64,000 bases of DNA from Nitrospirales bacterium (GCA_038200765.1 JBBRRK010000001.1:8975-72974); one strand, 5' to 3'; positions 1-64,000 are shown, counted from the stretch's first letter. Notes: generated from the sequence alone by a model not told the origin. Numbers and translations: made by a program.

Positions 1-153
1 TATATGGCCCCTTCTTGCCTCGTGGTTGCTTTGGGACGGGACTCGGAAGAGACGAACCTTCAGAATGAGAGACTCACTCTCCATCGGCAGAGGAATCTGT
101 TGCCGTCGACCAGCGGTCATCTTCAGAGAGATCTGACCGGTTTTTCCCTCGAG

Positions 154-501
154 TCAGAACAGTTGGGGCAGTGAGGAACCAACTGTTTCCCAGACTTGCA
201 GATAGGCCTCCTGATTGGCTTCCACGGTGAGAACTCCCGACGGTCTACTCTTCAACGCCGTTTTCGTATCCACTTCTCGCTCCTGCCCAGCTGTTCCCAG
301 AATTACAAAGCTGTAGCGGAGTCCTAGGGGCCTGAGTTGGGCGGCTGTGCCCATTGCTTTATCCAGTTGTGAATGTCCTTCCCGTGCTTGTTCAGGCCGG
401 TTTGCTCGGTGGGCCGATTCTGTCAGGGGCTTTATGGCCTGTTCTTGCTCTTTGGCCATTGAGCGCGTATCGGTTCGGTCTGGCGCTCCTCCGTAGAACA
501 A
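154..501 (-). CDS. hypothetical protein, possibly the 3' part of a frameshifted anti-sigma-like gene
   Basis: 115-aa ORF. It overlaps end-to-end with minus-strand ORFs 432-725 and 631-1074, which are in other frames and lie directly downstream of the ECF sigma gene. No motif recognised. Confidence 0.25.
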   Translation of the reverse strand: MFYGGAPDRTDTRSMAKEQEQAIKPLTESAHRANRPEQAREGHSQLDKAMGTAAQLRPLGLRYSFVILGTAGQEREVDTKTALKSRPSGVLTVEANQEAYLQVWETVGSSLPQLF

Positions 502-1009
502 AGCGCTGAAGGCCGGTGCGACGGTGCAGGCGATTCGTTCATCGGCTGGTGTCTGTAATTGTTTGGGTCCGGCACAGGGGATGGTTGTGCAGCGCTTGCT
601 GCGAGTTTCTGCTCTGCCGACGAGGTTATTTCATCGGTGGATGTACTGAGCGCAGCCATAGGCGCTTTGGTTTGTCTGTGGCCTTCGTCTTGTTCCCTTT
701 GCCGGTTCGCACGGTCTCCGGCCACATTGGAAGTTCGTTCTTTTTTTCAATGGAGGCGATGCGAACCGTTCTAGCCTGGCCGGCTTGTCGACCGTCATGT
801 CTTTTTTCGGGAGGTCGATCGCTGGAGCAAGGTTCGCTTTCGCTTTCGCCTGCGGCTCAACAGCTTGAAGTGTCGCCGTCTTTACCTCTTCGGTTGCGAC
901 CGATTGTGCCGTCTGTCTCAGACTGTCCTGATAGATTCCGACACCCAGCACGGCTGCAATGTAGGTCTCACGTGTAGATCCTATTGATCGACGTCTGCCC
1001 CATAATCGT

Positions 1010-1411
1010 TTAAATCTCGGGAAAACTTTCCCCTTCGAGTTTCCACTTGAAGAGATCGCGGCAGCGGTCGCCAAGTTGACCTATGGCGGCCAACAACCGG
1101 TCTACTCGCTGTTTTTGGTCAAGTTGCGTCGCCGGATCGATGCCGGGATCGGCGAGCGGAAGGTCATCAACCGATTCCTGATTGTACTCGCCTCGTCTAA
1201 GCGACTTGCGATGGGCGTCCAGCATCTTGAACCGCAAGATTTGAAAGGCCAGAGGAACCAGTTCGGTCAAGTTTGCAACCGTGGGGTATTTCTCATGGAG
1301 GACCACCAGCACCTCTTGAGTCAGATCCTCGGCTTGTGCCCTCGATACTCGTAATGTCGCGAAGGCGAGAATCCTTTCTCGAAGGGCGGAGAGTATCTGA
1401 TCTCGATCCAT
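1010..1411 (-). CDS. ECF-type sigma-70 family sigma factor, apparently truncated in region 4 (possible pseudogene)
   Basis: Region 2-like DLTQEVLVVLHEKY and region 4-like RCRDLFKWKLEGESFPEI. The ORF stops at an in-frame TAA (1007-1009). Similarity continues (TIMGQTSINRIYT) to a second stop. Confidence 0.65.
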   Translation of the reverse strand: MDRDQILSALRERILAFATLRVSRAQAEDLTQEVLVVLHEKYPTVANLTELVPLAFQILRFKMLDAHRKSLRRGEYNQESVDDLPLADPGIDPATQLDQKQRVDRLLAAIGQLGDRCRDLFKWKLEGESFPEI

Positions 1412-1414
1412 AGG

Positions 1415-2398
1415 TTAGGGCAAATGTGGCGACGTGGGGTGCGCGATGATCTCACCGAGTGACCGGAACCCAAGTCCCAACCCTCGACAGACGGCCACCT
1501 GTCGGTCGAATCGGTTCTTCGTGTGAATCATATCGCGGAGCGTGCCGAAGGCCACACGCCCCCACGCTGCGATGTGAAAGACCGATAAGGGATAGTCGGT
1601 GCCGAAGAGCAGCCGTTCGTGAATCTCTGGATAGTGGCGGAGGTGCAGCAGCATACGCATACGATTGGGCAGCGTCAGGGCGGAGATATCGGCGTAGAAA
1701 TGAGGATACCGTTTCGCGAGGTCTTGAAAGGTCGGCAAAAATTTCTCATAGAACATGAGCCCGTAACTGCAGGCGTGGGCCGCGATGACCGTGGCTCCTT
1801 CATCCAACGCCACACGAAGTCGATCTGGATCTCCGATCGATTGATCTTTGCCGATCAAGCTGAACTCGTAGCCGACGTGGCTGAGGAACGGCAGTTTCCG
1901 TTCGGCGAGCGCACGATAGAAGGCTTTGTACCGGCGGTCAGCCGGATTGAATTGCTGGGCATTGGGCAACACTTTAACCAGGGTGGCTCCGGCGTCGGCG
2001 CAACGATGGATTTCTTCGACGGCATCTCGTCGTTGCGGATTGATCGAGACACCGGCCAATAATTCACTGGGGTGGGCCTGCGCGGTTTTGAGCACGTGCT
2101 CGTTACTGATCAGGAAATCCGTGTGTGCCTGATTGAGCCGGCCGTTCTGGTCGTACACCCCGTCCATGCCGAGGAGTACGGCCTGCTGGACGTGACGTGA
2201 TGCGCGTATTTCGGTAAGCAGATCGTCGAGGTACTTCCTGTTCGCTTCCCGTGGGTTCGACGGAGACAGTTGGTGTTTCCACAAGAGGAATCGAAACAGC
2301 GGGCTCTTGAGCATCTTCGGCGAGATGTAGCAGCCGTTGTCGCCATCCGGAAGCGCGGCGAGGTGGACATGGCAGTCGATAAGAGTCTTGCCGGTCAT
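1415..2398 (-). CDS. amidohydrolase-family metal-dependent hydrolase
   Basis: 327 aa. CHVHLAA near the N-terminus, plus AHAC and GTDYP motifs typical of TIM-barrel amidohydrolases. Confidence 0.75.
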   Translation of the reverse strand: MTGKTLIDCHVHLAALPDGDNGCYISPKMLKSPLFRFLLWKHQLSPSNPREANRKYLDDLLTEIRASRHVQQAVLLGMDGVYDQNGRLNQAHTDFLISNEHVLKTAQAHPSELLAGVSINPQRRDAVEEIHRCADAGATLVKVLPNAQQFNPADRRYKAFYRALAERKLPFLSHVGYEFSLIGKDQSIGDPDRLRVALDEGATVIAAHACSYGLMFYEKFLPTFQDLAKRYPHFYADISALTLPNRMRMLLHLRHYPEIHERLLFGTDYPLSVFHIAAWGRVAFGTLRDMIHTKNRFDRQVAVCRGLGLGFRSLGEIIAHPTSPHLP

Positions 2399-2443
2399 AG
2401 GCGAGATGTCATTGGGGCGATCAGCTCTCAGCTTTCTGATAAC

Positions 2444-5400
2444 TCAGCCCTCAGTACTTCCTCGCAGTCGTTCCATCGCAATTCGTTTGAGGCCACGTAA
2501 GTCCATCTTGCCGGTCCCTAGCACCGGGAGGGCCTCGACTTTGACGAAGTTGGCGCGGGACGGAATGAAGAGGTTAGGGAGGCCATCGGCGGCGAGTTGA
2601 TCGAGGATCTCGGGGATACGGGCGTCATCCAGCGTGTGCAGCACCGCCAGGCGCTCACCCCTCTTTTCGTCCTGAATGCCGGTGACGGCGAAGACTTGCG
2701 TATCGGCGCCGGCGGCCTGTTGCAGCGCTTCTTCCACGCGGCCATGTGGAACCATTTCGCCGCCGATCTTCGAGAAGCGCGAGAGCCGGTCGGTGATCGT
2801 CAAGAACCCGTCTTCATCCAACATCGCGATGTCGCCTGTAATGTACCAACCATCCCGCATGGCACTGGCCGTCAGATCCTCCCGTCCCAGATAGCCCTTC
2901 ATGACGTTGGGGCCTTTGACCAGCAACATCCCAGGCGCTCCGGGTGGCAACGAGTCGAAGCTGTCGGGATCGACAATGCGCAGAAACACGCCAGGCAGCG
3001 GTTGGCCGACTGTTCCCCGCCGTGAGGCCGGTTGGAAGTATCCGGCGGCTCGGAAGTCCGGACAATTGACGGCGACGACGGGAGCACATTCGGTGATGCC
3101 GTAACCCTCTATGGGTTCGAGGCCGAACCGATCTTGAAACGCCTGCGTGAGCCGGGGCGGAAGTTTTTCAGCGCCGGTCAGGACCACGCGAAGCGAGCTG
3201 AATTGCTCCGGGGTGCAACGGCGCAGATACAGCTGGAGAAACGTCGGCGTGGTGACGAGGAACGTGATGCGATAGCGACGCACGAGTTCGCCGACGGCGA
3301 CGACGTCGAGGGGGGAGGGATGAAAGACCATCCCTGCGTTGTTGAACATGACGAGCCAGAAAACGAGATAGCCGAATGAATGAAAGAACGGAAGAATGCC
3401 AAGCACTCGCTCGTTTCGATAGAGATGAAGGACCTGACTGGCTCCCTGCTCATTGGCGTCGACGTTGAAGTGAGAGAGCATCACACCTTTCGGTTCCCCC
3501 GTGCTGCCGCTGCTGAAAATGATGGTGGCTACGTCGTCCATTGTCAGCGAGCGGTCCTGCCCGCAGGCCCGTTCGATCAACCGCGCTGGGGCGCAGAGGG
3601 CGAGGAGGCTCGCGACGAGTTTCTGTCTAGTCCCGATGGTGCGAGCGACGTCCTCCAGCCACACAATCGATGGCCCCTCCGGCAACTCTAACTTGGCCTT
3701 TTCGACGAAGACTCGGCTGGTGACGATCGTGCGAAGACCAGCGAGCCGCACGGCGGCTTCGAGACCAGATTTGCCGACCGTATAGTTCAGATTCACGCTG
3801 GTTTTCCCGCAGAGTGGAGCAGCCACGTTGACTAATGCGCCGGCGACGGTCGGAGGGAGGAGGATGCCGACATGGGGCTGGCCTTCCCAATATGGTCGAA
3901 GCATTTTGGCGAGTACAATTGATCCGATCAGGGCTTGAAGCGACGACACGTGTAGACGTGACTGGTCCGCCATGGCGAAGCGTAAGGGATGCCGTCTCAT
4001 GGCATGGATGAATTCACGATGCAGCGGGCGGCGAGAGGATTTTCGCAGGCGCCACGCCTCTTCTCCGAGTGTGCGAACCGCGTCGCGGAGCTCGTGCGCC
4101 GGCGTATCCGATGACAACGGTGTGCCGAAAGACACCGTCAATGGATATGGAATGCGCTCCGGCCATTTCGTGAGGAACCGACCGCGCTCAAAGCTGAAGA
4201 GGCTGCCCCAGACACGATCCAAGTGTGTGGGGATAACCGGCACTTGCCGTCCCTTCACAATCCGTTCGAAGCCGCGTCGGAACGGCAGCAGCGTGCCAGT
4301 GCGGGTGATTTGACCTTCAGGGAAGATGCAGACGATCTCTCCGTCGTCGAGGGCCTGTCCTGCGCTGCGCAGTGCGCGGAGGATTATGCGTGGGCCGCCG
4401 GTCGAAGCAATCGGGATGACCTTCATGGCGGTCATCAGCCATTTGAACAACGGGTGCGTCGCATAGGCGGCATCCACCACGAACCGTATGGGCCGATCGA
4501 TGCTGGCCATGAGGACGAAGCCATCGACGAACGACATATGGTTTGGGACGAGCAGCGCCCCGCCGGATTGGGGGACGTGTTGCTGGCCGACAATGCGGAG
4601 GCGATAGACCGTATTGGTCAAAATGACAAGCACCAGCCGCAGAAACACATCGGGCATCAGCCAGAGAGCCCACAGAGTGCCGCCGATGGTTACTCCGGCG
4701 GTGATGAGGAAAATATTGCTCGTTGAGAAACCGGCATTGGCAAGCGAGCCGCCGGCAAGCGATCCGAACAGGATTCCAGTGAAGACGCAGGTGTTGGAAA
4801 ACGAGATGACGGCGCCGCGCCGATCGGGTGGCGATCTCCATTGGAGAATGGCGTTCAACGGCACGAAGATGAAGGAGCAGCAGACTCCGAGGAGTCCCAA
4901 TACCAGAAACGTTCCGACCAATTGCGGGGTCAGTGCGCCGAGCAAGGACAGTGCGATGGCCGCACCCGTGGCCCCCAAGGGGATCAGTCCGTACTCAATC
5001 CGGCTCTTGGAAAGCCGTCCGACCAGCATGGCGCCGATGCCGATACCGACGGATAACAATGTGAGCGGGAGTCCCGACATCGCATCCGAGAGATGCAGAA
5101 CGGCTTTGGCATAGACGAGGATGTTTTGGGCAAAGAGGCTTGCGATGGTCCAGAAGAAGATCTCTCCGGGAATGGCAAGACGCAGCAGGCGTTCTGTCTG
5201 AATGGCAGCCCAGGCGACGCGGATCGTCGAGCCCACGCCGCCAGTCGTGCGGGCGGGTGAGACGTGAGGAACGGCAAAGGCGGCAACCAGACCGACTACT
5301 GACAAGGCGGCTAAGATGAGAGGCGCGAGCCAGCGCTGGTCACCGGCGGTCTGCAAGAGAAAACCTCCAGTTGCCGTGCCTGTCAGGATGGCGGCAAAGG

Positions 5401-5890
5401 TCCAGACTTCCAGCAGACCGTTGCCGGCAGCGAGACGTTCATGCGGGATCAACTCGGGAAGAATGCCGTATTTCGATGGGGCGAAGAGCGCGCTGTGCAC
5501 GCCCATCCCGCATAAGACGATCAACGGCAGAATACCGCCGGCGGGGTTCAACCAGAGTGCAACAGTCCCGGCGCCCATGAGGAGCACCTCAACGACTTTG
5601 ATCGATATGATGACCGTGCGTTTGCTCAGACGATCGGCCAAGGTGCCGCCGACCAATGACAACAATACCAGCGGCAAGGTGAAGATGATGAACGTCAGCG
5701 CGGTTTGCGTCTGTGCCGCCGCTTCCAGCTCAGCTCCTGGCGCCATATGCGCCGTCGCTTGCCGGATGGCCAGCAAAGCCACCATGAGCTTCCAGGCGTT
5801 GTCGTTGAACGCGCCAAAGAATTGCGCGATTAACAGTCCGCGGAGTGGATGTGGTAAGGAGCGTGGGTCTGTGTTGATCGGTGCCTTCAC
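2444..5890 (-). CDS. fused MFS lysophospholipid transporter (LplT-like) / PlsC-type acyltransferase / acyl-ACP synthetase (Aas-like)
   Basis: Multi-TM MFS N-terminus, HxxxxD acyltransferase motif NHMSFVDG, AMP-binding motif IIFSSGSTGEPKGV. Start set to GTG 5890, 8 nt after the upstream stop; the ATG at 5980 would overlap by 82 nt. Confidence 0.8.
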   Translation of the reverse strand: MKAPINTDPRSLPHPLRGLLIAQFFGAFNDNAWKLMVALLAIRQATAHMAPGAELEAAAQTQTALTFIIFTLPLVLLSLVGGTLADRLSKRTVIISIKVVEVLLMGAGTVALWLNPAGGILPLIVLCGMGVHSALFAPSKYGILPELIPHERLAAGNGLLEVWTFAAILTGTATGGFLLQTAGDQRWLAPLILAALSVVGLVAAFAVPHVSPARTTGGVGSTIRVAWAAIQTERLLRLAIPGEIFFWTIASLFAQNILVYAKAVLHLSDAMSGLPLTLLSVGIGIGAMLVGRLSKSRIEYGLIPLGATGAAIALSLLGALTPQLVGTFLVLGLLGVCCSFIFVPLNAILQWRSPPDRRGAVISFSNTCVFTGILFGSLAGGSLANAGFSTSNIFLITAGVTIGGTLWALWLMPDVFLRLVLVILTNTVYRLRIVGQQHVPQSGGALLVPNHMSFVDGFVLMASIDRPIRFVVDAAYATHPLFKWLMTAMKVIPIASTGGPRIILRALRSAGQALDDGEIVCIFPEGQITRTGTLLPFRRGFERIVKGRQVPVIPTHLDRVWGSLFSFERGRFLTKWPERIPYPLTVSFGTPLSSDTPAHELRDAVRTLGEEAWRLRKSSRRPLHREFIHAMRRHPLRFAMADQSRLHVSSLQALIGSIVLAKMLRPYWEGQPHVGILLPPTVAGALVNVAAPLCGKTSVNLNYTVGKSGLEAAVRLAGLRTIVTSRVFVEKAKLELPEGPSIVWLEDVARTIGTRQKLVASLLALCAPARLIERACGQDRSLTMDDVATIIFSSGSTGEPKGVMLSHFNVDANEQGASQVLHLYRNERVLGILPFFHSFGYLVFWLVMFNNAGMVFHPSPLDVVAVGELVRRYRITFLVTTPTFLQLYLRRCTPEQFSSLRVVLTGAEKLPPRLTQAFQDRFGLEPIEGYGITECAPVVAVNCPDFRAAGYFQPASRRGTVGQPLPGVFLRIVDPDSFDSLPPGAPGMLLVKGPNVMKGYLGREDLTASAMRDGWYITGDIAMLDEDGFLTITDRLSRFSKIGGEMVPHGRVEEALQQAAGADTQVFAVTGIQDEKRGERLAVLHTLDDARIPEILDQLAADGLPNLFIPSRANFVKVEALPVLGTGKMDLRGLKRIAMERLRGSTEG

Positions 5891-5898
5891 ACTGCGCC

Positions 5899-7770
5899 TT
5901 AGATGATTGGGTCGGGTGATGCGTCTGAGATCGGCAACCCTTCCAGCTCCATGATTCTCAACGCGTTGGTCGTGGGGCAAGGACCAGGTCTGAGCGTGTA
6001 GTCGAATTGCAGCGCGCCGGCTGCCACTGTCTCTTGAAAGTGGGCATTCCGCAATCCTGGCACCGATTTGTCGAGATCGGTCAATTCCAAATCATGTGTG
6101 GTGACCAAACCAAATCCATTACCTTGCGCGAGAGCCGTAATGAAGGCACGGCTTCCGATCAACCGTTCACGATTGTTGGTGCCTTTGAAGATTTCGTCGA
6201 TCAGGAAAATGACCGGTGGGCTGGATCGATCTGCCGTCGCGTCTAGCAGGCTTTTGAGGCGTTTGACCTCAGCATAGAAAAACGACAGACCCGCTTCGAG
6301 TGAATCATCTATGCGAATACAGGTGGCGAGGCGCACCCACGTCCACTCGAATAGATCGGCACAAACTGGAGCGCCTGCTTGAGCCAGGCAGAGATTGATG
6401 CCCAGGGTTCGCAAGAAGGTGCTTTTCCCCGACATGTTGGAGCCGGTGACCAGGAGTACGGTTCCCAATGCTTCGAGGGCGAGATCGTTCGAGATCCGGT
6501 GCGTCTCTGGAATCAGCGGATGGGCGAGGCCTTTGACAGACAGCTTGGCCTGCGTTCCATGACGCTGCGAATCGGCGGTGAATGGGTCCGGCCAGCGATA
6601 GGATGGATGGAGCGCGGCAAACGTCGCGAGCGCCGAAGCGGCCTCGACTTCGGCCAATCGATCCAGCCAGGTCGGCAGGTGGGTGGCTACCTGAGCCTGA
6701 ATCTGTTGGAGCCGATACGTGAACCACAGGTCCCATGGGCAGAACGCGTTGACAGCGAGATGGATGAGCGGATGGGCTTTGACGCTGATTGCGTGCAGGG
6801 TACGGGCCGCTTGACGGACGAGCAGAGGCGGATTCACGCCTGGTGCGAGCAGTGGCGCCCATACGTCGGAGAGCGCCGTGTGGCGAGGCCTGGCATGCCG
6901 CTCGACAAAACCCAACACCGCTCCCAGTTTCTCCAGCTCGAAGTGCACACCCACCGCATGTTCCAGTAACTCTTCGCCCTGATCGGTCCAGAAATAGAGC
7001 ACGGCATAGGGCGCGAAGGACCACATCCAATAATTCGGCAGCCAGTCGAGCAATGCACACAATCCAAGCCCGATAGTGGTGGCAGCCAGCAGGGTTTGAA
7101 TCGCTAAGATGGTCGTGAGATGGGGAAGTCCGACTGCATGATTCAGGACAGCTTCCAGCCGTCGGCCGTTGATTTCTTGTTCACCGATCAGCTGAGCTTC
7201 GAGCCCCAGCCGATCGCGGAACAGCGATCGCGGAATGAGTTCCTGTACGAGGCGACGGCGTTGAAGCCACTGGTCTGGTCCCGGCGGCTGCTCAAGAAGC
7301 CACGACTGCAGCCGCGCTTGCCCATATGAGGAGACGGTGGTGTCGAGCAGATGGAGGAGCGAGTGGGAACCGACAAGGTCCAAGTCTTTGGCATAGGGAT
7401 GGTGCTCGGGAGCACTCGACGAACGAGCGGGAATCTGAGGCCAATCCAGCTGGAGCCGGGCCAGGTGCACGAGCTTGATGTGTTTCCAGAGACGAAGCCG
7501 GTGCAAGCGACTTTCGAGCCTGTTATGATAACCGGCCACAATCAGAAACAGGGCGACGAAAGCGGTAACCGCTCCATTGCCGACTTGATACCATCCCATT
7601 TTATAGAAAGCGACCGTGCAGATCGCTCCCACGATGAACAGGATAAGACGCCAGCGGGTGAAGGCTGAACTCGAGGCGGTGGCCAGGGCGATCACGCGGT
7701 CGAGTTTCGCCATCAGACGAGTCAGCGCATGGACCTTCGTTACCGGCGTCACGGACTGCGACTGGAACAT
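5899..7770 (-). CDS. MutS-domain-V ATPase with hydrophobic N-terminal half (MutS-related, non-canonical)
   Basis: Walker A GSNMSGKST, FLIDEIFKGTN, TTHDLEL. The N-terminal part has several TM-like helices and no mismatch-binding domain. ATG 7770 chosen because 7811-8002 is a repeat. Confidence 0.75.
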   Translation of the reverse strand: MFQSQSVTPVTKVHALTRLMAKLDRVIALATASSSAFTRWRLILFIVGAICTVAFYKMGWYQVGNGAVTAFVALFLIVAGYHNRLESRLHRLRLWKHIKLVHLARLQLDWPQIPARSSSAPEHHPYAKDLDLVGSHSLLHLLDTTVSSYGQARLQSWLLEQPPGPDQWLQRRRLVQELIPRSLFRDRLGLEAQLIGEQEINGRRLEAVLNHAVGLPHLTTILAIQTLLAATTIGLGLCALLDWLPNYWMWSFAPYAVLYFWTDQGEELLEHAVGVHFELEKLGAVLGFVERHARPRHTALSDVWAPLLAPGVNPPLLVRQAARTLHAISVKAHPLIHLAVNAFCPWDLWFTYRLQQIQAQVATHLPTWLDRLAEVEAASALATFAALHPSYRWPDPFTADSQRHGTQAKLSVKGLAHPLIPETHRISNDLALEALGTVLLVTGSNMSGKSTFLRTLGINLCLAQAGAPVCADLFEWTWVRLATCIRIDDSLEAGLSFFYAEVKRLKSLLDATADRSSPPVIFLIDEIFKGTNNRERLIGSRAFITALAQGNGFGLVTTHDLELTDLDKSVPGLRNAHFQETVAAGALQFDYTLRPGPCPTTNALRIMELEGLPISDASPDPII

Positions 7771-7810
7771 AGCGCCGACCTTACTGGAAGGGGGAGAGTG
7801 CGTCAACTCC

Positions 7811-8002
7811 AGCCCGCATGACTCATGAGCGCTTCTGCTGCAATCGCGGATTCGCCGCTGCAACGAGCCTTCGGCTGGCAGGCTCGCCACTCGCTCCCTC
7901 GACGCACTGTTCAAGTACGCCTCGGGGCCTCGCGGCTCCGCATGCCCGTCTCGCAACGTGACTGGGCGATTTCTCCACCAACCGTCATGAGTAATGCGGG
8001 CT
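7811..8002. repeat. F2 repeat copy 1 (about 190 bp, terminal inverted repeats AGCCCGCATKAYTCATGA)
   Basis: Aligns by eye with 31880-32086 and, in reverse, with both arms of 49986-50401. A 32-nt block, cgcttctgctgcaatcgcggattcgccgctgc, is identical to the 50.36 kb copy. Confidence 0.8.
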
Positions 8003-8010
8003 AGTCCGTT

Positions 8011-8895
8011 ATGAAGTCAGAGGGATGGATCGATGTCCAGATTCGGACCACCGTTGATGCGGCAGAGTTGCTCGGCTTGCTGAATGATCCTGCGATCCAA
8101 GGCGGATGGGAGGAACAGGGGGTTGTCCATCTCTATTGGCAGAAACCACAGTGGAGTATGGAGGCCCATGCTCGTCTGTGCAGGACGTTGCAGGGACTTG
8201 ATCCAACTGTCTCGGACGAAAGAGACATTCGTGTTGAGGAAATACCTGATCAAGATTGGAATAGGCAGTGGGCTCAGTCGGTCAGGGCGATCAGGATCGG
8301 CAAGCGGATTGTGATCAGGCCGAGTTGGGAGCCGGTTGATCTGCAACCTAGCGATGTTGAAATAATCCTCGACCCGAAGCAGGCATTCGGCACGGGTCAT
8401 CACGCGACGACCAGGATGTTGCTGGAATGGCTTGAAGACCTGATTCACGGCGGCGAGTCCGTCCTGGATGTGGGGGCTGGGAGCGGCATTTTGGCGATGG
8501 TTGCATTGCGGCTTGGGGCAGCCTCGGCTCTCGGAGTAGAATGCGATCCTGTGGCGGTGGATTGCGCGCGCGACTATGCCACAGAGAACGGATTCGGAAA
8601 CAACCTGGCATTTCGGTGCGATACACTGATGGACATTGACCGGCATGGCGAGCTACGGCCGGATCTGGTACTCGCCAATCTCGACCGCCACACGCTGGTG
8701 CTGCTGTGCGATGCATTGGCGCAGTACGTGAGCCACGGTGCGCGGCTCTTGCTGTCCGGCATTCTCATCGAGCAGGAACGAGAGATCGTCGAGGCATTCT
8801 CCAAGGTCGGCGCCATGTTGTTGCAGCGGCGTGAACAAGAGGGCTGGGTGGCGTTGGAATTGTTGATGCCAGAATCCTGCGAAGGAGTGAGTTGA
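8011..8895 (+). CDS. prmA: ribosomal protein L11 methyltransferase
   Basis: 294 aa. AFGTGHHATTRMLLEWLE and SAM motif VLDVGAGSGILAM. Confidence 0.9.
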   Translation: MKSEGWIDVQIRTTVDAAELLGLLNDPAIQGGWEEQGVVHLYWQKPQWSMEAHARLCRTLQGLDPTVSDERDIRVEEIPDQDWNRQWAQSVRAIRIGKRIVIRPSWEPVDLQPSDVEIILDPKQAFGTGHHATTRMLLEWLEDLIHGGESVLDVGAGSGILAMVALRLGAASALGVECDPVAVDCARDYATENGFGNNLAFRCDTLMDIDRHGELRPDLVLANLDRHTLVLLCDALAQYVSHGARLLLSGILIEQEREIVEAFSKVGAMLLQRREQEGWVALELLMPESCEGVS

Positions 8896-9395
8896 TGACT
8901 GAGAATAGACGACCACCCTATCCCCATCTGTACCAGATTAATGTGTCAGACGGAGGTGTGCCGAAACGGCCTGTATCGGAGGCCATCATCACGAAAGCCG
9001 GAGTCGGGGGCGATCGGCAGCAAAACCTCAAAGTGCATGGCGGCCCCGATCGTGCGATCTGTCTCTATTTGCAAGAGCTGATCGAGCGGCTGCAGGACGA
9101 GGGCCATTCGATCGAGGCCGGGTCCTCAGGAGAGAATCTGACCCTCGCAGGGCTTGAATGGGAGAAGCTGACACCAGGGGATCGGCTCCAGATCGGACCA
9201 GAGGTCCAGGTAGAGGTTGTGAGTTACACAAGTCCCTGCGACAAGAACGCCCAGTGGTTTCGGGACAGAGACTACAAGCGTGTGTCCCAGAAACTGAACC
9301 CAGGATGGAGTCGGCTCTACGCAAAAGTGCTGCGCGAGGGTGTGGTGAGGCCAGGGGACGAAGTGGTGGTCAAGCCCGGGGAACGTGTTGCATGA
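8892..9395 (+). CDS. MOSC domain protein (YiiM-like)
   Basis: 167 aa with a 4-nt overlap with prmA. KVHGGPDRAICLY, GENLTLAGL and SYTSPC pattern. Confidence 0.7.
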   Translation: MMTENRRPPYPHLYQINVSDGGVPKRPVSEAIITKAGVGGDRQQNLKVHGGPDRAICLYLQELIERLQDEGHSIEAGSSGENLTLAGLEWEKLTPGDRLQIGPEVQVEVVSYTSPCDKNAQWFRDRDYKRVSQKLNPGWSRLYAKVLREGVVRPGDEVVVKPGERVA

Positions 9396-9405
9396 TGAAG
9401 GGTGA

Positions 9406-10071
9406 ATGACTATGGATCGTATGCTCGAACCGGAGCTGATGGACGATCCTGAGCAGGCGCTGGTCTATGCGCGGGCGGATTTCGAAAAGGAAAATCAGGG
9501 TTTCGTGGATCGCTTTCACGAATACTTTCCCGATTTTTCTGAAGGGCATGTGCTCGACCTGGGCTGCGGGCCAGGCGACATTCCTATTCGGTTCGCTCGG
9601 GCGTTTCCTTCTTGCCATCTCACCGGCGTCGATGCGTCGGAGCCGATGGTGCGGTTGGCTGAAGAAGCCGTGCAACAGGCTGACTTGTCCGGTCGCATCG
9701 CCTTCCGCTGTGAACGCTTTCAAGATCTCGCCGGCGCCAATGTCGCCGATGCCGCCATCTCCAATAGTCTGCTGCATCATGTGCCGAATCCCCTACAGTT
9801 TTGGCACAAGTTACGATTGGCCGTGAAGCCAGGCTCCCCTGTGCTCGTGATGGATCTGCTCAGACCGGAATCGCCGGAAGAGGCACAGGCCATGGTTGAT
9901 CGGTATGCTTCCGGGGCTCCGGACATTCTGAGGAGAGATTTCTACAACTCACTGCTTGCGGCATTTACGGAAGATGAAATCAGCGCGCAGCTAGCCCGGA
10001 TGAATCTCACACGCCTGATCATCGATGTGCCGGATGATCGGCATTGGGTCGTCGGCGGCATCATCCATTAA
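9406..10071 (+). CDS. class I SAM-dependent methyltransferase
   Basis: 221 aa. Motif I VLDLGCGPGD. Confidence 0.75.
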   Translation: MTMDRMLEPELMDDPEQALVYARADFEKENQGFVDRFHEYFPDFSEGHVLDLGCGPGDIPIRFARAFPSCHLTGVDASEPMVRLAEEAVQQADLSGRIAFRCERFQDLAGANVADAAISNSLLHHVPNPLQFWHKLRLAVKPGSPVLVMDLLRPESPEEAQAMVDRYASGAPDILRRDFYNSLLAAFTEDEISAQLARMNLTRLIIDVPDDRHWVVGGIIH

Positions 10072-10075
10072 TCCT

Positions 10076-10185
10076 CAGGATAGTGTAAACGGCCCCAACG
10101 GCGTTCTCACCTCGGCCACATCCTCAACGTACCCCAGCGGATACGGCTACGATGTGGCCATCGGCTACGGCCTTGCCTGGTGAAA
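10076..10185. repeat. F1 repeat, degenerate copy (C)
   Basis: caggatagtgtaaacggccccaacggcgttctc...ctcaacgtacc...ggccttgc aligns with the F1 core. The 3' terminus is eroded. Confidence 0.6.
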
Positions 10186-10334
10186 GACGCGTCTCGGCGC
10201 GCCAGGGTTGGGAGGGTGAGAACATCGACCGTTTTGACCATCCTGCCCACTCCACCGAAAATCCTCTTTGCTTCTCAACTCCGACTTCGCATGGCGCTCG
10301 CGCGATGGCGCTTGCTTGTGTATGCTACTGCGCC

Positions 10335-11153
10335 ATGCGGTTCTCGCTCGGAGTCTCTATCCTCGCCCCGCTCTTGATCTGCATGCTTGCAAGTACTGAC
10401 TTCGCGCAAGCCCAGCTTGAAAACCTACGAAAAAATAGACCGGTCGAACAGGCGGCACAAGCCGAAACCCCGATGGCCAAGATTCCAGCCGGTGAGTTTG
10501 CAATGGGAATGGACGGGATGCAGGCGTTGGAGGATGAGCGTCCCAAGCATCAAGTCTGGCTACCAACTTTTTTCATGGATCTCCATGAGGTGACGACGGG
10601 GCAGTACGCATCGTTTCTTGCTGCCACAAACCGTCTCGCGCCCTGGCAGTGGAACGGGGTCGATCTGTCGCAGCATCGCGATCGTCCGGTAATCGGCGTG
10701 GATTGGTCGGATGCTGATGCCTATTGTCGATGGAAGGGAAAGCGGCTTCCCACCGAAGCGGAATGGGAGAAGTCGGGAAGAGGAACGGATGGAAGGTTAT
10801 ATCCCTGGGGCAATTGGATTCCAAGCAAAGATCTGGCAAATTTCGCGTTGGGTGCGCGGTTCAGCTATAGCCAGGTCTTGATGCCTGTGCAGTCCTATGA
10901 ACAAGGCAAGAGCCCCTATGGGCTCTATCACATGGCTGGGAATGTCTGGGAGTGGGTGCAAGATTGGTACGCCACGAACTATTACGACGTCTCGCCGGAA
11001 CGCAATCCGCAAGGCCCTGAGCAGGGGCAGTTCAAAGTGCTACGAGGTGGATCGTGGTCCGACTTGCCGAAGTATCTCCTCACCTATGGCCGTTTTACGC
11101 TCTCGCCTGAGACTCGCAACAGCTACACCGGCTTCCGTTGCGCCAAATCGTAA
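10335..11153 (+). CDS. formylglycine-generating-enzyme (SUMF1/FGE) family protein, secreted
   Basis: ERPKHQVWLPTFFMDLHEVT and VLRGGSW motifs. Signal-like MRFSLGVSILAPLLICMLAS from ATG 10335. The upstream part of the track ORF lies in repeat-derived sequence. Confidence 0.8.
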   Translation: MRFSLGVSILAPLLICMLASTDFAQAQLENLRKNRPVEQAAQAETPMAKIPAGEFAMGMDGMQALEDERPKHQVWLPTFFMDLHEVTTGQYASFLAATNRLAPWQWNGVDLSQHRDRPVIGVDWSDADAYCRWKGKRLPTEAEWEKSGRGTDGRLYPWGNWIPSKDLANFALGARFSYSQVLMPVQSYEQGKSPYGLYHMAGNVWEWVQDWYATNYYDVSPERNPQGPEQGQFKVLRGGSWSDLPKYLLTYGRFTLSPETRNSYTGFRCAKS

Positions 11154-11159
11154 CGGCTG

Positions 11160-11609
11160 TTAGGAGAAGAGGAGAGCGAGAAGGAATAATCCTGTCAGCG
11201 AGCACAGCGAGGTGAAGTAGAGGATGCCGGTTCGATCGCTCAGCCAGGCGGTCCTCCACCCCTGGGGATAGAGTGCCTGATGTTCTTCGACCAGGCCTTC
11301 TTCATAAAACCCGAGTGCTTGTTCGAGCTGAACCAGGACTTGTTTGGCCTGCCGGTGCCGGTATTGTTGTTGAACGATCAGACCACAGAACAAGCCGCAC
11401 CAGATCACGCTCGCGAGCATGATGGACAAGGTGTCGAGGAACGTCAGCTGATCTTTGTATGGACTCAAGAGAAACGCGAAGAGCATCGTGATCAGACCCA
11501 GTGAGCCTACGACTGTGAGCCGCATCATCTGTTCGCGTCGCTGGTACACCTCCTCTTTATAGAGGGGGTAGAGAACCGTCAAGACCTGTTGGGTACCTTT
11601 GGTAATCAT
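11160..11609 (-). CDS. hypothetical membrane protein
   Basis: 149 aa with 3-4 hydrophobic helices. No motif recognised. Confidence 0.5.
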   Translation of the reverse strand: MITKGTQQVLTVLYPLYKEEVYQRREQMMRLTVVGSLGLITMLFAFLLSPYKDQLTFLDTLSIMLASVIWCGLFCGLIVQQQYRHRQAKQVLVQLEQALGFYEEGLVEEHQALYPQGWRTAWLSDRTGILYFTSLCSLTGLFLLALLFS

Positions 11610-11616
11610 GCTCGGT

Positions 11617-11748
11617 CTAGTAGGATGCTGAAAAAGTCCGCCAGCATCGTTCTCGCCTTGACCACATCCTCAACGTAGCCAAGAGGCTACGCCTCCGGTG
11701 CGGTCGTCGGCTGCGGCCTCGCCGGACGGCCTTTTTGAGCATCCTACT
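11617..11748. repeat. F1 repeat, short form (A)
   Basis: ctagtaggatgctgaaaaag...ctcaacgta...ctttttgagcatcctactgg. A long imperfect palindrome. Confidence 0.85.
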
Positions 11749-11797
11749 GGGTCTCCTACCGTTGTCTGATTATTTGTCCGCAATGCCACAGTCATTT

Positions 11798-12577
11798 TCA
11801 TCGTGAGGCCTCTGCCTGCAGATGGGTAATAAGCCAATCGCTGATCGAAGTCGTCATCTGGCGAAAATCTTCCTCCCGAGTGAATTGGTGATCGACTCCT
11901 GGCAGAAGATCAAGCCTCTTAGGTCCTTTCAGCGCGTCATACAATTGCCGGCTTTGATGGAGGGGGACGCATTCGTCCTGCTCACCCTGAACAATCAGTG
12001 TGGGGATGGTGATTCGTTCAGCCGGCCCATAGGCAATCTGTCTGAGGCAGTCGTCATAAAAGCCATACCGCAAACGGACCCGATCCGGCCCCCCCATGAT
12101 GTTCGGAATCGTGTCCGTGGCATGCCACCGTGCCAACTCTTCAGCTCCGAATGTTAGGTGAAGCTCTTCCGCAAAGTCCACCACAGGGCATTTGAGGGCC
12201 AAACAAGCGAGGTCGCGGCGTTGGGCCGCCGTGAGGATGGCAACGAGTCCTCCAAAGCTTGAGCCGATGAGCCCGATTCGGTCATAGCCTCTGGCGATGA
12301 CGAGATCGAGTGCGGTTTCGGCTTGATGCACGGCCAGGGTTGTTGTGATCTCTTCGAACGGTCCATCACTGTCCCCTTGACCAAAAAAATCGAACCGAAA
12401 GGTTGCCAGGCCCTGTTCATTGAGAAGGCGGGTCAAGGTCTTATTGGTCGCGCTATTCTTGCTGGAGAGAAACCCATGGCATAGTACGACAAGCCGCGTC
12501 GTTGGTCCGTCAGGCGTACTCAAGATCGCCGCTATGCTGTGGCCATGGCGATCACGAAATGTCAGGGCTTCTTCCAT
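11798..12577 (-). CDS. alpha/beta hydrolase (dienelactone-hydrolase-like)
   Basis: VVLCHGF and nucleophile elbow GSSFGG. ATG 12577 preferred because the longer track ORF runs into repeat F1-B. Confidence 0.75.
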   Translation of the reverse strand: MEEALTFRDRHGHSIAAILSTPDGPTTRLVVLCHGFLSSKNSATNKTLTRLLNEQGLATFRFDFFGQGDSDGPFEEITTTLAVHQAETALDLVIARGYDRIGLIGSSFGGLVAILTAAQRRDLACLALKCPVVDFAEELHLTFGAEELARWHATDTIPNIMGGPDRVRLRYGFYDDCLRQIAYGPAERITIPTLIVQGEQDECVPLHQSRQLYDALKGPKRLDLLPGVDHQFTREEDFRQMTTSISDWLITHLQAEASR

Positions 12578-12672
12578 AAGGTCGTCCTTCGATCCAGCGG
12601 CTGTAGAAAACCTATTTTGACATGCTGGAAATTCGTTGGCCAGAACGTGTAGCACACCAAGAAAACACTCCC

Positions 12673-12799
12673 GCAGGATGCTCAAACAGTTCGTCCAGTA
12701 AGGCTGCAGGCGAGTCGAAACCGGAGGCGTACCCTCGGCGGTACGTTGAGGATTTCAATGAGCCGAGAACGCTGCTGGCGGACTGTTTCAGCATCCTGC
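12673..12799. repeat. F1 repeat, short form, inverted orientation (B)
   Basis: gcaggatgctcaaacag...tacgttgagg...ctgtttcagcatcctgc aligns with the reverse complement of the 53.3 kb copy. Confidence 0.85.
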
Positions 12800-12801
12800 T
12801 A

Positions 12802-13605
12802 CTAGGCTTGGAGAAAATAGAAATGATTCGTCGGTCCGGTACCGTGACCGATTGCTAGGCTATGGCGAAGGGCTTCGGTGAGGTAGGTCTTGGCAGTCTG
12901 TACGGCATCATTCACGGATTTGCCTCGCGCGAGATGGGCCGCGATGGCGGAGGCGAACGTGCAGCCGGTGCCATGCGTGTGGGGCGTATCGATGAATTCT
13001 CCCTTGAACACATTGAAGAGCCGGCCGTCATAGAGCAGATCGGTGCCTCGTTCAGCCGGGAAATGACCACCCTTGATCAGCACGTACTTGCAGCCGAACT
13101 TGTGAATGATTTGGGCGGCGCGACGCGCGTCCGCGAGCGTCTTGATCTCAATCCCGGACAGTTGCTGGGCCTCATGGATGTTCGGCGTGACCAGCAATGC
13201 CAAGGGGAAGAGCTGTGTCTTCATGGCATCGATCGCCTCCGGCTTGAGCAGCGCATGGCCGGTTTTCGAGATCATGACCGGATCCACCACGAGATTCGTG
13301 ACATTTTGAGGCTTCAGGAGTTTGGCCACAACCTCAACGATAGCTGTCGAGGACAGCATCCCGGTCTTGACCGCCGCGACATCGAAGTCATCGAACACGG
13401 CATCAATTTGCGCCGCGATGATCGAGATCGGCAACTCAAAGACGTCGATGACCTCTTCCGTATTCTGCGCGGTGATGGCGGTGATCGCCGACATAGCAAA
13501 CACACCGTTAGCCGACATGGCCTTAATATCGGCCTGAATCCCAGCGCCTCCACCAGAATCCGACCCCGCAATCGTCAAGACTTGTTTGATGGGTTGTATG
13601 TTCAT
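12802..13605 (-). CDS. thiD: hydroxymethylpyrimidine/phosphomethylpyrimidine kinase
   Basis: VLTIAGSDSGGGAGIQADIKA and GTGCTFASAIAAHLA. 267 aa from ATG 13605. Confidence 0.9.
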   Translation of the reverse strand: MNIQPIKQVLTIAGSDSGGGAGIQADIKAMSANGVFAMSAITAITAQNTEEVIDVFELPISIIAAQIDAVFDDFDVAAVKTGMLSSTAIVEVVAKLLKPQNVTNLVVDPVMISKTGHALLKPEAIDAMKTQLFPLALLVTPNIHEAQQLSGIEIKTLADARRAAQIIHKFGCKYVLIKGGHFPAERGTDLLYDGRLFNVFKGEFIDTPHTHGTGCTFASAIAAHLARGKSVNDAVQTAKTYLTEALRHSLAIGHGTGPTNHFYFLQA

Positions 13606-13612
13606 GTGAGTA

Positions 13613-14590
13613 TCAATTAGACGGTGGTGGTATCGCGTCGGTTGCCGCCGGAGAGGCGCCAGCCGATTCGACTTTGAGGCCCTCGATAGAGAACATGGCA
13701 TCCCGTCGTGGCGCCTTCTCGTGATAACGAAAGATAAATTGATTTCCGTTTGCATCGGCCGGCGCTGAGAAGGTCAACAGGGCCTGACCTTTTTCTCGTG
13801 GAGAGAGCTCGATACCGCGCATGCAGAGGCCCTCGCGGTTGTCGTCCGCTTCCAATTTCCACCGGGCGCCATGGTCATCTTCGAGCAGGGTGTCTTGCAG
13901 CAGACACAGGACTTTCATGTCGCGCGATGACGTATTTTCAATCATGAGATCGATCGTGACCTGTTTGTCCCGCCTATGCAGGGCTGTCACGACCAGCTGA
14001 TAGTGCTCATTACTGTGGGACCCAAGACCAGGCGGTGGCGCCGGCTTGGCGGAGAGATCAACCTTCACGACAGGCGGTTTGTTTGCTTCCTTGATCAGTT
14101 CCGCCAGCGGGCCGGTTTTAGGAATCATGCCGCGCGTGGCGCCCAGCGACTGCACGGTGCTTGGGCTGAGCAGTTTCACCGTCACTCGAAAGCCGTCCGG
14201 TGAATCGAGATAGGCTCCGGTGAGAAATGCATCGGCATGGACCGCCTTGGCGACTCGCTTGACCGATTTTGCTTGGGCCGGCTCGAGTTGCGTGACATGG
14301 AACTTCTTCAACGTCGAGCTTACGATGGTGCGATCGATGACCTTGAGTTCCCCGGCGACCAAAATCTGTGTGCTCAACTCCTCTGCCAAAAACTGTCCTA
14401 TCGGCGTAATTGCGCCTTTGGCATCCGTAAAGTCCAGCACCGCCAGCCGGTCCCTCTTCGCTTTTGCAGCATCGGCGATCACTCCCTCCGCCAGTTGCTT
14501 TAGGCTTTCCTCATAAGACGATGCCGCATGAGCTGGAAACGTCCAGAGAGTAGCGATGGCAAGTAGGGCCGTGAGCAGGAGACGATTCAT
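13613..14590 (-). CDS. secreted hypothetical protein
   Basis: Signal peptide MNRLLLTALLAIATLWTFPAHA from ATG 14590. No confident domain call. Confidence 0.6.
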   Translation of the reverse strand: MNRLLLTALLAIATLWTFPAHAASSYEESLKQLAEGVIADAAKAKRDRLAVLDFTDAKGAITPIGQFLAEELSTQILVAGELKVIDRTIVSSTLKKFHVTQLEPAQAKSVKRVAKAVHADAFLTGAYLDSPDGFRVTVKLLSPSTVQSLGATRGMIPKTGPLAELIKEANKPPVVKVDLSAKPAPPPGLGSHSNEHYQLVVTALHRRDKQVTIDLMIENTSSRDMKVLCLLQDTLLEDDHGARWKLEADDNREGLCMRGIELSPREKGQALLTFSAPADANGNQFIFRYHEKAPRRDAMFSIEGLKVESAGASPAATDAIPPPSN

Positions 14591-14760
14591 TCCTGGGGCG
14601 TTATCCTTTGAGACGGGAAACCACTTCAACGCTGGGCCACATTATACTCAGCGGACATAGCCTGTCCAGCGGGGGAGTTCAATTGGCCAACATCGCCGGA
14701 GAGCTAAGCTGACGCCCATCCGAAAGTGCCCTGAAGTATTAAGCGAATGAGGTGATTGTG

Positions 14761-14944
14761 ATGGCCATTGAAACGGTGAAGCAGAAGATCCTTCAAGTTG
14801 TCGAGCGGCTTCCTGATACGGCTACGCGTGAGGATGCCATAGAACGGCTCTGTTTTTTTGGCGAAGGGTGAAGAAGGCCTCGGTGTGTCCGATGCGGGCG
14901 AGACGGTTCCCCACGCCGAGTCCGTTCCCCAAATCTCTAATTAA
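14761..14944 (+). pseudogene. small antitoxin-like gene disrupted at a T7 run
   Basis: MAIETVKQKILQVVERLPDTATREDAIERLCFF, then a stop at 14869-14871. Removing one T from the run at 14853-14859 extends the ORF as ..LAKGEEGLGVSDAGETVPHAE.. to a stop at 14942-14944. Confidence 0.4.
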
Positions 14945-15290
14945 ATCTCTCGCCTCCTCCGCCAGGGTCTTTGAACCCATCCAGGGAAAAGTTCGCTCTC
15001 CCCAGCACCGCCCGCGACCCAGTATTCAACCAATAGGCAGCCTTCAGTAGGGCAATCAACACCCTCAGCCCGCCGAGGTTCAACCGTATCTGACGTTTGC
15101 TCACGCAGCAACTTTGTTAGAATCATTCACACAGGGCACGGTTGATTTTTCCCATCCTTCGGCGTACTCCTAGCCCAGGCAAACACTCATGACGCGTTCG
15201 CAACCATTGGTTAAGGGGAATCCACGTATGGCCCTCACGTTCCCTTCACCATAACCATTGGGCTTGAGAAAGCTATCCGATGAGGAGTCC

Positions 15291-15806
15291 ATGCTAATCA
15301 AATTCTTTGTGCTTGTTCTAGCTTCAACCATTGTGGGCTGCTCTACTCCAGGAGTCCGACTCACAGTGACATCCGAACCTGACGGGGCATATATCACGTC
15401 AGGCGGACCAGCATCAGGAATAGTACCCGTTGTGGCCTTCTGGGAGATGCAATCCCTTCAAAAAAACTCGCGAGACGAGAAAGGCTGCTTTCAGCTCAAA
15501 GGATTCACAGCAAGATGGGCTAGTGGGGCGGTTACAGAAGTGCCAGTGGTTCGAGTCTGCGGTGAAGCGGATGGCGATTATAATTTCGTTATGTCACGCG
15601 ACATGAACCATCCTGACTTGGAAAAAGATCTGCAATTTGCCCTCCAAGTCCAAACTGTCAGAGCGCAGAATGCTCAGGCTGAAGCCTCTCAAGCGGCAGC
15701 ATTCGCCGCGATGTGGTCAGCCGCTAAGGTGGGTCAGACGACACAAAAACCAGTCCATTGTTCCACATATAACTCTGGCAGTACTATTCAAACAGATTGT
15801 CAGTGA
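15291..15806 (+). CDS. hypothetical lipoprotein
   Basis: Signal peptide plus lipobox MLIKFFVLVLASTIVGC. Confidence 0.6.
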   Translation: MLIKFFVLVLASTIVGCSTPGVRLTVTSEPDGAYITSGGPASGIVPVVAFWEMQSLQKNSRDEKGCFQLKGFTARWASGAVTEVPVVRVCGEADGDYNFVMSRDMNHPDLEKDLQFALQVQTVRAQNAQAEASQAAAFAAMWSAAKVGQTTQKPVHCSTYNSGSTIQTDCQ

Positions 15807-15839
15807 ATCCGTGGGTATTGCCAAGAACTCTAGGTATAG

Positions 15840-17012
15840 ATGATTCAACAAGATCTCCCTCTCATCCGACGCAACAATGACATCAAGGATTCGGAGATTC
15901 CCAAGTACGTCGGGAAACTCAGAGGGTTCCTGGGGCATGAAGCTCTTGCCAAGGCGCAAGTCAACCTTGATAAGGATCTCTCGAATCACGGTTGGTGCTA
16001 TCGTAATTGGGCACAAAAGCTTCGGCCATGGCTTTTTGCGTTCCGTATGTTCGACCAGGAAACAAGAAGCGGGATCTGCATACCGAAGAAGTGGCCAACA
16101 GGAATTCGCGAGATGGTCGGCGATGCGCTAATGGTCTCCTCTCTACATCACGGCATGCCGGAAGATGTTAAGGCAAAATACCGCAACGACCTACTTACAG
16201 ACCAGCATAATGATTTCATGATGGAGATTCATACCGCGTGGCATTACTACTTGCAAGGGTTCGGCATTCAGTGGTCTCCTCTCGGACAAGATAGATGTCC
16301 CGAGTTTCGCGTGCGTGGCGGCAGCCTAGATTTCAACGTCGAATGTCGGCGATTCACCTGTGACATGATCTACGAAGTGCTGCGGGCCCACAACCTTTGG
16401 GGCGAGGTGAGGGTTGAATTCGTCAATGACTTTCGCTCTGACCCCGGTCGCATACACCAGTGGTCAGAAGCTCTGACCCGTGCGCTTGATGCGAGTCAAA
16501 CAACCATCGAACTTGATCCTAGTGTTCGATTGACATTGGAGCTCAAGGCTGCACCAAGTCGAATGTATGAACTGGAAGAACTCGACGCGCTAGCACGGGA
16601 TCAACAGCATCCGGCGAGGAGCTTTCTTCTGTGCAAGCAAGAGGGCAAGTTGAGTTTCGATCCTGTCGTCTTTAGGTGTTACGGTCCGCGTAAAACCGCG
16701 AAGCAGTTGCGTGACTATATCTACAAAACGCTTAAGAAAAAGGTTACCACTCAGCTATCACCTGACCGAGCGGGCGTAATTGTTGTTCGATTCAATGGCA
16801 TACGTGACCCACACGTGTTCAAAGAATCTAAAGGAATCAATGATGCGCTCAGCAAACTATTTGAACGACAGCATTTAGCGGCGGTTGTCATGCAATGTGA
16901 GGGAATCGCCAGATTTAGTACGGGCAGTCTTCTTTATTCAACTCCAAGCGTCGTTGTCAGAAATTCCTCAACGGCTTTTCCGAATGTCGCTGCTGCCAAG
17001 CATCTGTCTTAG
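15840..17012 (+). CDS. hypothetical protein (orphan, 390 aa)
   Basis: Long ORF with no motif I recognise. Sampled lines are about 43-45% GC, clearly below the window norm. Confidence 0.6.
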   Translation: MIQQDLPLIRRNNDIKDSEIPKYVGKLRGFLGHEALAKAQVNLDKDLSNHGWCYRNWAQKLRPWLFAFRMFDQETRSGICIPKKWPTGIREMVGDALMVSSLHHGMPEDVKAKYRNDLLTDQHNDFMMEIHTAWHYYLQGFGIQWSPLGQDRCPEFRVRGGSLDFNVECRRFTCDMIYEVLRAHNLWGEVRVEFVNDFRSDPGRIHQWSEALTRALDASQTTIELDPSVRLTLELKAAPSRMYELEELDALARDQQHPARSFLLCKQEGKLSFDPVVFRCYGPRKTAKQLRDYIYKTLKKKVTTQLSPDRAGVIVVRFNGIRDPHVFKESKGINDALSKLFERQHLAAVVMQCEGIARFSTGSLLYSTPSVVVRNSSTAFPNVAAAKHLS

Positions 17013-17052
17013 TAGATATGGGAGTCGGGAAAGCCGGCTCTTAGGTTCTTTA

Positions 17053-17184
17053 TTCCTCTCTCTTCTCTGGTGACCGGTGGTTTTCTTTGGGTAGGTAGCA
17101 GGGCTGGGCCAAACTGCGCGCGTCCAACGAGGGCCTTCTGAGGCCGCGCGTTGCGCGAGCAATGGAACGGCCCTGCTGCCTGCC
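17053..17184. repeat. F3 repeat copy a
   Basis: About 130 nt, near-identical to 18003-18132. The core 17089-17184 has inverted termini GGTAGGTAGCAGGGC / GCCCTGCTGCCTGCC. Confidence 0.85.
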
Positions 17185-17287
17185 TGCCCCTAACCAGGCC
17201 GCTTCCCCATTCCCCTCTCAACCCGGCGTCCATGGGTAACGTGAGTTGGAGGTGGGATGTCCCTGTTGGCTATTTTTCGTTAAGGCG

Positions 17288-17548
17288 TCACCCGGCCATG
17301 AGGCTGAGTTCCTCAATACGTGAATGGGCCGGGGCGAGCTTTTTGATGGTCACATAGAGAAGAGGCTGATCTTGAGCGGCTTGTTCTTTGCCGATGCGCG
17401 CGCTCCACTTGTTGAATCCCTCATCCCCTTCGAGGAGGAGGATCACCTGGGCATTATCGGGGATTTTGTCGGCAAACTCCGGGTGTTCCCGGAGGTACCG
17501 ATCGAACTCCATTCCTAGCAGGCTGTTTCTCTTTTCATGAATGTTCAT
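17288..17548 (-). CDS. small protein, DUF5647-like (tentative)
   Basis: 86 aa. RYLREHPEF...SRIEEL pattern recalled from memory. ATGA overlap with the upstream ORF. Confidence 0.55.
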   Translation of the reverse strand: MNIHEKRNSLLGMEFDRYLREHPEFADKIPDNAQVILLLEGDEGFNKWSARIGKEQAAQDQPLLYVTIKKLAPAHSRIEELSLMAG

Positions 17549-17856
17549 GGAAACTGACCCTCCAAGAATCTCGTTTTATACGTTTCCCAGTTCAGGTCGA
17601 TATCGTCGTCCGCCAATGTCAGACTTTCAGCATATGAAAGTTGAAGCGCCTCTTTTGCTTGTTCCCCGCGCATATTGTAACGGTCTATGTGGGAAAAGTC
17701 ATGAGCGCAATCATAACGGATCACGGGCTGCCAGGCACCCTCGACCTTCACTTCAAGCTGGACCGCGAAATTCATCACTTTGCCACGTTCGGTCTTGTGA
17801 AAGTGCCGTTTCCGCACGTCCTCTCCTAACGCTCTGATGTATGTCTTTTCACTCAC
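17545..17856 (-). CDS. small protein with a His-rich motif, TumE/DUF6516-like logic (tentative)
   Basis: 103 aa. VIRYDCAHDFSHIDRY. First gene of a translationally coupled pair. Confidence 0.55.
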   Translation of the reverse strand: MSEKTYIRALGEDVRKRHFHKTERGKVMNFAVQLEVKVEGAWQPVIRYDCAHDFSHIDRYNMRGEQAKEALQLSYAESLTLADDDIDLNWETYKTRFLEGQFP

Positions 17857-17896
17857 AGGGTGTTTCTATTCCTCTAAGTGACCGGCTTGATCTTTT

Positions 17897-17989
17897 GGCA
17901 AGGGGCAGGATTGTCTCGAACTGCGCGCATCGAGCGACCACTGTTTCATCGTGGGGGCTCTGCGAGCACGCGAGACGGCCCTCCCCTGC
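17897..17989. repeat. F3 repeat copy b (diverged core)
   Basis: ggcaaggggcagg...aactgcgcgcatcgagcga...gacggccctcccctgc parallels the F3 core. Confidence 0.6.
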
Positions 17990-18002
17990 ATTGACCCCTT
18001 CC

Positions 18003-18132
18003 TCCTTTTCTCTCTCTGGGGCCGGTGGGTTTCTTGGGGCAGGTAGCAGGGCTGGGCCAGACTGCGCGCGTCCAACGAGGGCCTTCTGAGGCCGCGCGTT
18101 GCGCGAGCAATGGAACGGCCCTGTTGCCTGCC
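18003..18132. repeat. F3 repeat copy c
   Basis: Direct repeat of 17053-17184. Includes the shared block actgcgcgcgtccaacgagggccttctgaggccgcgcgttgcgcgagcaatggaacggccc. Confidence 0.85.
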
Positions 18133-18142
18133 CATCCTCTCT

Positions 18143-18811
18143 TCACACCGGCCACTTCTCTTCATTCCACGCCATCTCCCAAAACATCCACTCATAGCGC
18201 GAGCTGATCATGAACGATTCTTCCATTCGGCGTTTTTCTTCTTTTCCTGCCGTCTTCGCCCACTGGTCCACTTTCTTTCGCATCCATTGCTGGACCTCGG
18301 CGAATTCCGGTGAGGCGTAGAGCATGAGCCAGTCTCGATAGGGATGATCACTTTTGGGCGGACCATGCTTCAAGAGATGCTGCCCGACGACGCAGTAGAT
18401 CCAGGCGCAGGGGAGGGCGACAACGGTGATCTCCGCTACCGAGCCTGTATGGGCAACCGTGAGCATGTGCCTGGTATAGGCGTAGTTCGTCGGCGCCATG
18501 GGCACGGCCGTCATGTCCTTCGCGCTCATGTCCCACCGTGACCCGTATCCCTCGTGAAGGCTACGTTCGACGACCATGGTGTCTTCGGCGAGCTTCGTCA
18601 GACGCAGGGCTGATTCTGAATCCGGCGCTCTCAGCGCTCCGGCAGAAAATACCCGGGCGAGATCGCCGAGAAACCTGGCGTCTTGCAGAATGTAGTACTT
18701 AAACTTACGTTCCGGCAAGGTCCCCTTGCCCAACGCCACGACGAACGGATGGGTCAGTTGGGCATCCCAGATGGGTGTGGCGAGTTGTCTGAGGCGATCC
18801 GTAAACGACAT
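18143..18811 (-). CDS. tenA: thiaminase II / aminopyrimidine aminohydrolase
   Basis: 222 aa. THPFVVALGKGTLPERKFKYYILQDARFL. Confidence 0.85.
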   Translation of the reverse strand: MSFTDRLRQLATPIWDAQLTHPFVVALGKGTLPERKFKYYILQDARFLGDLARVFSAGALRAPDSESALRLTKLAEDTMVVERSLHEGYGSRWDMSAKDMTAVPMAPTNYAYTRHMLTVAHTGSVAEITVVALPCAWIYCVVGQHLLKHGPPKSDHPYRDWLMLYASPEFAEVQQWMRKKVDQWAKTAGKEEKRRMEESFMISSRYEWMFWEMAWNEEKWPV

Positions 18812-18831
18812 GGGTACGTTCTCCCTTAGGC

Positions 18832-18890
18832 GTAAAACATGATGAGTGAAACGGAAGACTGTGGATAACGAATTTCAGATGATGAACGGG
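18832..18890. repeat. F5 heptad element, partial (site 5)
   Basis: gtaaaacatgatgagtgaaacggaagactgtgg parallels the left arms of sites 2 and 4. Confidence 0.45.
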
Positions 18891-18936
18891 GAAGATTGTA
18901 CCATGCGTGGGGGTTCGGTCTTCTCATTCTTGCGAT

Positions 18937-20352
18937 TTACGTTTCACCGTGCATCGGATCGGGCCAGGGCCTCGGTAAACGATTGATGCCGTCGAGGGCG
19001 GCGACTTTATAGCATTCCGCGAGGGTTGGGTAGTTAAAGACCGTGTCGACGAAGTAATCGATCTTTCCCCGGTACGCCATTACGGCTTGGCCTATGTGAA
19101 TGAGCTCTGTGGCCCCTTCTCCGATGACATGGACGCCCAGGAGCGCGCGGGTGTGGCGATGAAACAGCAGCTTCAGCATGCCGGTGTCATCGCCGGTCAG
19201 TTGCCCGCGGGCGATTTCACGATAGTGAGCGATGCCGACCGCATAGGGAAGCTCTGCCTTGGCCAGTTCTTCCTCATTCCGTCCCACCGTGGAGATTTCA
19301 GGAATGGCATAGATTCCGTAGGGCAGGAGGTCCGTGTCGGTGTGGTCGGGATGGCCAAAGGCATGACAGGCGGCATGGCGGCCTTGCTGCATGGAGGTCG
19401 AGGCTAACGCGGGAAAGCCGATCACGTCGCCGACGGCGTAAATATGGGGAATGGCTGTTTGGAAATGGGCGTTGACGATGATGCGGCCTCGTGCATCCGG
19501 TGTGAGGCCAACGACTTCCAGGTTCAGGTGCTTTGTGGCGCCGATGCGTCCGATGGCATACAGAAGTGTCGTGGTGGTGATCGGTGGCCGGTGTTTCAGC
19601 GAGACTGTGACCTGTCCATCTGGCTCTTTCCGGATCGCGACAACTACCTCCTCATGGCAGAGCGTGACGCCGATGTCCGTCATCTGCCGTTGCAAAGCCT
19701 CGATGATCTGAGCGTCGACAAATTCAAGCAAGCGTGGCCGCTTGTCGATCAGGGTAACTGGCACACCGATCATGGCTAAGATCGAGGCGTACTCTGTGCC
19801 GATCACACCGCCGCCGACAATGACGATCGATGTCGGAAGATGTTTGAGCGTGACAAGGCCGTCGGTATCGATGATCGTGTGACCATCGAACGGAATGTCG
19901 GTCGGTCTGGCCGGCACGGTCCCCACGGCGATGACGATCACGTGGGCATAATGTTCGGTCGACCTTCCGGCCTGTTGGATGAGAAGCCGGTGAGGATCGA
20001 CGAAACGAGCCTCTCCAAAGATCAGATCGATGCGGTTACGCGCCATCTGGTCCTTCACGATCTCAATTTCGTTCTTGATGATGTGGTTGGCGCGAAACGC
20101 GAGATCTTCGATCGTGACGGTCTCTTTCAGACGATAGCCGGTTCCGTACAGGTTTCGTTGGCGGAACCCCGAGAGATAGAGCACCGCTTCGCGGAGGGCT
20201 TTACTGGGGATGGTGCCGGTGTTAGTCGAGACGCCGCCGACGACGACTTTGCGCTCGATGATGCCGACGGTTTTGCCGAGCTTGGCGGCCTGGACCGCAG
20301 CCTTCTGGCCTGCAGGCCCGCTCCCTATGACGAGAAGATCGTATTGGGCCAT
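18937..20352 (-). CDS. sthA: soluble pyridine nucleotide transhydrogenase
   Basis: GSGPAG FAD motif and GGVSTNTGTIPSKALR (no redox disulfide). Full-length resemblance to E. coli SthA as I recall it. Confidence 0.85.
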   Translation of the reverse strand: MAQYDLLVIGSGPAGQKAAVQAAKLGKTVGIIERKVVVGGVSTNTGTIPSKALREAVLYLSGFRQRNLYGTGYRLKETVTIEDLAFRANHIIKNEIEIVKDQMARNRIDLIFGEARFVDPHRLLIQQAGRSTEHYAHVIVIAVGTVPARPTDIPFDGHTIIDTDGLVTLKHLPTSIVIVGGGVIGTEYASILAMIGVPVTLIDKRPRLLEFVDAQIIEALQRQMTDIGVTLCHEEVVVAIRKEPDGQVTVSLKHRPPITTTTLLYAIGRIGATKHLNLEVVGLTPDARGRIIVNAHFQTAIPHIYAVGDVIGFPALASTSMQQGRHAACHAFGHPDHTDTDLLPYGIYAIPEISTVGRNEEELAKAELPYAVGIAHYREIARGQLTGDDTGMLKLLFHRHTRALLGVHVIGEGATELIHIGQAVMAYRGKIDYFVDTVFNYPTLAECYKVAALDGINRLPRPWPDPMHGET

Positions 20353-20440
20353 CAGGTGTGTTGCCTATAGAGGCTGAGGCTAAGGGGGAATGGAGGCTTC
20401 CACATTCGTCGCCTTAGCCTCAATCGTAACCTTGCCTCTG

Positions 20441-21106
20441 TCAGCTGGCGGTGATCAATGACTTGGCCACAGCAAAGGCTTTATCGAGATCCGGCAACTG
20501 GGTCAGTTCAGGTGTCACTTGCAGATACCGCACGGTGTTGTGAGCGTCGACCACCATGACCGTACGAGCCAGGATGTGGGGGCCATTGAGAAACAGCCCG
20601 TAGGTCTTCCCGAACTCAGCGTTCCGATAATCCGAGAGGAACGTGACGTTAGCGATATGGGCTTCCTGTGAAAATCGTTTCTGTGCAAAGGGAGTGTCGA
20701 CACTCACCGTCACCAATTCGACCATCTTGTCGAGGCCCTTATTCTTTTCGCTCAGATAGTGAGTTTGCTGTTCGCACACAGGGGTGTCGAGCGACGGCAC
20801 GACGCTGATGATTCGGACCTTGCCCTTGCCCTTTGTGTCGGTGATGCCGATCTGCGACAAGTCCATCTGTGTCAGCTGCACCTCCCTGAGGGAGTCACCG
20901 ACTTTGATACCTGTTCCTGAGAGGGCCAAGGGGGTTCCCTTGTAGAGGACCTTTTGGCCCTCACCAGCGATGGCGCTGCCGTCAGCGACAGTGAGGTTTT
21001 TGTAGAGAAAATTGGCGCCGTTGGAGCTCCCGGTGCTTGCGCATCCAGCGAACCCGAGCGTCAGGCAGAGTGTAACCCCAATGATCGTTCGATGCGCGAC
21101 CTTCAT
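20441..21106 (-). CDS. tpx: thiol peroxidase, lipoprotein-type signal
   Basis: SVVPSLDTPVCEQQT motif and signal LTLGFAGC. AAGGAGGG RBS upstream of ATG 21106. Confidence 0.85.
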   Translation of the reverse strand: MKVAHRTIIGVTLCLTLGFAGCASTGSSNGANFLYKNLTVADGSAIAGEGQKVLYKGTPLALSGTGIKVGDSLREVQLTQMDLSQIGITDTKGKGKVRIISVVPSLDTPVCEQQTHYLSEKNKGLDKMVELVTVSVDTPFAQKRFSQEAHIANVTFLSDYRNAEFGKTYGLFLNGPHILARTVMVVDAHNTVRYLQVTPELTQLPDLDKAFAVAKSLITAS

Positions 21107-21285
21107 AATAGTGCCCTCCTTGGTAAAGTGATGATGACCCTGTCGTGAAGAATGCTGTGGTTTGCGATTGTGTTGCTGCAGGCTTCGGGAAACCTCTTCC
21201 GGTACAGCAGAACCCTGCTGGTCTTTCTGTCTGTGTTCAAACACGCACAGGCCCGCATGTACGACGCACGACCATACCATCTTTG

Positions 21286-22278
21286 CTAGGGTCGAATAAA
21301 GGTAATGAGTGCCTGATTGACCACATCCGGTCGTTCCCACTGTGGGATGTGTCCTGCCTTGGGGATTCGGATGAATCGTGACCCCTTGATAGTCTGGTGG
21401 AGCTCTTCGCCTACGGCGATTGGGAATACCCGATCTTCTTCCCCCCAGAGCACCAGCGTCGGGTGGGTGATTTCACCAATGCGCCTGGCAAATCCGGACT
21501 CCCAGAGCGGAAGGTTTTCTCTGACGGTCATAATGGGTCTGATAAGTCCGGGTCGCCGACGGTTGCGATTGGATCGCTCAATGACGGCCGGTGTGAGGAG
21601 TGCCGGGTCATATACGATTTCTCTTAAGGTGGACTCGATCATCAGGCTGCCGAACAGCATATTGCCGAAGGAGACGAGCCAGGACGGCGCGCTGGTTTCC
21701 AAGGCCCGTCTGATTGACGGACTCGTGAGTTTCTCCATGACCTGTTGTGGCAGCCCGTCGATTAGGACGAGTTTGGCGACGCGTGCGGGATGCGTCAGCG
21801 CCATGCCGATGGCCAAGCCTGCGCCCATGGAATTGCCGACTAATGTGGCATGCGGAATCGTCACGGCCTCCATGAATCCAACAAAAAAGTCTAATATCTG
21901 ATCCGGTCGGTAATCGATCTCAGGTTTATCGGAGAGCCCGGCGCCGGGCAAATCGAGCGTGAGGACACGGAAGTGCTGCGACAGTGCCTGCTGCTGATGT
22001 TCCCATTGCCACATCGATCCCCCGAAGCCGTGAATCAGGATGACCGGTGGGCCTGTGCCCCTATCCAGATAGGCGATCCGCTGGTCGTGGACGAGGACTG
22101 TGTGGATGGGTATGCGCTCAATGGCGTCGAACTGCGTCGGAATCGACAGGGGGGACGAGCAGGCGGTCATGATGTGACACAACACACTCACAATACACAG
22201 CGCAAGGTGCGACGGTCTGCAGGCACGACCGAGAATACGCGTGTCTATCGGACTACTCCAGCTGGATGACTGTTTCAT
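21286..22278 (-). CDS. alpha/beta hydrolase
   Basis: ILIHGFGGS and GNSMGAG. Lipobox-like IMTAC. ATG 22278 overlaps the end of pycB by 26 nt, so the start is uncertain. Confidence 0.75.
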   Translation of the reverse strand: MKQSSSWSSPIDTRILGRACRPSHLALCIVSVLCHIMTACSSPLSIPTQFDAIERIPIHTVLVHDQRIAYLDRGTGPPVILIHGFGGSMWQWEHQQQALSQHFRVLTLDLPGAGLSDKPEIDYRPDQILDFFVGFMEAVTIPHATLVGNSMGAGLAIGMALTHPARVAKLVLIDGLPQQVMEKLTSPSIRRALETSAPSWLVSFGNMLFGSLMIESTLREIVYDPALLTPAVIERSNRNRRRPGLIRPIMTVRENLPLWESGFARRIGEITHPTLVLWGEEDRVFPIAVGEELHQTIKGSRFIRIPKAGHIPQWERPDVVNQALITFIRP

Positions 22279-24205
22279 CCGTCTTCACGTTGTCGCCTTC
22301 GACGACCAGGATGGCGGTGACTTTCCCGTCGATCGGCGCCGGGACTTGGCTTTCCATCTTCATGGCTTCGATGATCAGGAGCGGGGTGCCGACTTTGACC
22401 ATGGCATCCATGACGACAAGTACTTTGACGACGCGGCCAGGCATCGGAGGCGCCACGTCTCCTGGTTTGGAAGGCCTGGGCCGTTTGGATTTCGCACTGC
22501 TAGCAGCGCCTGGAGCTTCCGGTACGCCGGCCAGAATTTCCTCGATCGGTTCCAACGAAACTTCTTCGAGTTTGTCGTTGACGCGGATGTAATAGGGCTT
22601 GCGGCCGTCCACCTTCCTCCCAGCACCGGACACCTGTATATGGTAGGTTTCGCCGTGGACTGTGACGTTGAATTCGGCAGGGGCCAAATGAAGTTCGGTG
22701 GCCGCACCTGGCCCGCTTGGTAAGAAGCTCTCAAGCGGTTCCAGCGTCAGCTCCCCCTTCTCGCGCGCCTCAAAGAAGTCTCGCGCGATCGAAGGGAACA
22801 GAGTGAACGACAGCTGATCCTCTATCGTGGCGGCTGAGGCAGGCAGGTCTTTTCTGCTGGCCTCGAGTTCAGGCTCCAATCGATCGGCAGGCCGCGTCTT
22901 GATCGGATGGTCGTCCCCGATGGCGCGGGCCATGATCTCGCGATCGAGGGGCCCCGGCGCCCGTCCGTAGAGTCCGAGAAAATAGTTCTTGGTTTCCGTG
23001 GTGATGACTTTGTACCGCTCGCCTGTGAGGACGTTGAGCGTCGCTTGGGTGCCCACGATTTGGCTGGTCGGAGTGACGAGCGGGGGATAGCCCATTTCCT
23101 TTCGGACGCGCGGCACTTCATCCAGGACTTCTTTGATCCGATCGAGCGCATTCTGCTCGGTCAGTTGCGCAGCGAGGTTCGAGAGCATACCGCCGGGAAT
23201 CTGCGAAGTGAGAATTTCGGCATCGACTCCAGTGAACTCGCTTTCGAACTGCCGATACTTTCGCCGAACGGTGCGGAAATGTTCGGTGATCGGGAGGAAC
23301 GAGGCCAGATCCAGCCTCGTATCGTACGGGGTGTTGCGCAACGAGGCCACCATCGTTTCCGTCGACGGGTGCGAGGTTCCGCCGGCTAACGGTGAGATGG
23401 ACGTATCCAACATGTCCAAGCCGCCCAGGATCGCCATGAGGGAGGTCATCGAGGCCATCCCCGAGGTGTAGTGCGAATGCAAATGGATCGGGACCTTCAC
23501 CGCGGCTTTGATCCGGCGTATCAGGTGATAGGCGTCGAGTGGGGCCAAGAGTCCAGCCATGTCTTTGATGCAGAGCGTATCGGTTCCCAAGTCCTCTAAC
23601 TGCTTTGCCATGTCGACAAAACGGTCCACACTGTGGACGGGACTGACGGTATAGCTGATGGCGGCTTCGACATGTTTGCCACAGGCTTTCACTTCCCGCA
23701 TGGCCCGTTCGACATTGCGGATATCGTTCAGGGCGTCGAAGATGCGGAAGACGTCGATGCCGTTGGCAGCGGACCGTTCGATAAACCGTTCTAACACATC
23801 GTCGGCATAATGCCGATAGCCGACCAAGTTCTGCCCTCGGAGCAGCATTTGAAGCTTGGTATTGGGCATGGCGGCGCGTAATGTGCGGAGCCGTTCCCAG
23901 GGATCTTCTTTGAGGAAGCGGAGGCAGGTGTCGAAGGTGGCACCACCCCAGACTTCGAGAGACCAATAGCCGACGGCGTCAAGCTTTTGGGCGATGGGCA
24001 GCATGTCCTCCGTCCGCATGCGCGTGGCTAAGAGCGACTGATGGCCATCGCGCAAGGCGACATCGGTAATCAGAATCGGCTTGCCAACCGCCGGTTGGAT
24101 TGTCAGTTCCTGACCACTTTTGGCACGGGTCTTTGACGTCCGAACAGATGGTCCGGCTGTTCGCTTCTTGGGAGCCCGTGCTCGTGAGGGTCGTCGTGTC
24201 GCCAT
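22253..24205 (-). CDS. pycB: biotin-dependent carboxylase, carboxyltransferase + biotin-carrier subunit (pyruvate carboxylase B or 2-oxoglutarate carboxylase type)
   Basis: 650 aa. DVALRDGHQS TIM-barrel motif and C-terminal biotinyl motif EAMKMES. Confidence 0.85.
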   Translation of the reverse strand: MATRRPSRARAPKKRTAGPSVRTSKTRAKSGQELTIQPAVGKPILITDVALRDGHQSLLATRMRTEDMLPIAQKLDAVGYWSLEVWGGATFDTCLRFLKEDPWERLRTLRAAMPNTKLQMLLRGQNLVGYRHYADDVLERFIERSAANGIDVFRIFDALNDIRNVERAMREVKACGKHVEAAISYTVSPVHSVDRFVDMAKQLEDLGTDTLCIKDMAGLLAPLDAYHLIRRIKAAVKVPIHLHSHYTSGMASMTSLMAILGGLDMLDTSISPLAGGTSHPSTETMVASLRNTPYDTRLDLASFLPITEHFRTVRRKYRQFESEFTGVDAEILTSQIPGGMLSNLAAQLTEQNALDRIKEVLDEVPRVRKEMGYPPLVTPTSQIVGTQATLNVLTGERYKVITTETKNYFLGLYGRAPGPLDREIMARAIGDDHPIKTRPADRLEPELEASRKDLPASAATIEDQLSFTLFPSIARDFFEAREKGELTLEPLESFLPSGPGAATELHLAPAEFNVTVHGETYHIQVSGAGRKVDGRKPYYIRVNDKLEEVSLEPIEEILAGVPEAPGAASSAKSKRPRPSKPGDVAPPMPGRVVKVLVVMDAMVKVGTPLLIIEAMKMESQVPAPIDGKVTAILVVEGDNVKTDETVIQLE

Positions 24206-24265
24206 GATGTGCTGATCTGCTCGTTATCGTGTCGGTGAATCGCTGGGGTTCATCATTTTATTCGG

Positions 24266-25684
24266 CTAGAGCCCTTCGTAGGCGGCAATGGCAGCGGAAA
24301 GTGCCAGTACCAGATCCTCCGGCTGTTCAAAGTCGTGATAGTTGAACAGCTCAGGATGCGTCTCCAGGTAGGAGGTGTCGAAATGACCTGCCATGAAGTC
24401 CGGCTCCTGCATGATCTCCATCATAAAGGGGATGGTCGTTTTCACCCCCCGCAAGACGTACTCTTCGAGCGATCGTCTCATGCGGCTGACGGTTTCTTCC
24501 CACGTACGACCACGCACGGTGAGTTTGGCCAGGAGAGCATCGTAGTAGGGCGGCACCGTGTAATCCTTGTAGACCGCTCCATCGATGCGCACCCCGATGC
24601 CGCCTGGTGAGAGATAGGCCGTGATGGTGCCGGTGCAGGGCCTGAAGTTGTTCTTCGGGTCTTCCGCATTGATACGGCACTGGATGGAATGGCCTTGGAG
24701 CGTGACCTGCTGCTGCGTGATGTCGAGAGGCATGCCGGCTGCAATGGCAATCTGATTGCGCACGATGTCGATCGCTGTGATTTGCTCGGTCACCGTATGT
24801 TCGACTTGGAGGCGAGGATTCATCTCCATAAAGTAATAGTGGCTGTCTTGATCAAGGAGGAACTCGACGGTTCCAGCATTGTCATAATCGACTGCTTTGG
24901 CGATGGCGATGGCTGCGTCACCCATCTCGGCACGAAGAGATGGCGTGAGAATCAAGGATGGCGCAATCTCGATGAGTTTTTGATGCCGGCGTTGAATCGA
25001 ACAATCACGCTCACCCAGGTGAATGATGTGACCATGCCGGTCGGCCAAAATTTGGAATTCGATATGATGCGGCCGCTCGATATACTTTTCGAGGAAAATG
25101 CTTCCGTCGCCAAAGGCAGCCTGAGCCTCCCGTGACGCGACCGCCATGTTCTCACGAAGTTCAGTATCCGATCGCACCACCCGGAGACCGCGCCCTCCCC
25201 CGCCTGCGCTGGCTTTAATCATGACGGGATACCCGGTCTGTTTGGCGAAAGAGAACGCGTCTTTAACATTGGTGATGCCACCTTCGGTCCCGGGAACAAT
25301 CGGAATACCGACTCGTTTGGCCAGCTCGCGGGCTTTGACCTTGCTCCCCATTAACTCGATGGCGTGGGGCGACGGGCCGATGAAGGTAATGCCGGATCTG
25401 TGGCACAGCTGAGCAAATTGCGAGTTTTCCGAGAGAAATCCATAGCCTGGATGGATGGCATCGGCGCCGATTCGTCGTGCCAGGTTGACGATCTGTTGGC
25501 TATCCAGGAAACCTTTGACTGGTCCCGGGCCGACCATGTAGGCCTCGTCCGCCTTCTTGACATAGATCCCGGTCGAATCGGCTTCCGAATAGATCGCGGC
25601 GGTGGCGATATTCAACTCGCGGCAGGCGCGGATGATCCGCATGGCGATTTCGCCGCGATTGGCCACCAGAATTTTCTTGAACAT
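24266..25684 (-). CDS. pycA: biotin carboxylase subunit (pyruvate carboxylase A type)
   Basis: 472 aa. MFKKILVANRGEIAMRIIRAC and ATP-grasp pattern. Confidence 0.9.
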   Translation of the reverse strand: MFKKILVANRGEIAMRIIRACRELNIATAAIYSEADSTGIYVKKADEAYMVGPGPVKGFLDSQQIVNLARRIGADAIHPGYGFLSENSQFAQLCHRSGITFIGPSPHAIELMGSKVKARELAKRVGIPIVPGTEGGITNVKDAFSFAKQTGYPVMIKASAGGGGRGLRVVRSDTELRENMAVASREAQAAFGDGSIFLEKYIERPHHIEFQILADRHGHIIHLGERDCSIQRRHQKLIEIAPSLILTPSLRAEMGDAAIAIAKAVDYDNAGTVEFLLDQDSHYYFMEMNPRLQVEHTVTEQITAIDIVRNQIAIAAGMPLDITQQQVTLQGHSIQCRINAEDPKNNFRPCTGTITAYLSPGGIGVRIDGAVYKDYTVPPYYDALLAKLTVRGRTWEETVSRMRRSLEEYVLRGVKTTIPFMMEIMQEPDFMAGHFDTSYLETHPELFNYHDFEQPEDLVLALSAAIAAYEGL

Positions 25685-25869
25685 ACCGGTCCCCGTCTCC
25701 TCAGATCGCTCTCGATTCTGCGAGAGTGATCAGGCGAAAATGAGCGCGTAAGCTAGCATAGGATCAAGAGTCGTGTCGAGGAAAACAGGCGGAGAACAGG
25801 TGGAATCAGGACGGTTTGAAATGGGTGGTCAGCCCGAGAAAATCAGTCGGTTTTCTCATGAAGGTACGC

Positions 25870-26328
25870 CTACTTGGACTTAATCAAGACCGGTTTGGAC
25901 TGGGCGCTTCCTCCGCCCCCGACGATGACGATGAAGGACATTCCTGCTTTCGCATCCGGTACGGTCGCTTCAATCGTCGAATCGCCCATGAATGTGAAAT
26001 TCACGGGCGTGCTTGACGCTGCACTGAAGGTCACCGTATGAAAACACTCCTTCGTACCGAAATTTTCGCCGGTGATGACGACTGTGTCACCTGGTTTGGC
26101 CTCGTCCGGCTCGACTTTGGCGATCCGTGGGCGCTTGCTCTGGTCGCAGATAGGGTCCCGTTCGACTTTTGCCGCATCAAAGCCTTTGATCGATTCAATA
26201 TCGAACAGGGTGAAGCCTGCGCCATCCACCATCGCCCCTGGCTCTTCTGCGAAGGAGGCGGGTATGGGTGACACCATCCATCCGATGAGTCCCAGCAACA
26301 AGAACCAGAATGATCGCCTCGTCTGCAT
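25870..26328 (-). CDS. secreted IPT/TIG-like domain protein
   Basis: Signal peptide from ATG 26328, preceded by an AAGGAGG RBS. PRIAKVEPDEAKPGDTVVITGENFG. Confidence 0.6.
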   Translation of the reverse strand: MQTRRSFWFLLLGLIGWMVSPIPASFAEEPGAMVDGAGFTLFDIESIKGFDAAKVERDPICDQSKRPRIAKVEPDEAKPGDTVVITGENFGTKECFHTVTFSAASSTPVNFTFMGDSTIEATVPDAKAGMSFIVIVGGGGSAQSKPVLIKSK

Positions 26329-26359
26329 AGGTGCCTCCTTCAATCGCCAGGATACATGA

Positions 26360-27181
26360 TTATTTGTCTTTGACCGGAACATACGTTTCGCCAATGAGTT
26401 GTTGTCCGATTGGGGACAAGACGAACTGGATGAATGCCTCAACCAGAGGATGCGGTTCCTTCTTGGACAAGAGAAGCACGGGGCGTCGGAGCGGATAGCG
26501 GCCGTCTTTGACAGTGGGGCCCTCCGGTTCAATCTTGTCGATAGGCAAGAGTCGGACAGGGACGCCGCCTGAGACGACGGACAATCCCTGGTCCAGGGAC
26601 AGGTAGGTGATCGCAGACAGAGGGGGAAGCGTTCCCACGACGGTCTTCACGACCTGTTCATCAGAGCCGATCACCCTGGCAGTGCCAATGATCTTGCCGG
26701 TGATGCCGAGTTGCGATTCAAACGCATCGCGAATGTTTTGATTGCGCGGCCGGTCGATGACCAAGATTTTCGTCTCGGGCCCACCCACGTCTGACCACAG
26801 GGCGATCGTACCTGAGAAAATCTCGGCCACTTGTTGCTTCGTGAGGTCCTTCGTGAAATTGGAAAGGTGCACGAGTACGCCGATCCCATCCCACGCAATG
26901 GGTGTTGCCAAAAGATCTGGGGCCTCAGTTCCAGTGACGGCAATCTGAGCCTGACCGGATTTGACCATCTCAGCTGGTTTCGAGTTGGCATCCCACACGA
27001 TATCGAGATACGCTCGTGGGTTAGCTTTTTCAAAGGCACGGGTGAGTGGCTCGATGGTCGTCAGCTCTGGTCCGTTGCCGGAGATGATCAGACTTCCGGC
27101 GACGTCAGCAAGGGCAACGCGGACTGTCCCACAGCTGAACAGTAGGCTGAGGCTTAGCGAGAGCACAAGTCTCGCGATCAT
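26360..27181 (-). CDS. PstS-family (PBP-like) substrate-binding protein, orphan
   Basis: Signal peptide from ATG 27181. GRYPLRRPVLLL pattern. No pstCAB nearby. Confidence 0.65.
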   Translation of the reverse strand: MIARLVLSLSLSLLFSCGTVRVALADVAGSLIISGNGPELTTIEPLTRAFEKANPRAYLDIVWDANSKPAEMVKSGQAQIAVTGTEAPDLLATPIAWDGIGVLVHLSNFTKDLTKQQVAEIFSGTIALWSDVGGPETKILVIDRPRNQNIRDAFESQLGITGKIIGTARVIGSDEQVVKTVVGTLPPLSAITYLSLDQGLSVVSGGVPVRLLPIDKIEPEGPTVKDGRYPLRRPVLLLSKKEPHPLVEAFIQFVLSPIGQQLIGETYVPVKDK

Positions 27182-27334
27182 ACGATCTCCCTGAGAGTGG
27201 AGTGGATGTTGGGACAGGACGACGTACCATCCCCTGTTGCCCACGATCTTACTTAGCAGGCTGCGAGAACGCTCAGTTTATACACACTACACCGTTGGGA
27301 TCTTACCTGAAATAGTGTCGATGTCAGCATCCTG

Positions 27335-27643
27335 TTAGTGCTCCGTTGGGCCGCTGGTAGAGGGATCAGAAGGGGGCGCCGTGTCGGGAGCGGCGCGTTT
27401 GCCCATCAGCGGAGGGAGTTTGGCAAACTTGTCCATCCGCTCGTCTAACATACTGTAGGCTTTCATCTCGGCGAAGCCGGTTTTTCGAGTCCCCTTCACC
27501 TGTGTCGTGCAGGCAGACAGTAGCCGTGTAGCACTTTGGGCCTGACAGTGAGGGCACACGGTGTCTTCCACCCTGGCATGGACGGATTGAGTGGCGTCGA
27601 AGTGCTTCTCACATTGTCCACAACGATATTCGTAGATCGGCAT
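27335..27643 (-). CDS. FmdB-family zinc-ribbon protein
   Basis: MPIYEYRCGQCEKHF...CPHCQ. Confidence 0.8.
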   Translation of the reverse strand: MPIYEYRCGQCEKHFDATQSVHARVEDTVCPHCQAQSATRLLSACTTQVKGTRKTGFAEMKAYSMLDERMDKFAKLPPLMGKRAAPDTAPPSDPSTSGPTEH

Positions 27644-27756
27644 GTTTCGTTTCCTTACGCGAGAGAAGAATTACACAGAGCGAGCACGCGCACTTGACCG
27701 GCCGTTGAGCTTTACCTTATTCTACACATCCTGTTGATGTGACTGCTAGTGGTCTC

Positions 27757-27953
27757 GCAGGATAGTGAAAAAGTCCGCCAGCGGCGTTCTCGCATCGCTC
27801 AGAGGCTCAACGTACCGAAGCGTACGCCTCGCCTCTTCGCTCGCTGCGACCTCGCTGAACGGCCTTTCTGAGCATCCTGTGCGCGGTGTGTTGTTGGCCC
27901 AGACGTGCGGACCAGTGAAGCCTTGGTGGCCCACAGAGTTTTTGCGTGGCCTG
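27757..27953. repeat. F1 repeat, long form (D)
   Basis: The core gcaggatagtgaaaaag...ctttctgagcatcctg is near-identical to the 50.1 and 53.3 kb copies. The tail ends gagtttttgcgtggcctg. Confidence 0.85.
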
Positions 27954-27971
27954 TTAAAGAGGAGGATTTCG

Positions 27972-28148
27972 ATGTCCTTGTTGATTCGGAAGTACAAGAG
28001 TGTCGGTGGAATGATGCAAGAAGAACGGATCGACGATCCGGATCGGATCGAGCGATATTTCCGGCTCTTTGAGAAGGACGACCTGAAGAAGCTCGAGACA
28101 GGCGTCAAGGTTTTTATCGAGAAGGATGAGTGGCAACTCCTGCCGTAA
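27972..28148 (+). CDS. small hypothetical protein (58 aa)
   Basis: AGAGGAGG RBS 6-7 nt upstream of the ATG. The upstream part of track ORF 27765-28148 is F1-derived. Confidence 0.5.
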   Translation: MSLLIRKYKSVGGMMQEERIDDPDRIERYFRLFEKDDLKKLETGVKVFIEKDEWQLLP

Positions 28149-28286
28149 GCTGTATCGCACCTCTCAATCGGCGACGAGACGTCATCATAGATTGAATAGG
28201 AATCCGATCGCTGATCGTGGTTGTGTCCACTCGTGCAATCGCGAGAGAATGGCCGAGTCGTGGTCTGTCTGTGAGGTGTTGTTTCT

Positions 28287-28496
28287 GTGAGCTACTGGCT
28301 TCACATTGCGCGTTCGATCGACCGGGTCACACTCCACAAAGATCGTTGCTCCGAAGTGCCTTCTACCTCGATCGGTTCCTCAAGCGATTTCTGGGAAGGC
28401 GGATGGTTCGATTACCCAGATAAGGCGCGAGCGTTAGCGGCGATGGAGCAAGCCGGGACGACGGAACAGCGCCGCTGCCCATTGTGCAAGGCCTGA
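28287..28496 (+). CDS. small hypothetical protein with terminal Cys motifs
   Basis: 69 aa, GTG start. HKDRC near the N-terminus and CPLC at the C-terminus. Weak evidence. Confidence 0.35.
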   Translation: MSYWLHIARSIDRVTLHKDRCSEVPSTSIGSSSDFWEGGWFDYPDKARALAAMEQAGTTEQRRCPLCKA

Positions 28497-28585
28497 CGGG
28501 GCAGTACTGAGTCTTGAGTGCTCAGTGCCGAGTCATTCCCTGAGATTGAAGCCCCGCACTCAAACTTCGGCACGCGTTCAATTCC

Positions 28586-29455
28586 ATGCCACGACTTGCA
28601 CTCCTGCTTACAACGTTCATCTGGGGGGCGACGTTCCCCGCTACCAAAGCGGTGTTGGAGCAAATTCCACCACTGTCGTTTCTGTTTCTCCGATTTCTCC
28701 TGGGAGCCGTGCTGGTCGGGGGTGGGTTTCTATTATGGAGACTTCGCTTGCGCTGCGAACCAGCCGTCTTGCGAGCGAGTGCGATCGCCACGTGCTGGCT
28801 CTTTCTAGGCTATGTCCTCCAAACGGTCGGGCTCCACTATACCACCTCATCGAATTCCGCCTTCATTACAGCACTATATGTCGTCATTGTTCCGTTGATT
28901 CTGCGTCGGTTTGACCGGCGTGTGTGGCTGGCCACTGGAATTGCTACGGTGGGTCTCTGGTTGCTGATGAAGCCCGGCGGATCCGGGAACCTTGGCGATC
29001 TCTTGACGCTCGGCTGTGCGGTGGCATTTGCCGCACATATCGCCTGTCTGGAGCGGTTTACGCGCGAGGTCGATGCGCCTTCGTTGTTTGCTTGGCAAAT
29101 GATGGCGATGGTTGCCCTATTGCTTCCCACCCTGTTGATTGAACAGGCGCCGGCACAGGCATTTGCGCCGACGGCGTTGTTGCTTGTCGCGCTTGGGGTG
29201 ACCGGAGGACTTGCGACTGGGGCCTTTGCTATTCAAATATGGGTTCAGCGCATTGTGCCAGCGCAACAGGTGGCCTTGATCTTTGCGTCAGAGCCGGCTT
29301 ACGCGGCCGGGCTTTCCTGGTACTTTCTCGGTGAAACGTTGGATATGCAGGGGTGGATTGGAAGTGGCCTTATTTTGTTGGCGGTCTTGGTGGGCGCCGT
29401 TGGAGGCGGCCCACAGTCCTCATCACCCGCAATCGCGAAGGCCCATGCAGCGTAG
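28586..29455 (+). CDS. EamA/DMT-family transporter
   Basis: 289 aa, about 10 TM helices. LLTTFIWGATFPATK. Confidence 0.8.
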   Translation: MPRLALLLTTFIWGATFPATKAVLEQIPPLSFLFLRFLLGAVLVGGGFLLWRLRLRCEPAVLRASAIATCWLFLGYVLQTVGLHYTTSSNSAFITALYVVIVPLILRRFDRRVWLATGIATVGLWLLMKPGGSGNLGDLLTLGCAVAFAAHIACLERFTREVDAPSLFAWQMMAMVALLLPTLLIEQAPAQAFAPTALLLVALGVTGGLATGAFAIQIWVQRIVPAQQVALIFASEPAYAAGLSWYFLGETLDMQGWIGSGLILLAVLVGAVGGGPQSSSPAIAKAHAA

Positions 29456-29479
29456 GAGGAGACCAGAGGGACTGTCTTC

Positions 29480-29548
29480 TCCCTCGCCTCGTGCCACCTT
29501 GCCCGGCTTCCATGCGATTTTTTAACGAACCGTCATGAACAACATAGT
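29480..29548. repeat. F2 repeat, 3'-end remnant
   Basis: ggcttccatgcgattttttaacgaaccgtcatgaac parallels the F2 3' ends (gcgatttcgcgacgaaccgtcatgaatcatgcggg). Confidence 0.35.
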
Positions 29549-29572
29549 CTAACCTGATGATTAGGGAGTCAG

Positions 29573-30040
29573 ATGGCACAAAAATTTGGCAATGGACGTT
29601 GGGTACAAGAAGGGTTTCTGGATAATCGCGTTGATGGAACGATCGTGGGGCGGATCGTGTTTGCAGTGGTCGGTCCTGTCGATGTGTATTTACGAGGAAA
29701 CTTCAAGCCCGATATCGTGGGACAGGTCATTCAGTTTCGGAATCACCGGTTTGAGGACGAGGATCTTGCCGGGCAGGTGATTGGTGACATGGAAAATCCA
29801 CAGATTGGGGAAGTGAACTTGATCTCGTTCGACCCTCACCCGAACCTCGCGCCTCATCCGTATATCGAATGGTTCTCGGCGAGGAAGAATCACTATCGCA
29901 TCGAACTGGAACCGGCAGATGCCTGGGTCGTTCCCGCCTCGGAGATAGAAGAGGTCGACCGGGTGAGCCAAACGATTCGTGAGGCGCTCGCAGGACGGGT
30001 GGCTGAACGACCGACCCAGGAGCCCACGGAGTGGGTGTAG
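29573..30040 (+). CDS. hypothetical protein
   Basis: 155-aa ORF with GGGAG upstream. No motif recognised. Confidence 0.5.
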   Translation: MAQKFGNGRWVQEGFLDNRVDGTIVGRIVFAVVGPVDVYLRGNFKPDIVGQVIQFRNHRFEDEDLAGQVIGDMENPQIGEVNLISFDPHPNLAPHPYIEWFSARKNHYRIELEPADAWVVPASEIEEVDRVSQTIREALAGRVAERPTQEPTEWV

Positions 30041-30123
30041 CGGACTATGGGGTAGTACCTTCACTTGAGTTACCTCTACCCGTAGTGCGTCGGCCCTATC
30101 GGCCTCGCACATGCCTCATAGGC

Positions 30124-30913
30124 CTAGATGAGAGCATCGTAGGGCGCAAAGCCGGCGCGACCGCTTGCTAAACCAGGCGGTCGAAGCGCTTCCTGCAGTG
30201 CTGCACGGTATGTCGATTGACGCGAACGGCGAATCGTCCAGGGAGAGTCGAGGGGCTCACGACGGGCGGCCTCGTGGTGGGCCCTCCACGAGGCGGCGTG
30301 TGTAGCGAGTGCCGTGCGCGGAAAGCGAGCGATCGGACGGTACCCCCCCTCACTCTCCCGCCGCCCATCGCTCCCATCTCCCGAACGAAGGGCAGCAGGC
30401 TGTCGCTCGACCCCTCGGCGAGCCGCTGCATGCGAATGCGTCTCATCCCTTGGCCGCGACTCTTTGTGGCAAGCAATGACCACCCACGCCTTGGGCTCGA
30501 TGGCCGGCGCCCTCCGCCCGTTTCGACCCCGCCGACAACCGTCTCGTTGCCCGCACCATCGCACGCACAGTGTGTGCCACCAGGTCCATGCCGTCTTGTC
30601 GCTGCCGATTCTCAGGATGCGGTTCAGGCCGACGCACTCGCCGTGGTCTTTTGTCCGACACCCCACCACATCGCATAGACCCAGCGCCCACGCAGCGGTC
30701 GAGTGTCCGTAACGATGGGGCCGCCGGTAACGGACACGGCGGATTTACTTGCGCCACACCGAGCGAGCGTGCTCGACGTGGCCACGCCGTGGGGCTCCCG
30801 CAGTCCGGGCATCGGAATCCCTCGGGCCACCGCAGCTTCACCGAGTTGTCCCAACAGGCTTCCTCCGTAGAGAACGGGCGGTTGAATTCGGCTGCCGTTC
30901 GCGGGCTCTTCAC
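30124..30913 (-). mobile_element. IS1595-family transposase relic (multiply frameshifted)
   Basis: N-terminal Zn-ribbon FSTEEACWDNSVKLRWPEGFRCPDCGS. The rest is recognisable only across three frames (e.g. RIRMQRLAEGSSDSLLPFV). No intact ORF and no clear ends. Confidence 0.6.
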
Positions 30914-31128
30914 GGTCCCACCTACATCCTATGGGAGCAGCTCACGTCACGGTAATATCCCTCTGCTATCAACACATAAGAAATCGCTTGCCCCGCGATA
31001 CTCCCTTATCTCTCACCCAGTCCAGCCCAACTTGTCTTTTCCTGACGACACAATTACTCCGACGTTCCGACGCCTGCGGTTGCAGCTCAAAAGAGTGATG
31101 TGCTAAATGATGGGCTGGGAGCATACCA

Positions 31129-31542
31129 TTGGCGCACAACGACGAACACGAACAGCACGAGCGAATATTTACGTTGTTTGAGGCTAATCACCTCATCCCC
31201 CAGCTCAATTCCAAGTTGACATCGATTCAGCAAGCCAAGACTGTCTTGGCCCGCACGAAAGAGGATATCAGGAAGGCCAGCGCACGGGCTAAATATGGCG
31301 GTGGCAGCACCGTTGGGCACCTGTATATCTCAGGTCTTCAACAAGTCAGTACGAATCTTCAAGCGATTCAGGAACTCGGCATCCTAGTGAAGGACCTGGA
31401 TCTCGGCCTCTGTGACTTTCCTCATCTTCGTGACGGCCGAGTGGTCTATCTCTGCTGGAAGCTTGGAGAACAAGAAGTTCGCTGGTGGCATGAAACGACC
31501 GCTGGCTACAAAGATCGCTGCCCGCTAGAAGGCCTCGCTTGA
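31129..31542 (+). CDS. DUF2203-like protein
   Basis: 137 aa, TTG start. LFEANHLIPQL and VVYLCWKLGEQEVRWWHE patterns, recalled from memory. Confidence 0.55.
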   Translation: MAHNDEHEQHERIFTLFEANHLIPQLNSKLTSIQQAKTVLARTKEDIRKASARAKYGGGSTVGHLYISGLQQVSTNLQAIQELGILVKDLDLGLCDFPHLRDGRVVYLCWKLGEQEVRWWHETTAGYKDRCPLEGLA

Positions 31543-31576
31543 GGTCGGAATCCTAGCCTCAACCCTCGAGACATTT

Positions 31577-31855
31577 ATGAAATTTGTCATTCTTGGATTC
31601 GACAGTCCCGACGGAGAAGCCAAGCGAAAAATCTATCGCCCGGCGCATCTCGCCAAAATGGAACCCCTAGATGCGCAAGGCCGGGTCGTACTAGCCGGTC
31701 CGCTCACTGATAAGACTGGGAGTCTTATCGTCATCGAAGCTGACTCGCTGGAAGACGCACAACGGTTTGCTCGCGAAGACCCCTACACCGTTCACGGTGT
31801 ATTTGATCGGGTCGAGGTCCACCCATTTACTCAAGTCTTTCCGAAAGAACCCTAG
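31577..31855 (+). CDS. YciI-family protein
   Basis: 92 aa. MKFVILGFD...AGPL...EDPY pattern. Confidence 0.7.
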   Translation: MKFVILGFDSPDGEAKRKIYRPAHLAKMEPLDAQGRVVLAGPLTDKTGSLIVIEADSLEDAQRFAREDPYTVHGVFDRVEVHPFTQVFPKEP

Positions 31856-31879
31856 CCGAAAGCCTGTCGCTCCACTCCT

Positions 31880-32086
31880 AGCCGGCATTATTCAGGACCA
31901 CTTCTGCTGCGATCGCCGATCCGCTGTTACGACGAGCCTTCGGCCGACGGGCTCGCCCCTCGGACCCTCACCGTACTGTTGGGTACAGGCGCCCTTCCTC
32001 TTGGTGCCTATCCCCTGGCCTTCGCGCGTCGGTCTCGCGATGCGGCTCAGCGATTTCGCGACGAACCGTCATGAATCATGCGGGCT
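31880..32086. repeat. F2 repeat copy 2
   Basis: agccggcattattcagga...cttctgctgcgatcgc...cgaaccgtcatgaatcatgcgggct. CTAG is adjacent on both sides. Confidence 0.8.
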
Positions 32087-32155
32087 AGCCATCCCTCCGT
32101 TTGCCCAGGTCTACTTACATTGCCCCTTCAGCCATCGCGCGGTATAGTTACTTGA

Positions 32156-33424
32156 ATGGAACTGTACTGGCGATTGTTTTTTTTACTACCCCGCCCTTTT
32201 CGCCTTTTTCTATGTGGAACCCCTGCGTTCAGCGCCTCCACGAAAACCGTCATCGCCGAGGGGTCAATATGTCATGGCCGATGGCGACACCTTAGCCGGA
32301 GCAGAAGAAAAAGTCCTCCAACGAGCCCAACGCAACGTGGTAGAAAAAACGGGCGTCTATCTCGAAACTACGTTCCACGATATGGAAAAAGAATCTGGCG
32401 GGAGAAGCACGCTAACCAGTTCGCTGGAAATCAGAACGATTGCCGCCGCAATCACGGAAACGGAAACCCTCGAATCCAGGCGCTCCTTCGAGCTGAGTCG
32501 TCCCGTCTTCTTTGTACGCATTCGTGCCACGGTCAATGTCTGGCGGAGGCGGTACGCAGACTTCAATCCGATCAGCAACTCGCGCAACACTTTCGCCAAC
32601 TCCAGCAGGAAAATCACCAAATTGCGCTCGCAACTGCAAGAGCTTCGACAGCAGCCGATTGGCGTTCGAATGCTGGCAATCGATCCGAACGGGAAGCCCG
32701 CCTCACACCAACGAGCGCGCGCGATGCCCGAGACTGCTCTCCACACATCGAACCTGCGGGACAAGATCCAGCTCAGCACCGACGCCGCCACCCTTGACGA
32801 TCGCTACGTCGATCCACTCATTGTGCGAGGGCAAACCTATCTCCGACTCGTCTCACTGGCTTTTTCCCAACAGGCTCAGGCCTTGGACTATGCGGACTAT
32901 CTGGAGAAAGCCAAGATTGACTTCAACCGCGCCATCACACTCGACGCCAAGAGTGTATGGGCATAGGTCGGGAAAGGGGATGTACTCATGTGGCTGAAAC
33001 AATTGGACAAGGCTGCCTCTACCTACGAGCAGGCTCTTGAGCTCGATTCCTTTGCCGATATCGCTTGCCAACCCTCATCGGTGTATACACGACACAAGCC
33101 CGCCGTCAGGCTAACGCCAAATCTTGGCATCATGATGCTTTGGCCACACTGAAGAAACTTCTCAACGCCGAAACTCCTGAAAGTTGGATCCCCTATCAAA
33201 AAGAGGCGTATGCTCTGCGGAGCGAAATTTATCTCAAGCTCAATCAGCCAGAACAGGCGATCAAAGATCTGTCCACTATTATTCGGGTCGACCCGACCAA
33301 TGCTGCGGCCCTGGTGACCAGAGCGAAACTTTATCGAGAACGTGTACAGGGTCGGCTCGCCAAAGATGACCTTGAGCGAGCCAGCGTTCTTGGATCCGTT
33401 CCAGCCTGTAAGCAATTGCTGTAA
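32156..33424 (+). pseudogene. disrupted lipoprotein-type / TPR-repeat protein gene
   Basis: Reading continuity needs three repairs: a shift in the G4 run near 32261 (..VIAEG|QYVMADGD..), read-through of the in-frame TAG at 32964-32966 inside a TPR repeat, and a further shift near 33060 into ORF 33065-33424. Confidence 0.55.
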
Positions 33425-33505
33425 CATCGCGCTATAATTGATTTCTTACTAGCGCCTCCTGTACTAGCGAGAATGGCCCTAGCAGCCCAACATCTGCCGA
33501 TTGGT

Positions 33506-33535
33506 TTGACAGATCGAATGTGCCAACCTTATAAT
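33506..33535 (+). promoter_or_regulatory. candidate sigma70 promoter of the oxidoreductase operon
   Basis: TTGACA (33506-33511), an 18-nt spacer, then TATAAT (33530-33535). It lies about 235 nt upstream of ATG 33770. Confidence 0.35.
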
Positions 33536-33769
33536 TATAGATACGCCTAAAAATGCAAACGAGATAGGCGCTTTGGGCGGCCTCTTGGCAAAGCTAGGAT
33601 CTGAGGGCAAAAGGCCTAAGCCCTTTGATTCAATGGCCCCAAATTTCTCAGCATTGGGCCTTCTGCGAGGTTGCAGGGGGCGAGGAAAAAGCTTAGAGTG
33701 GTAATGGTTGAGATTGTGAGAAAACCTGTGTTTTTCGTTCTTTAACCCCTTGCCGGAGAGTACGCTGTA

Positions 33770-34399
33770 ATGATTCAGTATCGTGTCCTTCCAGGCCCGG
33801 AACATTTTCTTCCTCCATCGGCTGCCAGCATGGGCATTTGTTTGCCGAACCCTGGGGAGGCTCACATCAACGGCGTGATTGTCCCAGAGGAAAAAGCCTA
33901 TGAGGAAGCGGCGAAACAATTCCTCATGGCCAAAGTACCGACTCTTTTCCCTGGCCCCTTAGTTCTGTGGGCCTGGAATGAAAAGGCGGCCAAGAAGGCC
34001 ACGGCCATTCGCCACTTATACAACACGCTCAAGGAATGCGTACAACCCGGGCAAACGCCCATGCTGATCCCGATGCCGGACTACCGCCCTAAATACCCAA
34101 AAATCAATCCTGAAGTTGAGATCAATCCCAACCACCCAAATCTGACCATCTGGCATAATAAGATTGATTGCTGCATGTTCATTGGTGTCCACTGCCATCA
34201 AGCGAATTTGTCGCTCAAAATCATTCGGGGTGGCACATCCTGCTACACGATTGCCATGTGTGCTCAAGCTGGCCATGAAGATGCGATGCTCTCATTCCGC
34301 GACGCATCGGTTGAAAAAATCATGAAACTGGCCGATGCCGTGAAAAGATTAAAAGGGACGGTTAACCCACGGCTGACGTCAGCCAAAAACGGAGTCTGA
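33770..34399 (+). CDS. 2-oxoacid:ferredoxin oxidoreductase, fifth (epsilon-like) subunit
   Basis: 209 aa. First gene of a tight five-gene cluster. Size and position fit the extra subunit of Hydrogenobacter-type five-subunit POR/OGOR. The assignment rests on context. Confidence 0.55.
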   Translation: MIQYRVLPGPEHFLPPSAASMGICLPNPGEAHINGVIVPEEKAYEEAAKQFLMAKVPTLFPGPLVLWAWNEKAAKKATAIRHLYNTLKECVQPGQTPMLIPMPDYRPKYPKINPEVEINPNHPNLTIWHNKIDCCMFIGVHCHQANLSLKIIRGGTSCYTIAMCAQAGHEDAMLSFRDASVEKIMKLADAVKRLKGTVNPRLTSAKNGV

Positions 34400-34449
34400 A
34401 GCTAATCCACGCAGCTTGACGTTCTAAGACAGTGAAAGGAGACTGAACC

Positions 34450-35661
34450 ATGGCAGACACACACTCAGTCATTGGTACCAAGAATAAAAAAGGGCAGACC
34501 TTTACCGACACCTGGAAGATGATGAACGAGGCGCCGCGCACGCCGTCGTTCTATACAGGCAGTGAGGTCATCAAGGAAGCACTCCGGCGAGCCAGCTGCG
34601 ACGTAATGATCGCATACCCGATTACACCGCAGAGCGAAGCAGCCGCCTTAATCGGTGAGCTCTTTGCCGAAGGTTACATCGGCGACTATTTCCGTGGCGA
34701 GAGTGAATTCGCCGTCATGTCGCAATGTGCGGGAGCGGCCTTCGGCGGAGCACGCGTGTTTACGACGACCGCGGGACCCGGCACAATGCGCGCAATGGAG
34801 AACTTCCCGATGTGGTCCGGCGCACGGTTGCCGATTCAGATGATCGTCACCTGCCGCGGCATCAACTCGCCGCTGTCGATTCAGCCTGACACGCTTGAGA
34901 TCGCCTACCTTCTGAATACCGGCATGCTCGTCTGGCATGCGGAAACCGCACAGGACTTCTTCGATTGGATCCTTAAAGGCTACATGGTGTCGGAAGAGCC
35001 TGATGTGCACCTCCCCTTGGCGCTGTGCTGCGACGGGTTCTTCGTGACGCACACCAAGGACGTCGTCAATCTTACCCCGGCAGACATGTGTCTTCCACCC
35101 TACGACCCCTACCGCTCGCCCGTTCCCTGCATGGACATGGAGTGTCCGCCGGTCCGGATGATGCGTGATCCATTCGTCATGAAAAGTAACTACATCAGCT
35201 ATGCCACCCACGCTTCCTGGCAACAAGAAGTTTGGGCGGCAGTGGAGCGGTCTCGCAAACACACAATCAAATGGATAAACGGGTTGATCGAGACAGAAAA
35301 TACCGACGCTGAGATCCTCATCGTCGCTTCGGGTACGGCGGTGTCGCAGGGTCGTGAGGCCATCCGGCTCCTTGAAGACGAAGGCATCCGTTGCGGTCTG
35401 GTAAAAATCAAGTCCTTGCGGCCCTGGCCAGGCGAGGAAATCCGTGAAGCCACGAAAAATGCCAAACACATTATCGTCCCAGAATTTAATGTAACTGGGT
35501 GGCTGGCAAAGGAAATTAGGGCCACCATCCCGAATAGCGAACGTGTGAACGCCGGCCCGCGCGTCTGCGGAGGCATGACGATGCCGCCGGAAATTATTGT
35601 CTCAGAGATCAAGAACCTGCTCGGCATGCGCACTATGTCGTTGGCCGGTCGCGGTGGTTGA
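34450..35661 (+). CDS. 2-oxoacid:ferredoxin oxidoreductase alpha subunit
   Basis: 403 aa. MIAYPITPQSE motif typical of OFOR alpha subunits. Confidence 0.85.
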   Translation: MADTHSVIGTKNKKGQTFTDTWKMMNEAPRTPSFYTGSEVIKEALRRASCDVMIAYPITPQSEAAALIGELFAEGYIGDYFRGESEFAVMSQCAGAAFGGARVFTTTAGPGTMRAMENFPMWSGARLPIQMIVTCRGINSPLSIQPDTLEIAYLLNTGMLVWHAETAQDFFDWILKGYMVSEEPDVHLPLALCCDGFFVTHTKDVVNLTPADMCLPPYDPYRSPVPCMDMECPPVRMMRDPFVMKSNYISYATHASWQQEVWAAVERSRKHTIKWINGLIETENTDAEILIVASGTAVSQGREAIRLLEDEGIRCGLVKIKSLRPWPGEEIREATKNAKHIIVPEFNVTGWLAKEIRATIPNSERVNAGPRVCGGMTMPPEIIVSEIKNLLGMRTMSLAGRGG

Positions 35662-35720
35662 TCGCATCTAGCAGCAAGAACAGAATAACTTGAATAAGAC
35701 GCACCACTGAGGAGGCCAAC

Positions 35721-36626
35721 ATGAGCAAGGAACGTATAAAGATTTCTGAAGACCTGTATGACATCATGCCGTCTGACTACCAAGACTTGGTCAAGAGCGC
35801 AACCTACGGCAAAGAAGACCGAGGCTGGAAGGATATTGGCAACAGCAAGGAACTGATCGAACAGCACTCCCTCTGCGCCGGCTGCCCAGAATCCATGGCC
35901 TTCCGCTACATCCTGGCCTCATTGCCGAACCCTGAAGACACTGTCATGGTCGGCTCCACCGGCTGCACCAGCCTGGTGTTCCCCATGGTGGCCGTACACA
36001 ACATTCACTCCCTCTTCGGTAACCAAAACGCCATTGCCTCAGGCTTAAAGCGCGCCTTGAGCGTCCGCTTCCCAGGCCGGACTAAAGACGTGGTCGTGCT
36101 CGCCGGTGACGGCGCCACCGTCGATATCGGCCTCGACATGACGCTCCAAGCCTGGTTCCGCCAAGAGAAGTTCACCACGATTTGCTTCGATAACGAACTG
36201 TACGCCAATACCGGTGGCCAGGAGAGCGGCCTGATGCAGAAGGGATTCGTCGCCAAGATGGCGCCAGTCGGGAAACTCTTCGACAAGGTCCGTCTGCCGG
36301 AAATCGCTCGTGAGTCAGGCTGCCATTACGTGGTTCAATGCACCGTCAGCAAGCCATCCCTCGTTGAGAAGGTGGTTAGGAACGCAGTCATGATCGCACG
36401 CGAAATCGGCCCGACCTACCTCCAGCTCTACACACCTTGTATTCTCGAAATCGGGAAGAACAGCATGGAAGGGCTTCAGGAAATGCGGGACTCTGAAAAA
36501 CCGACCGAGCGGTTCGCCTACAAAGAGTACATCAGCGAGCCGGCCAAACAGCTCCTGGCAGAAATGTCCGCCAAGGACAAAGAAAAGAAGGCGGCTGCGA
36601 AACAGCTCGCCTCACAGGGAGCCTAA
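35721..36626 (+). CDS. 2-oxoacid:ferredoxin oxidoreductase beta (TPP-binding) subunit
   Basis: 301 aa. CAGCPE and GSTGC Cys ligands, plus TPP motif VLAGDGATVDIGLD. Confidence 0.85.
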   Translation: MSKERIKISEDLYDIMPSDYQDLVKSATYGKEDRGWKDIGNSKELIEQHSLCAGCPESMAFRYILASLPNPEDTVMVGSTGCTSLVFPMVAVHNIHSLFGNQNAIASGLKRALSVRFPGRTKDVVVLAGDGATVDIGLDMTLQAWFRQEKFTTICFDNELYANTGGQESGLMQKGFVAKMAPVGKLFDKVRLPEIARESGCHYVVQCTVSKPSLVEKVVRNAVMIAREIGPTYLQLYTPCILEIGKNSMEGLQEMRDSEKPTERFAYKEYISEPAKQLLAEMSAKDKEKKAAAKQLASQGA

Positions 36627-36650
36627 TCCGATTCTGAAGGAGAGACGATC

Positions 36651-37358
36651 ATGATCAAGAAAAGACTCAACATCAGAATGTCGGGATTAGGAGGGCAGGG
36701 CGCTGTCACTGCCGCGCATGTTCTGGCCATGGCAGCCAACCGCGACGGCAAATTTTCGATCTCCAATCCCTTCTTCGGCGCCGAGAAACGCATGGCGCCC
36801 GCGGAGAGCTATTGCCGAATCGGCATCGAACGGATCTACGACCGTGGCGAGTTAGTATTTCCCGACGTCATTCAGGTCTTCCATCCCCAGGTCATCACCA
36901 TGGGAAAGAGCTATACCATGCCCTTCTACTCCGGCGTGAAAGAAGGTGGCCTTGTCGTCATCAACTCTGACCAGGAGCTTTTGTCTGCAGACGACATTGA
37001 ACGTCTTAGGGACTTGAACGTGAAAGTATTTTATATTGCAGGAACCGAACTTGCGATTGAAGTGGCCGGCACCGAGTTATCGACGAATATGTCGATGATC
37101 GGATCGGTAGCAGGGATCACCAAATGCGTCTCAATGGAATCCCTTGACGGCGCTTTGCAGGAACGATTCGGAAAGAAGTTCGTCGCCTCTGGCGGAACCG
37201 CCTCCTTAGATGAAGCGATCAAGAAGAAATTCGCCAAAAAAGAAATGTTGCTGGCCAAGAACTTGGCAACCGTGCAGGCAGCCTATGTCATCGCCAGTGA
37301 GTGGGCTGAGAAGAATCAGTATGAGCTGCGAGTCGGCAATCCTGCTGTTGCGGCTTAA
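36651..37358 (+). CDS. 2-oxoacid:ferredoxin oxidoreductase gamma subunit
   Basis: 235 aa. IRMSGLGGQGAVTAAHVLA. Confidence 0.8.
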   Translation: MIKKRLNIRMSGLGGQGAVTAAHVLAMAANRDGKFSISNPFFGAEKRMAPAESYCRIGIERIYDRGELVFPDVIQVFHPQVITMGKSYTMPFYSGVKEGGLVVINSDQELLSADDIERLRDLNVKVFYIAGTELAIEVAGTELSTNMSMIGSVAGITKCVSMESLDGALQERFGKKFVASGGTASLDEAIKKKFAKKEMLLAKNLATVQAAYVIASEWAEKNQYELRVGNPAVAA

Positions 37359-37381
37359 CGAGAGAGAAGGAACCAGCTCGC

Positions 37382-37660
37382 ATGTATAACGTAGCCCAAG
37401 TCATCGACGAAAAATGCGTGGCCAAAAAAGGATGCCGACTCTGCATCATGTATTGCCCTGAGGCCAACACCCTTGATCTCAATCCGACCAAGATGGTGGC
37501 CGAAGTGATCATCGACCGCTGTAAGGGCTGTGAACTCTGCGTAATCGTCTGCGACGCGGCCAAGCACAATGCCATCACCATGCAGGCCGTCAGTGCCACT
37601 GGACAACTAATGTCCAATAAAGGTGAGTCTGCCGCACTGGGGCAGGCCTACCAAGGATAA
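37382..37660 (+). CDS. 2-oxoacid:ferredoxin oxidoreductase delta subunit (2x[4Fe-4S] ferredoxin-like)
   Basis: 92 aa. CVAKKGCRLCIMYCPE and CKGCELCVIVCD. Confidence 0.8.
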   Translation: MYNVAQVIDEKCVAKKGCRLCIMYCPEANTLDLNPTKMVAEVIIDRCKGCELCVIVCDAAKHNAITMQAVSATGQLMSNKGESAALGQAYQG

Positions 37661-37691
37661 CCATTTTTTATAGCGGGTCTCCCGCGCAAGA

Positions 37692-37722
37692 CCCCATGGC
37701 GCCTGCGCTATGGGGTTTTTTG
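37692..37722 (+). terminator. rho-independent terminator after the oxidoreductase operon
   Basis: ccccatggcgcctgcgctatgggg stem-loop followed by TTTTTT. Confidence 0.65.
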
Positions 37723-37745
37723 TTGGTTACGCTGTGGAGGAATAG

Positions 37746-38015
37746 ATGGAAACTGAAGATAACGTCATCGATGAGCTCCTTCAAGATATTTCTGCCCTGA
37801 TCCACAAATATCCAAAAGTCCTTGAGCGGCGTGCAGCCGAAATCCACGCCAGTGGGAAAGACCCAGATTTGGCACAGACACTTGTTAAAGCTGCCGACAC
37901 TATGCGTGACAGTGGAAATCTCTATCTGACCTGGGCGAAGCACTACGCATCCGTTGCGGCAGGCAGGACTGACGCGACCTCGAATGAGGACGAAACGGAA
38001 GATTTCGATGTCTAA
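37746..38015 (+). CDS. small acidic hypothetical protein
   Basis: 89-aa ORF with GGAGG upstream. No motif recognised. Confidence 0.45.
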   Translation: METEDNVIDELLQDISALIHKYPKVLERRAAEIHASGKDPDLAQTLVKAADTMRDSGNLYLTWAKHYASVAAGRTDATSNEDETEDFDV

Positions 38016-38114
38016 GCGACAGCGGCGAGTCTCTCGATTGCCCTGATAGAAAAAAATCTCCCCCCAACAGAAATCTTTTGCTAGAATACGCCGCCTGACC
38101 ACGTATTATCTTGT

Positions 38115-38189
38115 TCCCCGGTAGCTCAGTGGTAGAGCAGCCGGCTGTTAACCGGCTGGTCGCAGGTTCGACTCCTGCCCGGGGAGCCA
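38115..38189 (+). tRNA. tRNA-Asn (anticodon GTT)
   Basis: Acceptor stem TCCCCGG/CCGGGGA, D-loop AGCTCAGTGGTAGAGC, anticodon loop CTGTTAA, T-arm GGTTCGACTCC, encoded CCA. Confidence 0.95.
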
Positions 38190-38198
38190 ATCCAGACG

Positions 38199-38238
38199 AA
38201 AAGGGGCACTTCACTCTGTGAAGTGCCCCTTTTATTTT
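38199..38238 (+). terminator. rho-independent terminator after tRNA-Asn
   Basis: aaaaggggcacttcactctgtgaagtgcccctttt, followed by ATTTT. Confidence 0.8.
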
Positions 38239-38381
38239 CTCCCGCCATTGAAACAAGAGTTACTTCCTCCTGTTCAGCTATCGGCGGATCTGGCAGCCAT
38301 GGCTGAAATTCAAGGAAACCCCCTCCCTTCAATTTGTCACATCCAGGCAATTCATACTGCGAAGCTATTGATTTTTTCTGT

Positions 38382-39380
38382 ATGATGGTCTCCATGGTAC
38401 CAAACGGTCGAGAATATACACCGGCGGCCTTGTTCAGAAATCCACATCTCATGACCATTGTCCCAGGCTACTGGCCTCGCGGACGACTTCTTGCCGGAGT
38501 ACCGACCGAGTCGCGCCTCTTCACCACCGAGCCGCATACTCAGTTACTCGGCTACTGCCACTGGCAGACAACCCGCACAGCATGCCAAACCTTGATACTC
38601 GTGCATGGGCTTGAAGGCTCCAGCGAGTCCCACTATATGCACGGCATCGCAGCGAAAGCCTATCGCGCAGGATTCAACATCATCCGAATGAACCAACGGA
38701 CCTGTGGCGGGACCGAGCATCTGACACCGACGCTCTATAACAGTGGCTTAAGTCAGGACTATCAATCCATTGTCGATGAATTGGCGCACGTGGATGGACT
38801 CAATCGTATCTGGCTTGTCGGCTATTCGATGGGAGGGAATCTTATCCTGAAAGCAGCCGGGGAAGCCGGCTCGTCAGAAGCAGCGTTGGTCGGCGCAATC
38901 GCAGTCTGCCCGAATATCGACCCTCCGAAATGTGTCGAGGCCTTGGAGCAGCCACACAACTGGATTTACCACAGACATTTTCTTGTGAAACTGAAGGCGC
39001 GATTGCGACGAAAGGCTGCGCTCCTCCCCGGCAAGTGGGATCTCACGGAGCTCGACGGCGTTGCCAGGATGAGCGAATTTGACGGCCGCTACACAGCCCC
39101 CGACGGAGGGTATGCCAGCGGAGCCGACTACTACAATCGCGTAGGGGCATGCCTTGTGCTCGATTCCATCACCGTCCCCACGCTCATCATCACGGCTCAA
39201 GATGATCCCTTCATACCTTACTCCATGTTTACGGTGCCGACGATTCAGCGCCACCCGATGATTCAGGTGATCGCGCCTCGCCACGGAGGACATTGCGGAT
39301 TCTTGCAATGGGCTCGCAACAGGGAAGACTCTTTCTGGGCGGAAAATCGGATTATGGACTTCTTGCAAAAACGAAGGTGA
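38382..39380 (+). CDS. alpha/beta hydrolase, YheT/ABHD-type
   Basis: LVHGLEGSSES and GYSMGGN. Start uncertain (38334 or 38382). Confidence 0.75.
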   Translation: MMVSMVPNGREYTPAALFRNPHLMTIVPGYWPRGRLLAGVPTESRLFTTEPHTQLLGYCHWQTTRTACQTLILVHGLEGSSESHYMHGIAAKAYRAGFNIIRMNQRTCGGTEHLTPTLYNSGLSQDYQSIVDELAHVDGLNRIWLVGYSMGGNLILKAAGEAGSSEAALVGAIAVCPNIDPPKCVEALEQPHNWIYHRHFLVKLKARLRRKAALLPGKWDLTELDGVARMSEFDGRYTAPDGGYASGADYYNRVGACLVLDSITVPTLIITAQDDPFIPYSMFTVPTIQRHPMIQVIAPRHGGHCGFLQWARNREDSFWAENRIMDFLQKRR

Positions 39381-39484
39381 AAAGCAGCAGAGACCCTTGA
39401 GACGTGACACGCCAAAGGTGAAAGGTTTCTGAGAAAGAGCACTCGGCAATCCTCCGTTTCACTTTTCACATCTCACCCTTTCAC
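39376..39484. repeat. F5 heptad element (site 1)
   Basis: GGTGAAAAG...GGTGAAAGG on the left. CGTTTCAC-TTTTCAC-ATCTCAC-CCTTTCAC on the right. Confidence 0.7.
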
Positions 39485-39537
39485 AATACTTGAGAGCAGA
39501 GCGAGAACGCCGTATAGGATGCCGCCGGCCAGCCCTA

Positions 39538-41022
39538 TCAGGCCGTTTGAAGATGAGTCCGCACTTCCTGCACGTAGGTCTTGAACGGATCCGGCATGAG
39601 GAAGGGCGCCTGGCCACGCAGTTGAAAGATCGACCAGTTGATCACGTATGAGGGAGAAAACCGTTCTTCTATCTTGGGATCGGCTTGTGCCTCCGGAGAT
39701 CCGCAAGCCAGCAAATGGCGAACAAGCTCGCCTCGTCCAAACGCTCTGGTGTTGCGCGGTGGATGGTCCATCGCCAAGGTAATCGCCTTGTCTGTAATGA
39801 GGCGTGGGACTCGCCCTTCTTCCATGAGGCCATAGTAGAGCCCCTTGCCTTGATGGAGATTGTGGTACTCCAGATCGAGACTCTTCAGCGACGGGTCTGC
39901 CCACGTCAGTTGCTCCGCCTCGCGAAAGGTTTCAAGCAGCCACAACTTCGAGGCCCAATCGACCCGGCCCACCAGCGCCTGGTAGTCCCCACGGAGATCA
40001 TGCAACACCTTTTCCCATTGATCCAGCACCCAATCGGTTTCGTCATCCTGCCCGCGATAGTGTTCTTGCGCCGCTGCAAGAAACGCTTCCTGAATGTCGA
40101 TTGCAGAGATCGACTTCCCTGATTGCAACTGAACGATCCATTGTCTGCTCTGATCCTGTGACAGTTCCTGCATGGTTTCGACTGGTTCATTGAGCTCAAG
40201 ATCGAGCGGCACATGGCCCTCTTCGATCAGTTGAAGGACGAGCCCCGTCGTGCCCAACTTCAAGGCCGTCGCCACCTCCGCCATGTTTGAATCGCCCAAT
40301 AGCAAATGAATGCGGCGGAATTGATTTGGGTCGGCCAATGGTTCATCTCTGGTATTGACGATCGCGCGATTCTGCTGCACCCATTCGAAGAAGTCATTCA
40401 CGATGTAATCGGCACGCTGAGAGATCTGAAACGGGAGGAACGCCTCCTGTCCGTAGCGACGGCTCACGCCTCGCGGCACAAGGAGTTGGTCCATCTGAAC
40501 CCAGCCGTCCTGAGGACCAGCCGCACCGATACGTCCGGCTCCTGTAAAGATCTGTCTAGTAACCAGGAAGGTCACAAAGGGTCCGAGGCCTCGGCGCGTA
40601 AAGGGAAAGCGCCGCGAGACAAGATAGTTCTCGTGGGACCCAAAGGTCGCATCGGTTTCATGATCCACATTGTTCTTGATCAACGACACTGTGTCGGCCA
40701 GCCCGAGGTCTTGAATCGCATCCTGCAGCAACTGATCGCCGGCGCGGTCTGCGGCCACCACATCGCTGAGCGATTCACACTCAGGCGAAGCCCATTCCAG
40801 GTGCCCCATATCGAGGTACATGCGCCCGGCATTGGTGAGAAATCCTCCGTTGCCAGGCGGTTCATCATGTCCCCGGTGATGGAGATCGAGAACACCTCGT
40901 CGTTGAACGTGAAAGAGATGGTCTCGAATCTTGTGGGCGAACCAGGTGGGAGAATGATCGGGCTGCTCTTGATTCACCAACAGTCCGTATTCGGTTTCAA
41001 GCCCAAAGATACGGTTCAACAT
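39538..41022 (-). CDS. pafA: Pup/UBact ligase PafA homologue
   Basis: MLNRIFGLETEYG, FLVTRQIFTGAGR and NTRDEP. The C-terminal part resembles PafA rather than Dop. ATG 41022 lies 1 nt after the prcA stop. Confidence 0.8.
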   Translation of the reverse strand: MLNRIFGLETEYGLLVNQEQPDHSPTWFAHKIRDHLFHVQRRGVLDLHHRGHDEPPGNGGFLTNAGRMYLDMGHLEWASPECESLSDVVAADRAGDQLLQDAIQDLGLADTVSLIKNNVDHETDATFGSHENYLVSRRFPFTRRGLGPFVTFLVTRQIFTGAGRIGAAGPQDGWVQMDQLLVPRGVSRRYGQEAFLPFQISQRADYIVNDFFEWVQQNRAIVNTRDEPLADPNQFRRIHLLLGDSNMAEVATALKLGTTGLVLQLIEEGHVPLDLELNEPVETMQELSQDQSRQWIVQLQSGKSISAIDIQEAFLAAAQEHYRGQDDETDWVLDQWEKVLHDLRGDYQALVGRVDWASKLWLLETFREAEQLTWADPSLKSLDLEYHNLHQGKGLYYGLMEEGRVPRLITDKAITLAMDHPPRNTRAFGRGELVRHLLACGSPEAQADPKIEERFSPSYVINWSIFQLRGQAPFLMPDPFKTYVQEVRTHLQTA

Positions 41023-41023
41023 C

Positions 41024-41854
41024 TCAATGCGCCACGACAGTGTGAAGCACCGTTGGCAGGAGGCGTACAAGGTCTGCCTGCTTAAGCGGCCGATACTTGG
41101 AGGTCCCGGGAGCCTGGCGCTCGAGGACCGCACATTCGATCATCCGTTCACCGGCAAGGCCCCGCACATGTGCGATCAAGGCGTCACGGCTTGGGATGGC
41201 GGCGGCCGATGAGCCTGCACTACTTGCCTGTGGCTTAGCCTCCGCCTGTTGATCTGCCTCATCCTGTTGATGTGCCAATGAACCGATCGCCCAGGCGCGC
41301 AAGCCCAGGTCCAACGCCTGTTCCAATGATAGCGGAGCCGGCTGTTGCTCCTTGAGATAGGCCAACATCTTCGCCTGAACAGTCTGAGTGGCGGCTAGAA
41401 CCGCACGACCCGTCGTTTCCTCAAACGTCCCATCGTAGTTGATCGTCAGGAGAGCATCCTTTTCCGGCTTCTGCCCCAACTCGGCCACCAGAATGCGCAC
41501 GATGAACGGCGCCTTATACACTTCTTCAAAGGCCTGCTTAATCACCGGGGCAATGCCGTATTTCACCAGTCTCGACCCCGTGACGTCCGATGGTGAACGG
41601 TTAAATCCCTCGACATGGGCCATTTCCAGCAGACTGAAACGAAGCTTTTCCAAATCTGTGGGGTGACCCATCCCGCCCAACGCCAGTCGGTCGTAGATCT
41701 CATAGAGCTTCGGAGTCCCTTTGCTCACCGTCGTCAGAAGAATGCCCCCATCATAGGTCAAGGCAACGACCGGGCTCCCCTGCTTGAACTGTTCGTCGAG
41801 ATACTGTCGCCGATTGCCAACCGCTTCCACCCAGCGATAAGGCTCTTCATACAT
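41024..41854 (-). CDS. prcA: proteasome alpha subunit
   Basis: Proteasome-fold pattern and position between prcB and pafA. ATG 41854 overlaps the end of prcB by 8 nt. Confidence 0.8.
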   Translation of the reverse strand: MYEEPYRWVEAVGNRRQYLDEQFKQGSPVVALTYDGGILLTTVSKGTPKLYEIYDRLALGGMGHPTDLEKLRFSLLEMAHVEGFNRSPSDVTGSRLVKYGIAPVIKQAFEEVYKAPFIVRILVAELGQKPEKDALLTINYDGTFEETTGRAVLAATQTVQAKMLAYLKEQQPAPLSLEQALDLGLRAWAIGSLAHQQDEADQQAEAKPQASSAGSSAAAIPSRDALIAHVRGLAGERMIECAVLERQAPGTSKYRPLKQADLVRLLPTVLHTVVAH

Positions 41855-42620
41855 AGCGCACCACCTGTGATTCATAGAGAGGTTTCAATGTCGCATCCTG
41901 GACCGTCTGCACACCGGCCACGCTAATCAGCTTGATCACAGGGTAGAGACTCGCCTCCCGATTGACACCACCGGTCGCCGAGTCGAACTCTGCTGCGCTC
42001 GTGAGCAATCGTAAGGCCTGAACCATAGCCTGTTCTTCTGACAGCATATTTAGGGGCTGCTCGCCCCACGTATTCAGATAGTGCAAGATCCCTCGGATCG
42101 TGGGGGAACCGGACCCGGATACGGCAAATTCCACGCCTTCAAACTCCGCCCCGAGGATATCGTAAAAATAGATCTTGGCCGAGCCATGCTCCAGATCGTA
42201 GCCGGCAAACACCGGAACCACCGCACCCGTCCCGGCCAACGCCGCAGGCACATTGTCTTTCAAGAGCTTAGAAACCGCCCGCAGCTTGCCATCGAAACTC
42301 AATTCTTGCAGCTGCGTCCTTCTGTAATATTTGAAGGAATGTTCCAGGATGCGCACCATTTCGTACGCCGTCGCCGGGACACCGGCAATCGCCATCACAC
42401 TGTGCCGATCGATCTCCAACACCTTGTCCGTGCGATCGTACATCACCATATTGCCGGCGGTCGCGCGACGATCTCCAGCCACCAATACGCCATCCCGATA
42501 CTTGAAGGCTAGAATCGTGGTGGCATTCGTCAATGCATGGCCAGTCCCCACCGCCGTCGGTGCACCGAGTGTGTAGCCCTGTTCCTTCAATAGCTGAAAA
42601 AAATCCCCTTGCATCCCCAT
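41847..42620 (-). CDS. prcB: proteasome beta subunit
   Basis: A propeptide, then TTILAFKYRDGVLVAGDRRAT (N-terminal nucleophile Thr context). Confidence 0.85.
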   Translation of the reverse strand: MGMQGDFFQLLKEQGYTLGAPTAVGTGHALTNATTILAFKYRDGVLVAGDRRATAGNMVMYDRTDKVLEIDRHSVMAIAGVPATAYEMVRILEHSFKYYRRTQLQELSFDGKLRAVSKLLKDNVPAALAGTGAVVPVFAGYDLEHGSAKIYFYDILGAEFEGVEFAVSGSGSPTIRGILHYLNTWGEQPLNMLSEEQAMVQALRLLTSAAEFDSATGGVNREASLYPVIKLISVAGVQTVQDATLKPLYESQVVRYV

Positions 42621-42726
42621 TTTTACCTCGTTAGACGTGAGTCGTAAAACGTGAAAGGTTTTCGAATACGAGCGTATGAATCACCGCCGCCCTGACCTCT
42701 CAGATTTCACCTTTTACCTGTTACGC
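42621..42726. repeat. F5 heptad element (site 2)
   Basis: GTAAAACGTGAAAGG...ATTTCACCTTTTAC. The arms are complementary at 12 of 13 positions. Confidence 0.7.
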
Positions 42727-42727
42727 T

Positions 42728-42922
42728 TTATTCTCCCGTCCGTTGCCGATACCGTTCCGCCTGCTTTGGATCGACCTTACGCATACGCTTGAGCAAATTG
42801 TCCTTGTCGGGGGATCCGGGCTCAGGCCGTTTCGGCCCTCCGCCCTCATCGGACGGACTCGGGGCCTTTGGCATCGGATTGCCTGGCCCTTCCCGTCGTT
42901 CCGGCATCGAGATGTAGTTCAT
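42728..42922 (-). CDS. ubact: prokaryotic ubiquitin-like modifier (Pup homologue of the UBact type)
   Basis: 64 aa from ATG 42922, with AAGGAG 8 nt upstream. Pro/Gly/Glu-rich and apparently disordered. Ends RYRQRTGE (C-terminal Glu). Located between dop and prcB. Confidence 0.75.
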   Translation of the reverse strand: MNYISMPERREGPGNPMPKAPSPSDEGGGPKRPEPGSPDKDNLLKRMRKVDPKQAERYRQRTGE

Positions 42923-43080
42923 GATCGAGACTCCTTTCCTCTGTTCCATGCGTTCAGCGCATCCATCGGGGATGCCGCGCTCTCGAATATCTCGGCACAG
43001 GCTTGCACCGCCTCTGGCTCGAAGAGGTCGCCCATCTCTAATGTCCGAGGAAGCAGCCCACCGCTGAACTGAATGCGTTC

Positions 43081-44445
43081 CTATTGCATCGATTTGATCT
43101 GATCTGGAAACCGTCTGATGCAGAGGCCGCGAATCCCTCCGCGAGTATCAACCGGACCAGCCAGTAAGGCTGATTCCACATCTTGCTCTGACGTCATCCG
43201 CCAAGCCTTTCCCTCAGCCTCAAGCCCCAGGAAGAGCCCGCGATCAGGATTTACATTATGGTATTCCAAGTCCAAACTCGCCAGCCAGGGATCATCCCAG
43301 CCAATCTTCTCTTCCTGCATAAAGGTTTCCAACAGCCACAGCTTGGTCACCCAGTCGAGCTTCCCAACCAGTTGTCGTCGATCGCCGGTGAGTAACCGGA
43401 GCGTGGCGGCCCATTCGTGAAGTATCCAATCGGTCTCTGCGTCAGCACCGGCTAAATGCTTCTCGGCCGCGAGGTAGTACTGCCCTTGAATATCGAGGCC
43501 CGTGATGGTGCGGCCGTTCTTCTGGCGAACCGTCGCCTTCAGTTTCTGATCGCGAGAGAACTGCTTCACCGCCGTGACGGGATGTTCCAATTCAAGAACT
43601 GGGGCAACGTCGCGCGCGATTAATTCCAGTGCCAATTGCGTCGTCCCAACTTTCAGCGCCGTGCTGTACTCGCACATATTGGCATCGCCGATGATGAGAT
43701 GGAGCCGCCGATATTTTTCCCGAACCGCATGTGGTTCGTCCCTTGTATTCAGAATCGGCCGGTTGTGCATGGTGTCGACGCTCAATTCCGTCTCCATGAA
43801 GTCGGCTCGTTGAGAAAGCTGATAGTGGCCCGGCACGAATGCACTCTCTTGACCTTCCACCCCCACTTTCCCGGCACCCGCAATGACTTGGCGGCTGACA
43901 AGAAACGGCAGCAGCCCCGCAGTCAGCACAGGAAAGGAAATCGAGCGAGCAATAAGATAGTTATCGTGACAGCCATAACTGTGTCCGTGGAAATCCGTGT
44001 TGTTTTTATAGAGCTGCACATGCGGCCCGCCGATCGTCTGGTTGCGCCGCTCCGCCGCCCGCTGGGCAATGCGTTCTCCAGCACGGTCATGTGCCAGGAT
44101 ATCTAAGAGCGTTCGGCATTCGGGCGTGGAATATTCGGGATGTGTATGATCGTTATAGAAGCGTGCACCGTTCGGAAGGACGAGATCGCTCTTCATCTCA
44201 TGAAACGAAAACGGCCGATGGGCATCGACCTTGGCAAACTCGTCTTCTTCTTTATCCTGTTGCAGACCGGAGACTCGAAATCCTCGTGCATCCTCGTGCG
44301 GATCTTCACCACCATAGTCCCAGCGCCGCTCAAACGAGGCAGTCAGATGAGCCCGCACCAGTTCCATTGATTCCACGACCGGATCGACCAAATCCTGGTC
44401 TTCCCTCGTAATCCCATATTCCGTTTCGATGCCGTAGAGTCGCAT
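43081..44445 (-). CDS. dop: Dop homologue (depupylase/deamidase family)
   Basis: MRLYGIETEYG, Dop-loop-like RWDYGGEDPHEDARGF, PFLVSRQV, NTRDEPHA. Confidence 0.8.
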   Translation of the reverse strand: MRLYGIETEYGITREDQDLVDPVVESMELVRAHLTASFERRWDYGGEDPHEDARGFRVSGLQQDKEEDEFAKVDAHRPFSFHEMKSDLVLPNGARFYNDHTHPEYSTPECRTLLDILAHDRAGERIAQRAAERRNQTIGGPHVQLYKNNTDFHGHSYGCHDNYLIARSISFPVLTAGLLPFLVSRQVIAGAGKVGVEGQESAFVPGHYQLSQRADFMETELSVDTMHNRPILNTRDEPHAVREKYRRLHLIIGDANMCEYSTALKVGTTQLALELIARDVAPVLELEHPVTAVKQFSRDQKLKATVRQKNGRTITGLDIQGQYYLAAEKHLAGADAETDWILHEWAATLRLLTGDRRQLVGKLDWVTKLWLLETFMQEEKIGWDDPWLASLDLEYHNVNPDRGLFLGLEAEGKAWRMTSEQDVESALLAGPVDTRGGIRGLCIRRFPDQIKSMQ

Positions 44446-44457
44446 GGTTTATTAGGC

Positions 44458-44530
44458 GTGAACGGTGAAACGTGAAACGAGAGAAGTCACAAAATCTGAG
44501 ACCGGAAATCTGCACATTTCACGTTTTCAG
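44458..44530. repeat. F5 heptad element (site 3)
   Basis: GTGAACG-GTGAAAC-GTGAAAC...ATTTCACGTTTTCAG. Overlaps the mpa stop codon. Confidence 0.7.
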
Positions 44531-46284
44531 ATAATTTGGTTGATCAATCGCTCTTCGGACTGCCGCCCTCTTCGGAACGACGAGACCCCGACCACCTGCT
44601 CTGGATGATGATCGAGGAGCTTGAGCCATTCTTCCGCCGCATCGTCTGGCGGCAACATCTCACCCTCTCGAAACTCTGAGTGGACGGCATCCACCAAATC
44701 GTCCAAGACCATACCGCCTTGCTCCGCCCCACCGGTCGCAATCATGCGATCGATGGCCTGTTCCTTCGCCCGTTGTACGATCGAAGCCAGGATCGCACCG
44801 CTGATCAGATCGCTCCGATAGAGAACCTTGTTCTGTCCACTCCTGAGCCTGATCGACAGGAGTCGATTCTCATCGATCCGTGAGAAGATCGCAGAAAGCG
44901 CATGTTCGACAAGGTCGGCACAGGCCTTCTTCCGATCTCCGCCATGCTGATCGATCCATTGCCGGTCCAGCGGCAGATCATCCGTGAGATACACATTCAG
45001 AATCGCTGCCGCCGAGTCACGATTGGGGCGGCTCACTTTGATCTTGCGATCGATACGGCCTGGTCGCAGCACGGCCGGGTCGATGAGATCGGGACGGTTC
45101 GAAGCCAGAATGATCACCACGTCGCGCAGCGACTCGATCCCGTCCATCTCGGAGCAGAACATCGGCACCAGGGTGCTGGAGATGTTGAATGACCGAGAGG
45201 CCCGTCTCGTGCCGAGAACCGATTCCGCCTCGTCGACAAAGATAAAGGGCAACGCGCCCTCTTTCCTGCGGGCACGAGCCTGGGCGAAAAGATCCCGGAC
45301 CATCCGTTCCGACTCCCCCAACCACATATTCAGAATCTCCGGTCCCTTGATGTGGAGGAAGGCTCCATGAGTCACTGGCGCCTTGTCCCCCTTCGCGCCG
45401 GAGGCTTCCTGGGCCGATTCTCCCACCAGCTTTGAGAGACTGGCGGCTGCCGCTTGTCCAATCAAGGTCTTGCCGCAGCCGGGAGGGCCATAGAGCAGGA
45501 ATCCCTTGGGTTGAGTGAACTTGAAGCGCTGAAATGTGCTCGCATGGAGCAGAGGAAACTCGATGGCTTTCTGAATAGCGGCGATCGCCTCCGTTTGCCC
45601 GCCGATCTGCTCCCATGTGACAGTGGGAACCTCGTCAAGCAAGTGAGACTTGGCTTTCCGATCTTCCAATTTCTCAATCGCCACGTGGAGGCTGGGCTCA
45701 ATGCGCACCTCATCGCCGGCCTTGAGGTCCACGCCGACGAGATCGCTCGATCGTTGAAGGATCAAGACCTGCCGCCCCATCTCCTGCTCGAAACGAAGCC
45801 GCCCATCGGCCAACGCTTCCGCCACTTTTAACACAGGCCCATTACGGTCATAGCCCAATACCTTAATCACCGCGTACGCTTCGTTTACCAGAATCTGGGC
45901 GCCGATCTTGAGCTCGACGACCTCCACCCGTGGATCGACCGACGCATAAAACTCAGCGCCCCCCACCAGAATCCGTGAAAGGCCTTCACCCGGCACCCCA
46001 AGTAGGGTACCGACCCGATTGGCCGGCGCCGTGAGCTTCGCGATCACGTCGGCGACTTTCTTGAATTCAACCTCGCGCTGTTGCTGCGCCGCTTGCCCAA
46101 GAATCACAGCATGGCGCAACTTGTAGAGGATCTTCTGTCTGGGGTCGCTGTCGGGAAATAAGGTAAGACATTGCTCAATGAGATCAAGGGGGTCGGATCC
46201 CATACGCGTCGACGGATTCCCATCATCTGCCGTCTTCCCCTTGGGTCCTGGGTCCTGTGGTTCAATGGGTCGGCGATCGCTCAT
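44527..46284 (-). CDS. mpa: proteasome-associated AAA+ ATPase (Mpa/ARC)
   Basis: Coiled-coil/OB-like N-terminus and Walker A GPPGCGKT. 585 aa from ATG 46284. Confidence 0.85.
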   Translation of the reverse strand: MSDRRPIEPQDPGPKGKTADDGNPSTRMGSDPLDLIEQCLTLFPDSDPRQKILYKLRHAVILGQAAQQQREVEFKKVADVIAKLTAPANRVGTLLGVPGEGLSRILVGGAEFYASVDPRVEVVELKIGAQILVNEAYAVIKVLGYDRNGPVLKVAEALADGRLRFEQEMGRQVLILQRSSDLVGVDLKAGDEVRIEPSLHVAIEKLEDRKAKSHLLDEVPTVTWEQIGGQTEAIAAIQKAIEFPLLHASTFQRFKFTQPKGFLLYGPPGCGKTLIGQAAAASLSKLVGESAQEASGAKGDKAPVTHGAFLHIKGPEILNMWLGESERMVRDLFAQARARRKEGALPFIFVDEAESVLGTRRASRSFNISSTLVPMFCSEMDGIESLRDVVIILASNRPDLIDPAVLRPGRIDRKIKVSRPNRDSAAAILNVYLTDDLPLDRQWIDQHGGDRKKACADLVEHALSAIFSRIDENRLLSIRLRSGQNKVLYRSDLISGAILASIVQRAKEQAIDRMIATGGAEQGGMVLDDLVDAVHSEFREGEMLPPDDAAEEWLKLLDHHPEQVVGVSSFRRGRQSEERLINQII

Positions 46285-46346
46285 TAGTGGTCCTCTCATG
46301 CGGAACAGATGGATGATCCTACCATAGCGACCGCACGGATTGCCGA

Positions 46347-47468
46347 TCAATTGACGGCTTGGAGGGTCACGGTTACACGCTCGTGGCGGGTCCCCCGTAG
46401 GATTTCAACCGCGACCTGATCGTTGACTTTGTGCCGTTCCATCACATCCATCAATTCATCCAGGGTTCTGACTGGCTTGCCGTCGACCGCCGTGATGATG
46501 TCACCCAATTCCACCCGCCCGGCGACAGTCTCACGTGCACCCTTCAAGCCGGCCTGCTCCGCCCCACTGCCACGCGACACCTTCCCGATAATCAGCCCCT
46601 TCACTCCCCAACGCTTGGCCATCGCATCGGGAACGAGCGAGACTCCGAGCCCCGGACGGATAAGTTTCCCGTACTTGATCAACTCTGGGACAATACGGTT
46701 GACCGTGTCGACCGGCACGGCAAAGCCGATTCCCGCGAAGGCCCCGCTCGGACTGACAATCTGCGTATTGACCCCGATCAATCGACCGGCACTATCAAGC
46801 AGCGGGCCGCCGGAGTTTCCAGGATTGATGGCCGCATCGGTCTGAACGACCCCTTCAATCGTCCGGTTCGACAAGGACTTGATCGTCCGCCCCAAGGCAC
46901 TCACCACGCCGGTCGTCAACGTATGATCGAGGCCGAACGGATTCCCAATAGCCAAGACTTTCTGTCCGACGCGTAAATCATGCGACGTCCCGATGGTGAG
47001 GGGCGAGAGAGACTCTTCAGGTGCACGAATCTGCAGCACAGCCACATCATGATCGGGATCAGCGCCGATGAGCGTGGCCTTATGCTCCGTCCGGTCTGCC
47101 AACATCACGGTGATCGAGTTCGCCCCGTAGACGACATGAAAGTTGGTGACGATGTGCCCCTGTTTGTTCCAGATGAATCCTGTCCCGGAACCTTGCGGAG
47201 CCTCAAAAAGATTGAACGACCAGGGATCTCGTCGAATCGCCGTATTCGCAATGAAGACGACGGATTTCGTCGCCCGCTCGAACACGGCCATTGTGGCCCG
47301 CTCATCGGCGCCCAACTCAGCGGGCGAAGGCGTCACGACGCGCGGTTTCCCCTCAGGGCCATCGTAGGCCCCACCCAGCGGCTTCCCCCACTCCGCCATC
47401 GAGAAGGCAGGCCAGAGGCTGATGAGCAGGAATCCCGCTGTAACGACAGGCCCCCTCATCGCAATCAT
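46347..47468 (-). CDS. htrA: HtrA/DegP-family serine protease with PDZ domain
   Basis: TNFHVV and GNSGGPLL. C-terminal PDZ-like region. Signal peptide present. Confidence 0.85.
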   Translation of the reverse strand: MIAMRGPVVTAGFLLISLWPAFSMAEWGKPLGGAYDGPEGKPRVVTPSPAELGADERATMAVFERATKSVVFIANTAIRRDPWSFNLFEAPQGSGTGFIWNKQGHIVTNFHVVYGANSITVMLADRTEHKATLIGADPDHDVAVLQIRAPEESLSPLTIGTSHDLRVGQKVLAIGNPFGLDHTLTTGVVSALGRTIKSLSNRTIEGVVQTDAAINPGNSGGPLLDSAGRLIGVNTQIVSPSGAFAGIGFAVPVDTVNRIVPELIKYGKLIRPGLGVSLVPDAMAKRWGVKGLIIGKVSRGSGAEQAGLKGARETVAGRVELGDIITAVDGKPVRTLDELMDVMERHKVNDQVAVEILRGTRHERVTVTLQAVN

Positions 47469-47887
47469 TCACCCATGATTTGGATAATGACTTCCCTGAT
47501 CCTGGATCTGGTATCGAAATCGACAAGCACAATCTGCTGCCAGGCCCCCAGCAACAGCGCTCCGTCCAGGAAAGGAATGGTCACCGACGGCCCTTGCAGC
47601 TGACCGCGCAAGTGGCTGTGGCCATTGTCTTCACCGGCATTTCGCGTATTGTGCTGCCATGCAGGATCGGCCGGGACAGTCCGCTCCCAGAACGCTTTGG
47701 TATCGGCCCTAATACCAGGTTCATCCTCGATGATCATCACCGATGCCGTGGTATGTTTGACGAATACGGTCACGATCCCGGCCAACAGCCTGGTCCCAGC
47801 CAGGGCGTCGACCACGGACTTCGTGATATTTTCGATCTGCGTGTCCCCCTGCATGGTGAGACGCAACGACACCGTTTTCACCGCCAT
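47465..47887 (-). CDS. yjbQ: YjbQ/UPF0047 family protein (secondary thiamine-phosphate synthase type)
   Basis: KHTTASVMIIEDE and NGHSHL. ATG 47887 lies directly after the upstream stop. Confidence 0.75.
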   Translation of the reverse strand: MAVKTVSLRLTMQGDTQIENITKSVVDALAGTRLLAGIVTVFVKHTTASVMIIEDEPGIRADTKAFWERTVPADPAWQHNTRNAGEDNGHSHLRGQLQGPSVTIPFLDGALLLGAWQQIVLVDFDTRSRIREVIIQIMGE

Positions 47888-47888
47888 C

Positions 47889-48755
47889 TTATGACTCCAT
47901 CGCTCTGAGCGCTCGTCGCTCGCCCTGCGTATAGGCACAACCACGAGCCTCCTCCAGAATGGCATCGAACTCGCCTTGCGCCGTCAATCGGCGTAGCGCC
48001 CCCATCACCGCGCCACTCAAGATGCCGTCCTGCTGCAGTTTCTCCAAATAGGCGAATGCATCTATCAACGTTTCTTTCTTCCGCACATAGTAGTCCCGTC
48101 CACGACGGTGATTGCTATAGGCTTCAAACTGTTCGCAGGCAACAAGAATCTCCGCCAACTGCTTGACCCAGGGCTTGGCCGACGCCAGCTTCTCTGGATA
48201 ATAATAATAGAGCATCACCTGCTGCATCCACGGCGCCCAGGCCACCCCCATCTTCTTGATAGCGGGTCGTACCAAACGTAGCCGACGGGCCAACCGACGC
48301 GAATAGCCCAGCCGCATCTCGACCTGCTCTTTGGCCCAAGCGGTTATCGGAATCCCATCGGCTTCCAACTCATGTCGGTATTGTCGGAGAAACGCTTCGG
48401 TTTCTCGCCCGTAGGTCGTCGCTGGATGGAGGACTCTCCACTCACGCGGTCTGGTCGGAATGCCGTGCTCCTTTGCCCAGGACCAAATTTTTCCGAAGAG
48501 TCGGCGATCGAGCCCCGCACGGCCCAAGTCATGCAGCAGACACGCGATCTGATACTGACGGACCCGCTCGGCTCCATGGCCCAGCGCCGTGGCCACCGCT
48601 GCGCACATGCGCGCAGTCCGCACCGCATGGGGCCGATCATACCCGCGAATGATGCGACCGCGCTGTACGGGATGCGGATAGTCGTAGAGCGCCATGAGTT
48701 GCGTCAGGAGAGACCGTGGAACCAGGAGCGGAGCACGTCGTAAAATGGATGTCAT
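47889..48755 (-). CDS. HD-domain protein
   Basis: CLLHDLGR motif. ATG 48755 preferred over the longer track ORF. Confidence 0.55.
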   Translation of the reverse strand: MTSILRRAPLLVPRSLLTQLMALYDYPHPVQRGRIIRGYDRPHAVRTARMCAAVATALGHGAERVRQYQIACLLHDLGRAGLDRRLFGKIWSWAKEHGIPTRPREWRVLHPATTYGRETEAFLRQYRHELEADGIPITAWAKEQVEMRLGYSRRLARRLRLVRPAIKKMGVAWAPWMQQVMLYYYYPEKLASAKPWVKQLAEILVACEQFEAYSNHRRGRDYYVRKKETLIDAFAYLEKLQQDGILSGAVMGALRRLTAQGEFDAILEEARGCAYTQGERRALRAMES

Positions 48756-48927
48756 TCGTGGTGGCAGTGGAAGGGTTGCGTACAACTCCAATTGCGGCGA
48801 GAATAGCGTTCGTGGAAAGGGCCTGTCAAGATGACCTACCGCGCAGAAGACTCGCTCAACCCAACGATCTTTGCTATGCTCGGGCGAGTTGGGGGCGATG
48901 CGCCTTTCACAATCTGGGGAAGCCACC

Positions 48928-49575
48928 ATGACGAGAAATCGAACGCGCGGGCGACTGAGCATTGCCGTCATCCTACTCGGTCTGTTGTGGCCGATGGTCC
49001 CAGAAGGCCGTGCCGGGCAGCTGGATCAACTCACCGACCTGACCGGCAAGACTACCGTCGTCGTCACCCTCAAAGGGCGGGATAACTTTACGAGCGAATA
49101 CCGCTACGATGTCAGTGTCAGAAACCACTCGTCCGATGTGCTGATTGCCGACTCACTGGTGATCGTCCTCGATAAGATTACCAACCTTGCTGGTCAAGAC
49201 CGAGAAGGGTTAACAGGGGAATCCTTCCTCGGGCGGTTCGATATTTTGGGTCAAGACGGCGAAACCGATGACGCCAAACCATTTTTCCGCGTTCCAGTTG
49301 GCCAGTCCAAAGACCTCGACTCGCTTGCTGACAGCCTCCCGGCCACCGTGCGCCTCAGAAACAAGGACTATGTCTCGGTCTTTACGCCTTTCTTTAAAGT
49401 GCTGGGGGAAAAACGTCCGCCGCCTGAGCCAAAACAAACCCAAGCAGCAGCCCCGGTTCAGCCGGGAATCACTCCGCCCCCGCCCAATCATCACTCCGTC
49501 GACAAGCTGATTCAGTTGTTGATCAAAAAAGGCGTGGTCACTGAAGAAGAATGGCGGAAGGCCAACCAGCCATGA
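48928..49575 (+). CDS. secreted hypothetical protein
   Basis: Signal peptide MTRNRTRGRLSIAVILLGLLWPMVPEGRA. No domain recognised. Confidence 0.55.
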   Translation: MTRNRTRGRLSIAVILLGLLWPMVPEGRAGQLDQLTDLTGKTTVVVTLKGRDNFTSEYRYDVSVRNHSSDVLIADSLVIVLDKITNLAGQDREGLTGESFLGRFDILGQDGETDDAKPFFRVPVGQSKDLDSLADSLPATVRLRNKDYVSVFTPFFKVLGEKRPPPEPKQTQAAAPVQPGITPPPPNHHSVDKLIQLLIKKGVVTEEEWRKANQP

Positions 49576-50003
49576 CGGATCCAACGTGCAAGGCCTGCCA
49601 AGGCAGCTGGCCAAAAGAAGACCATTTTATTGCAGATCTGGGCCTCTCTAAGGCCTATCTGCACGACGATCAATTTTTCCCAGGTTGGACCGTCGTCGTC
49701 TTCAAACGCCACGCGACAGAGCTGTTTCATCTCGCTCCCACGGAACGTATTCAGCTGATGGAGGAAGTGAACCTCGTCGCTAAGACCCTGGCCCAGATCT
49801 ATGAGGCCAGGAAGATCAACTATGAACTCCTTGGCAACCAACTCCCCCACATCCACTGGCATGTGATTCCCAGACTGGCCAACGACCCAGCTCCCCTTGA
49901 GCCAGTGTGGCGAGTGCAACATGAGCCCATGCTCCGTTCAGGGCCTGATTCCCAGCGCACAATCCAGCGCCTGCAGCAGGCCATTAACCCGAATTATTCT
50001 TGA
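49572..50003 (+). CDS. HIT-family protein
   Basis: Histidine triad HIHWHVIPR. ATGA overlap with the upstream gene. The last 6 codons lie inside repeat F2-3. Confidence 0.8.
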   Translation: MTDPTCKACQGSWPKEDHFIADLGLSKAYLHDDQFFPGWTVVVFKRHATELFHLAPTERIQLMEEVNLVAKTLAQIYEARKINYELLGNQLPHIHWHVIPRLANDPAPLEPVWRVQHEPMLRSGPDSQRTIQRLQQAINPNYS

Positions 50004-50401
50004 CGATTCGTCGCGAAATCGCGCAGTCGCCAAGTGAGACAGGCGCGCGGAGCCGTGAGGGATGGAAGCATACTTGCAACAGAATGTTGACCGACCGAGT
50101 GGCGAGCCCGCCTGCCTAGCAGGATACTGAAAAAGTCCGCCAGCGGCGTTCTCGCATCGCTCAGAGACTCAACGTACCGAAGCGTACGCCTCGCCTCTTC
50201 GCTCGCTACGGCCTTGCTGGACAGCCTTTTTGAGCATCCTGAGACTATTGTGACATTGGCGCCATAGGGAAGATTCAATCAGCGTCTTGTGTATACACCG
50301 AGCTTTTCCGCAGCCTGTCTAGACGCCGTGCCACCGCGTCTAGGCTTGTCGCAGCGGCGAATCCGCGATTGCAGCAGAAGCGATCATGAATAATACGGGT
50401 T
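49986..50401. repeat. F2 repeat copy 3 (inverted), interrupted by an F1 element
   Basis: The reverse complement of 49986-50115 aligns with the 3' two-thirds of F2 copy 1. The reverse complement of about 50341-50401 aligns with its 5' 60 nt. Confidence 0.75.
50116..50322. repeat. F1 repeat, long form (E), nested in F2 copy 3
   Basis: ctagcaggatactgaaaaag...ctttttgagcatcctg, then a tail ending ccgcagcctgtctag. The core differs from the 53.3 kb copy at 4 positions. Confidence 0.85.
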
Positions 50402-50525
50402 GAGAACGCCTGCTGAATCACGATTCGCGGCTCGCTTCAACGAATTCCACACGACCCACCGTCGCCGATTCGGTGCTATACTGCTGTCCATCCTTGCAAC
50501 AGATCCGGAGGATCACAGGTTTCCA

Positions 50526-51785
50526 ATGCGTCCTCGATTGGTGTTCGTGACCCTCTTGTTCGCGTCATGCATTATTGAATTTCCCGTTCCTCCGTCGTTC
50601 GCGCAAGCGCCAGAGAACACTCTGCCTCCGATAATCGAGTCCCCATCGCCCTCTTCCGAAACCTCGCCTACTCCAGCGTATACGGATGAGCATCAGCTCC
50701 CCGAACTCTTACAGCATGAACGAACGGACGCCGTGACGGAACTGGGAGAATTGCGCACCGCAGTCCGTCTGTCGCCGGACAGCGCCGCCGACCGGCTGAA
50801 GTTGGCGCAAGGGCTCTACCGCATCGGTGATCTCGATGCCGCGCTCGATGAATGCCGCGTGGCGATCACGCTTGAGTCGGACAACGCCAGGGCCCACCTG
50901 CAACTCGGCATCACGTTGATGGCCAAGCAAGATGCACGTGCCGCGGCCCTAGCCTTGACGGACGCTATTCTGCTCGATCCTGAACTCACACATGCGCATT
51001 ACAGCCTCGGGAGCGTCCACTACTCGCTGGGCCATCTCACAGCCGCGATCCAATCCTATCGCCGAGCCTTAGATCTACAATCGAACTTTCTCGACGCCCG
51101 CTATCGTCTTGCGCTGGTCTTGAAGCTGAAGAATCGACATCAGGAAGCGGTGCAATTGATGGAGCACGCGGCGATCGGCGGGGTCCCGCAGGCGCAGTAT
51201 TTTATGGGGAACGCCTATCGCAACGGACAGGGCGTCGACAAGAATCTCGCCCTCGCGATCCGTTGGTGGACCAAGGCCGTGGAGTTCGGCCAGCCGCGCG
51301 CAGCGGAATCCCTTTCACTGCTTCGTCGCCAAGCGCTCTCGCCTGACCAGTCTGAGCGTCGTCGAAAAGACGCGTCCGAGGCCTTCAGACAATATCGCGA
51401 CGAACTCTGGACTGCCTACCCGGATACCGAGAGAATCGACCAGACCGAATCATTGGGTATTGCCTTGCTCAAAGACGGCCAAGCCTCCAACGGAGTCAGA
51501 GTTCTGTTTGCCGAAGCCTTTGCACTCGCTGAGACTGCGCACGACGAACTGGCACGCTTGTATGAAACCGGCCTCGATACCCGCCTCGCTCAATTCGATT
51601 CGCGTATCCTGGCCTGTTTTGGAACCACCGCTGCCGATGGTTTCATCCCGGCAAAGAAAGCGCTGGCGCGCATCTATGGCAAAGGCCTCGGGGTCACGCC
51701 GGATGTGAAGAAAGCCAAAGCGATGCTGAAGGGGCTGTCCAAGCAGGAAACAAAAGCCATCCTGGGCGAGATTGCAGGACGCTAG
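50526..51785 (+). CDS. secreted TPR / Sel1-repeat protein
   Basis: Signal peptide from ATG 50526. TPR repeats followed by Sel1-like AQYFMGNAYRNGQGVDKNLALAIRWW. Confidence 0.75.
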   Translation: MRPRLVFVTLLFASCIIEFPVPPSFAQAPENTLPPIIESPSPSSETSPTPAYTDEHQLPELLQHERTDAVTELGELRTAVRLSPDSAADRLKLAQGLYRIGDLDAALDECRVAITLESDNARAHLQLGITLMAKQDARAAALALTDAILLDPELTHAHYSLGSVHYSLGHLTAAIQSYRRALDLQSNFLDARYRLALVLKLKNRHQEAVQLMEHAAIGGVPQAQYFMGNAYRNGQGVDKNLALAIRWWTKAVEFGQPRAAESLSLLRRQALSPDQSERRRKDASEAFRQYRDELWTAYPDTERIDQTESLGIALLKDGQASNGVRVLFAEAFALAETAHDELARLYETGLDTRLAQFDSRILACFGTTAADGFIPAKKALARIYGKGLGVTPDVKKAKAMLKGLSKQETKAILGEIAGR

Positions 51786-51793
51786 CAAAGGCC

Positions 51794-51864
51794 GTGAACG
51801 GTGAAACGGAGGACTGCTCGCCTCTTCCTCTGAAACGTTTCACGTCTCACATGTAACGTTTCAC
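51794..51864. repeat. F5 heptad element (site 4)
   Basis: GTGAACG-GTGAAAC...GAAAC-GTTTCAC-GTCTCAC-ATGTAAC-GTTTCAC. Confidence 0.7.
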
Positions 51865-51909
51865 AGATCCATGCCAGAATAGCATCTCAATCGTTTGCAG
51901 GAAATAATC

Positions 51910-53340
51910 ATGCTCGATACCTCACGCCTGTGGCGACAATTTCTCAGCTCCTCCTGGCTCCAAGCCGGGGCGATGGGGCTACTTGCGACCCTCCTGGCGT
52001 TCGGCCTGTGGGCTGCAGCCTCAACGACATTCACAGCGCTCGACTGGGCCGCGTACGATTTCTGGTTGACCGATCGCGCATCCATCTCAGTCAGCCCGTC
52101 TCTTCTCATCGTCACACGGGATCCAGCCAGCGAAGAAGAGTTTGGTAGCGGGCCATGGGACCGGGCCATCTTCGCACGTCTACTAACCAGCGCGCATGAA
52201 TCCGGCGCTCTCGCCATCGGCCTGGATCATCGCTTCGACCACGCCAGCCCGGCGCAGCTCGGCGGAGCAGCGAGCGATGCCCTGCTGCTTGAAGCCATGA
52301 GCACCGCCGGGCCTATCGTCGTGGTACAGAGCCCTGATGCGACGTTTGCCTCGGACACAACCATCGTGGGCCATCTGCTGGTCACAACCCATTCCGATCA
52401 CGTCGCACGAACGGTGCCTGTGATGGTACCCGGCGACAGACAATCCGCCCCAGCCTTCGGGATTGCATTGTACGAGGCCTATCAACAACAGACCTTATCG
52501 ACGAAACCGTCTCTTTCCGAAGGAGTCACGGCCTCGTTCTTAGTCAACTATGTCGGCAATGGAACGGTCGACGCATTCCCAACCGTTCCTCTATCATCCG
52601 TCTGGAACGCCATTGTGCATCATGAGAGCGATCGGCTCACCAAGTGGTTCAAGGGTAAAATAGTCGTGTTTCTTCCAAGTCCGATCGAGGGAGGACGCTC
52701 GCTCTTGCCCACGGGACAGACGGTTACTAGCTCCGTAGTCCATCTCCACGTCTTGAACATGCTACTGACCGGCAACCGGTTCTCCCAACTCGACGCAGCC
52801 AGCCGCTCGTTCATCACACTGCTTGTAGCTGGAGTGGTCGCCTGGCTCTTGCTTCGATTCCGAGGCACGACCAGCCTGCTCCTTGCCGGGAAGGCCATTG
52901 CCACATATGGCATAGTCACTTTCCTCGCGCTCGTGGTGGCCAACTTGGTACTTCCCCTCTCCATGCCCCTGACGGCCGCCCTGTTGGTGCTCGTCGGCAC
53001 AACCATTTGGAGCCACCTGACCGCGCATCAGCGGCTGATACTCTTAGAGCAGGATATGCTCCGCCTGCAGCAGGAAGCCGTCGCCGTGCGTGAAGCCCTG
53101 GTTCTGCGCGAGACCCGAGCAGAGACCTTGCAAGAAGATCTTGCCGTCGCGCGGGCTGCCATCTCGCAATCGATAGATCAACAGGACGCACTTACCAAAT
53201 CCGCAGATGTCCTTCGCTCCCAACTCACCGACGCCCAGGCACAGGAAGATGAAGCGCGCAAGAAACTGGAAGGACTCGAACAGCAATTGCATGGTCTGCG
53301 TGCGGCCACACATGATCCCCTGTCACTAGCAGGATGCTGA
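51910..53340 (+). CDS. CHASE2-domain membrane sensor with C-terminal coiled coil; probably the 5' half of an interrupted gene
   Basis: N-terminal TM helix, CHASE2-like region (DFWLTDR.., GLDHRFD), three TM helices, and a coiled coil of about 100 aa. The stop codon lies inside repeat F1-F. Confidence 0.7.
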   Translation: MLDTSRLWRQFLSSSWLQAGAMGLLATLLAFGLWAAASTTFTALDWAAYDFWLTDRASISVSPSLLIVTRDPASEEEFGSGPWDRAIFARLLTSAHESGALAIGLDHRFDHASPAQLGGAASDALLLEAMSTAGPIVVVQSPDATFASDTTIVGHLLVTTHSDHVARTVPVMVPGDRQSAPAFGIALYEAYQQQTLSTKPSLSEGVTASFLVNYVGNGTVDAFPTVPLSSVWNAIVHHESDRLTKWFKGKIVVFLPSPIEGGRSLLPTGQTVTSSVVHLHVLNMLLTGNRFSQLDAASRSFITLLVAGVVAWLLLRFRGTTSLLLAGKAIATYGIVTFLALVVANLVLPLSMPLTAALLVLVGTTIWSHLTAHQRLILLEQDMLRLQQEAVAVREALVLRETRAETLQEDLAVARAAISQSIDQQDALTKSADVLRSQLTDAQAQEDEARKKLEGLEQQLHGLRAATHDPLSLAGC

Positions 53341-53531
53341 AAAAGTCCGCCAGCGGCGTTCTCGCATCGCTCAGAGGCTCAACGTACCGAAGCGTACGCC
53401 TCGCCTCTTCGCTCGCTGCGGCCTTGCTGGACGGCCTTTTTGAGCATCCTGAGGTTATTCTGCCTTCATCACCGTACGGAAAATTCCAACCATATTTTCG
53501 GCATCAACCGAGTTTTTCCGCAGCCTGCTAG
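53326..53531. repeat. F1 repeat, long form (F), inserted between the CHASE2 and sigma54-activator ORFs
   Basis: CTAGCAGGATGCTGAAAAAG...CTTTTTGAGCATCCTG...CCGCAGCCTGCTAG, with CTAG at both ends. Confidence 0.9.
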
Positions 53532-53536
53532 GCGAT

Positions 53537-54769
53537 GTGGAACTCGATCGCCTCAGGGATGAATGCCGACAGCTCGGCATCATCACCCAAGACTCCGCTC
53601 TCTTGCGCCTCTATTGGGATCTCAAAAAAGGGGCCAAGTCGCCTCTGACAGTCCTGGTGCTCGGCGAACCAGGGACCGGGAAAGAACTCTTCGCCCGAGC
53701 GGTTCACCGGCTCAGTCCGAGGACCAGCAAGACCTTCATCGCCGTCAATATGGCGGCCATTTCTCCGGAACTCTTCGAAAGCGAACTCTTCGGCCATAGC
53801 AAAGGCAGCTTTACCGGGGCCACAGCAGACCGGCGCGGCTATTTCGAGCTGGCGAACCACGGCACGATCTTCTTGGACGAAATCGGCGATCTCCGTTTGG
53901 ACCACCAGAGCAAACTGCTGCGGGTCTTACAGGAGAAGTCTTTCTACCGAGTCGGCGCGACGGTCCCAACGACGGTTGATGTGCGTATCGTGGCCGCAAC
54001 GAATCGCGACCTGCAGCGCGGGGTGTCGGAAGGCTGGTTCCGTGAAGATCTGTATTTCAGGCTGACAGGTCTCGTGTTCCGGCTGCCGCCGCTACGCGAA
54101 CGAACTGGCGACGTGCCGATCCTCGCGGACATTTGTCTCGCCGAGATCGCCGACCAGATGGGCAAGCCGGTCCCGAAGCTTTCACACGAGGCGCTCCGCG
54201 CCCTGGTGGAGCACGAGTGGAAGGGCAACGTGAGGGAGTTCCGGCATTGCCTGGAGCAGGCTATCGCACTCAACGACGGCCCTTTGCTCACCAAAGAATC
54301 ATTACGCCTCGGCAGCGCATTCGCATCGCCTGCTGGTCGAGCCAAACCATCACAGATTCTTCCTGACCCAGTCAGCGATGCCGCTGTGCTGAATTGCCTC
54401 CGTCAGCAAAGCTTCGACATGCAGGCAACGGCGAACACGTTAGGCTGGGATCGCAGCACCGTGACGCAACGATTGAAGGGCCTGTGCTTCCAAGCACTGG
54501 TCGAAGCCACCGGCGATCAGGCGCGCGCCGCACTGGCCATCGCCGGCGACCCCAGCCAACTGAGAACCGTTGAGCTGAAGCTCATGGACTACCACAGCCA
54601 CCTCATGTCCGTGATCGAACCCTTCGCCACAGCCAACGAAGCGCTCCTCGACTGCAAACGGCGATTCAAAAACCTCCCGGATCGGCATTTCCGCTCGGTG
54701 GAAACGTTGGTCCAACGACACTTTCGTCAGAACAGACCCATTTCACTCGGACTCAGGAAAGGTTTCTGA
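53537..54769 (+). CDS. sigma54-dependent transcriptional activator core (AAA+ plus HTH) without an N-terminal sensory domain; probably the 3' half of an interrupted gene
   Basis: GTG start without a good RBS. Walker A GEPGTGKE, GSFTGA (GAFTGA-loop variant), FLDEIGDL, and the Fis-type HTH MQATANTLGWDRSTVTQRL. Confidence 0.8.
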   Translation: MELDRLRDECRQLGIITQDSALLRLYWDLKKGAKSPLTVLVLGEPGTGKELFARAVHRLSPRTSKTFIAVNMAAISPELFESELFGHSKGSFTGATADRRGYFELANHGTIFLDEIGDLRLDHQSKLLRVLQEKSFYRVGATVPTTVDVRIVAATNRDLQRGVSEGWFREDLYFRLTGLVFRLPPLRERTGDVPILADICLAEIADQMGKPVPKLSHEALRALVEHEWKGNVREFRHCLEQAIALNDGPLLTKESLRLGSAFASPAGRAKPSQILPDPVSDAAVLNCLRQQSFDMQATANTLGWDRSTVTQRLKGLCFQALVEATGDQARAALAIAGDPSQLRTVELKLMDYHSHLMSVIEPFATANEALLDCKRRFKNLPDRHFRSVETLVQRHFRQNRPISLGLRKGF

Positions 54770-54989
54770 CACCTTCCCCCTGCCTTGGTTCTTGGTCAGA
54801 GTATCGCGTGCATATTCGCGGTATCGACGCAACGACACCTCCGAAATCACGACTGATATGAGCTCGCCGCGCTCATATTGAGAGAGAATATCTTATTCGT
54901 CTTGATCCAACTTCTTCTTCATTTCTCACCTCTTCCACCATAGTCCCGAGTGGCTTTTCGGCTTTCTTCGATGAACCGCACCGAACAAG

Positions 54990-55471
54990 TCACGCGGCTT
55001 TCCCACGTGCTGCCTTGGTTCGAACGAGAAGATCGATATCGCAATCCAACACATGCAGTAAGGACAAAATTTGATCGATCGACTTGCTGTAGTTCGTTTG
55101 ATCGAGCAAACGATAGAACTGCGTAGCGGAGGTTCCCAGTCGCCGTATGATCTCGCGCTTCAACAAGGTACTCGCCTCGACTCGCTTCTGCGCTTCGATC
55201 GTCAGCTTATAGAGCAGCCATCCCGCAAGTAATGCGGGTCCTGGTTGTATTCCAATACTTGCTCGCTGTGGACCGTTCCTTCCTTGCCCGATTCCAGCAC
55301 ATAGATGAACCCTTCACTCCCCAGCTCTTTACCGACGAAGACCCGGGTGATCGGATCGGCGGCACTGGGTTGAGGATCGACCTTTGAGTAGGGAAGCTAG
55401 AACAGCTTCTTAGACGCCTTCACCTGAAACGCCTCCTTGCGATTGTTGCGGGTGACTGACTGAATCTTCAT
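54990..55471 (-). pseudogene. disrupted gene for an HTH-containing partner of the DUF4160-like protein
   Basis: MKIQSVTRNNRKEAFQVKASKKLF, then TAG (55397-55399), then LPYSKVDP..VLEYNQDPHYL. A frameshift follows, then LLYKLTIEAQ..REIIRRLGTSATQFYRLLDQTNYSKSIDQ. ATGA overlap with the upstream ORF. Confidence 0.55.
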
Positions 55472-55668
55472 AGCGCCCCCCCTGATTCCAGTTGATCAAG
55501 CAACAAGCGAACTCGTCGCGTAGCCTTCTCCATCATCGGCTTCCTGCTATCCAAGGCCCATTTCCCGATGAGCACCCCATCACGATATACGTGCACATGC
55601 TGGGGAGAATGATCGCCTTTCCACGTGACGACGATATAACCACTCCAGCGAACCTTACCCATGAACAA
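55468..55668 (-). CDS. small DUF4160-like protein
   Basis: 66 aa. GDHSPQHVHVYRDG motif, recalled as DUF4160-like. Confidence 0.5.
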   Translation of the reverse strand: MFMGKVRWSGYIVVTWKGDHSPQHVHVYRDGVLIGKWALDSRKPMMEKATRRVRLLLDQLESGGAL

Positions 55669-55729
55669 GTGCTACCTCTAGAGGTATCACTTGTCAACCG
55701 CGATGACTGTTGCCACCACTCAGTTCACG

Positions 55730-56167
55730 TTAGCAGGAAGTTGGATCGGGAGAAGCAGGGTCGAATCCTTCATCGCGAACATCCAAGATGAGTTCATAGG
55801 GAGCCATGGGCGAGAAATTCGCGCGCAACGCAATGCACTTCCCGACCACGTTGTCCTGCGCGCTTCGCTCAATCAGTGTCGCAAGACGGAGAAGATCCAC
55901 CAATGGGCCGCCGATCCACTGCTCAGTGATTTCCGTTTGATGCGAGGTGCCCACTTCCAGATTCATAGCCGGCCCCAGCTGAGTATATTCCGACAGCCGA
56001 TCATTCGCTGGGTTAGACGCGTATTTGCGTATCTCGGCTGCGAATTTCCGCAAACCCGTCACCGACCCGATAATGCGCCACTCCTTCGCGCCATCATTTT
56101 TACCGCAAAAAAATCCCAACTTGCGCCAAGCCAGGCGCGTCGCTTCATTCGCTGCTTCATTTGGCAT
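55730..56167 (-). CDS. hypothetical protein (possibly immunity-protein-like)
   Basis: 145 aa, 9 nt downstream of the GNAT gene. Faint resemblance to Imm32-type proteins (WRIIGSVTGLRKFAAEI). Weak evidence. Confidence 0.45.
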   Translation of the reverse strand: MPNEAANEATRLAWRKLGFFCGKNDGAKEWRIIGSVTGLRKFAAEIRKYASNPANDRLSEYTQLGPAMNLEVGTSHQTEITEQWIGGPLVDLLRLATLIERSAQDNVVGKCIALRANFSPMAPYELILDVRDEGFDPASPDPTSC

Positions 56168-56176
56168 ACAGGGCGC

Positions 56177-56728
56177 CTACCTTTCAATCAACGATCGGAA
56201 CATCATCATCGCATCCTGATACGACCCATCATTCTTCCGTACTGCGCCTGGGATCGCACCAAGTTCTTTGAAGCCAAGCTTGTCCCAGAGATGGCGCGCG
56301 ACCACATTGTCAGAAAACACCAGATTAAAGATCACACTACGGTAGCCGAGTTGCTTGGCGTGGACCAGCATCGTCTCGCCCAACAGCCGGCCCAGACCTT
56401 TGTTACGCCAATCCGGCGCCACGATGAACCCGGCATTCGCCACATGGCCCGCCCGTCCAGGCCAGTTTGCCTTGAGGTAAAACGCCCCAGCCATGCCCGC
56501 CGCGCGATCACGGTCCGGCTTATAGGCCGCCACCGTACTCTTGCCGCGAAACCAATAGTCCAGGAAGTCATCCTGCTCCGGGAACTGATCATGCGGGTAG
56601 GAGTTCCCCTCCTCAACAATGACTCGGTAGAGCCGCCGCAGCGCCTCCACACCCCGCTCATCCGCCAGCACTAACTGAACCGGCGAACCGTCCTTGAGTG
56701 TCGCGTCGACAGGAAAAGAGAGACTCAT
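56177..56728 (-). CDS. GNAT-family N-acetyltransferase
   Basis: WRNKGLGRLLGETML and VIFNLVFSDNVVARHLWDKLGF. ATG 56728 preferred. Confidence 0.75.
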   Translation of the reverse strand: MSLSFPVDATLKDGSPVQLVLADERGVEALRRLYRVIVEEGNSYPHDQFPEQDDFLDYWFRGKSTVAAYKPDRDRAAGMAGAFYLKANWPGRAGHVANAGFIVAPDWRNKGLGRLLGETMLVHAKQLGYRSVIFNLVFSDNVVARHLWDKLGFKELGAIPGAVRKNDGSYQDAMMMFRSLIER

Positions 56729-56911
56729 TGACTCAACTCTCGCTCGCGTACGTCCATAGTCATACCTGAACCTGGCTTTTGGAGGGGTGATGAGCTGAAC
56801 TTCCTGCGCTGGTACAGCTCTAAGTCCATAGGATTTAAAGGAAAAGCGATCTCTTGTCATTTACTGGAGAAAACGAAGGCATTTGATACAATTTTTCAGG
56901 GGGAACACTCT

Positions 56912-57073
56912 ATGCTCTACGAATTACTCATATTATGGATTGTTGGCAGCATCACCGCGGTTGTGTTCAGCATGGTGTTCGGTGGCTTATTGTGTGTGTG
57001 GTGTGCCTTTATAGGTCGCAGACGCGCCGCCCAATTGGCCGCTACCTGCGCGCATCAACTCAGTCACTCGTGA
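56912..57073 (+). CDS. small hydrophobic protein (53 aa)
   Basis: MLYELLILWIVGSITAVVFSMVFGGLLCVWCAFIGRRR... GGGGGA 8 nt upstream. Below the ORF-track size cutoff. Confidence 0.3.
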   Translation: MLYELLILWIVGSITAVVFSMVFGGLLCVWCAFIGRRRAAQLAATCAHQLSHS

Positions 57074-57220
57074 AATAGCTCCCTCCAAGCAAAATTTAAA
57101 GAGTCAGCCCCACAGGCGCCTTCCATGAATCTCGGTGCCACAAGCAGTCACGTGGTCGCCGGGTATTTCGCGCGATAGTGGCGAACCATGAATGCAGAAC
57201 CTCGGGGAGGAAGGGCAACG

Positions 57221-58270
57221 TCACGCACTCACCCCTGTGGGTCTCGCTGCGTGATCAGCCATTAACGTGTCGGCCGCCTTTCGGCCAGACAGCAGGGCCC
57301 CATCTAAGGTTCCGGTCTCACAGTAATCGCCGCACGGGTACAGACCTGCGGTCAGTCGTGGAGACGCCCCTCCTTCATGCGCGGGAAGCACGTCGACCGG
57401 AGGCAGCGCGCGGAGGATTCGATCGGTCCGGAGATGGCGCCATGCGTCGACGAGAGGACCAAATCAGGCGCGGAGAGACCTCCGTACTGCCTGCGGGAGA
57501 TCATCGTCTACTCTGTCCAATCGATCAGAGAGGCTGATGGAAACCAACGCTTGCCCCGGTGGCGCATAAGAGAGAGCCGCTTCGCTCAACACACACAGCG
57601 TCCTGATCGGACCCTCTGCGTCACCGTTCAATATCAACCAGGGACCGCGTAACGGAGGAGTGGGCGCATCGAAATACAGACAGGTCGCCTCTCGTGACGC
57701 CCCAGAAGGCGGGCTCTCGCTACGTAGTCGAGCCGCAGTCGTGTAATCGGTCGCGATGACCAGGGCATCGCCAACAAGGCGTTCGCCGGACTCCAGCACG
57801 ATACTGGCCCCCTCAATCCGGTTCACGGGTGCGCATAATCGGATCATCCCTGCAGGCAAGGCTTGGGCAAGTTGATGAGCAATGGCCCCCATCCCGTCTC
57901 GTGGAAGCGCCACTGCCCAGCGGGAGAAGGCAGCCCAGACGAATTCAAAGATCCAGGAGGGCGTCGAAGGGGATCACTGAGGCGGTGAAAGCGCCCGGCA
58001 TAGCGAATGACTGCGCCAGTATGGAAGAGCCGAAGATCCAGCGAGGGATAGTCCAGAGTCTGTCGAGCTTCAGGGTACCCGGTAAGAAAGACCTGGAATC
58101 CGCGATCAAGCTGGAATCCCTCCACGCGATCAGTCCGAACTCGCCCCCCCCACATCGTCAGAGCCTTCAAGGACCGTACACGCGATGCCGGACTGCATCA
58201 AGCGGCGCGCACAGGCAAGCCCCGCCAGACCGGCACCGATGATCAACACTCGAGGAACGGTAGACAGCAT
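57221..58270 (-). pseudogene. FAD/NAD(P)-binding amine-oxidase-type oxidoreductase, multiply frameshifted
   Basis: Dinucleotide motif VLIIGAGLAGLACARRL. The pieces lie in three frames (58130-58330, 57844-58170, 57464-57913, plus a tail ..GLYPCGDYCETGTLDGALLSGRKAA). The first shift is at a G8 run. Confidence 0.7.
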
Positions 58271-58412
58271 CATGTAATTGTAGTGGGTAGGATGAGGAAA
58301 TGAAATCATGCGATACGGGGAGCACCGCACGTTTCTTCAGCCTACTCGACGCCGGAAGAAGAGCGCAAGCGGTCGCCTCGGCACAATGGTGGAGCAAGTT
58401 CGTGTATTTCTT

Positions 58413-58592
58413 TCAGCGAACGGCGTCCCGGCTTTCCTCATTCATCCCCTTTCCCTCATCACGTTTGATAATTTTGGTGGTGGAATCTTTCTTGCCCGCC
58501 TCTCGCTTCGGAGTTGAAGGATCGCTGGAGGTCGCGCAGCCGGTCACAATAAACAAGAGCACAGAGAGGACTACCACCGTCACAATGGACAT
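58413..58592 (-). CDS. small lipoprotein (59 aa)
   Basis: MSIVTVVVLSVLLFIVTGC lipobox. AAGGAG 6 nt upstream. Below the ORF-track cutoff. Confidence 0.5.
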   Translation of the reverse strand: MSIVTVVVLSVLLFIVTGCATSSDPSTPKREAGKKDSTTKIIKRDEGKGMNEESRDAVR

Positions 58593-58636
58593 GGGATCTC
58601 CTTCATTCTATGTGTGCGCGATGAACCGAAATAATC

Positions 58637-58744
58637 TCATCCTCGGCATAGCCGCCGCCGCTCCACATCCCGCTCATCAGCCAGCGCTGACTGAACAGGC
58701 GAACCGTCTTTGAGATTCTCATTGGCAGGAAATGTCAGACTCAT
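58637..58744 (-). pseudogene. GNAT N-terminal stump (paralogue of 56177-56728)
   Basis: MSLTFPANENLKDGSPVQSALADERDVE.. parallels MSLSFPVDATLKDGSPVQLVLADERGVE. It stops after 35 codons. Confidence 0.55.
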
Positions 58745-58873
58745 TGGCTAAGCCTTCACCCCCGTGAATTCAACCAGCCCGTCTCTTTATGGTTCCAAGT
58801 TGAACTGGTTCACGACAGCACTTCTAACATCGTACGCTTGACAAACATCTCATGTTGAGATGCTTTGAACCTG

Positions 58874-59221
58874 GTGCACATCATGACGCGAAAACGGTTG
58901 ATGGAGTTTGCGCCGACGCATCCGGACGCACGAGCCCTATTGAACGCCTGGTTCACCATCGTTTGGAAGACCGACTATGCTTCCTTCGCCAATCTGCGGG
59001 TAGCCTTTCCATCCGCCGATCAGGTGGGCCAATTTACCGTCTTTAACATCGGGAACAACAATTTCCGACTGATCGCGGCCATCCATGACAACCGGAAGAA
59101 AATGTACATTCGGCGCGTGCTCACGCACGCAGAGTACGACCGAGGCGCCTGGAGGATCTGTTTCATGCTCGCCAAATATATCCATGACGTGAATGCCGAC
59201 TATCGCCGTATTCGGCAATGA
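58874..59221 (+). CDS. higB: type II toxin HigB family
   Basis: (V)HIMTRKRLMEFAPTHPDA...FPSADQVGQFTVFNIGNNNFRLIAAIHDNRKKMYIRRVLTHAEYD. Start is either GTG 58874 or ATG 58883. Confidence 0.75.
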   Translation: MHIMTRKRLMEFAPTHPDARALLNAWFTIVWKTDYASFANLRVAFPSADQVGQFTVFNIGNNNFRLIAAIHDNRKKMYIRRVLTHAEYDRGAWRICFMLAKYIHDVNADYRRIRQ

Positions 59222-59227
59222 ATCCCC

Positions 59228-59635
59228 TTGGGCCCGTTACATACCAAGACGGAATACGACCAAGCCGTGGCTGTGCTCGACGACATTCTGGACGAAATTG
59301 GTCAACAGGAAACCCATCCCCTCGCCGACCTGGCTGAGACGTTAGCCCTTTCCATCGAAGCTTACCAAGACACCCATATCGCCATACCGACCGCCTCCGG
59401 CCCTGCGATTCTACGCAGCCTACTGGAGGAGCATGACCTCGCGCAATCCCACCTGCCAGAGATCGGCAACCAGGGCGTGGTGTCAGAGATCTTAGCAGGC
59501 AAGCGCGACCTGAACGTCCGCCAAATCGCCCAGCTCGCCGAACGGTTCGGCGTCTCGCCTGCGGTATTCATGCCGATCTCCACCAAAACACGCACACTTC
59601 TTCCGATGAAGACTCGGAAAACGCACCGAAGATAG
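59228..59635 (+). CDS. higA: HigA-type HTH antitoxin
   Basis: TKTEYDQAVAVLDDILD...VVSEILAGKRDLNVRQIAQLAERFGVSPAVFM. TTG start. An ATG at 59218 in another frame overlaps the higB stop, so a frameshift in the CCCC run is possible. Confidence 0.7.
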   Translation: MGPLHTKTEYDQAVAVLDDILDEIGQQETHPLADLAETLALSIEAYQDTHIAIPTASGPAILRSLLEEHDLAQSHLPEIGNQGVVSEILAGKRDLNVRQIAQLAERFGVSPAVFMPISTKTRTLLPMKTRKTHRR

Positions 59636-59653
59636 CCCGTCGCCTATTTCATC

Positions 59654-59690
59654 GGAGAGAACAAAGGGATCTAACCCCTTTGTTCTCTCC
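59654..59690. repeat. F4 hairpin (a)
   Basis: GGAGAGAACAAAGGG-ATCTAAC-CCCTTTGTTCTCTCC, a perfect 15-bp stem. Confidence 0.8.
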
Positions 59691-59742
59691 ACAGTCTGGC
59701 CAACGCACTCCTTCTTGTGGTAGTGCGCATGTTCGTTGAGAA

Positions 59743-60036
59743 TCATGGCTGGATCTGTTGGCAGTGCATTTCCCCCTGCCGATCATGAATCACGACGGCG
59801 AGGGGCAACGTCACTTGGGTATATGTCGGCCCGTCTGGCTCAACATCCACGGTACACGGCCCGACACAGGGAGTCTTGAACGGTGTCCCCGCACAGGGGG
59901 GAATCGTCCACTCGGTGCAGCCGCCGATCGCCAGTACCAGGAGCACGAGTCCCCACACCGAAACGTTCCCCAACCCATAGGATGTGACGAAGCACGGCAC
60001 GGCAACGCGACGATAGGGACGAATCGAGAAGGGCAT
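59743..60036 (-). CDS. hypothetical lipoprotein
   Basis: 97 aa. Lipobox VLAIGGC. Cys/Pro-rich mature part. Confidence 0.45.
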   Translation of the reverse strand: MPFSIRPYRRVAVPCFVTSYGLGNVSVWGLVLLVLAIGGCTEWTIPPCAGTPFKTPCVGPCTVDVEPDGPTYTQVTLPLAVVIHDRQGEMHCQQIQP

Positions 60037-60306
60037 AGGGGCCTCGAAGATTCGGTCAGAACCTCACCAGGGAGGCGTATTGTAGGATGAAGGCGAAGGA
60101 CGGCGCAAGGGTCGGAAGGGATTCAGTAACAATACGTCGAACACCAAGAATGTAGGCATAGGCGCTGGAGGTGATGGGCCAGGCGTTTCTTTAAATTTTG
60201 GGCTTTAGCGATTCCTCAAGCGCTTCATATTTAAAAATTCTCTCAAGCAATGGTTTCGTTATCCCGCCAAGTTCTCCAATTGCGTATTTCTTAATATCAT
60301 CTAAAT

Positions 60307-60340
60307 GAAACAAAGAGGTCAGACCCATTTGTTCTTCTCT
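60307..60340. repeat. F4 hairpin (c), degenerate and inverted
   Basis: The reverse complement, AGAAGAACAAATGGGTCTGACCTCTTTGTTTC, parallels F4 a and b. Confidence 0.45.
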
Positions 60341-60398
60341 TATAACATAGCTCCCTCCAAGTTTGCGTCTTTACCCTCCTCCGGAAAGGCCCCCGTAA

Positions 60399-60530
60399 TC
60401 AGGCCTGTCTGCGGCCTTCGAACAAGCAGTGCTGTTTATTTAGCCCTTCCACATCCCACTCATCGACCAGTACTACCTGATCGGATAGATCCTCTTTGAG
60501 TTTCGCATCGACAGGAAATGGCAGACTCAT
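60399..60530 (-). pseudogene. GNAT N-terminal stump (second paralogue remnant)
   Basis: MSLPFPVDAKLKEDLSDQVVLVDEWDVEG.., followed by unrelated sequence and a stop. Confidence 0.5.
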
Positions 60531-60572
60531 TGGCTCGGCCGTCGTTTAAATAAGTCAGCACTTTCTTGGCTT

Positions 60573-61130
60573 TCAACGCATGGATACGAGCGCGGTCGAT
60601 CTCCGCGCCTTTTTTGCCCTGAGTTCGACATTGGGGATGAGATTCGACGGGTGCTCAGTGCCTTCTGCTTCCAATCTTCCAAATCCCTCCGACCAAGCCG
60701 CACCCACCACACGAACCATCGATTCTCGAAGAGGGACGTTTTCGTTGAACATCTTCGAATACGCATTGCGCATCTGGCCTTGAAATTCAGGCTGACGATC
60801 CGGAGGTATCCCTGCAAGCGTGGCGAGGGACACCAGATTTTCGCCAGACCCCTGCGCAATATCTGCGCGCAGGTTTTCGTATGAATAGCTCGCAAAAATT
60901 TCGGTTTTCTGTCTAGCTTTCAAGAGATCATTGCTGTTGAATGCCCCCGGCGTTGTACTCGACGTAACTTCCGTCAATGGGTCAAGAAACTCACCCGCTG
61001 CTTTCGACGTGCCGTCGGTGAGTGCCGTCGTCGCATCGAAGGGAGCTTTTGTCAGTTCGAAAGTTGCGTCAGTCATACAGCCGGACAATATCAACATTCC
61101 AAGAACCAGCCCCCCAAAGTATCTATTCAT
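60573..61130 (-). CDS. DUF3015-like lipoprotein
   Basis: Signal peptide plus lipobox MLILSGC from ATG 61130, with a GGAGG RBS. NLRADIAQGSGENLVSLATLAGIPPDRQPEF pattern recalled as DUF3015. Confidence 0.55.
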   Translation of the reverse strand: MNRYFGGLVLGMLILSGCMTDATFELTKAPFDATTALTDGTSKAAGEFLDPLTEVTSSTTPGAFNSNDLLKARQKTEIFASYSYENLRADIAQGSGENLVSLATLAGIPPDRQPEFQGQMRNAYSKMFNENVPLRESMVRVVGAAWSEGFGRLEAEGTEHPSNLIPNVELRAKKARRSTALVSMR

Positions 61131-61236
61131 AACGTTTCCTCCATTAATATGTAATATGTTCAGTCGTTTATTTTCGTATTCAGTTGATCTCAATATACCA
61201 ATATTTCTCTTGCCCTTCGCCTAGGAAAAACCATAG

Positions 61237-61690
61237 GTGTGTGGATGTGGCCATGACGACTCTCAGTTCGAGACAATTCACAAAAGATCGGGCCATGGCG
61301 GGTCCGCAAGGACTGGGACCACCCTGCATCGTTCAAAGGGTTCGATCCAAGACTGGTTCGCGGCTGCCTCCCACGTCTCCACGGTTACGCCGGGCATCAG
61401 CGCGCTTCAACTTCAGCGACAGCTGGGTCTTCGGAGTCATGACACGGCCTGGTACCGGCTTCACCGTCTTCGCACGGGAATGGGTCTGATGCCAGATCGC
61501 AGCGTGCCGGATTGATCGAAGCTGATGAGCCGTTCCTCGGTGGACCTGCACAAGGCAAAACAAGCCGGGGAGTGGCCAACGCCGCGCATAACAGCATTGT
61601 TGCGGGGCCGTGGAGGGTCTTGTCGATCAGGACAAGCAGGGGACGCGACGCGAGCGTGACCGGAGGCTCCGGCTCACGCTGATCACAGGA
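61237..61690 (+). mobile_element. IS1595-family transposase fragment (internal part, frameshifted)
   Basis: WFAAASHVSTVTPGISALQLQRQLGLRSHDTAWYRLHRLR, then in another frame LIEADEPFLGGPAQGK. Lacks the N-terminal Zn-ribbon and the C-terminus. Confidence 0.6.
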
Positions 61691-61723
61691 AAATCAAAGG
61701 CGTCTGACCCCTTTGATTTTTCC
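61688..61723. repeat. F4 hairpin (b)
   Basis: AGGAAAATCAAAGG-CGTCTGAC-CCCTTTGATTTTTCCT. Confidence 0.75.
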
Positions 61724-61844
61724 TTTCCTCGTGATCCGTACCACCGCACGGGTCTGAGACCTCGCACGGGGTCCTTTCCCCCGATGATGAGACCCTCCGG
61801 TCTCCTGCGCAACCATTGCGAGTCGCCCGCGACTGGCCCTGCCA

Positions 61845-62219
61845 CTAGAGCGTCTCGGGAATCCGCACCTGAGCCGCAATCGCATCCAGCAACGTTTGAG
61901 GGTGGAACGGCTTCCTCAGGCAGTCATGGGCGCCCAAAAGCTTTACGATGTGGAGATAATCCCGTTCCCCCTCGCCGCCTGATATCGCAATGATCTTGCA
62001 GGCAGGTCGGGTCTTGCGAAGCTGTTGGGTGACTTCCAAGCCGTCCATCTCTGGCATGAAGATGTCCACGAGGACCAGATCCACGACTTGATGCTCCAAG
62101 AGACGGAAGGCGATTTTCCCACTCTCGGCGGTCAGGACATGATGCCCTGCTTGTTGAAGCATGGCCTGGAGGATCAGTCGCACCCCATCGTCGTTATCAA
62201 TGAGCAGGATCGTGGCCAT
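61845..62219 (-). CDS. single-domain response regulator (CheY-like receiver)
   Basis: 124 aa. ILLIDNDD and DLVLVDIFMPEMDG. Confidence 0.85.
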   Translation of the reverse strand: MATILLIDNDDGVRLILQAMLQQAGHHVLTAESGKIAFRLLEHQVVDLVLVDIFMPEMDGLEVTQQLRKTRPACKIIAISGGEGERDYLHIVKLLGAHDCLRKPFHPQTLLDAIAAQVRIPETL

Positions 62220-62490
62220 CAGCTCTCAGAACCCTTCTCGGCCTCCTCGCCCACGGTGCCATGCAGATCAGGTGCGTCGGTTAGGGATGAGCTGGGAGGG
62301 AAGGCTGTCAATCGGAATGAGAGGCCGCTGCTTTTTCTGGAAGCTCTCAAGTTTAGTCACCCCCTGTATGCGATCCATAAACCAGATCCCTAGCTCTTAG
62401 AAGTATCGATTAGAAATGAGGAAAGCGGTATCGGCGCTGAGCGGTACCTGCGGGTGTTTTTCAGCGGTATTCAAATACCGCCGAAAAGAG

Positions 62491-63150
62491 CTAGTCTGGA
62501 TGGTGTTTGGCGAACATAACGGCGGCTTGCGCGCGGCGGGTGACTTGAAGCTTCTCAAAGATGTTGGACAGGTAACTTTTGATGGTCTTGTCGCTCAGGC
62601 CAAGGGCATCGGCAATTTCCTTGTTGGTCTTCCCGTCAGCCACCAACGGCAAGATCCGCCGTTCTTGGGGAGACAATGTTGTGCTTTTACCGTTGGTGTC
62701 CATGGTCGAAAGGGATCGCATGCGAGCGAGCACAGGTCCAGTCACGGCTGGATCGAGAATAGAATGCCCCTCGGCTACGGCTTGAATGGCGTGAACCAGT
62801 GCTGTTCCCCCGATCGTTTTCAGGAGGTACCCTTTGGCGCCCGCAAACGTCGTCGCCAGCACCGCATTCTCATCCGCAAAAGAAGTGAGAAAGACGACAT
62901 GGGTGTCGGGACATGTTTCCAGAATTTCTCGGCATGCTTCAATGCCACTGCCATCGGGCAAGCGGAGGTCGAGCAGGACAATGGCAGGTTGGAGACGGAT
63001 TGCCTCGGCAACAGCGGAGGCGACGGAGTCAGCTTCGCCGACAACCTGAACCGTGCCGGCTCTGCGAAACAACGTATCCAGGCCCATGCGGACGACCTCA
63101 TGGTCGTCCACGAGCAGCAAACGGATCGGTTGAACTGCTTGCTCTAGCAT
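62491..63150 (-). CDS. NarL/LuxR-family response regulator
   Basis: Receiver LLLVDDHEVV and LuxR HTH LSPQERRILPLVADGKTNKEIADALGLSDKTIKSY. Confidence 0.9.
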   Translation of the reverse strand: MLEQAVQPIRLLLVDDHEVVRMGLDTLFRRAGTVQVVGEADSVASAVAEAIRLQPAIVLLDLRLPDGSGIEACREILETCPDTHVVFLTSFADENAVLATTFAGAKGYLLKTIGGTALVHAIQAVAEGHSILDPAVTGPVLARMRSLSTMDTNGKSTTLSPQERRILPLVADGKTNKEIADALGLSDKTIKSYLSNIFEKLQVTRRAQAAVMFAKHHPD

Positions 63151-63151
63151 G

Positions 63152-64000
63152 CTAATCCTCTAGCGGGAGTTCGACGAGAATTTGAACTCCAGACCCAGGT
63201 TTTGAGGTTATCTGTAGCTGCGCACCAAGTTTTTGAGCACGCGCAGTCATATTCTGTAACCCGTTTCCCTGTCCGACTGTTTTTTCACTGTTGAACCCGA
63301 CACCGTCGTCTTTGATCTCAAGGTGAATTTGTCCGCGCTGCATCTGCAGAGAGACGAGACCGCTTCGGCCTTTAGAATGGCGAAGGCTGTTACTCATCCC
63401 CTCTTGCACAATGTGAAGGATATGAAACGCTTCCAGGGGAGTCAACCGCTGAGCTGCCTCCGGAGCCAGATCGAGAGAAAAATGAATCCCCTGCGAACTT
63501 CCCATGGTCATGGCCAGCTCGGTCAGCTTCGCACAGAACTGTTGCCCGCTGATCTCCTCATGCTTGTCCCACACGATATAAACCCGCACGTCTGAAATAA
63601 CTCTGTTTAAGCTGGCGACGGCATGCTCTAGCTTCTTGTCGGCCTCCCGATGATCTTCGTGAAAGAGATAGCGACATTCCTCAAGACTCATGCCAATCGC
63701 ATAGATGGTTTGGATGATATTGTCGTGGAGGTCCTGGGAGAGCTGCTCCCGCTCTTCGAGCACTTTGCGAAGCTGTTCTTCACTCTTTCGCAGTGCCTCC
63801 TCCGCCTGTCTGCGCTCGGTGATGTCCACCATGATGCCCCGTAGGATTGCGGGACCCAGTTCGTCGAGCTCCACGGTCACAGTGTCCTGGAGCCACAGGG
63901 TTCGCCCATCGGCGGCGATCATCCGGTATTCGAACGAGTACTTGCGTTTATCCCGTGAAGCTGCGAGACAATATTCCATCACCCAGTCTCGATCGTCAGG
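63152..64000 (-). CDS. sensor histidine kinase (PAS, HisKA_3, HATPase_c), 5' end outside the window
   Basis: PAS tail ..GIMVDITERRQAEEAL, H-box LHDNIIQTIY, GNGLQNM. The stop lies 1 nt before the response-regulator start. Confidence 0.85.
   Translation of the reverse strand, partial: PDDRDWVMEYCLAASRDKRKYSFEYRMIAADGRTLWLQDTVTVELDELGPAILRGIMVDITERRQAEEALRKSEEQLRKVLEEREQLSQDLHDNIIQTIYAIGMSLEECRYLFHEDHREADKKLEHAVASLNRVISDVRVYIVWDKHEEISGQQFCAKLTELAMTMGSSQGIHFSLDLAPEAAQRLTPLEAFHILHIVQEGMSNSLRHSKGRSGLVSLQMQRGQIHLEIKDDGVGFNSEKTVGQGNGLQNMTARAQKLGAQLQITSKPGSGVQILVELPLED

Follow-up and report, generated by a model that had tools for sequence, protein, structure and literature searches.

In activators of the NtrC1/DctD type, an N-terminal module and a coiled-coil linker keep the AAA+ domain as an inactive dimer. 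The CHASE2 domain is reportedly best known from fusions to cyclases, GGDEF domains, histidine kinases and Ser/Thr kinases. Bacterial MITEs that lie within genes or disrupt them include the Correia elements of Neisseria, the Rickettsia palindromic elements and the cyanobacterial Nezha element. Insertion sequences of the IS5 group duplicate a 4-bp YTAR/CTAG target, as does the Nitrospira MITE described here, a likeness in the length of the duplication and in the preferred target CTAG; 4-bp duplications are known from other families too, for example IS701, to which the element could also be related.

The locus analyzed here lies in a 64,000-nucleotide stretch of DNA (the whole of which is called the window), for which an earlier note made from the sequence alone had described a CHASE2 sensor ORF (51910-53340) and a sigma-54 activator ORF lacking a sensor (53537-54769), separated by a repeat. 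We consider it likely that a 198-nt non-autonomous MITE has interrupted one ancestral gene of 885 codons, recently and with loss of signal-dependent regulation. Judged from the sequence, the two ORFs are two pieces of a single gene, and the features of the locus are the following:

51910-53329, plus strand: 5' part of the interrupted gene, codons 1-473 (CHASE2 match, hydropathy, identity to contig L001, start shared with orthologues)
53326-53329, no strand: left copy of the target-site duplication, CTAG (read in the sequence; the empty site of L001 has CTCG once)
53330-53527, plus strand: inserted MITE, 198 nt (family copies, end motifs, fold, absence from contigs L001-L004)
53334-53531, plus strand: MITE-borne ORF of 65 aa (its ATG 1 nt ahead of the premature TGA, its TAG part of the right CTAG copy)
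53338-53340, plus strand: premature TGA stop made by the insertion (read in the sequence)
53528-53531, no strand: right copy of the target-site duplication, CTAG (read in the sequence)
53532-54769, plus strand: 3' part of the interrupted gene, codons 474-885 (Pfam matches, identity to L001)

The upstream ORF encodes 476 aa and starts at ATG 51910, in agreement with the orthologues (MLD.SRLW), and not at TTG 51895. The sensor described earlier was borne out by both Pfam and hydropathy: CHASE2 (PF05226) matches with 90.6 bits (cut-off 26.3, E-value 1.6e-25), and hydropathy predicts TM segments at residues ~19-37, 297-319, 325-348 and 350-368. The 5' part thus reads as an N-terminal TM helix, a CHASE2 domain predicted to be extracytoplasmic between that helix and the C-terminal block of three TM helices, a coiled coil of ~100 aa and the start of a variable linker. 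As the earlier note had read it, the ORF terminates inside the repeat (...THDPLSL-AGC*), three codons beyond its edge.

The GTG ORF encodes 410 aa, and its assignment as a sigma-54 activator without an input domain holds, with matches to Sigma54_activat (PF00158; 216 bits, cut-off 20.2, 3.2e-64) and AAA_lid_14 (65 bits). The match to HTH_8 is weak and under the cut-off (19.6 against 22 bits), and the distant relatives P0132 and P0140 reach 28.1 bits. The 3' part runs from the linker through the sigma-54 AAA+ core and the lid to a putative Fis-type HTH, after which comes a conserved stretch of ~90 aa at the C-terminus with the motif CKRRFKNLPDRHF. Walker A (GEPGTGKE), Walker B (FLDEIGD) and the loop GSFTGA, an A-to-S variant of GAFTGA, are invariant across 49 orthologues. 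The AAA+ region matches solved structures of NifA, ZraR, NtrC1 and PspF in the PDB with E-values from 1e-47 to 1e-73, and together with the linker region it aligns to NtrC1 (1ny5, query 480-729); no solved structure related by sequence was found for the sensor half. An exact look-up of the 410-aa and 476-aa products returned no records.

Both CTAG copies that had been proposed to bracket the repeat can be read directly in the sequence. Through the insertion the reading frame meets a stop three codons on and is shifted by +1, and excision of 53330-53531 (202 nt) yields, as predicted, one ORF of 2658 nt and 885 codons reading ...THDPLSLGDVELDRLRDE... across the former boundary. This restored frame is gapless at the junction against 15 intact orthologues of 884-890 aa, and the BLASTN alignments to the syntenic contigs break off precisely at the two CTAGs, so the agreement in frame goes beyond chance. 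The junction lies in the least conserved internal segment of the protein (mean conservation 0.77, against 0.90-0.94 on the flanking sides) and also in a predicted helix break at residues 468-474 of the intact orthologue P0001; the latter comes from a low-confidence AlphaFold2 model (shallow alignment of 49 sequences, mean pLDDT 53, pTM 0.27), of which only the secondary-structure break was used.

The 120 best-matching orthologues listed, out of more than 120, are proteins of 833-894 aa that carry both CHASE2 and Sigma54_activat, with 78-91% identity over 94-100% coverage, and none of them is split; the orthologues found belong to Nitrospira/Nitrospiraceae. At the DNA level, the syntenic contigs L001-L004 are free of the element at the 53330 site, with ~90-92% identity by BLASTN. 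Window 50319-53327 corresponds to L001 8409-11418 (91.6%) and window 53528-54739 to L001 11417-12628 (89.5%), so that ...CTGGCACTCGGCGATGTGG... in L001 corresponds to ...CACTAG[198 nt]CTAGGCGATGTGG... in the window. The central claim of the earlier note, an insertion into one CHASE2/sigma-54 activator gene, is therefore upheld by relatives that lack the repeat and have one uninterrupted gene.

That the sensor and the activator were ancestrally separate genes, fused only in other lineages, is suggested by nothing but the two ORF calls, and we regard it as almost certainly wrong. The sampled relatives are all single proteins, both the 120 best matches listed and the distant cluster representatives (10 out of 10); what separates the two ORFs is mobile DNA that has duplicated its target and that the syntenic relatives lack, and the junction is gapless. 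Two observations named beforehand as speaking against an interrupted gene were likewise not made: repeat-free relatives do not have two genes at this position, neither among the 120 best matches listed nor in L001-L004, and CHASE2 homologues that end at the coiled coil, or activators that begin at ELDRL, were not seen among the homologues.

The closest empty site (L001) has CTCG and not CTAG, and the CTAG that would have been present before insertion, through a synonymous change of CTC to CTA, is inferred from the duplication itself. Among metagenome contigs neither the predicted empty allele with CTAG nor the filled right junction gave a match (0 for each). The nearest contig of the same population, L122 (99.8% identity), stops at window position 52345, short of the junction. 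Members of the MITE family do occur elsewhere in the MAG that bears L002 (at L075 and L078), so a lack of the family does not account for the empty site there.

The absence of the junction from public metagenome contigs bears on whether the repeat was misplaced inside the gene by assembly from repeat-containing reads, and MITE copies do disturb assemblies here, as contig L123 departs from the window sequence inside the copy at 50120 (see below). An artefact of this kind is nevertheless highly improbable: a mis-join would link unrelated flanks, while here the flanks continue one orthologous gene exactly, around a full-length element with both termini and a perfect 4-bp duplication of the preferred target.

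The inserted element contains three copies of a 16-nt end motif; the window has 13 occurrences of this motif, where chance would give 0.8. The left terminal repeat (53330-53345) is CAGGATGCTGAAAAAG, an inverted copy lies internally at 53436-53451, and the right terminal repeat (53512-53527) has the reverse complement CAGGCTGCGGAAAAAC, with which the left one agrees in 13 of its 16 positions. A hairpin module (RNA fold -77.3 kcal/mol, z = -4.5) makes up the first 122 nt, which are identical to a 66-copy consensus; a variable tail of 75 nt follows and closes with the third motif. A tRNA was all that Rfam matched in the window, which means that the repeat belongs to no known RNA family. The sole ORF of the element is the one of 65 aa; no transposase is present, and the 65-aa ORF has no match in Pfam or NCBIfam and is probably not a gene.

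The earlier note had proposed a MITE duplicating either TA or CTAG; the duplication is the 4-bp CTAG and not TA, and the element proper is 198 nt (53330-53527). At least 117 matches to the family were obtained, all named ones from Nitrospira, Nitrospiraceae or Nitrospirota, with a modal length of 198-199 nt and CTAG as the left flank in 45 of 113 copies. Its target duplications are 4 bp of the form YTAN, mostly CTAG; matched duplications other than CTAG were CTAA/CTAA (five times) and CTAC/CTAC, CTAT/CTAT and TTAG/TTAG (once each). A literature search found no published description of this Nitrospira MITE family, which is apparently undescribed, and no copies were found in viral contigs. The window contains six copies or relatives, namely the inserted copy and these five:

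50120-50318, plus strand: second full-length copy (BLASTN 50116-50325, 85% over 210 nt to the 53326 copy)
27758-27953, plus strand: third full-length copy, 196 nt (BLASTN 27754-27879, 94%)
11621-11746, plus strand: diverged short (~126-nt) relative of the hairpin module (BLASTN 11617-11745, end motif)
12674-12798, minus strand: diverged short relative of the hairpin module (BLASTN 12801-12671)
10076-10245, plus strand: strongly diverged relative of the repeat (BLASTN 10076-10139, end motif)

The 50120 copy lies between a HIT gene and a TPR/Sel1 gene with CTAG duplicated at 50116-50119 and 50319-50322. L122 carries it too, L001 has a single CTAG without the element at this site, and L002-L004 are likewise element-free here. 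The 27758 copy looks older, as its two flanks now differ (CTCG and TTAA). The relatives at 11621-11746 and 12674-12798 are mutually inverted and bracket an alpha/beta-hydrolase gene; this pair (11621/12798) was considered as an autonomous element and rejected, since it encloses the hydrolase and not a transposase. Neither the window nor ~120 fetched loci yielded an autonomous insertion sequence with the same ends (pairs 0.6-3 kb apart with matching flanks and a transposase). The activity of the family is recent enough that its copies vary among close relatives. Among 19 clean full-length copies only the one at window 53330 interrupts a long ORF (482 and 412 codons on its two sides); in the other 18 the shorter side is no longer than 51 codons. 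These copies avoid coding sequence, and insertions into genes would therefore seem to be purged as a rule.

Neither half of the interrupted gene has decayed, and the insertion therefore looks recent. Otherwise-invariant columns are changed in the window protein at 1 of 182 positions in the N-terminal half and 2 of 255 in the C-terminal half, as in intact orthologues, and dN/dS against L001 is 0.31 and 0.11 for the two halves. The 122-nt module of the inserted MITE, identical to its consensus, likewise shows no decay. Intact halves would also be expected under continued selection on a functional split pair. The earlier note's choice between a recent insertion and a tolerated split pair was thus the correct open alternative, and the evidence leans towards the former; from the sequence the insertion is probably recent in evolutionary terms.

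As to what the interrupted allele would do, the MITE has landed in the linker that joins the coiled coil to the AAA+ domain, duplicating CTAG and leaving a 5' piece that could still be produced as a 476-aa sensor without an output domain. The GTG at 53537, which had been described as a mid-linker start without a convincing RBS, proves to be an ancestral internal Val codon, as GAT GTG GAA is also found in L001. No RBS has evolved for it, apart from a marginal AGG 4 nt upstream at short spacing, and the only in-frame starts of the 3' piece are this GTG, TTG 53603 and GTG 53657. No sigma-70-like site was found within or downstream of the MITE, which carries a weak terminator-like hairpin at 53497-53512. 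With no promoter, no evolved start, the marginal AGG, the strong hairpin and the terminator-like site, the 3' piece is most likely not or poorly expressed. Even if made, it would be cut off from the signal of the sensor, and the allele most likely represents a loss of signalling, that is, of signal-dependent regulation.

The split pair could instead be tolerated or even adaptive, if ribosomes that stop at TGA 53338 restarted at ATG 53334, translated the 65-codon MITE ORF to its TAG at 53529-53531 and reinitiated at GTG 53537, 5 nt further on, giving a soluble, sensor-less activator of 410 aa with the truncated sensor as a decoy. The product would be blind to the signal and possibly constitutively active, by analogy with NtrC1/DctD-type activators. 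We hold this to be unlikely, even if several observations agree with it: both halves are intact without excess change at invariant sites, the break falls in the variable linker and leaves the domains whole, and the stop and start codons are near enough for coupling. Of 61 full-length copies, 30 have the ATG frame of the MITE open across the whole element, a higher share than for any other frame (9-13 of 66 for frames open in any copy). Apparently sensor-less relatives with coiled-coil N-termini also occur among the cluster representatives (P0156, P0195, P0192), and the alignment to 1ny5 takes in the NtrC1 linker. Against this, GTG 53537 is the ancestral Val codon with only the AGG near it, the ATG of the MITE ORF is without a usable SD, and the -77 kcal/mol hairpin and the terminator-like site intervene; moreover, all of the 120 best-matching orthologues listed are uninterrupted, and the other 18 clean copies avoid coding sequence. 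We are still more doubtful of the wider proposal that the intact protein represents an unstudied class of membrane-anchored sigma-54 activators, in which the coiled coil connects a CHASE2 sensor with the AAA+ ring and which is conserved across Nitrospira beside a TPR/Sel1 partner, and that the 3' half in the interrupted allele is still translated, via termination and reinitiation along the MITE frame, as a soluble, signal-independent activator; if true, the insertion would rewire regulation and constitute a natural domain-separation experiment rather than plain gene loss.

In its neighbourhood the interrupted gene directly follows another gene:

50400-51785, plus strand: TPR/Sel1 gene, the direct upstream neighbour (synteny)

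The order HIT - TPR/Sel1 - CHASE2/sigma-54 activator is kept in L001-L004 and L125-L127, and the TPR/Sel1 gene is probably in the same operon as the activator gene. This neighbour gives weak PrsT-like matches only, far under the cut-off. A PEP-CTERM gene lies nearby in one relative only, and a PEP-CTERM/exosortase link is a lead and not a claim. A scan of the 64-kb window for the sigma-54 promoter consensus gave 22 matches against 32 expected, with no enrichment, and a candidate at 50063-50078 was dropped, as it is not conserved in L001.

We regard the event as an ordinary gene disruption, probably a recent one. In annotation, the two ORFs belong together as one gene or pseudogene interrupted by a MITE, instead of standing as an orphan sensor and a sensor-less activator, and repeat-aware annotation of Nitrospira MAGs would prevent spurious calls of 65-aa proteins from the MITE, a family that is widespread in Nitrospira and fragments metagenome assemblies. 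The intact CHASE2/sigma-54 activator is a conserved, unstudied membrane-integral regulator of nitrite-oxidising Nitrospira, encoded beside a TPR/Sel1 gene in every contig compared, and a strain with the interrupted allele would be a ready-made mutant for comparison.

Compared with the bacterial MITEs named above, the element is alike in its length of ~200 nt, the lack of a transposase, the terminal inverted repeats, the strong hairpin, the target-site duplication, the many dispersed copies and the presence or absence between close relatives. It differs from them in duplicating 4 bp (YTAN, mostly CTAG) and not TA, in having three copies of its end motif and in being confined to Nitrospira among the sampled genomes; unlike the Rickettsia palindromic elements, the window copy is out of frame and truncates its host protein.

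For the regulator, the architecture had been called uncharacterised, and in one sense it is: no NCBIfam family or equivalog reaches its cut-off for the protein, no paper on the combination of CHASE2 with a sigma-54 activator was found in the literature, full text included, and searches for CHASE2 in Nitrospira and for transmembrane activators of this kind found nothing relevant. Yet the architecture is abundant and automatically annotated in databases. With the NtrC1/DctD-type activators (1ny5, 1ny6, 4l4u) and the sensor-less PspF the protein shares the AAA+ core with Walker A/B and a GAFTGA-type loop, the helical linker into the AAA+ domain and, putatively, the C-terminal Fis-type HTH (here a weak HTH_8). 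It departs from them in the conserved ~90-aa extension past the HTH and in its input, a four-TM CHASE2 module with the ~100-aa coiled coil instead of a receiver, GAF or PAS domain, and by virtue of this four-TM module the intact protein would be anchored in the membrane. Like CHASE2 receptors it has a TM helix at the N-terminus, a CHASE2 domain predicted to be extracytoplasmic, three TM helices and a cytoplasmic output, but unlike in other CHASE2 receptors a sigma-54 activator, which binds DNA as well, serves as the output. In joining a sensor and a DNA-binding output in one membrane-spanning polypeptide the protein resembles ToxR and CadC, by analogy and not by homology, as these have unrelated folds, act with sigma-70 and contain no AAA+ ATPase.

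Direct reading of the region together with Pfam searches confirmed what the earlier note had described: two reading frames with their domains, the end of the first frame inside the repeat, a CTAG pair and a fused frame. The features are:

51910-53340: 5' ORF, 476 aa from the ATG used by orthologues, with a CHASE2 domain
53330-53527: interrupting MITE, 198 nt
53537-54769: 3' ORF, GTG start, 410 aa, with a sigma-54 interaction domain and AAA_lid_14

The CHASE2 domain (PF05226) scored 90.6 bits with a cut-off of 26.3, and hydropathy predicts one transmembrane segment before it and three after it (residues ~19-37, 297-319, 325-348 and 350-368). The 5' ORF ends in ...THDPLSL-AGC* at a TGA stop (53338-53340). 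In the 3' ORF Pfam gave 216 bits for the sigma-54 interaction domain (PF00158), a match to AAA_lid_14 and a weak match to a Fis-type HTH (19.6 bits, cut-off 22). CTAG is present at both 53326-53329 and 53528-53531, and in silico deletion of 53330-53531 gives an uninterrupted open frame of 885 codons. Sigma-54 activators normally stop at the HTH, and the restored protein is thus unusual in extending ~90 residues beyond it (residues ~796-885, window 54500-54769). This extension is without a Pfam match, contains the near-invariant motif CKRRFKNLPDRHF and is kept in relatives down to 30-40% identity.

With the fused protein as query, 423 proteins were retrieved at E <= 1e-20. The best 120 of these were all 833-894 aa long, had CHASE2 together with Sigma54_activat, and matched with 94-100% coverage and an identity of 78-91%; where a name was given, it was "sigma 54-interacting transcriptional regulator" of Nitrospira, Nitrospiraceae or Nitrospirota. 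The junction is gapless in an alignment with 15 orthologues, the window reading THDPLSL|GDVELDRLRDE and the intact orthologue P0001 reading TNEPLAL GDVELDRLRDE. P0001 is encoded by four contigs (L001-L004, from two JGI metagenomes and two NCBI MAGs) that show 89-95% DNA identity to the window and are syntenic with it, from proteasome/Pup genes through HIT and TPR/Sel1 to the CHASE2-EBP gene (EBP, sigma-54 enhancer-binding protein). Window 50319-53327 corresponds to L001 8409-11418 and window 53528-54739 to L001 11417-12628, with the MITE precisely missing between them: L001 reads ...CTGGCACTCGGCGATGTGG... and the window ...CTGTCACTAG[198 nt]CTAGGCGATGTGG.... The MAG supplying L002 has MITE family copies at other places (L075, L078). 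Since GAT GTG GAA occurs in L001, GTG 53537 matches an internal codon there and is the ancestral Val codon. Relatives without the repeat carry one gene rather than two, and homologues of the two halves do not naturally end or begin at the junction; both tests that the earlier note had set against its split-gene interpretation therefore fail to refute it, and the intact orthologues, the gapless junction and the empty sites support it. It is clear that the two ORFs are one gene interrupted by a MITE.

Downstream of the regulator, window 54770-55730 is unlike the closest relatives (compared with L001 12664-14365), which have a glutaredoxin gene overlapping the regulator 3' end and a 175-aa gene. 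The window has small minus-strand ORFs at 54990-55166 (weak Cro/C1-type HTH match) and 55468-55668 (no family), and the final ~10 regulator codons also differ.

BLASTN of the junction region gave five further matches in the window:

50116-50325: full-length MITE copy, 85% identity
27754-27879, reaching to ~27953: MITE copy, 94% identity
11617-11745: diverged MITE relative
12801-12671, minus strand: diverged MITE relative
10076-10139: diverged MITE relative

Allowing at most three mismatches, the window has 13 occurrences of the 16-nt end motif CAGGATGCTGAAAAAG, against 0.8 expected. In the interrupting MITE it is placed as follows:

53330-53345: left end
53436-53451: internal, inverted
53512-53527: right end

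From these placements the element consists of a 122-nt long hairpin and a ~75-nt tail closing with the right terminal repeat. The predicted fold of the whole element has -77.3 kcal/mol (z = -4.5), and an Rfam search gave no match at the MITE. The second full-length copy (50120-50318) lies between the HIT and TPR/Sel1 genes, directly upstream of the interrupted gene's operon, and could influence transcription of the TPR/EBP operon; it is present in L122, a 99.8% identical contig, and absent from L001-L004, L001 having a single CTAG at this site. Two short (~126-nt) diverged relatives of the hairpin module, at 11621-11746 (plus strand) and 12674-12798 (minus strand), form an inverted pair around one alpha/beta-hydrolase gene (11798-12685, minus strand; Pfam Hydrolase_4, 1e-21), a layout resembling a composite element; no matching duplication was seen at this pair.

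A scan that took a single genome for each species, using 35 nt of the MITE's left end as the pattern, gave at least 117 stretches, and all named records among the matches listed were Nitrospira, Nitrospiraceae or Nitrospirota. The modal length of 113 extracted copies is 198-199 nt, and the four preceding bases are CTAG in 45 of them and mostly TTAG, CTAA, GTAG or ATAG in the remainder. Non-CTAG copies with identical flanks (CTAA/CTAA five times; CTAC/CTAC, CTAT/CTAT and TTAG/TTAG once each) show that the duplication is 4 bp, so that of the "TA- or CTAG-duplicating" MITE proposed earlier the CTAG part stands and the TA part falls. Neither the window nor the fetched loci yielded a partner element with a transposase, and viral contigs contained no copies. 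We found no published description of a Nitrospira MITE family, and this one appears to be undescribed. The frame from its ATG (element position 5) has no stops across the element in roughly every second full-length copy (L005-L121 and window 53334-53531), two to three times the openness of any other frame (9-13 of 66 for frames open in any copy), and annotation of Nitrospira MAGs will probably report the predicted peptides (MLKKSASGVLASLRGSTY...) as hypothetical proteins that are spurious. The metagenome contig L123 (JGI 3300041586 Ga0400277_024214) is 99.7% identical to window 49320-50241 and diverges into unrelated sequence inside the 50120 copy; evidently the family causes breaks or false joins when short reads from this population are assembled. 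A contig at 99.8% identity to the window occurs in JGI metagenome 3300015360.

The break falls in residues 466-480, the least conserved internal segment (mean column conservation 0.77 against 0.90-0.94 on either side), and in an AlphaFold2 model of low confidence (mean pLDDT 53) the long helices of residues 351-467 are followed by a non-helical break at 468-474 and then by a short helix at 475-487. The sensor and activator domains are therefore each left physically complete. It is doubtful that the 3' piece is expressed: no sigma-70-like site was found in or past the MITE, a terminator-like hairpin with a T-run is present at 53497-53512, and in-frame starts are limited to GTG 53537 (after CTAGGCGAT), TTG 53603 and GTG 53657. 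Judging from the sequence, the 3' piece could possibly be translated by coupling through the MITE's own frame, whose ATG (53334) lies 1 nt ahead of the premature TGA and whose 65 codons run up to a TAG within the right CTAG, leaving 5 nt to GTG 53537; this frame is open in 30 of the 61 full-length copies.

The window protein departs from the 15 orthologues at 1 of 182 otherwise-invariant columns in the N-half and 2 of 255 in the C-half, inside the range of intact proteins, and dN/dS against L001 is 0.31 and 0.11, respectively. The 122-nt module of the interrupting MITE is identical to the 66-copy consensus. Of 19 full-length copies that have perfect duplications and sufficient flanking sequence, only this one interrupts a long ORF (482 and 412 codons); in the remaining 18 the shorter open side does not exceed 51 codons, so that intragenic insertions are rare and probably purged. 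Collectively, these data lead us to favour a recent insertion. The dS values against L001 are 2.5-fold apart, 0.14 for the sensor half (51910-53329) and 0.36 for the activator half (53532-54710), which could reflect recombination inside the gene.

When P0001 was searched without a profile against 1.84 billion cluster representatives, dozens of 850-1000 aa proteins aligned end to end at identities down to ~30%. All ten distant relatives sampled carried CHASE2, Sigma54_activat and AAA_lid_14, and the named ones were Nitrospira or Nitrospirae. The HIT - TPR/Sel1 - CHASE2-EBP neighbourhood is kept at loci of orthologues with 78-82% identity. No NCBIfam model reached its cut-off (best NifA, 310 bits against 528), and no relevant paper was found on CHASE2 joined to sigma-54 activators. 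Proteins of this architecture are therefore common and receive automatic annotation, yet apparently lack experimental characterisation. Five cluster representatives of 425-476 aa (P0156, P0192, P0195, P0207 and P0221) begin with a coiled coil and share the AAA+, HTH and C-terminal extension that follow, without CHASE2 or a transmembrane part; they may be relatives that naturally lack a sensor, truncated gene calls or more split genes. At one orthologous locus (L127, ENA ERZ25039516 contig_3775, 3971-4501) a PEP-CTERM sorting-domain protein lies between the HIT and TPR/Sel1 genes; the AAA+ part had its second-best score against PrsR, the PEP-CTERM-box regulator, and the TPR protein scored weakly against PrsT, all far below cut-off. 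A link to cell envelope or exopolysaccharide control is a weak lead.

A MITE-interrupted gene is an event of a well-known kind; this one involves an apparently undescribed MITE family and an apparently unstudied regulator family. The sensor half has no solved structure related by sequence; the AAA+ core matches solved EBP structures, and the window protein can be aligned to that of NtrC1 (1ny5). If made, the activator fragment would have lost its link to the membrane sensor and, by analogy with NtrC1 and DctD, might be constitutively active.
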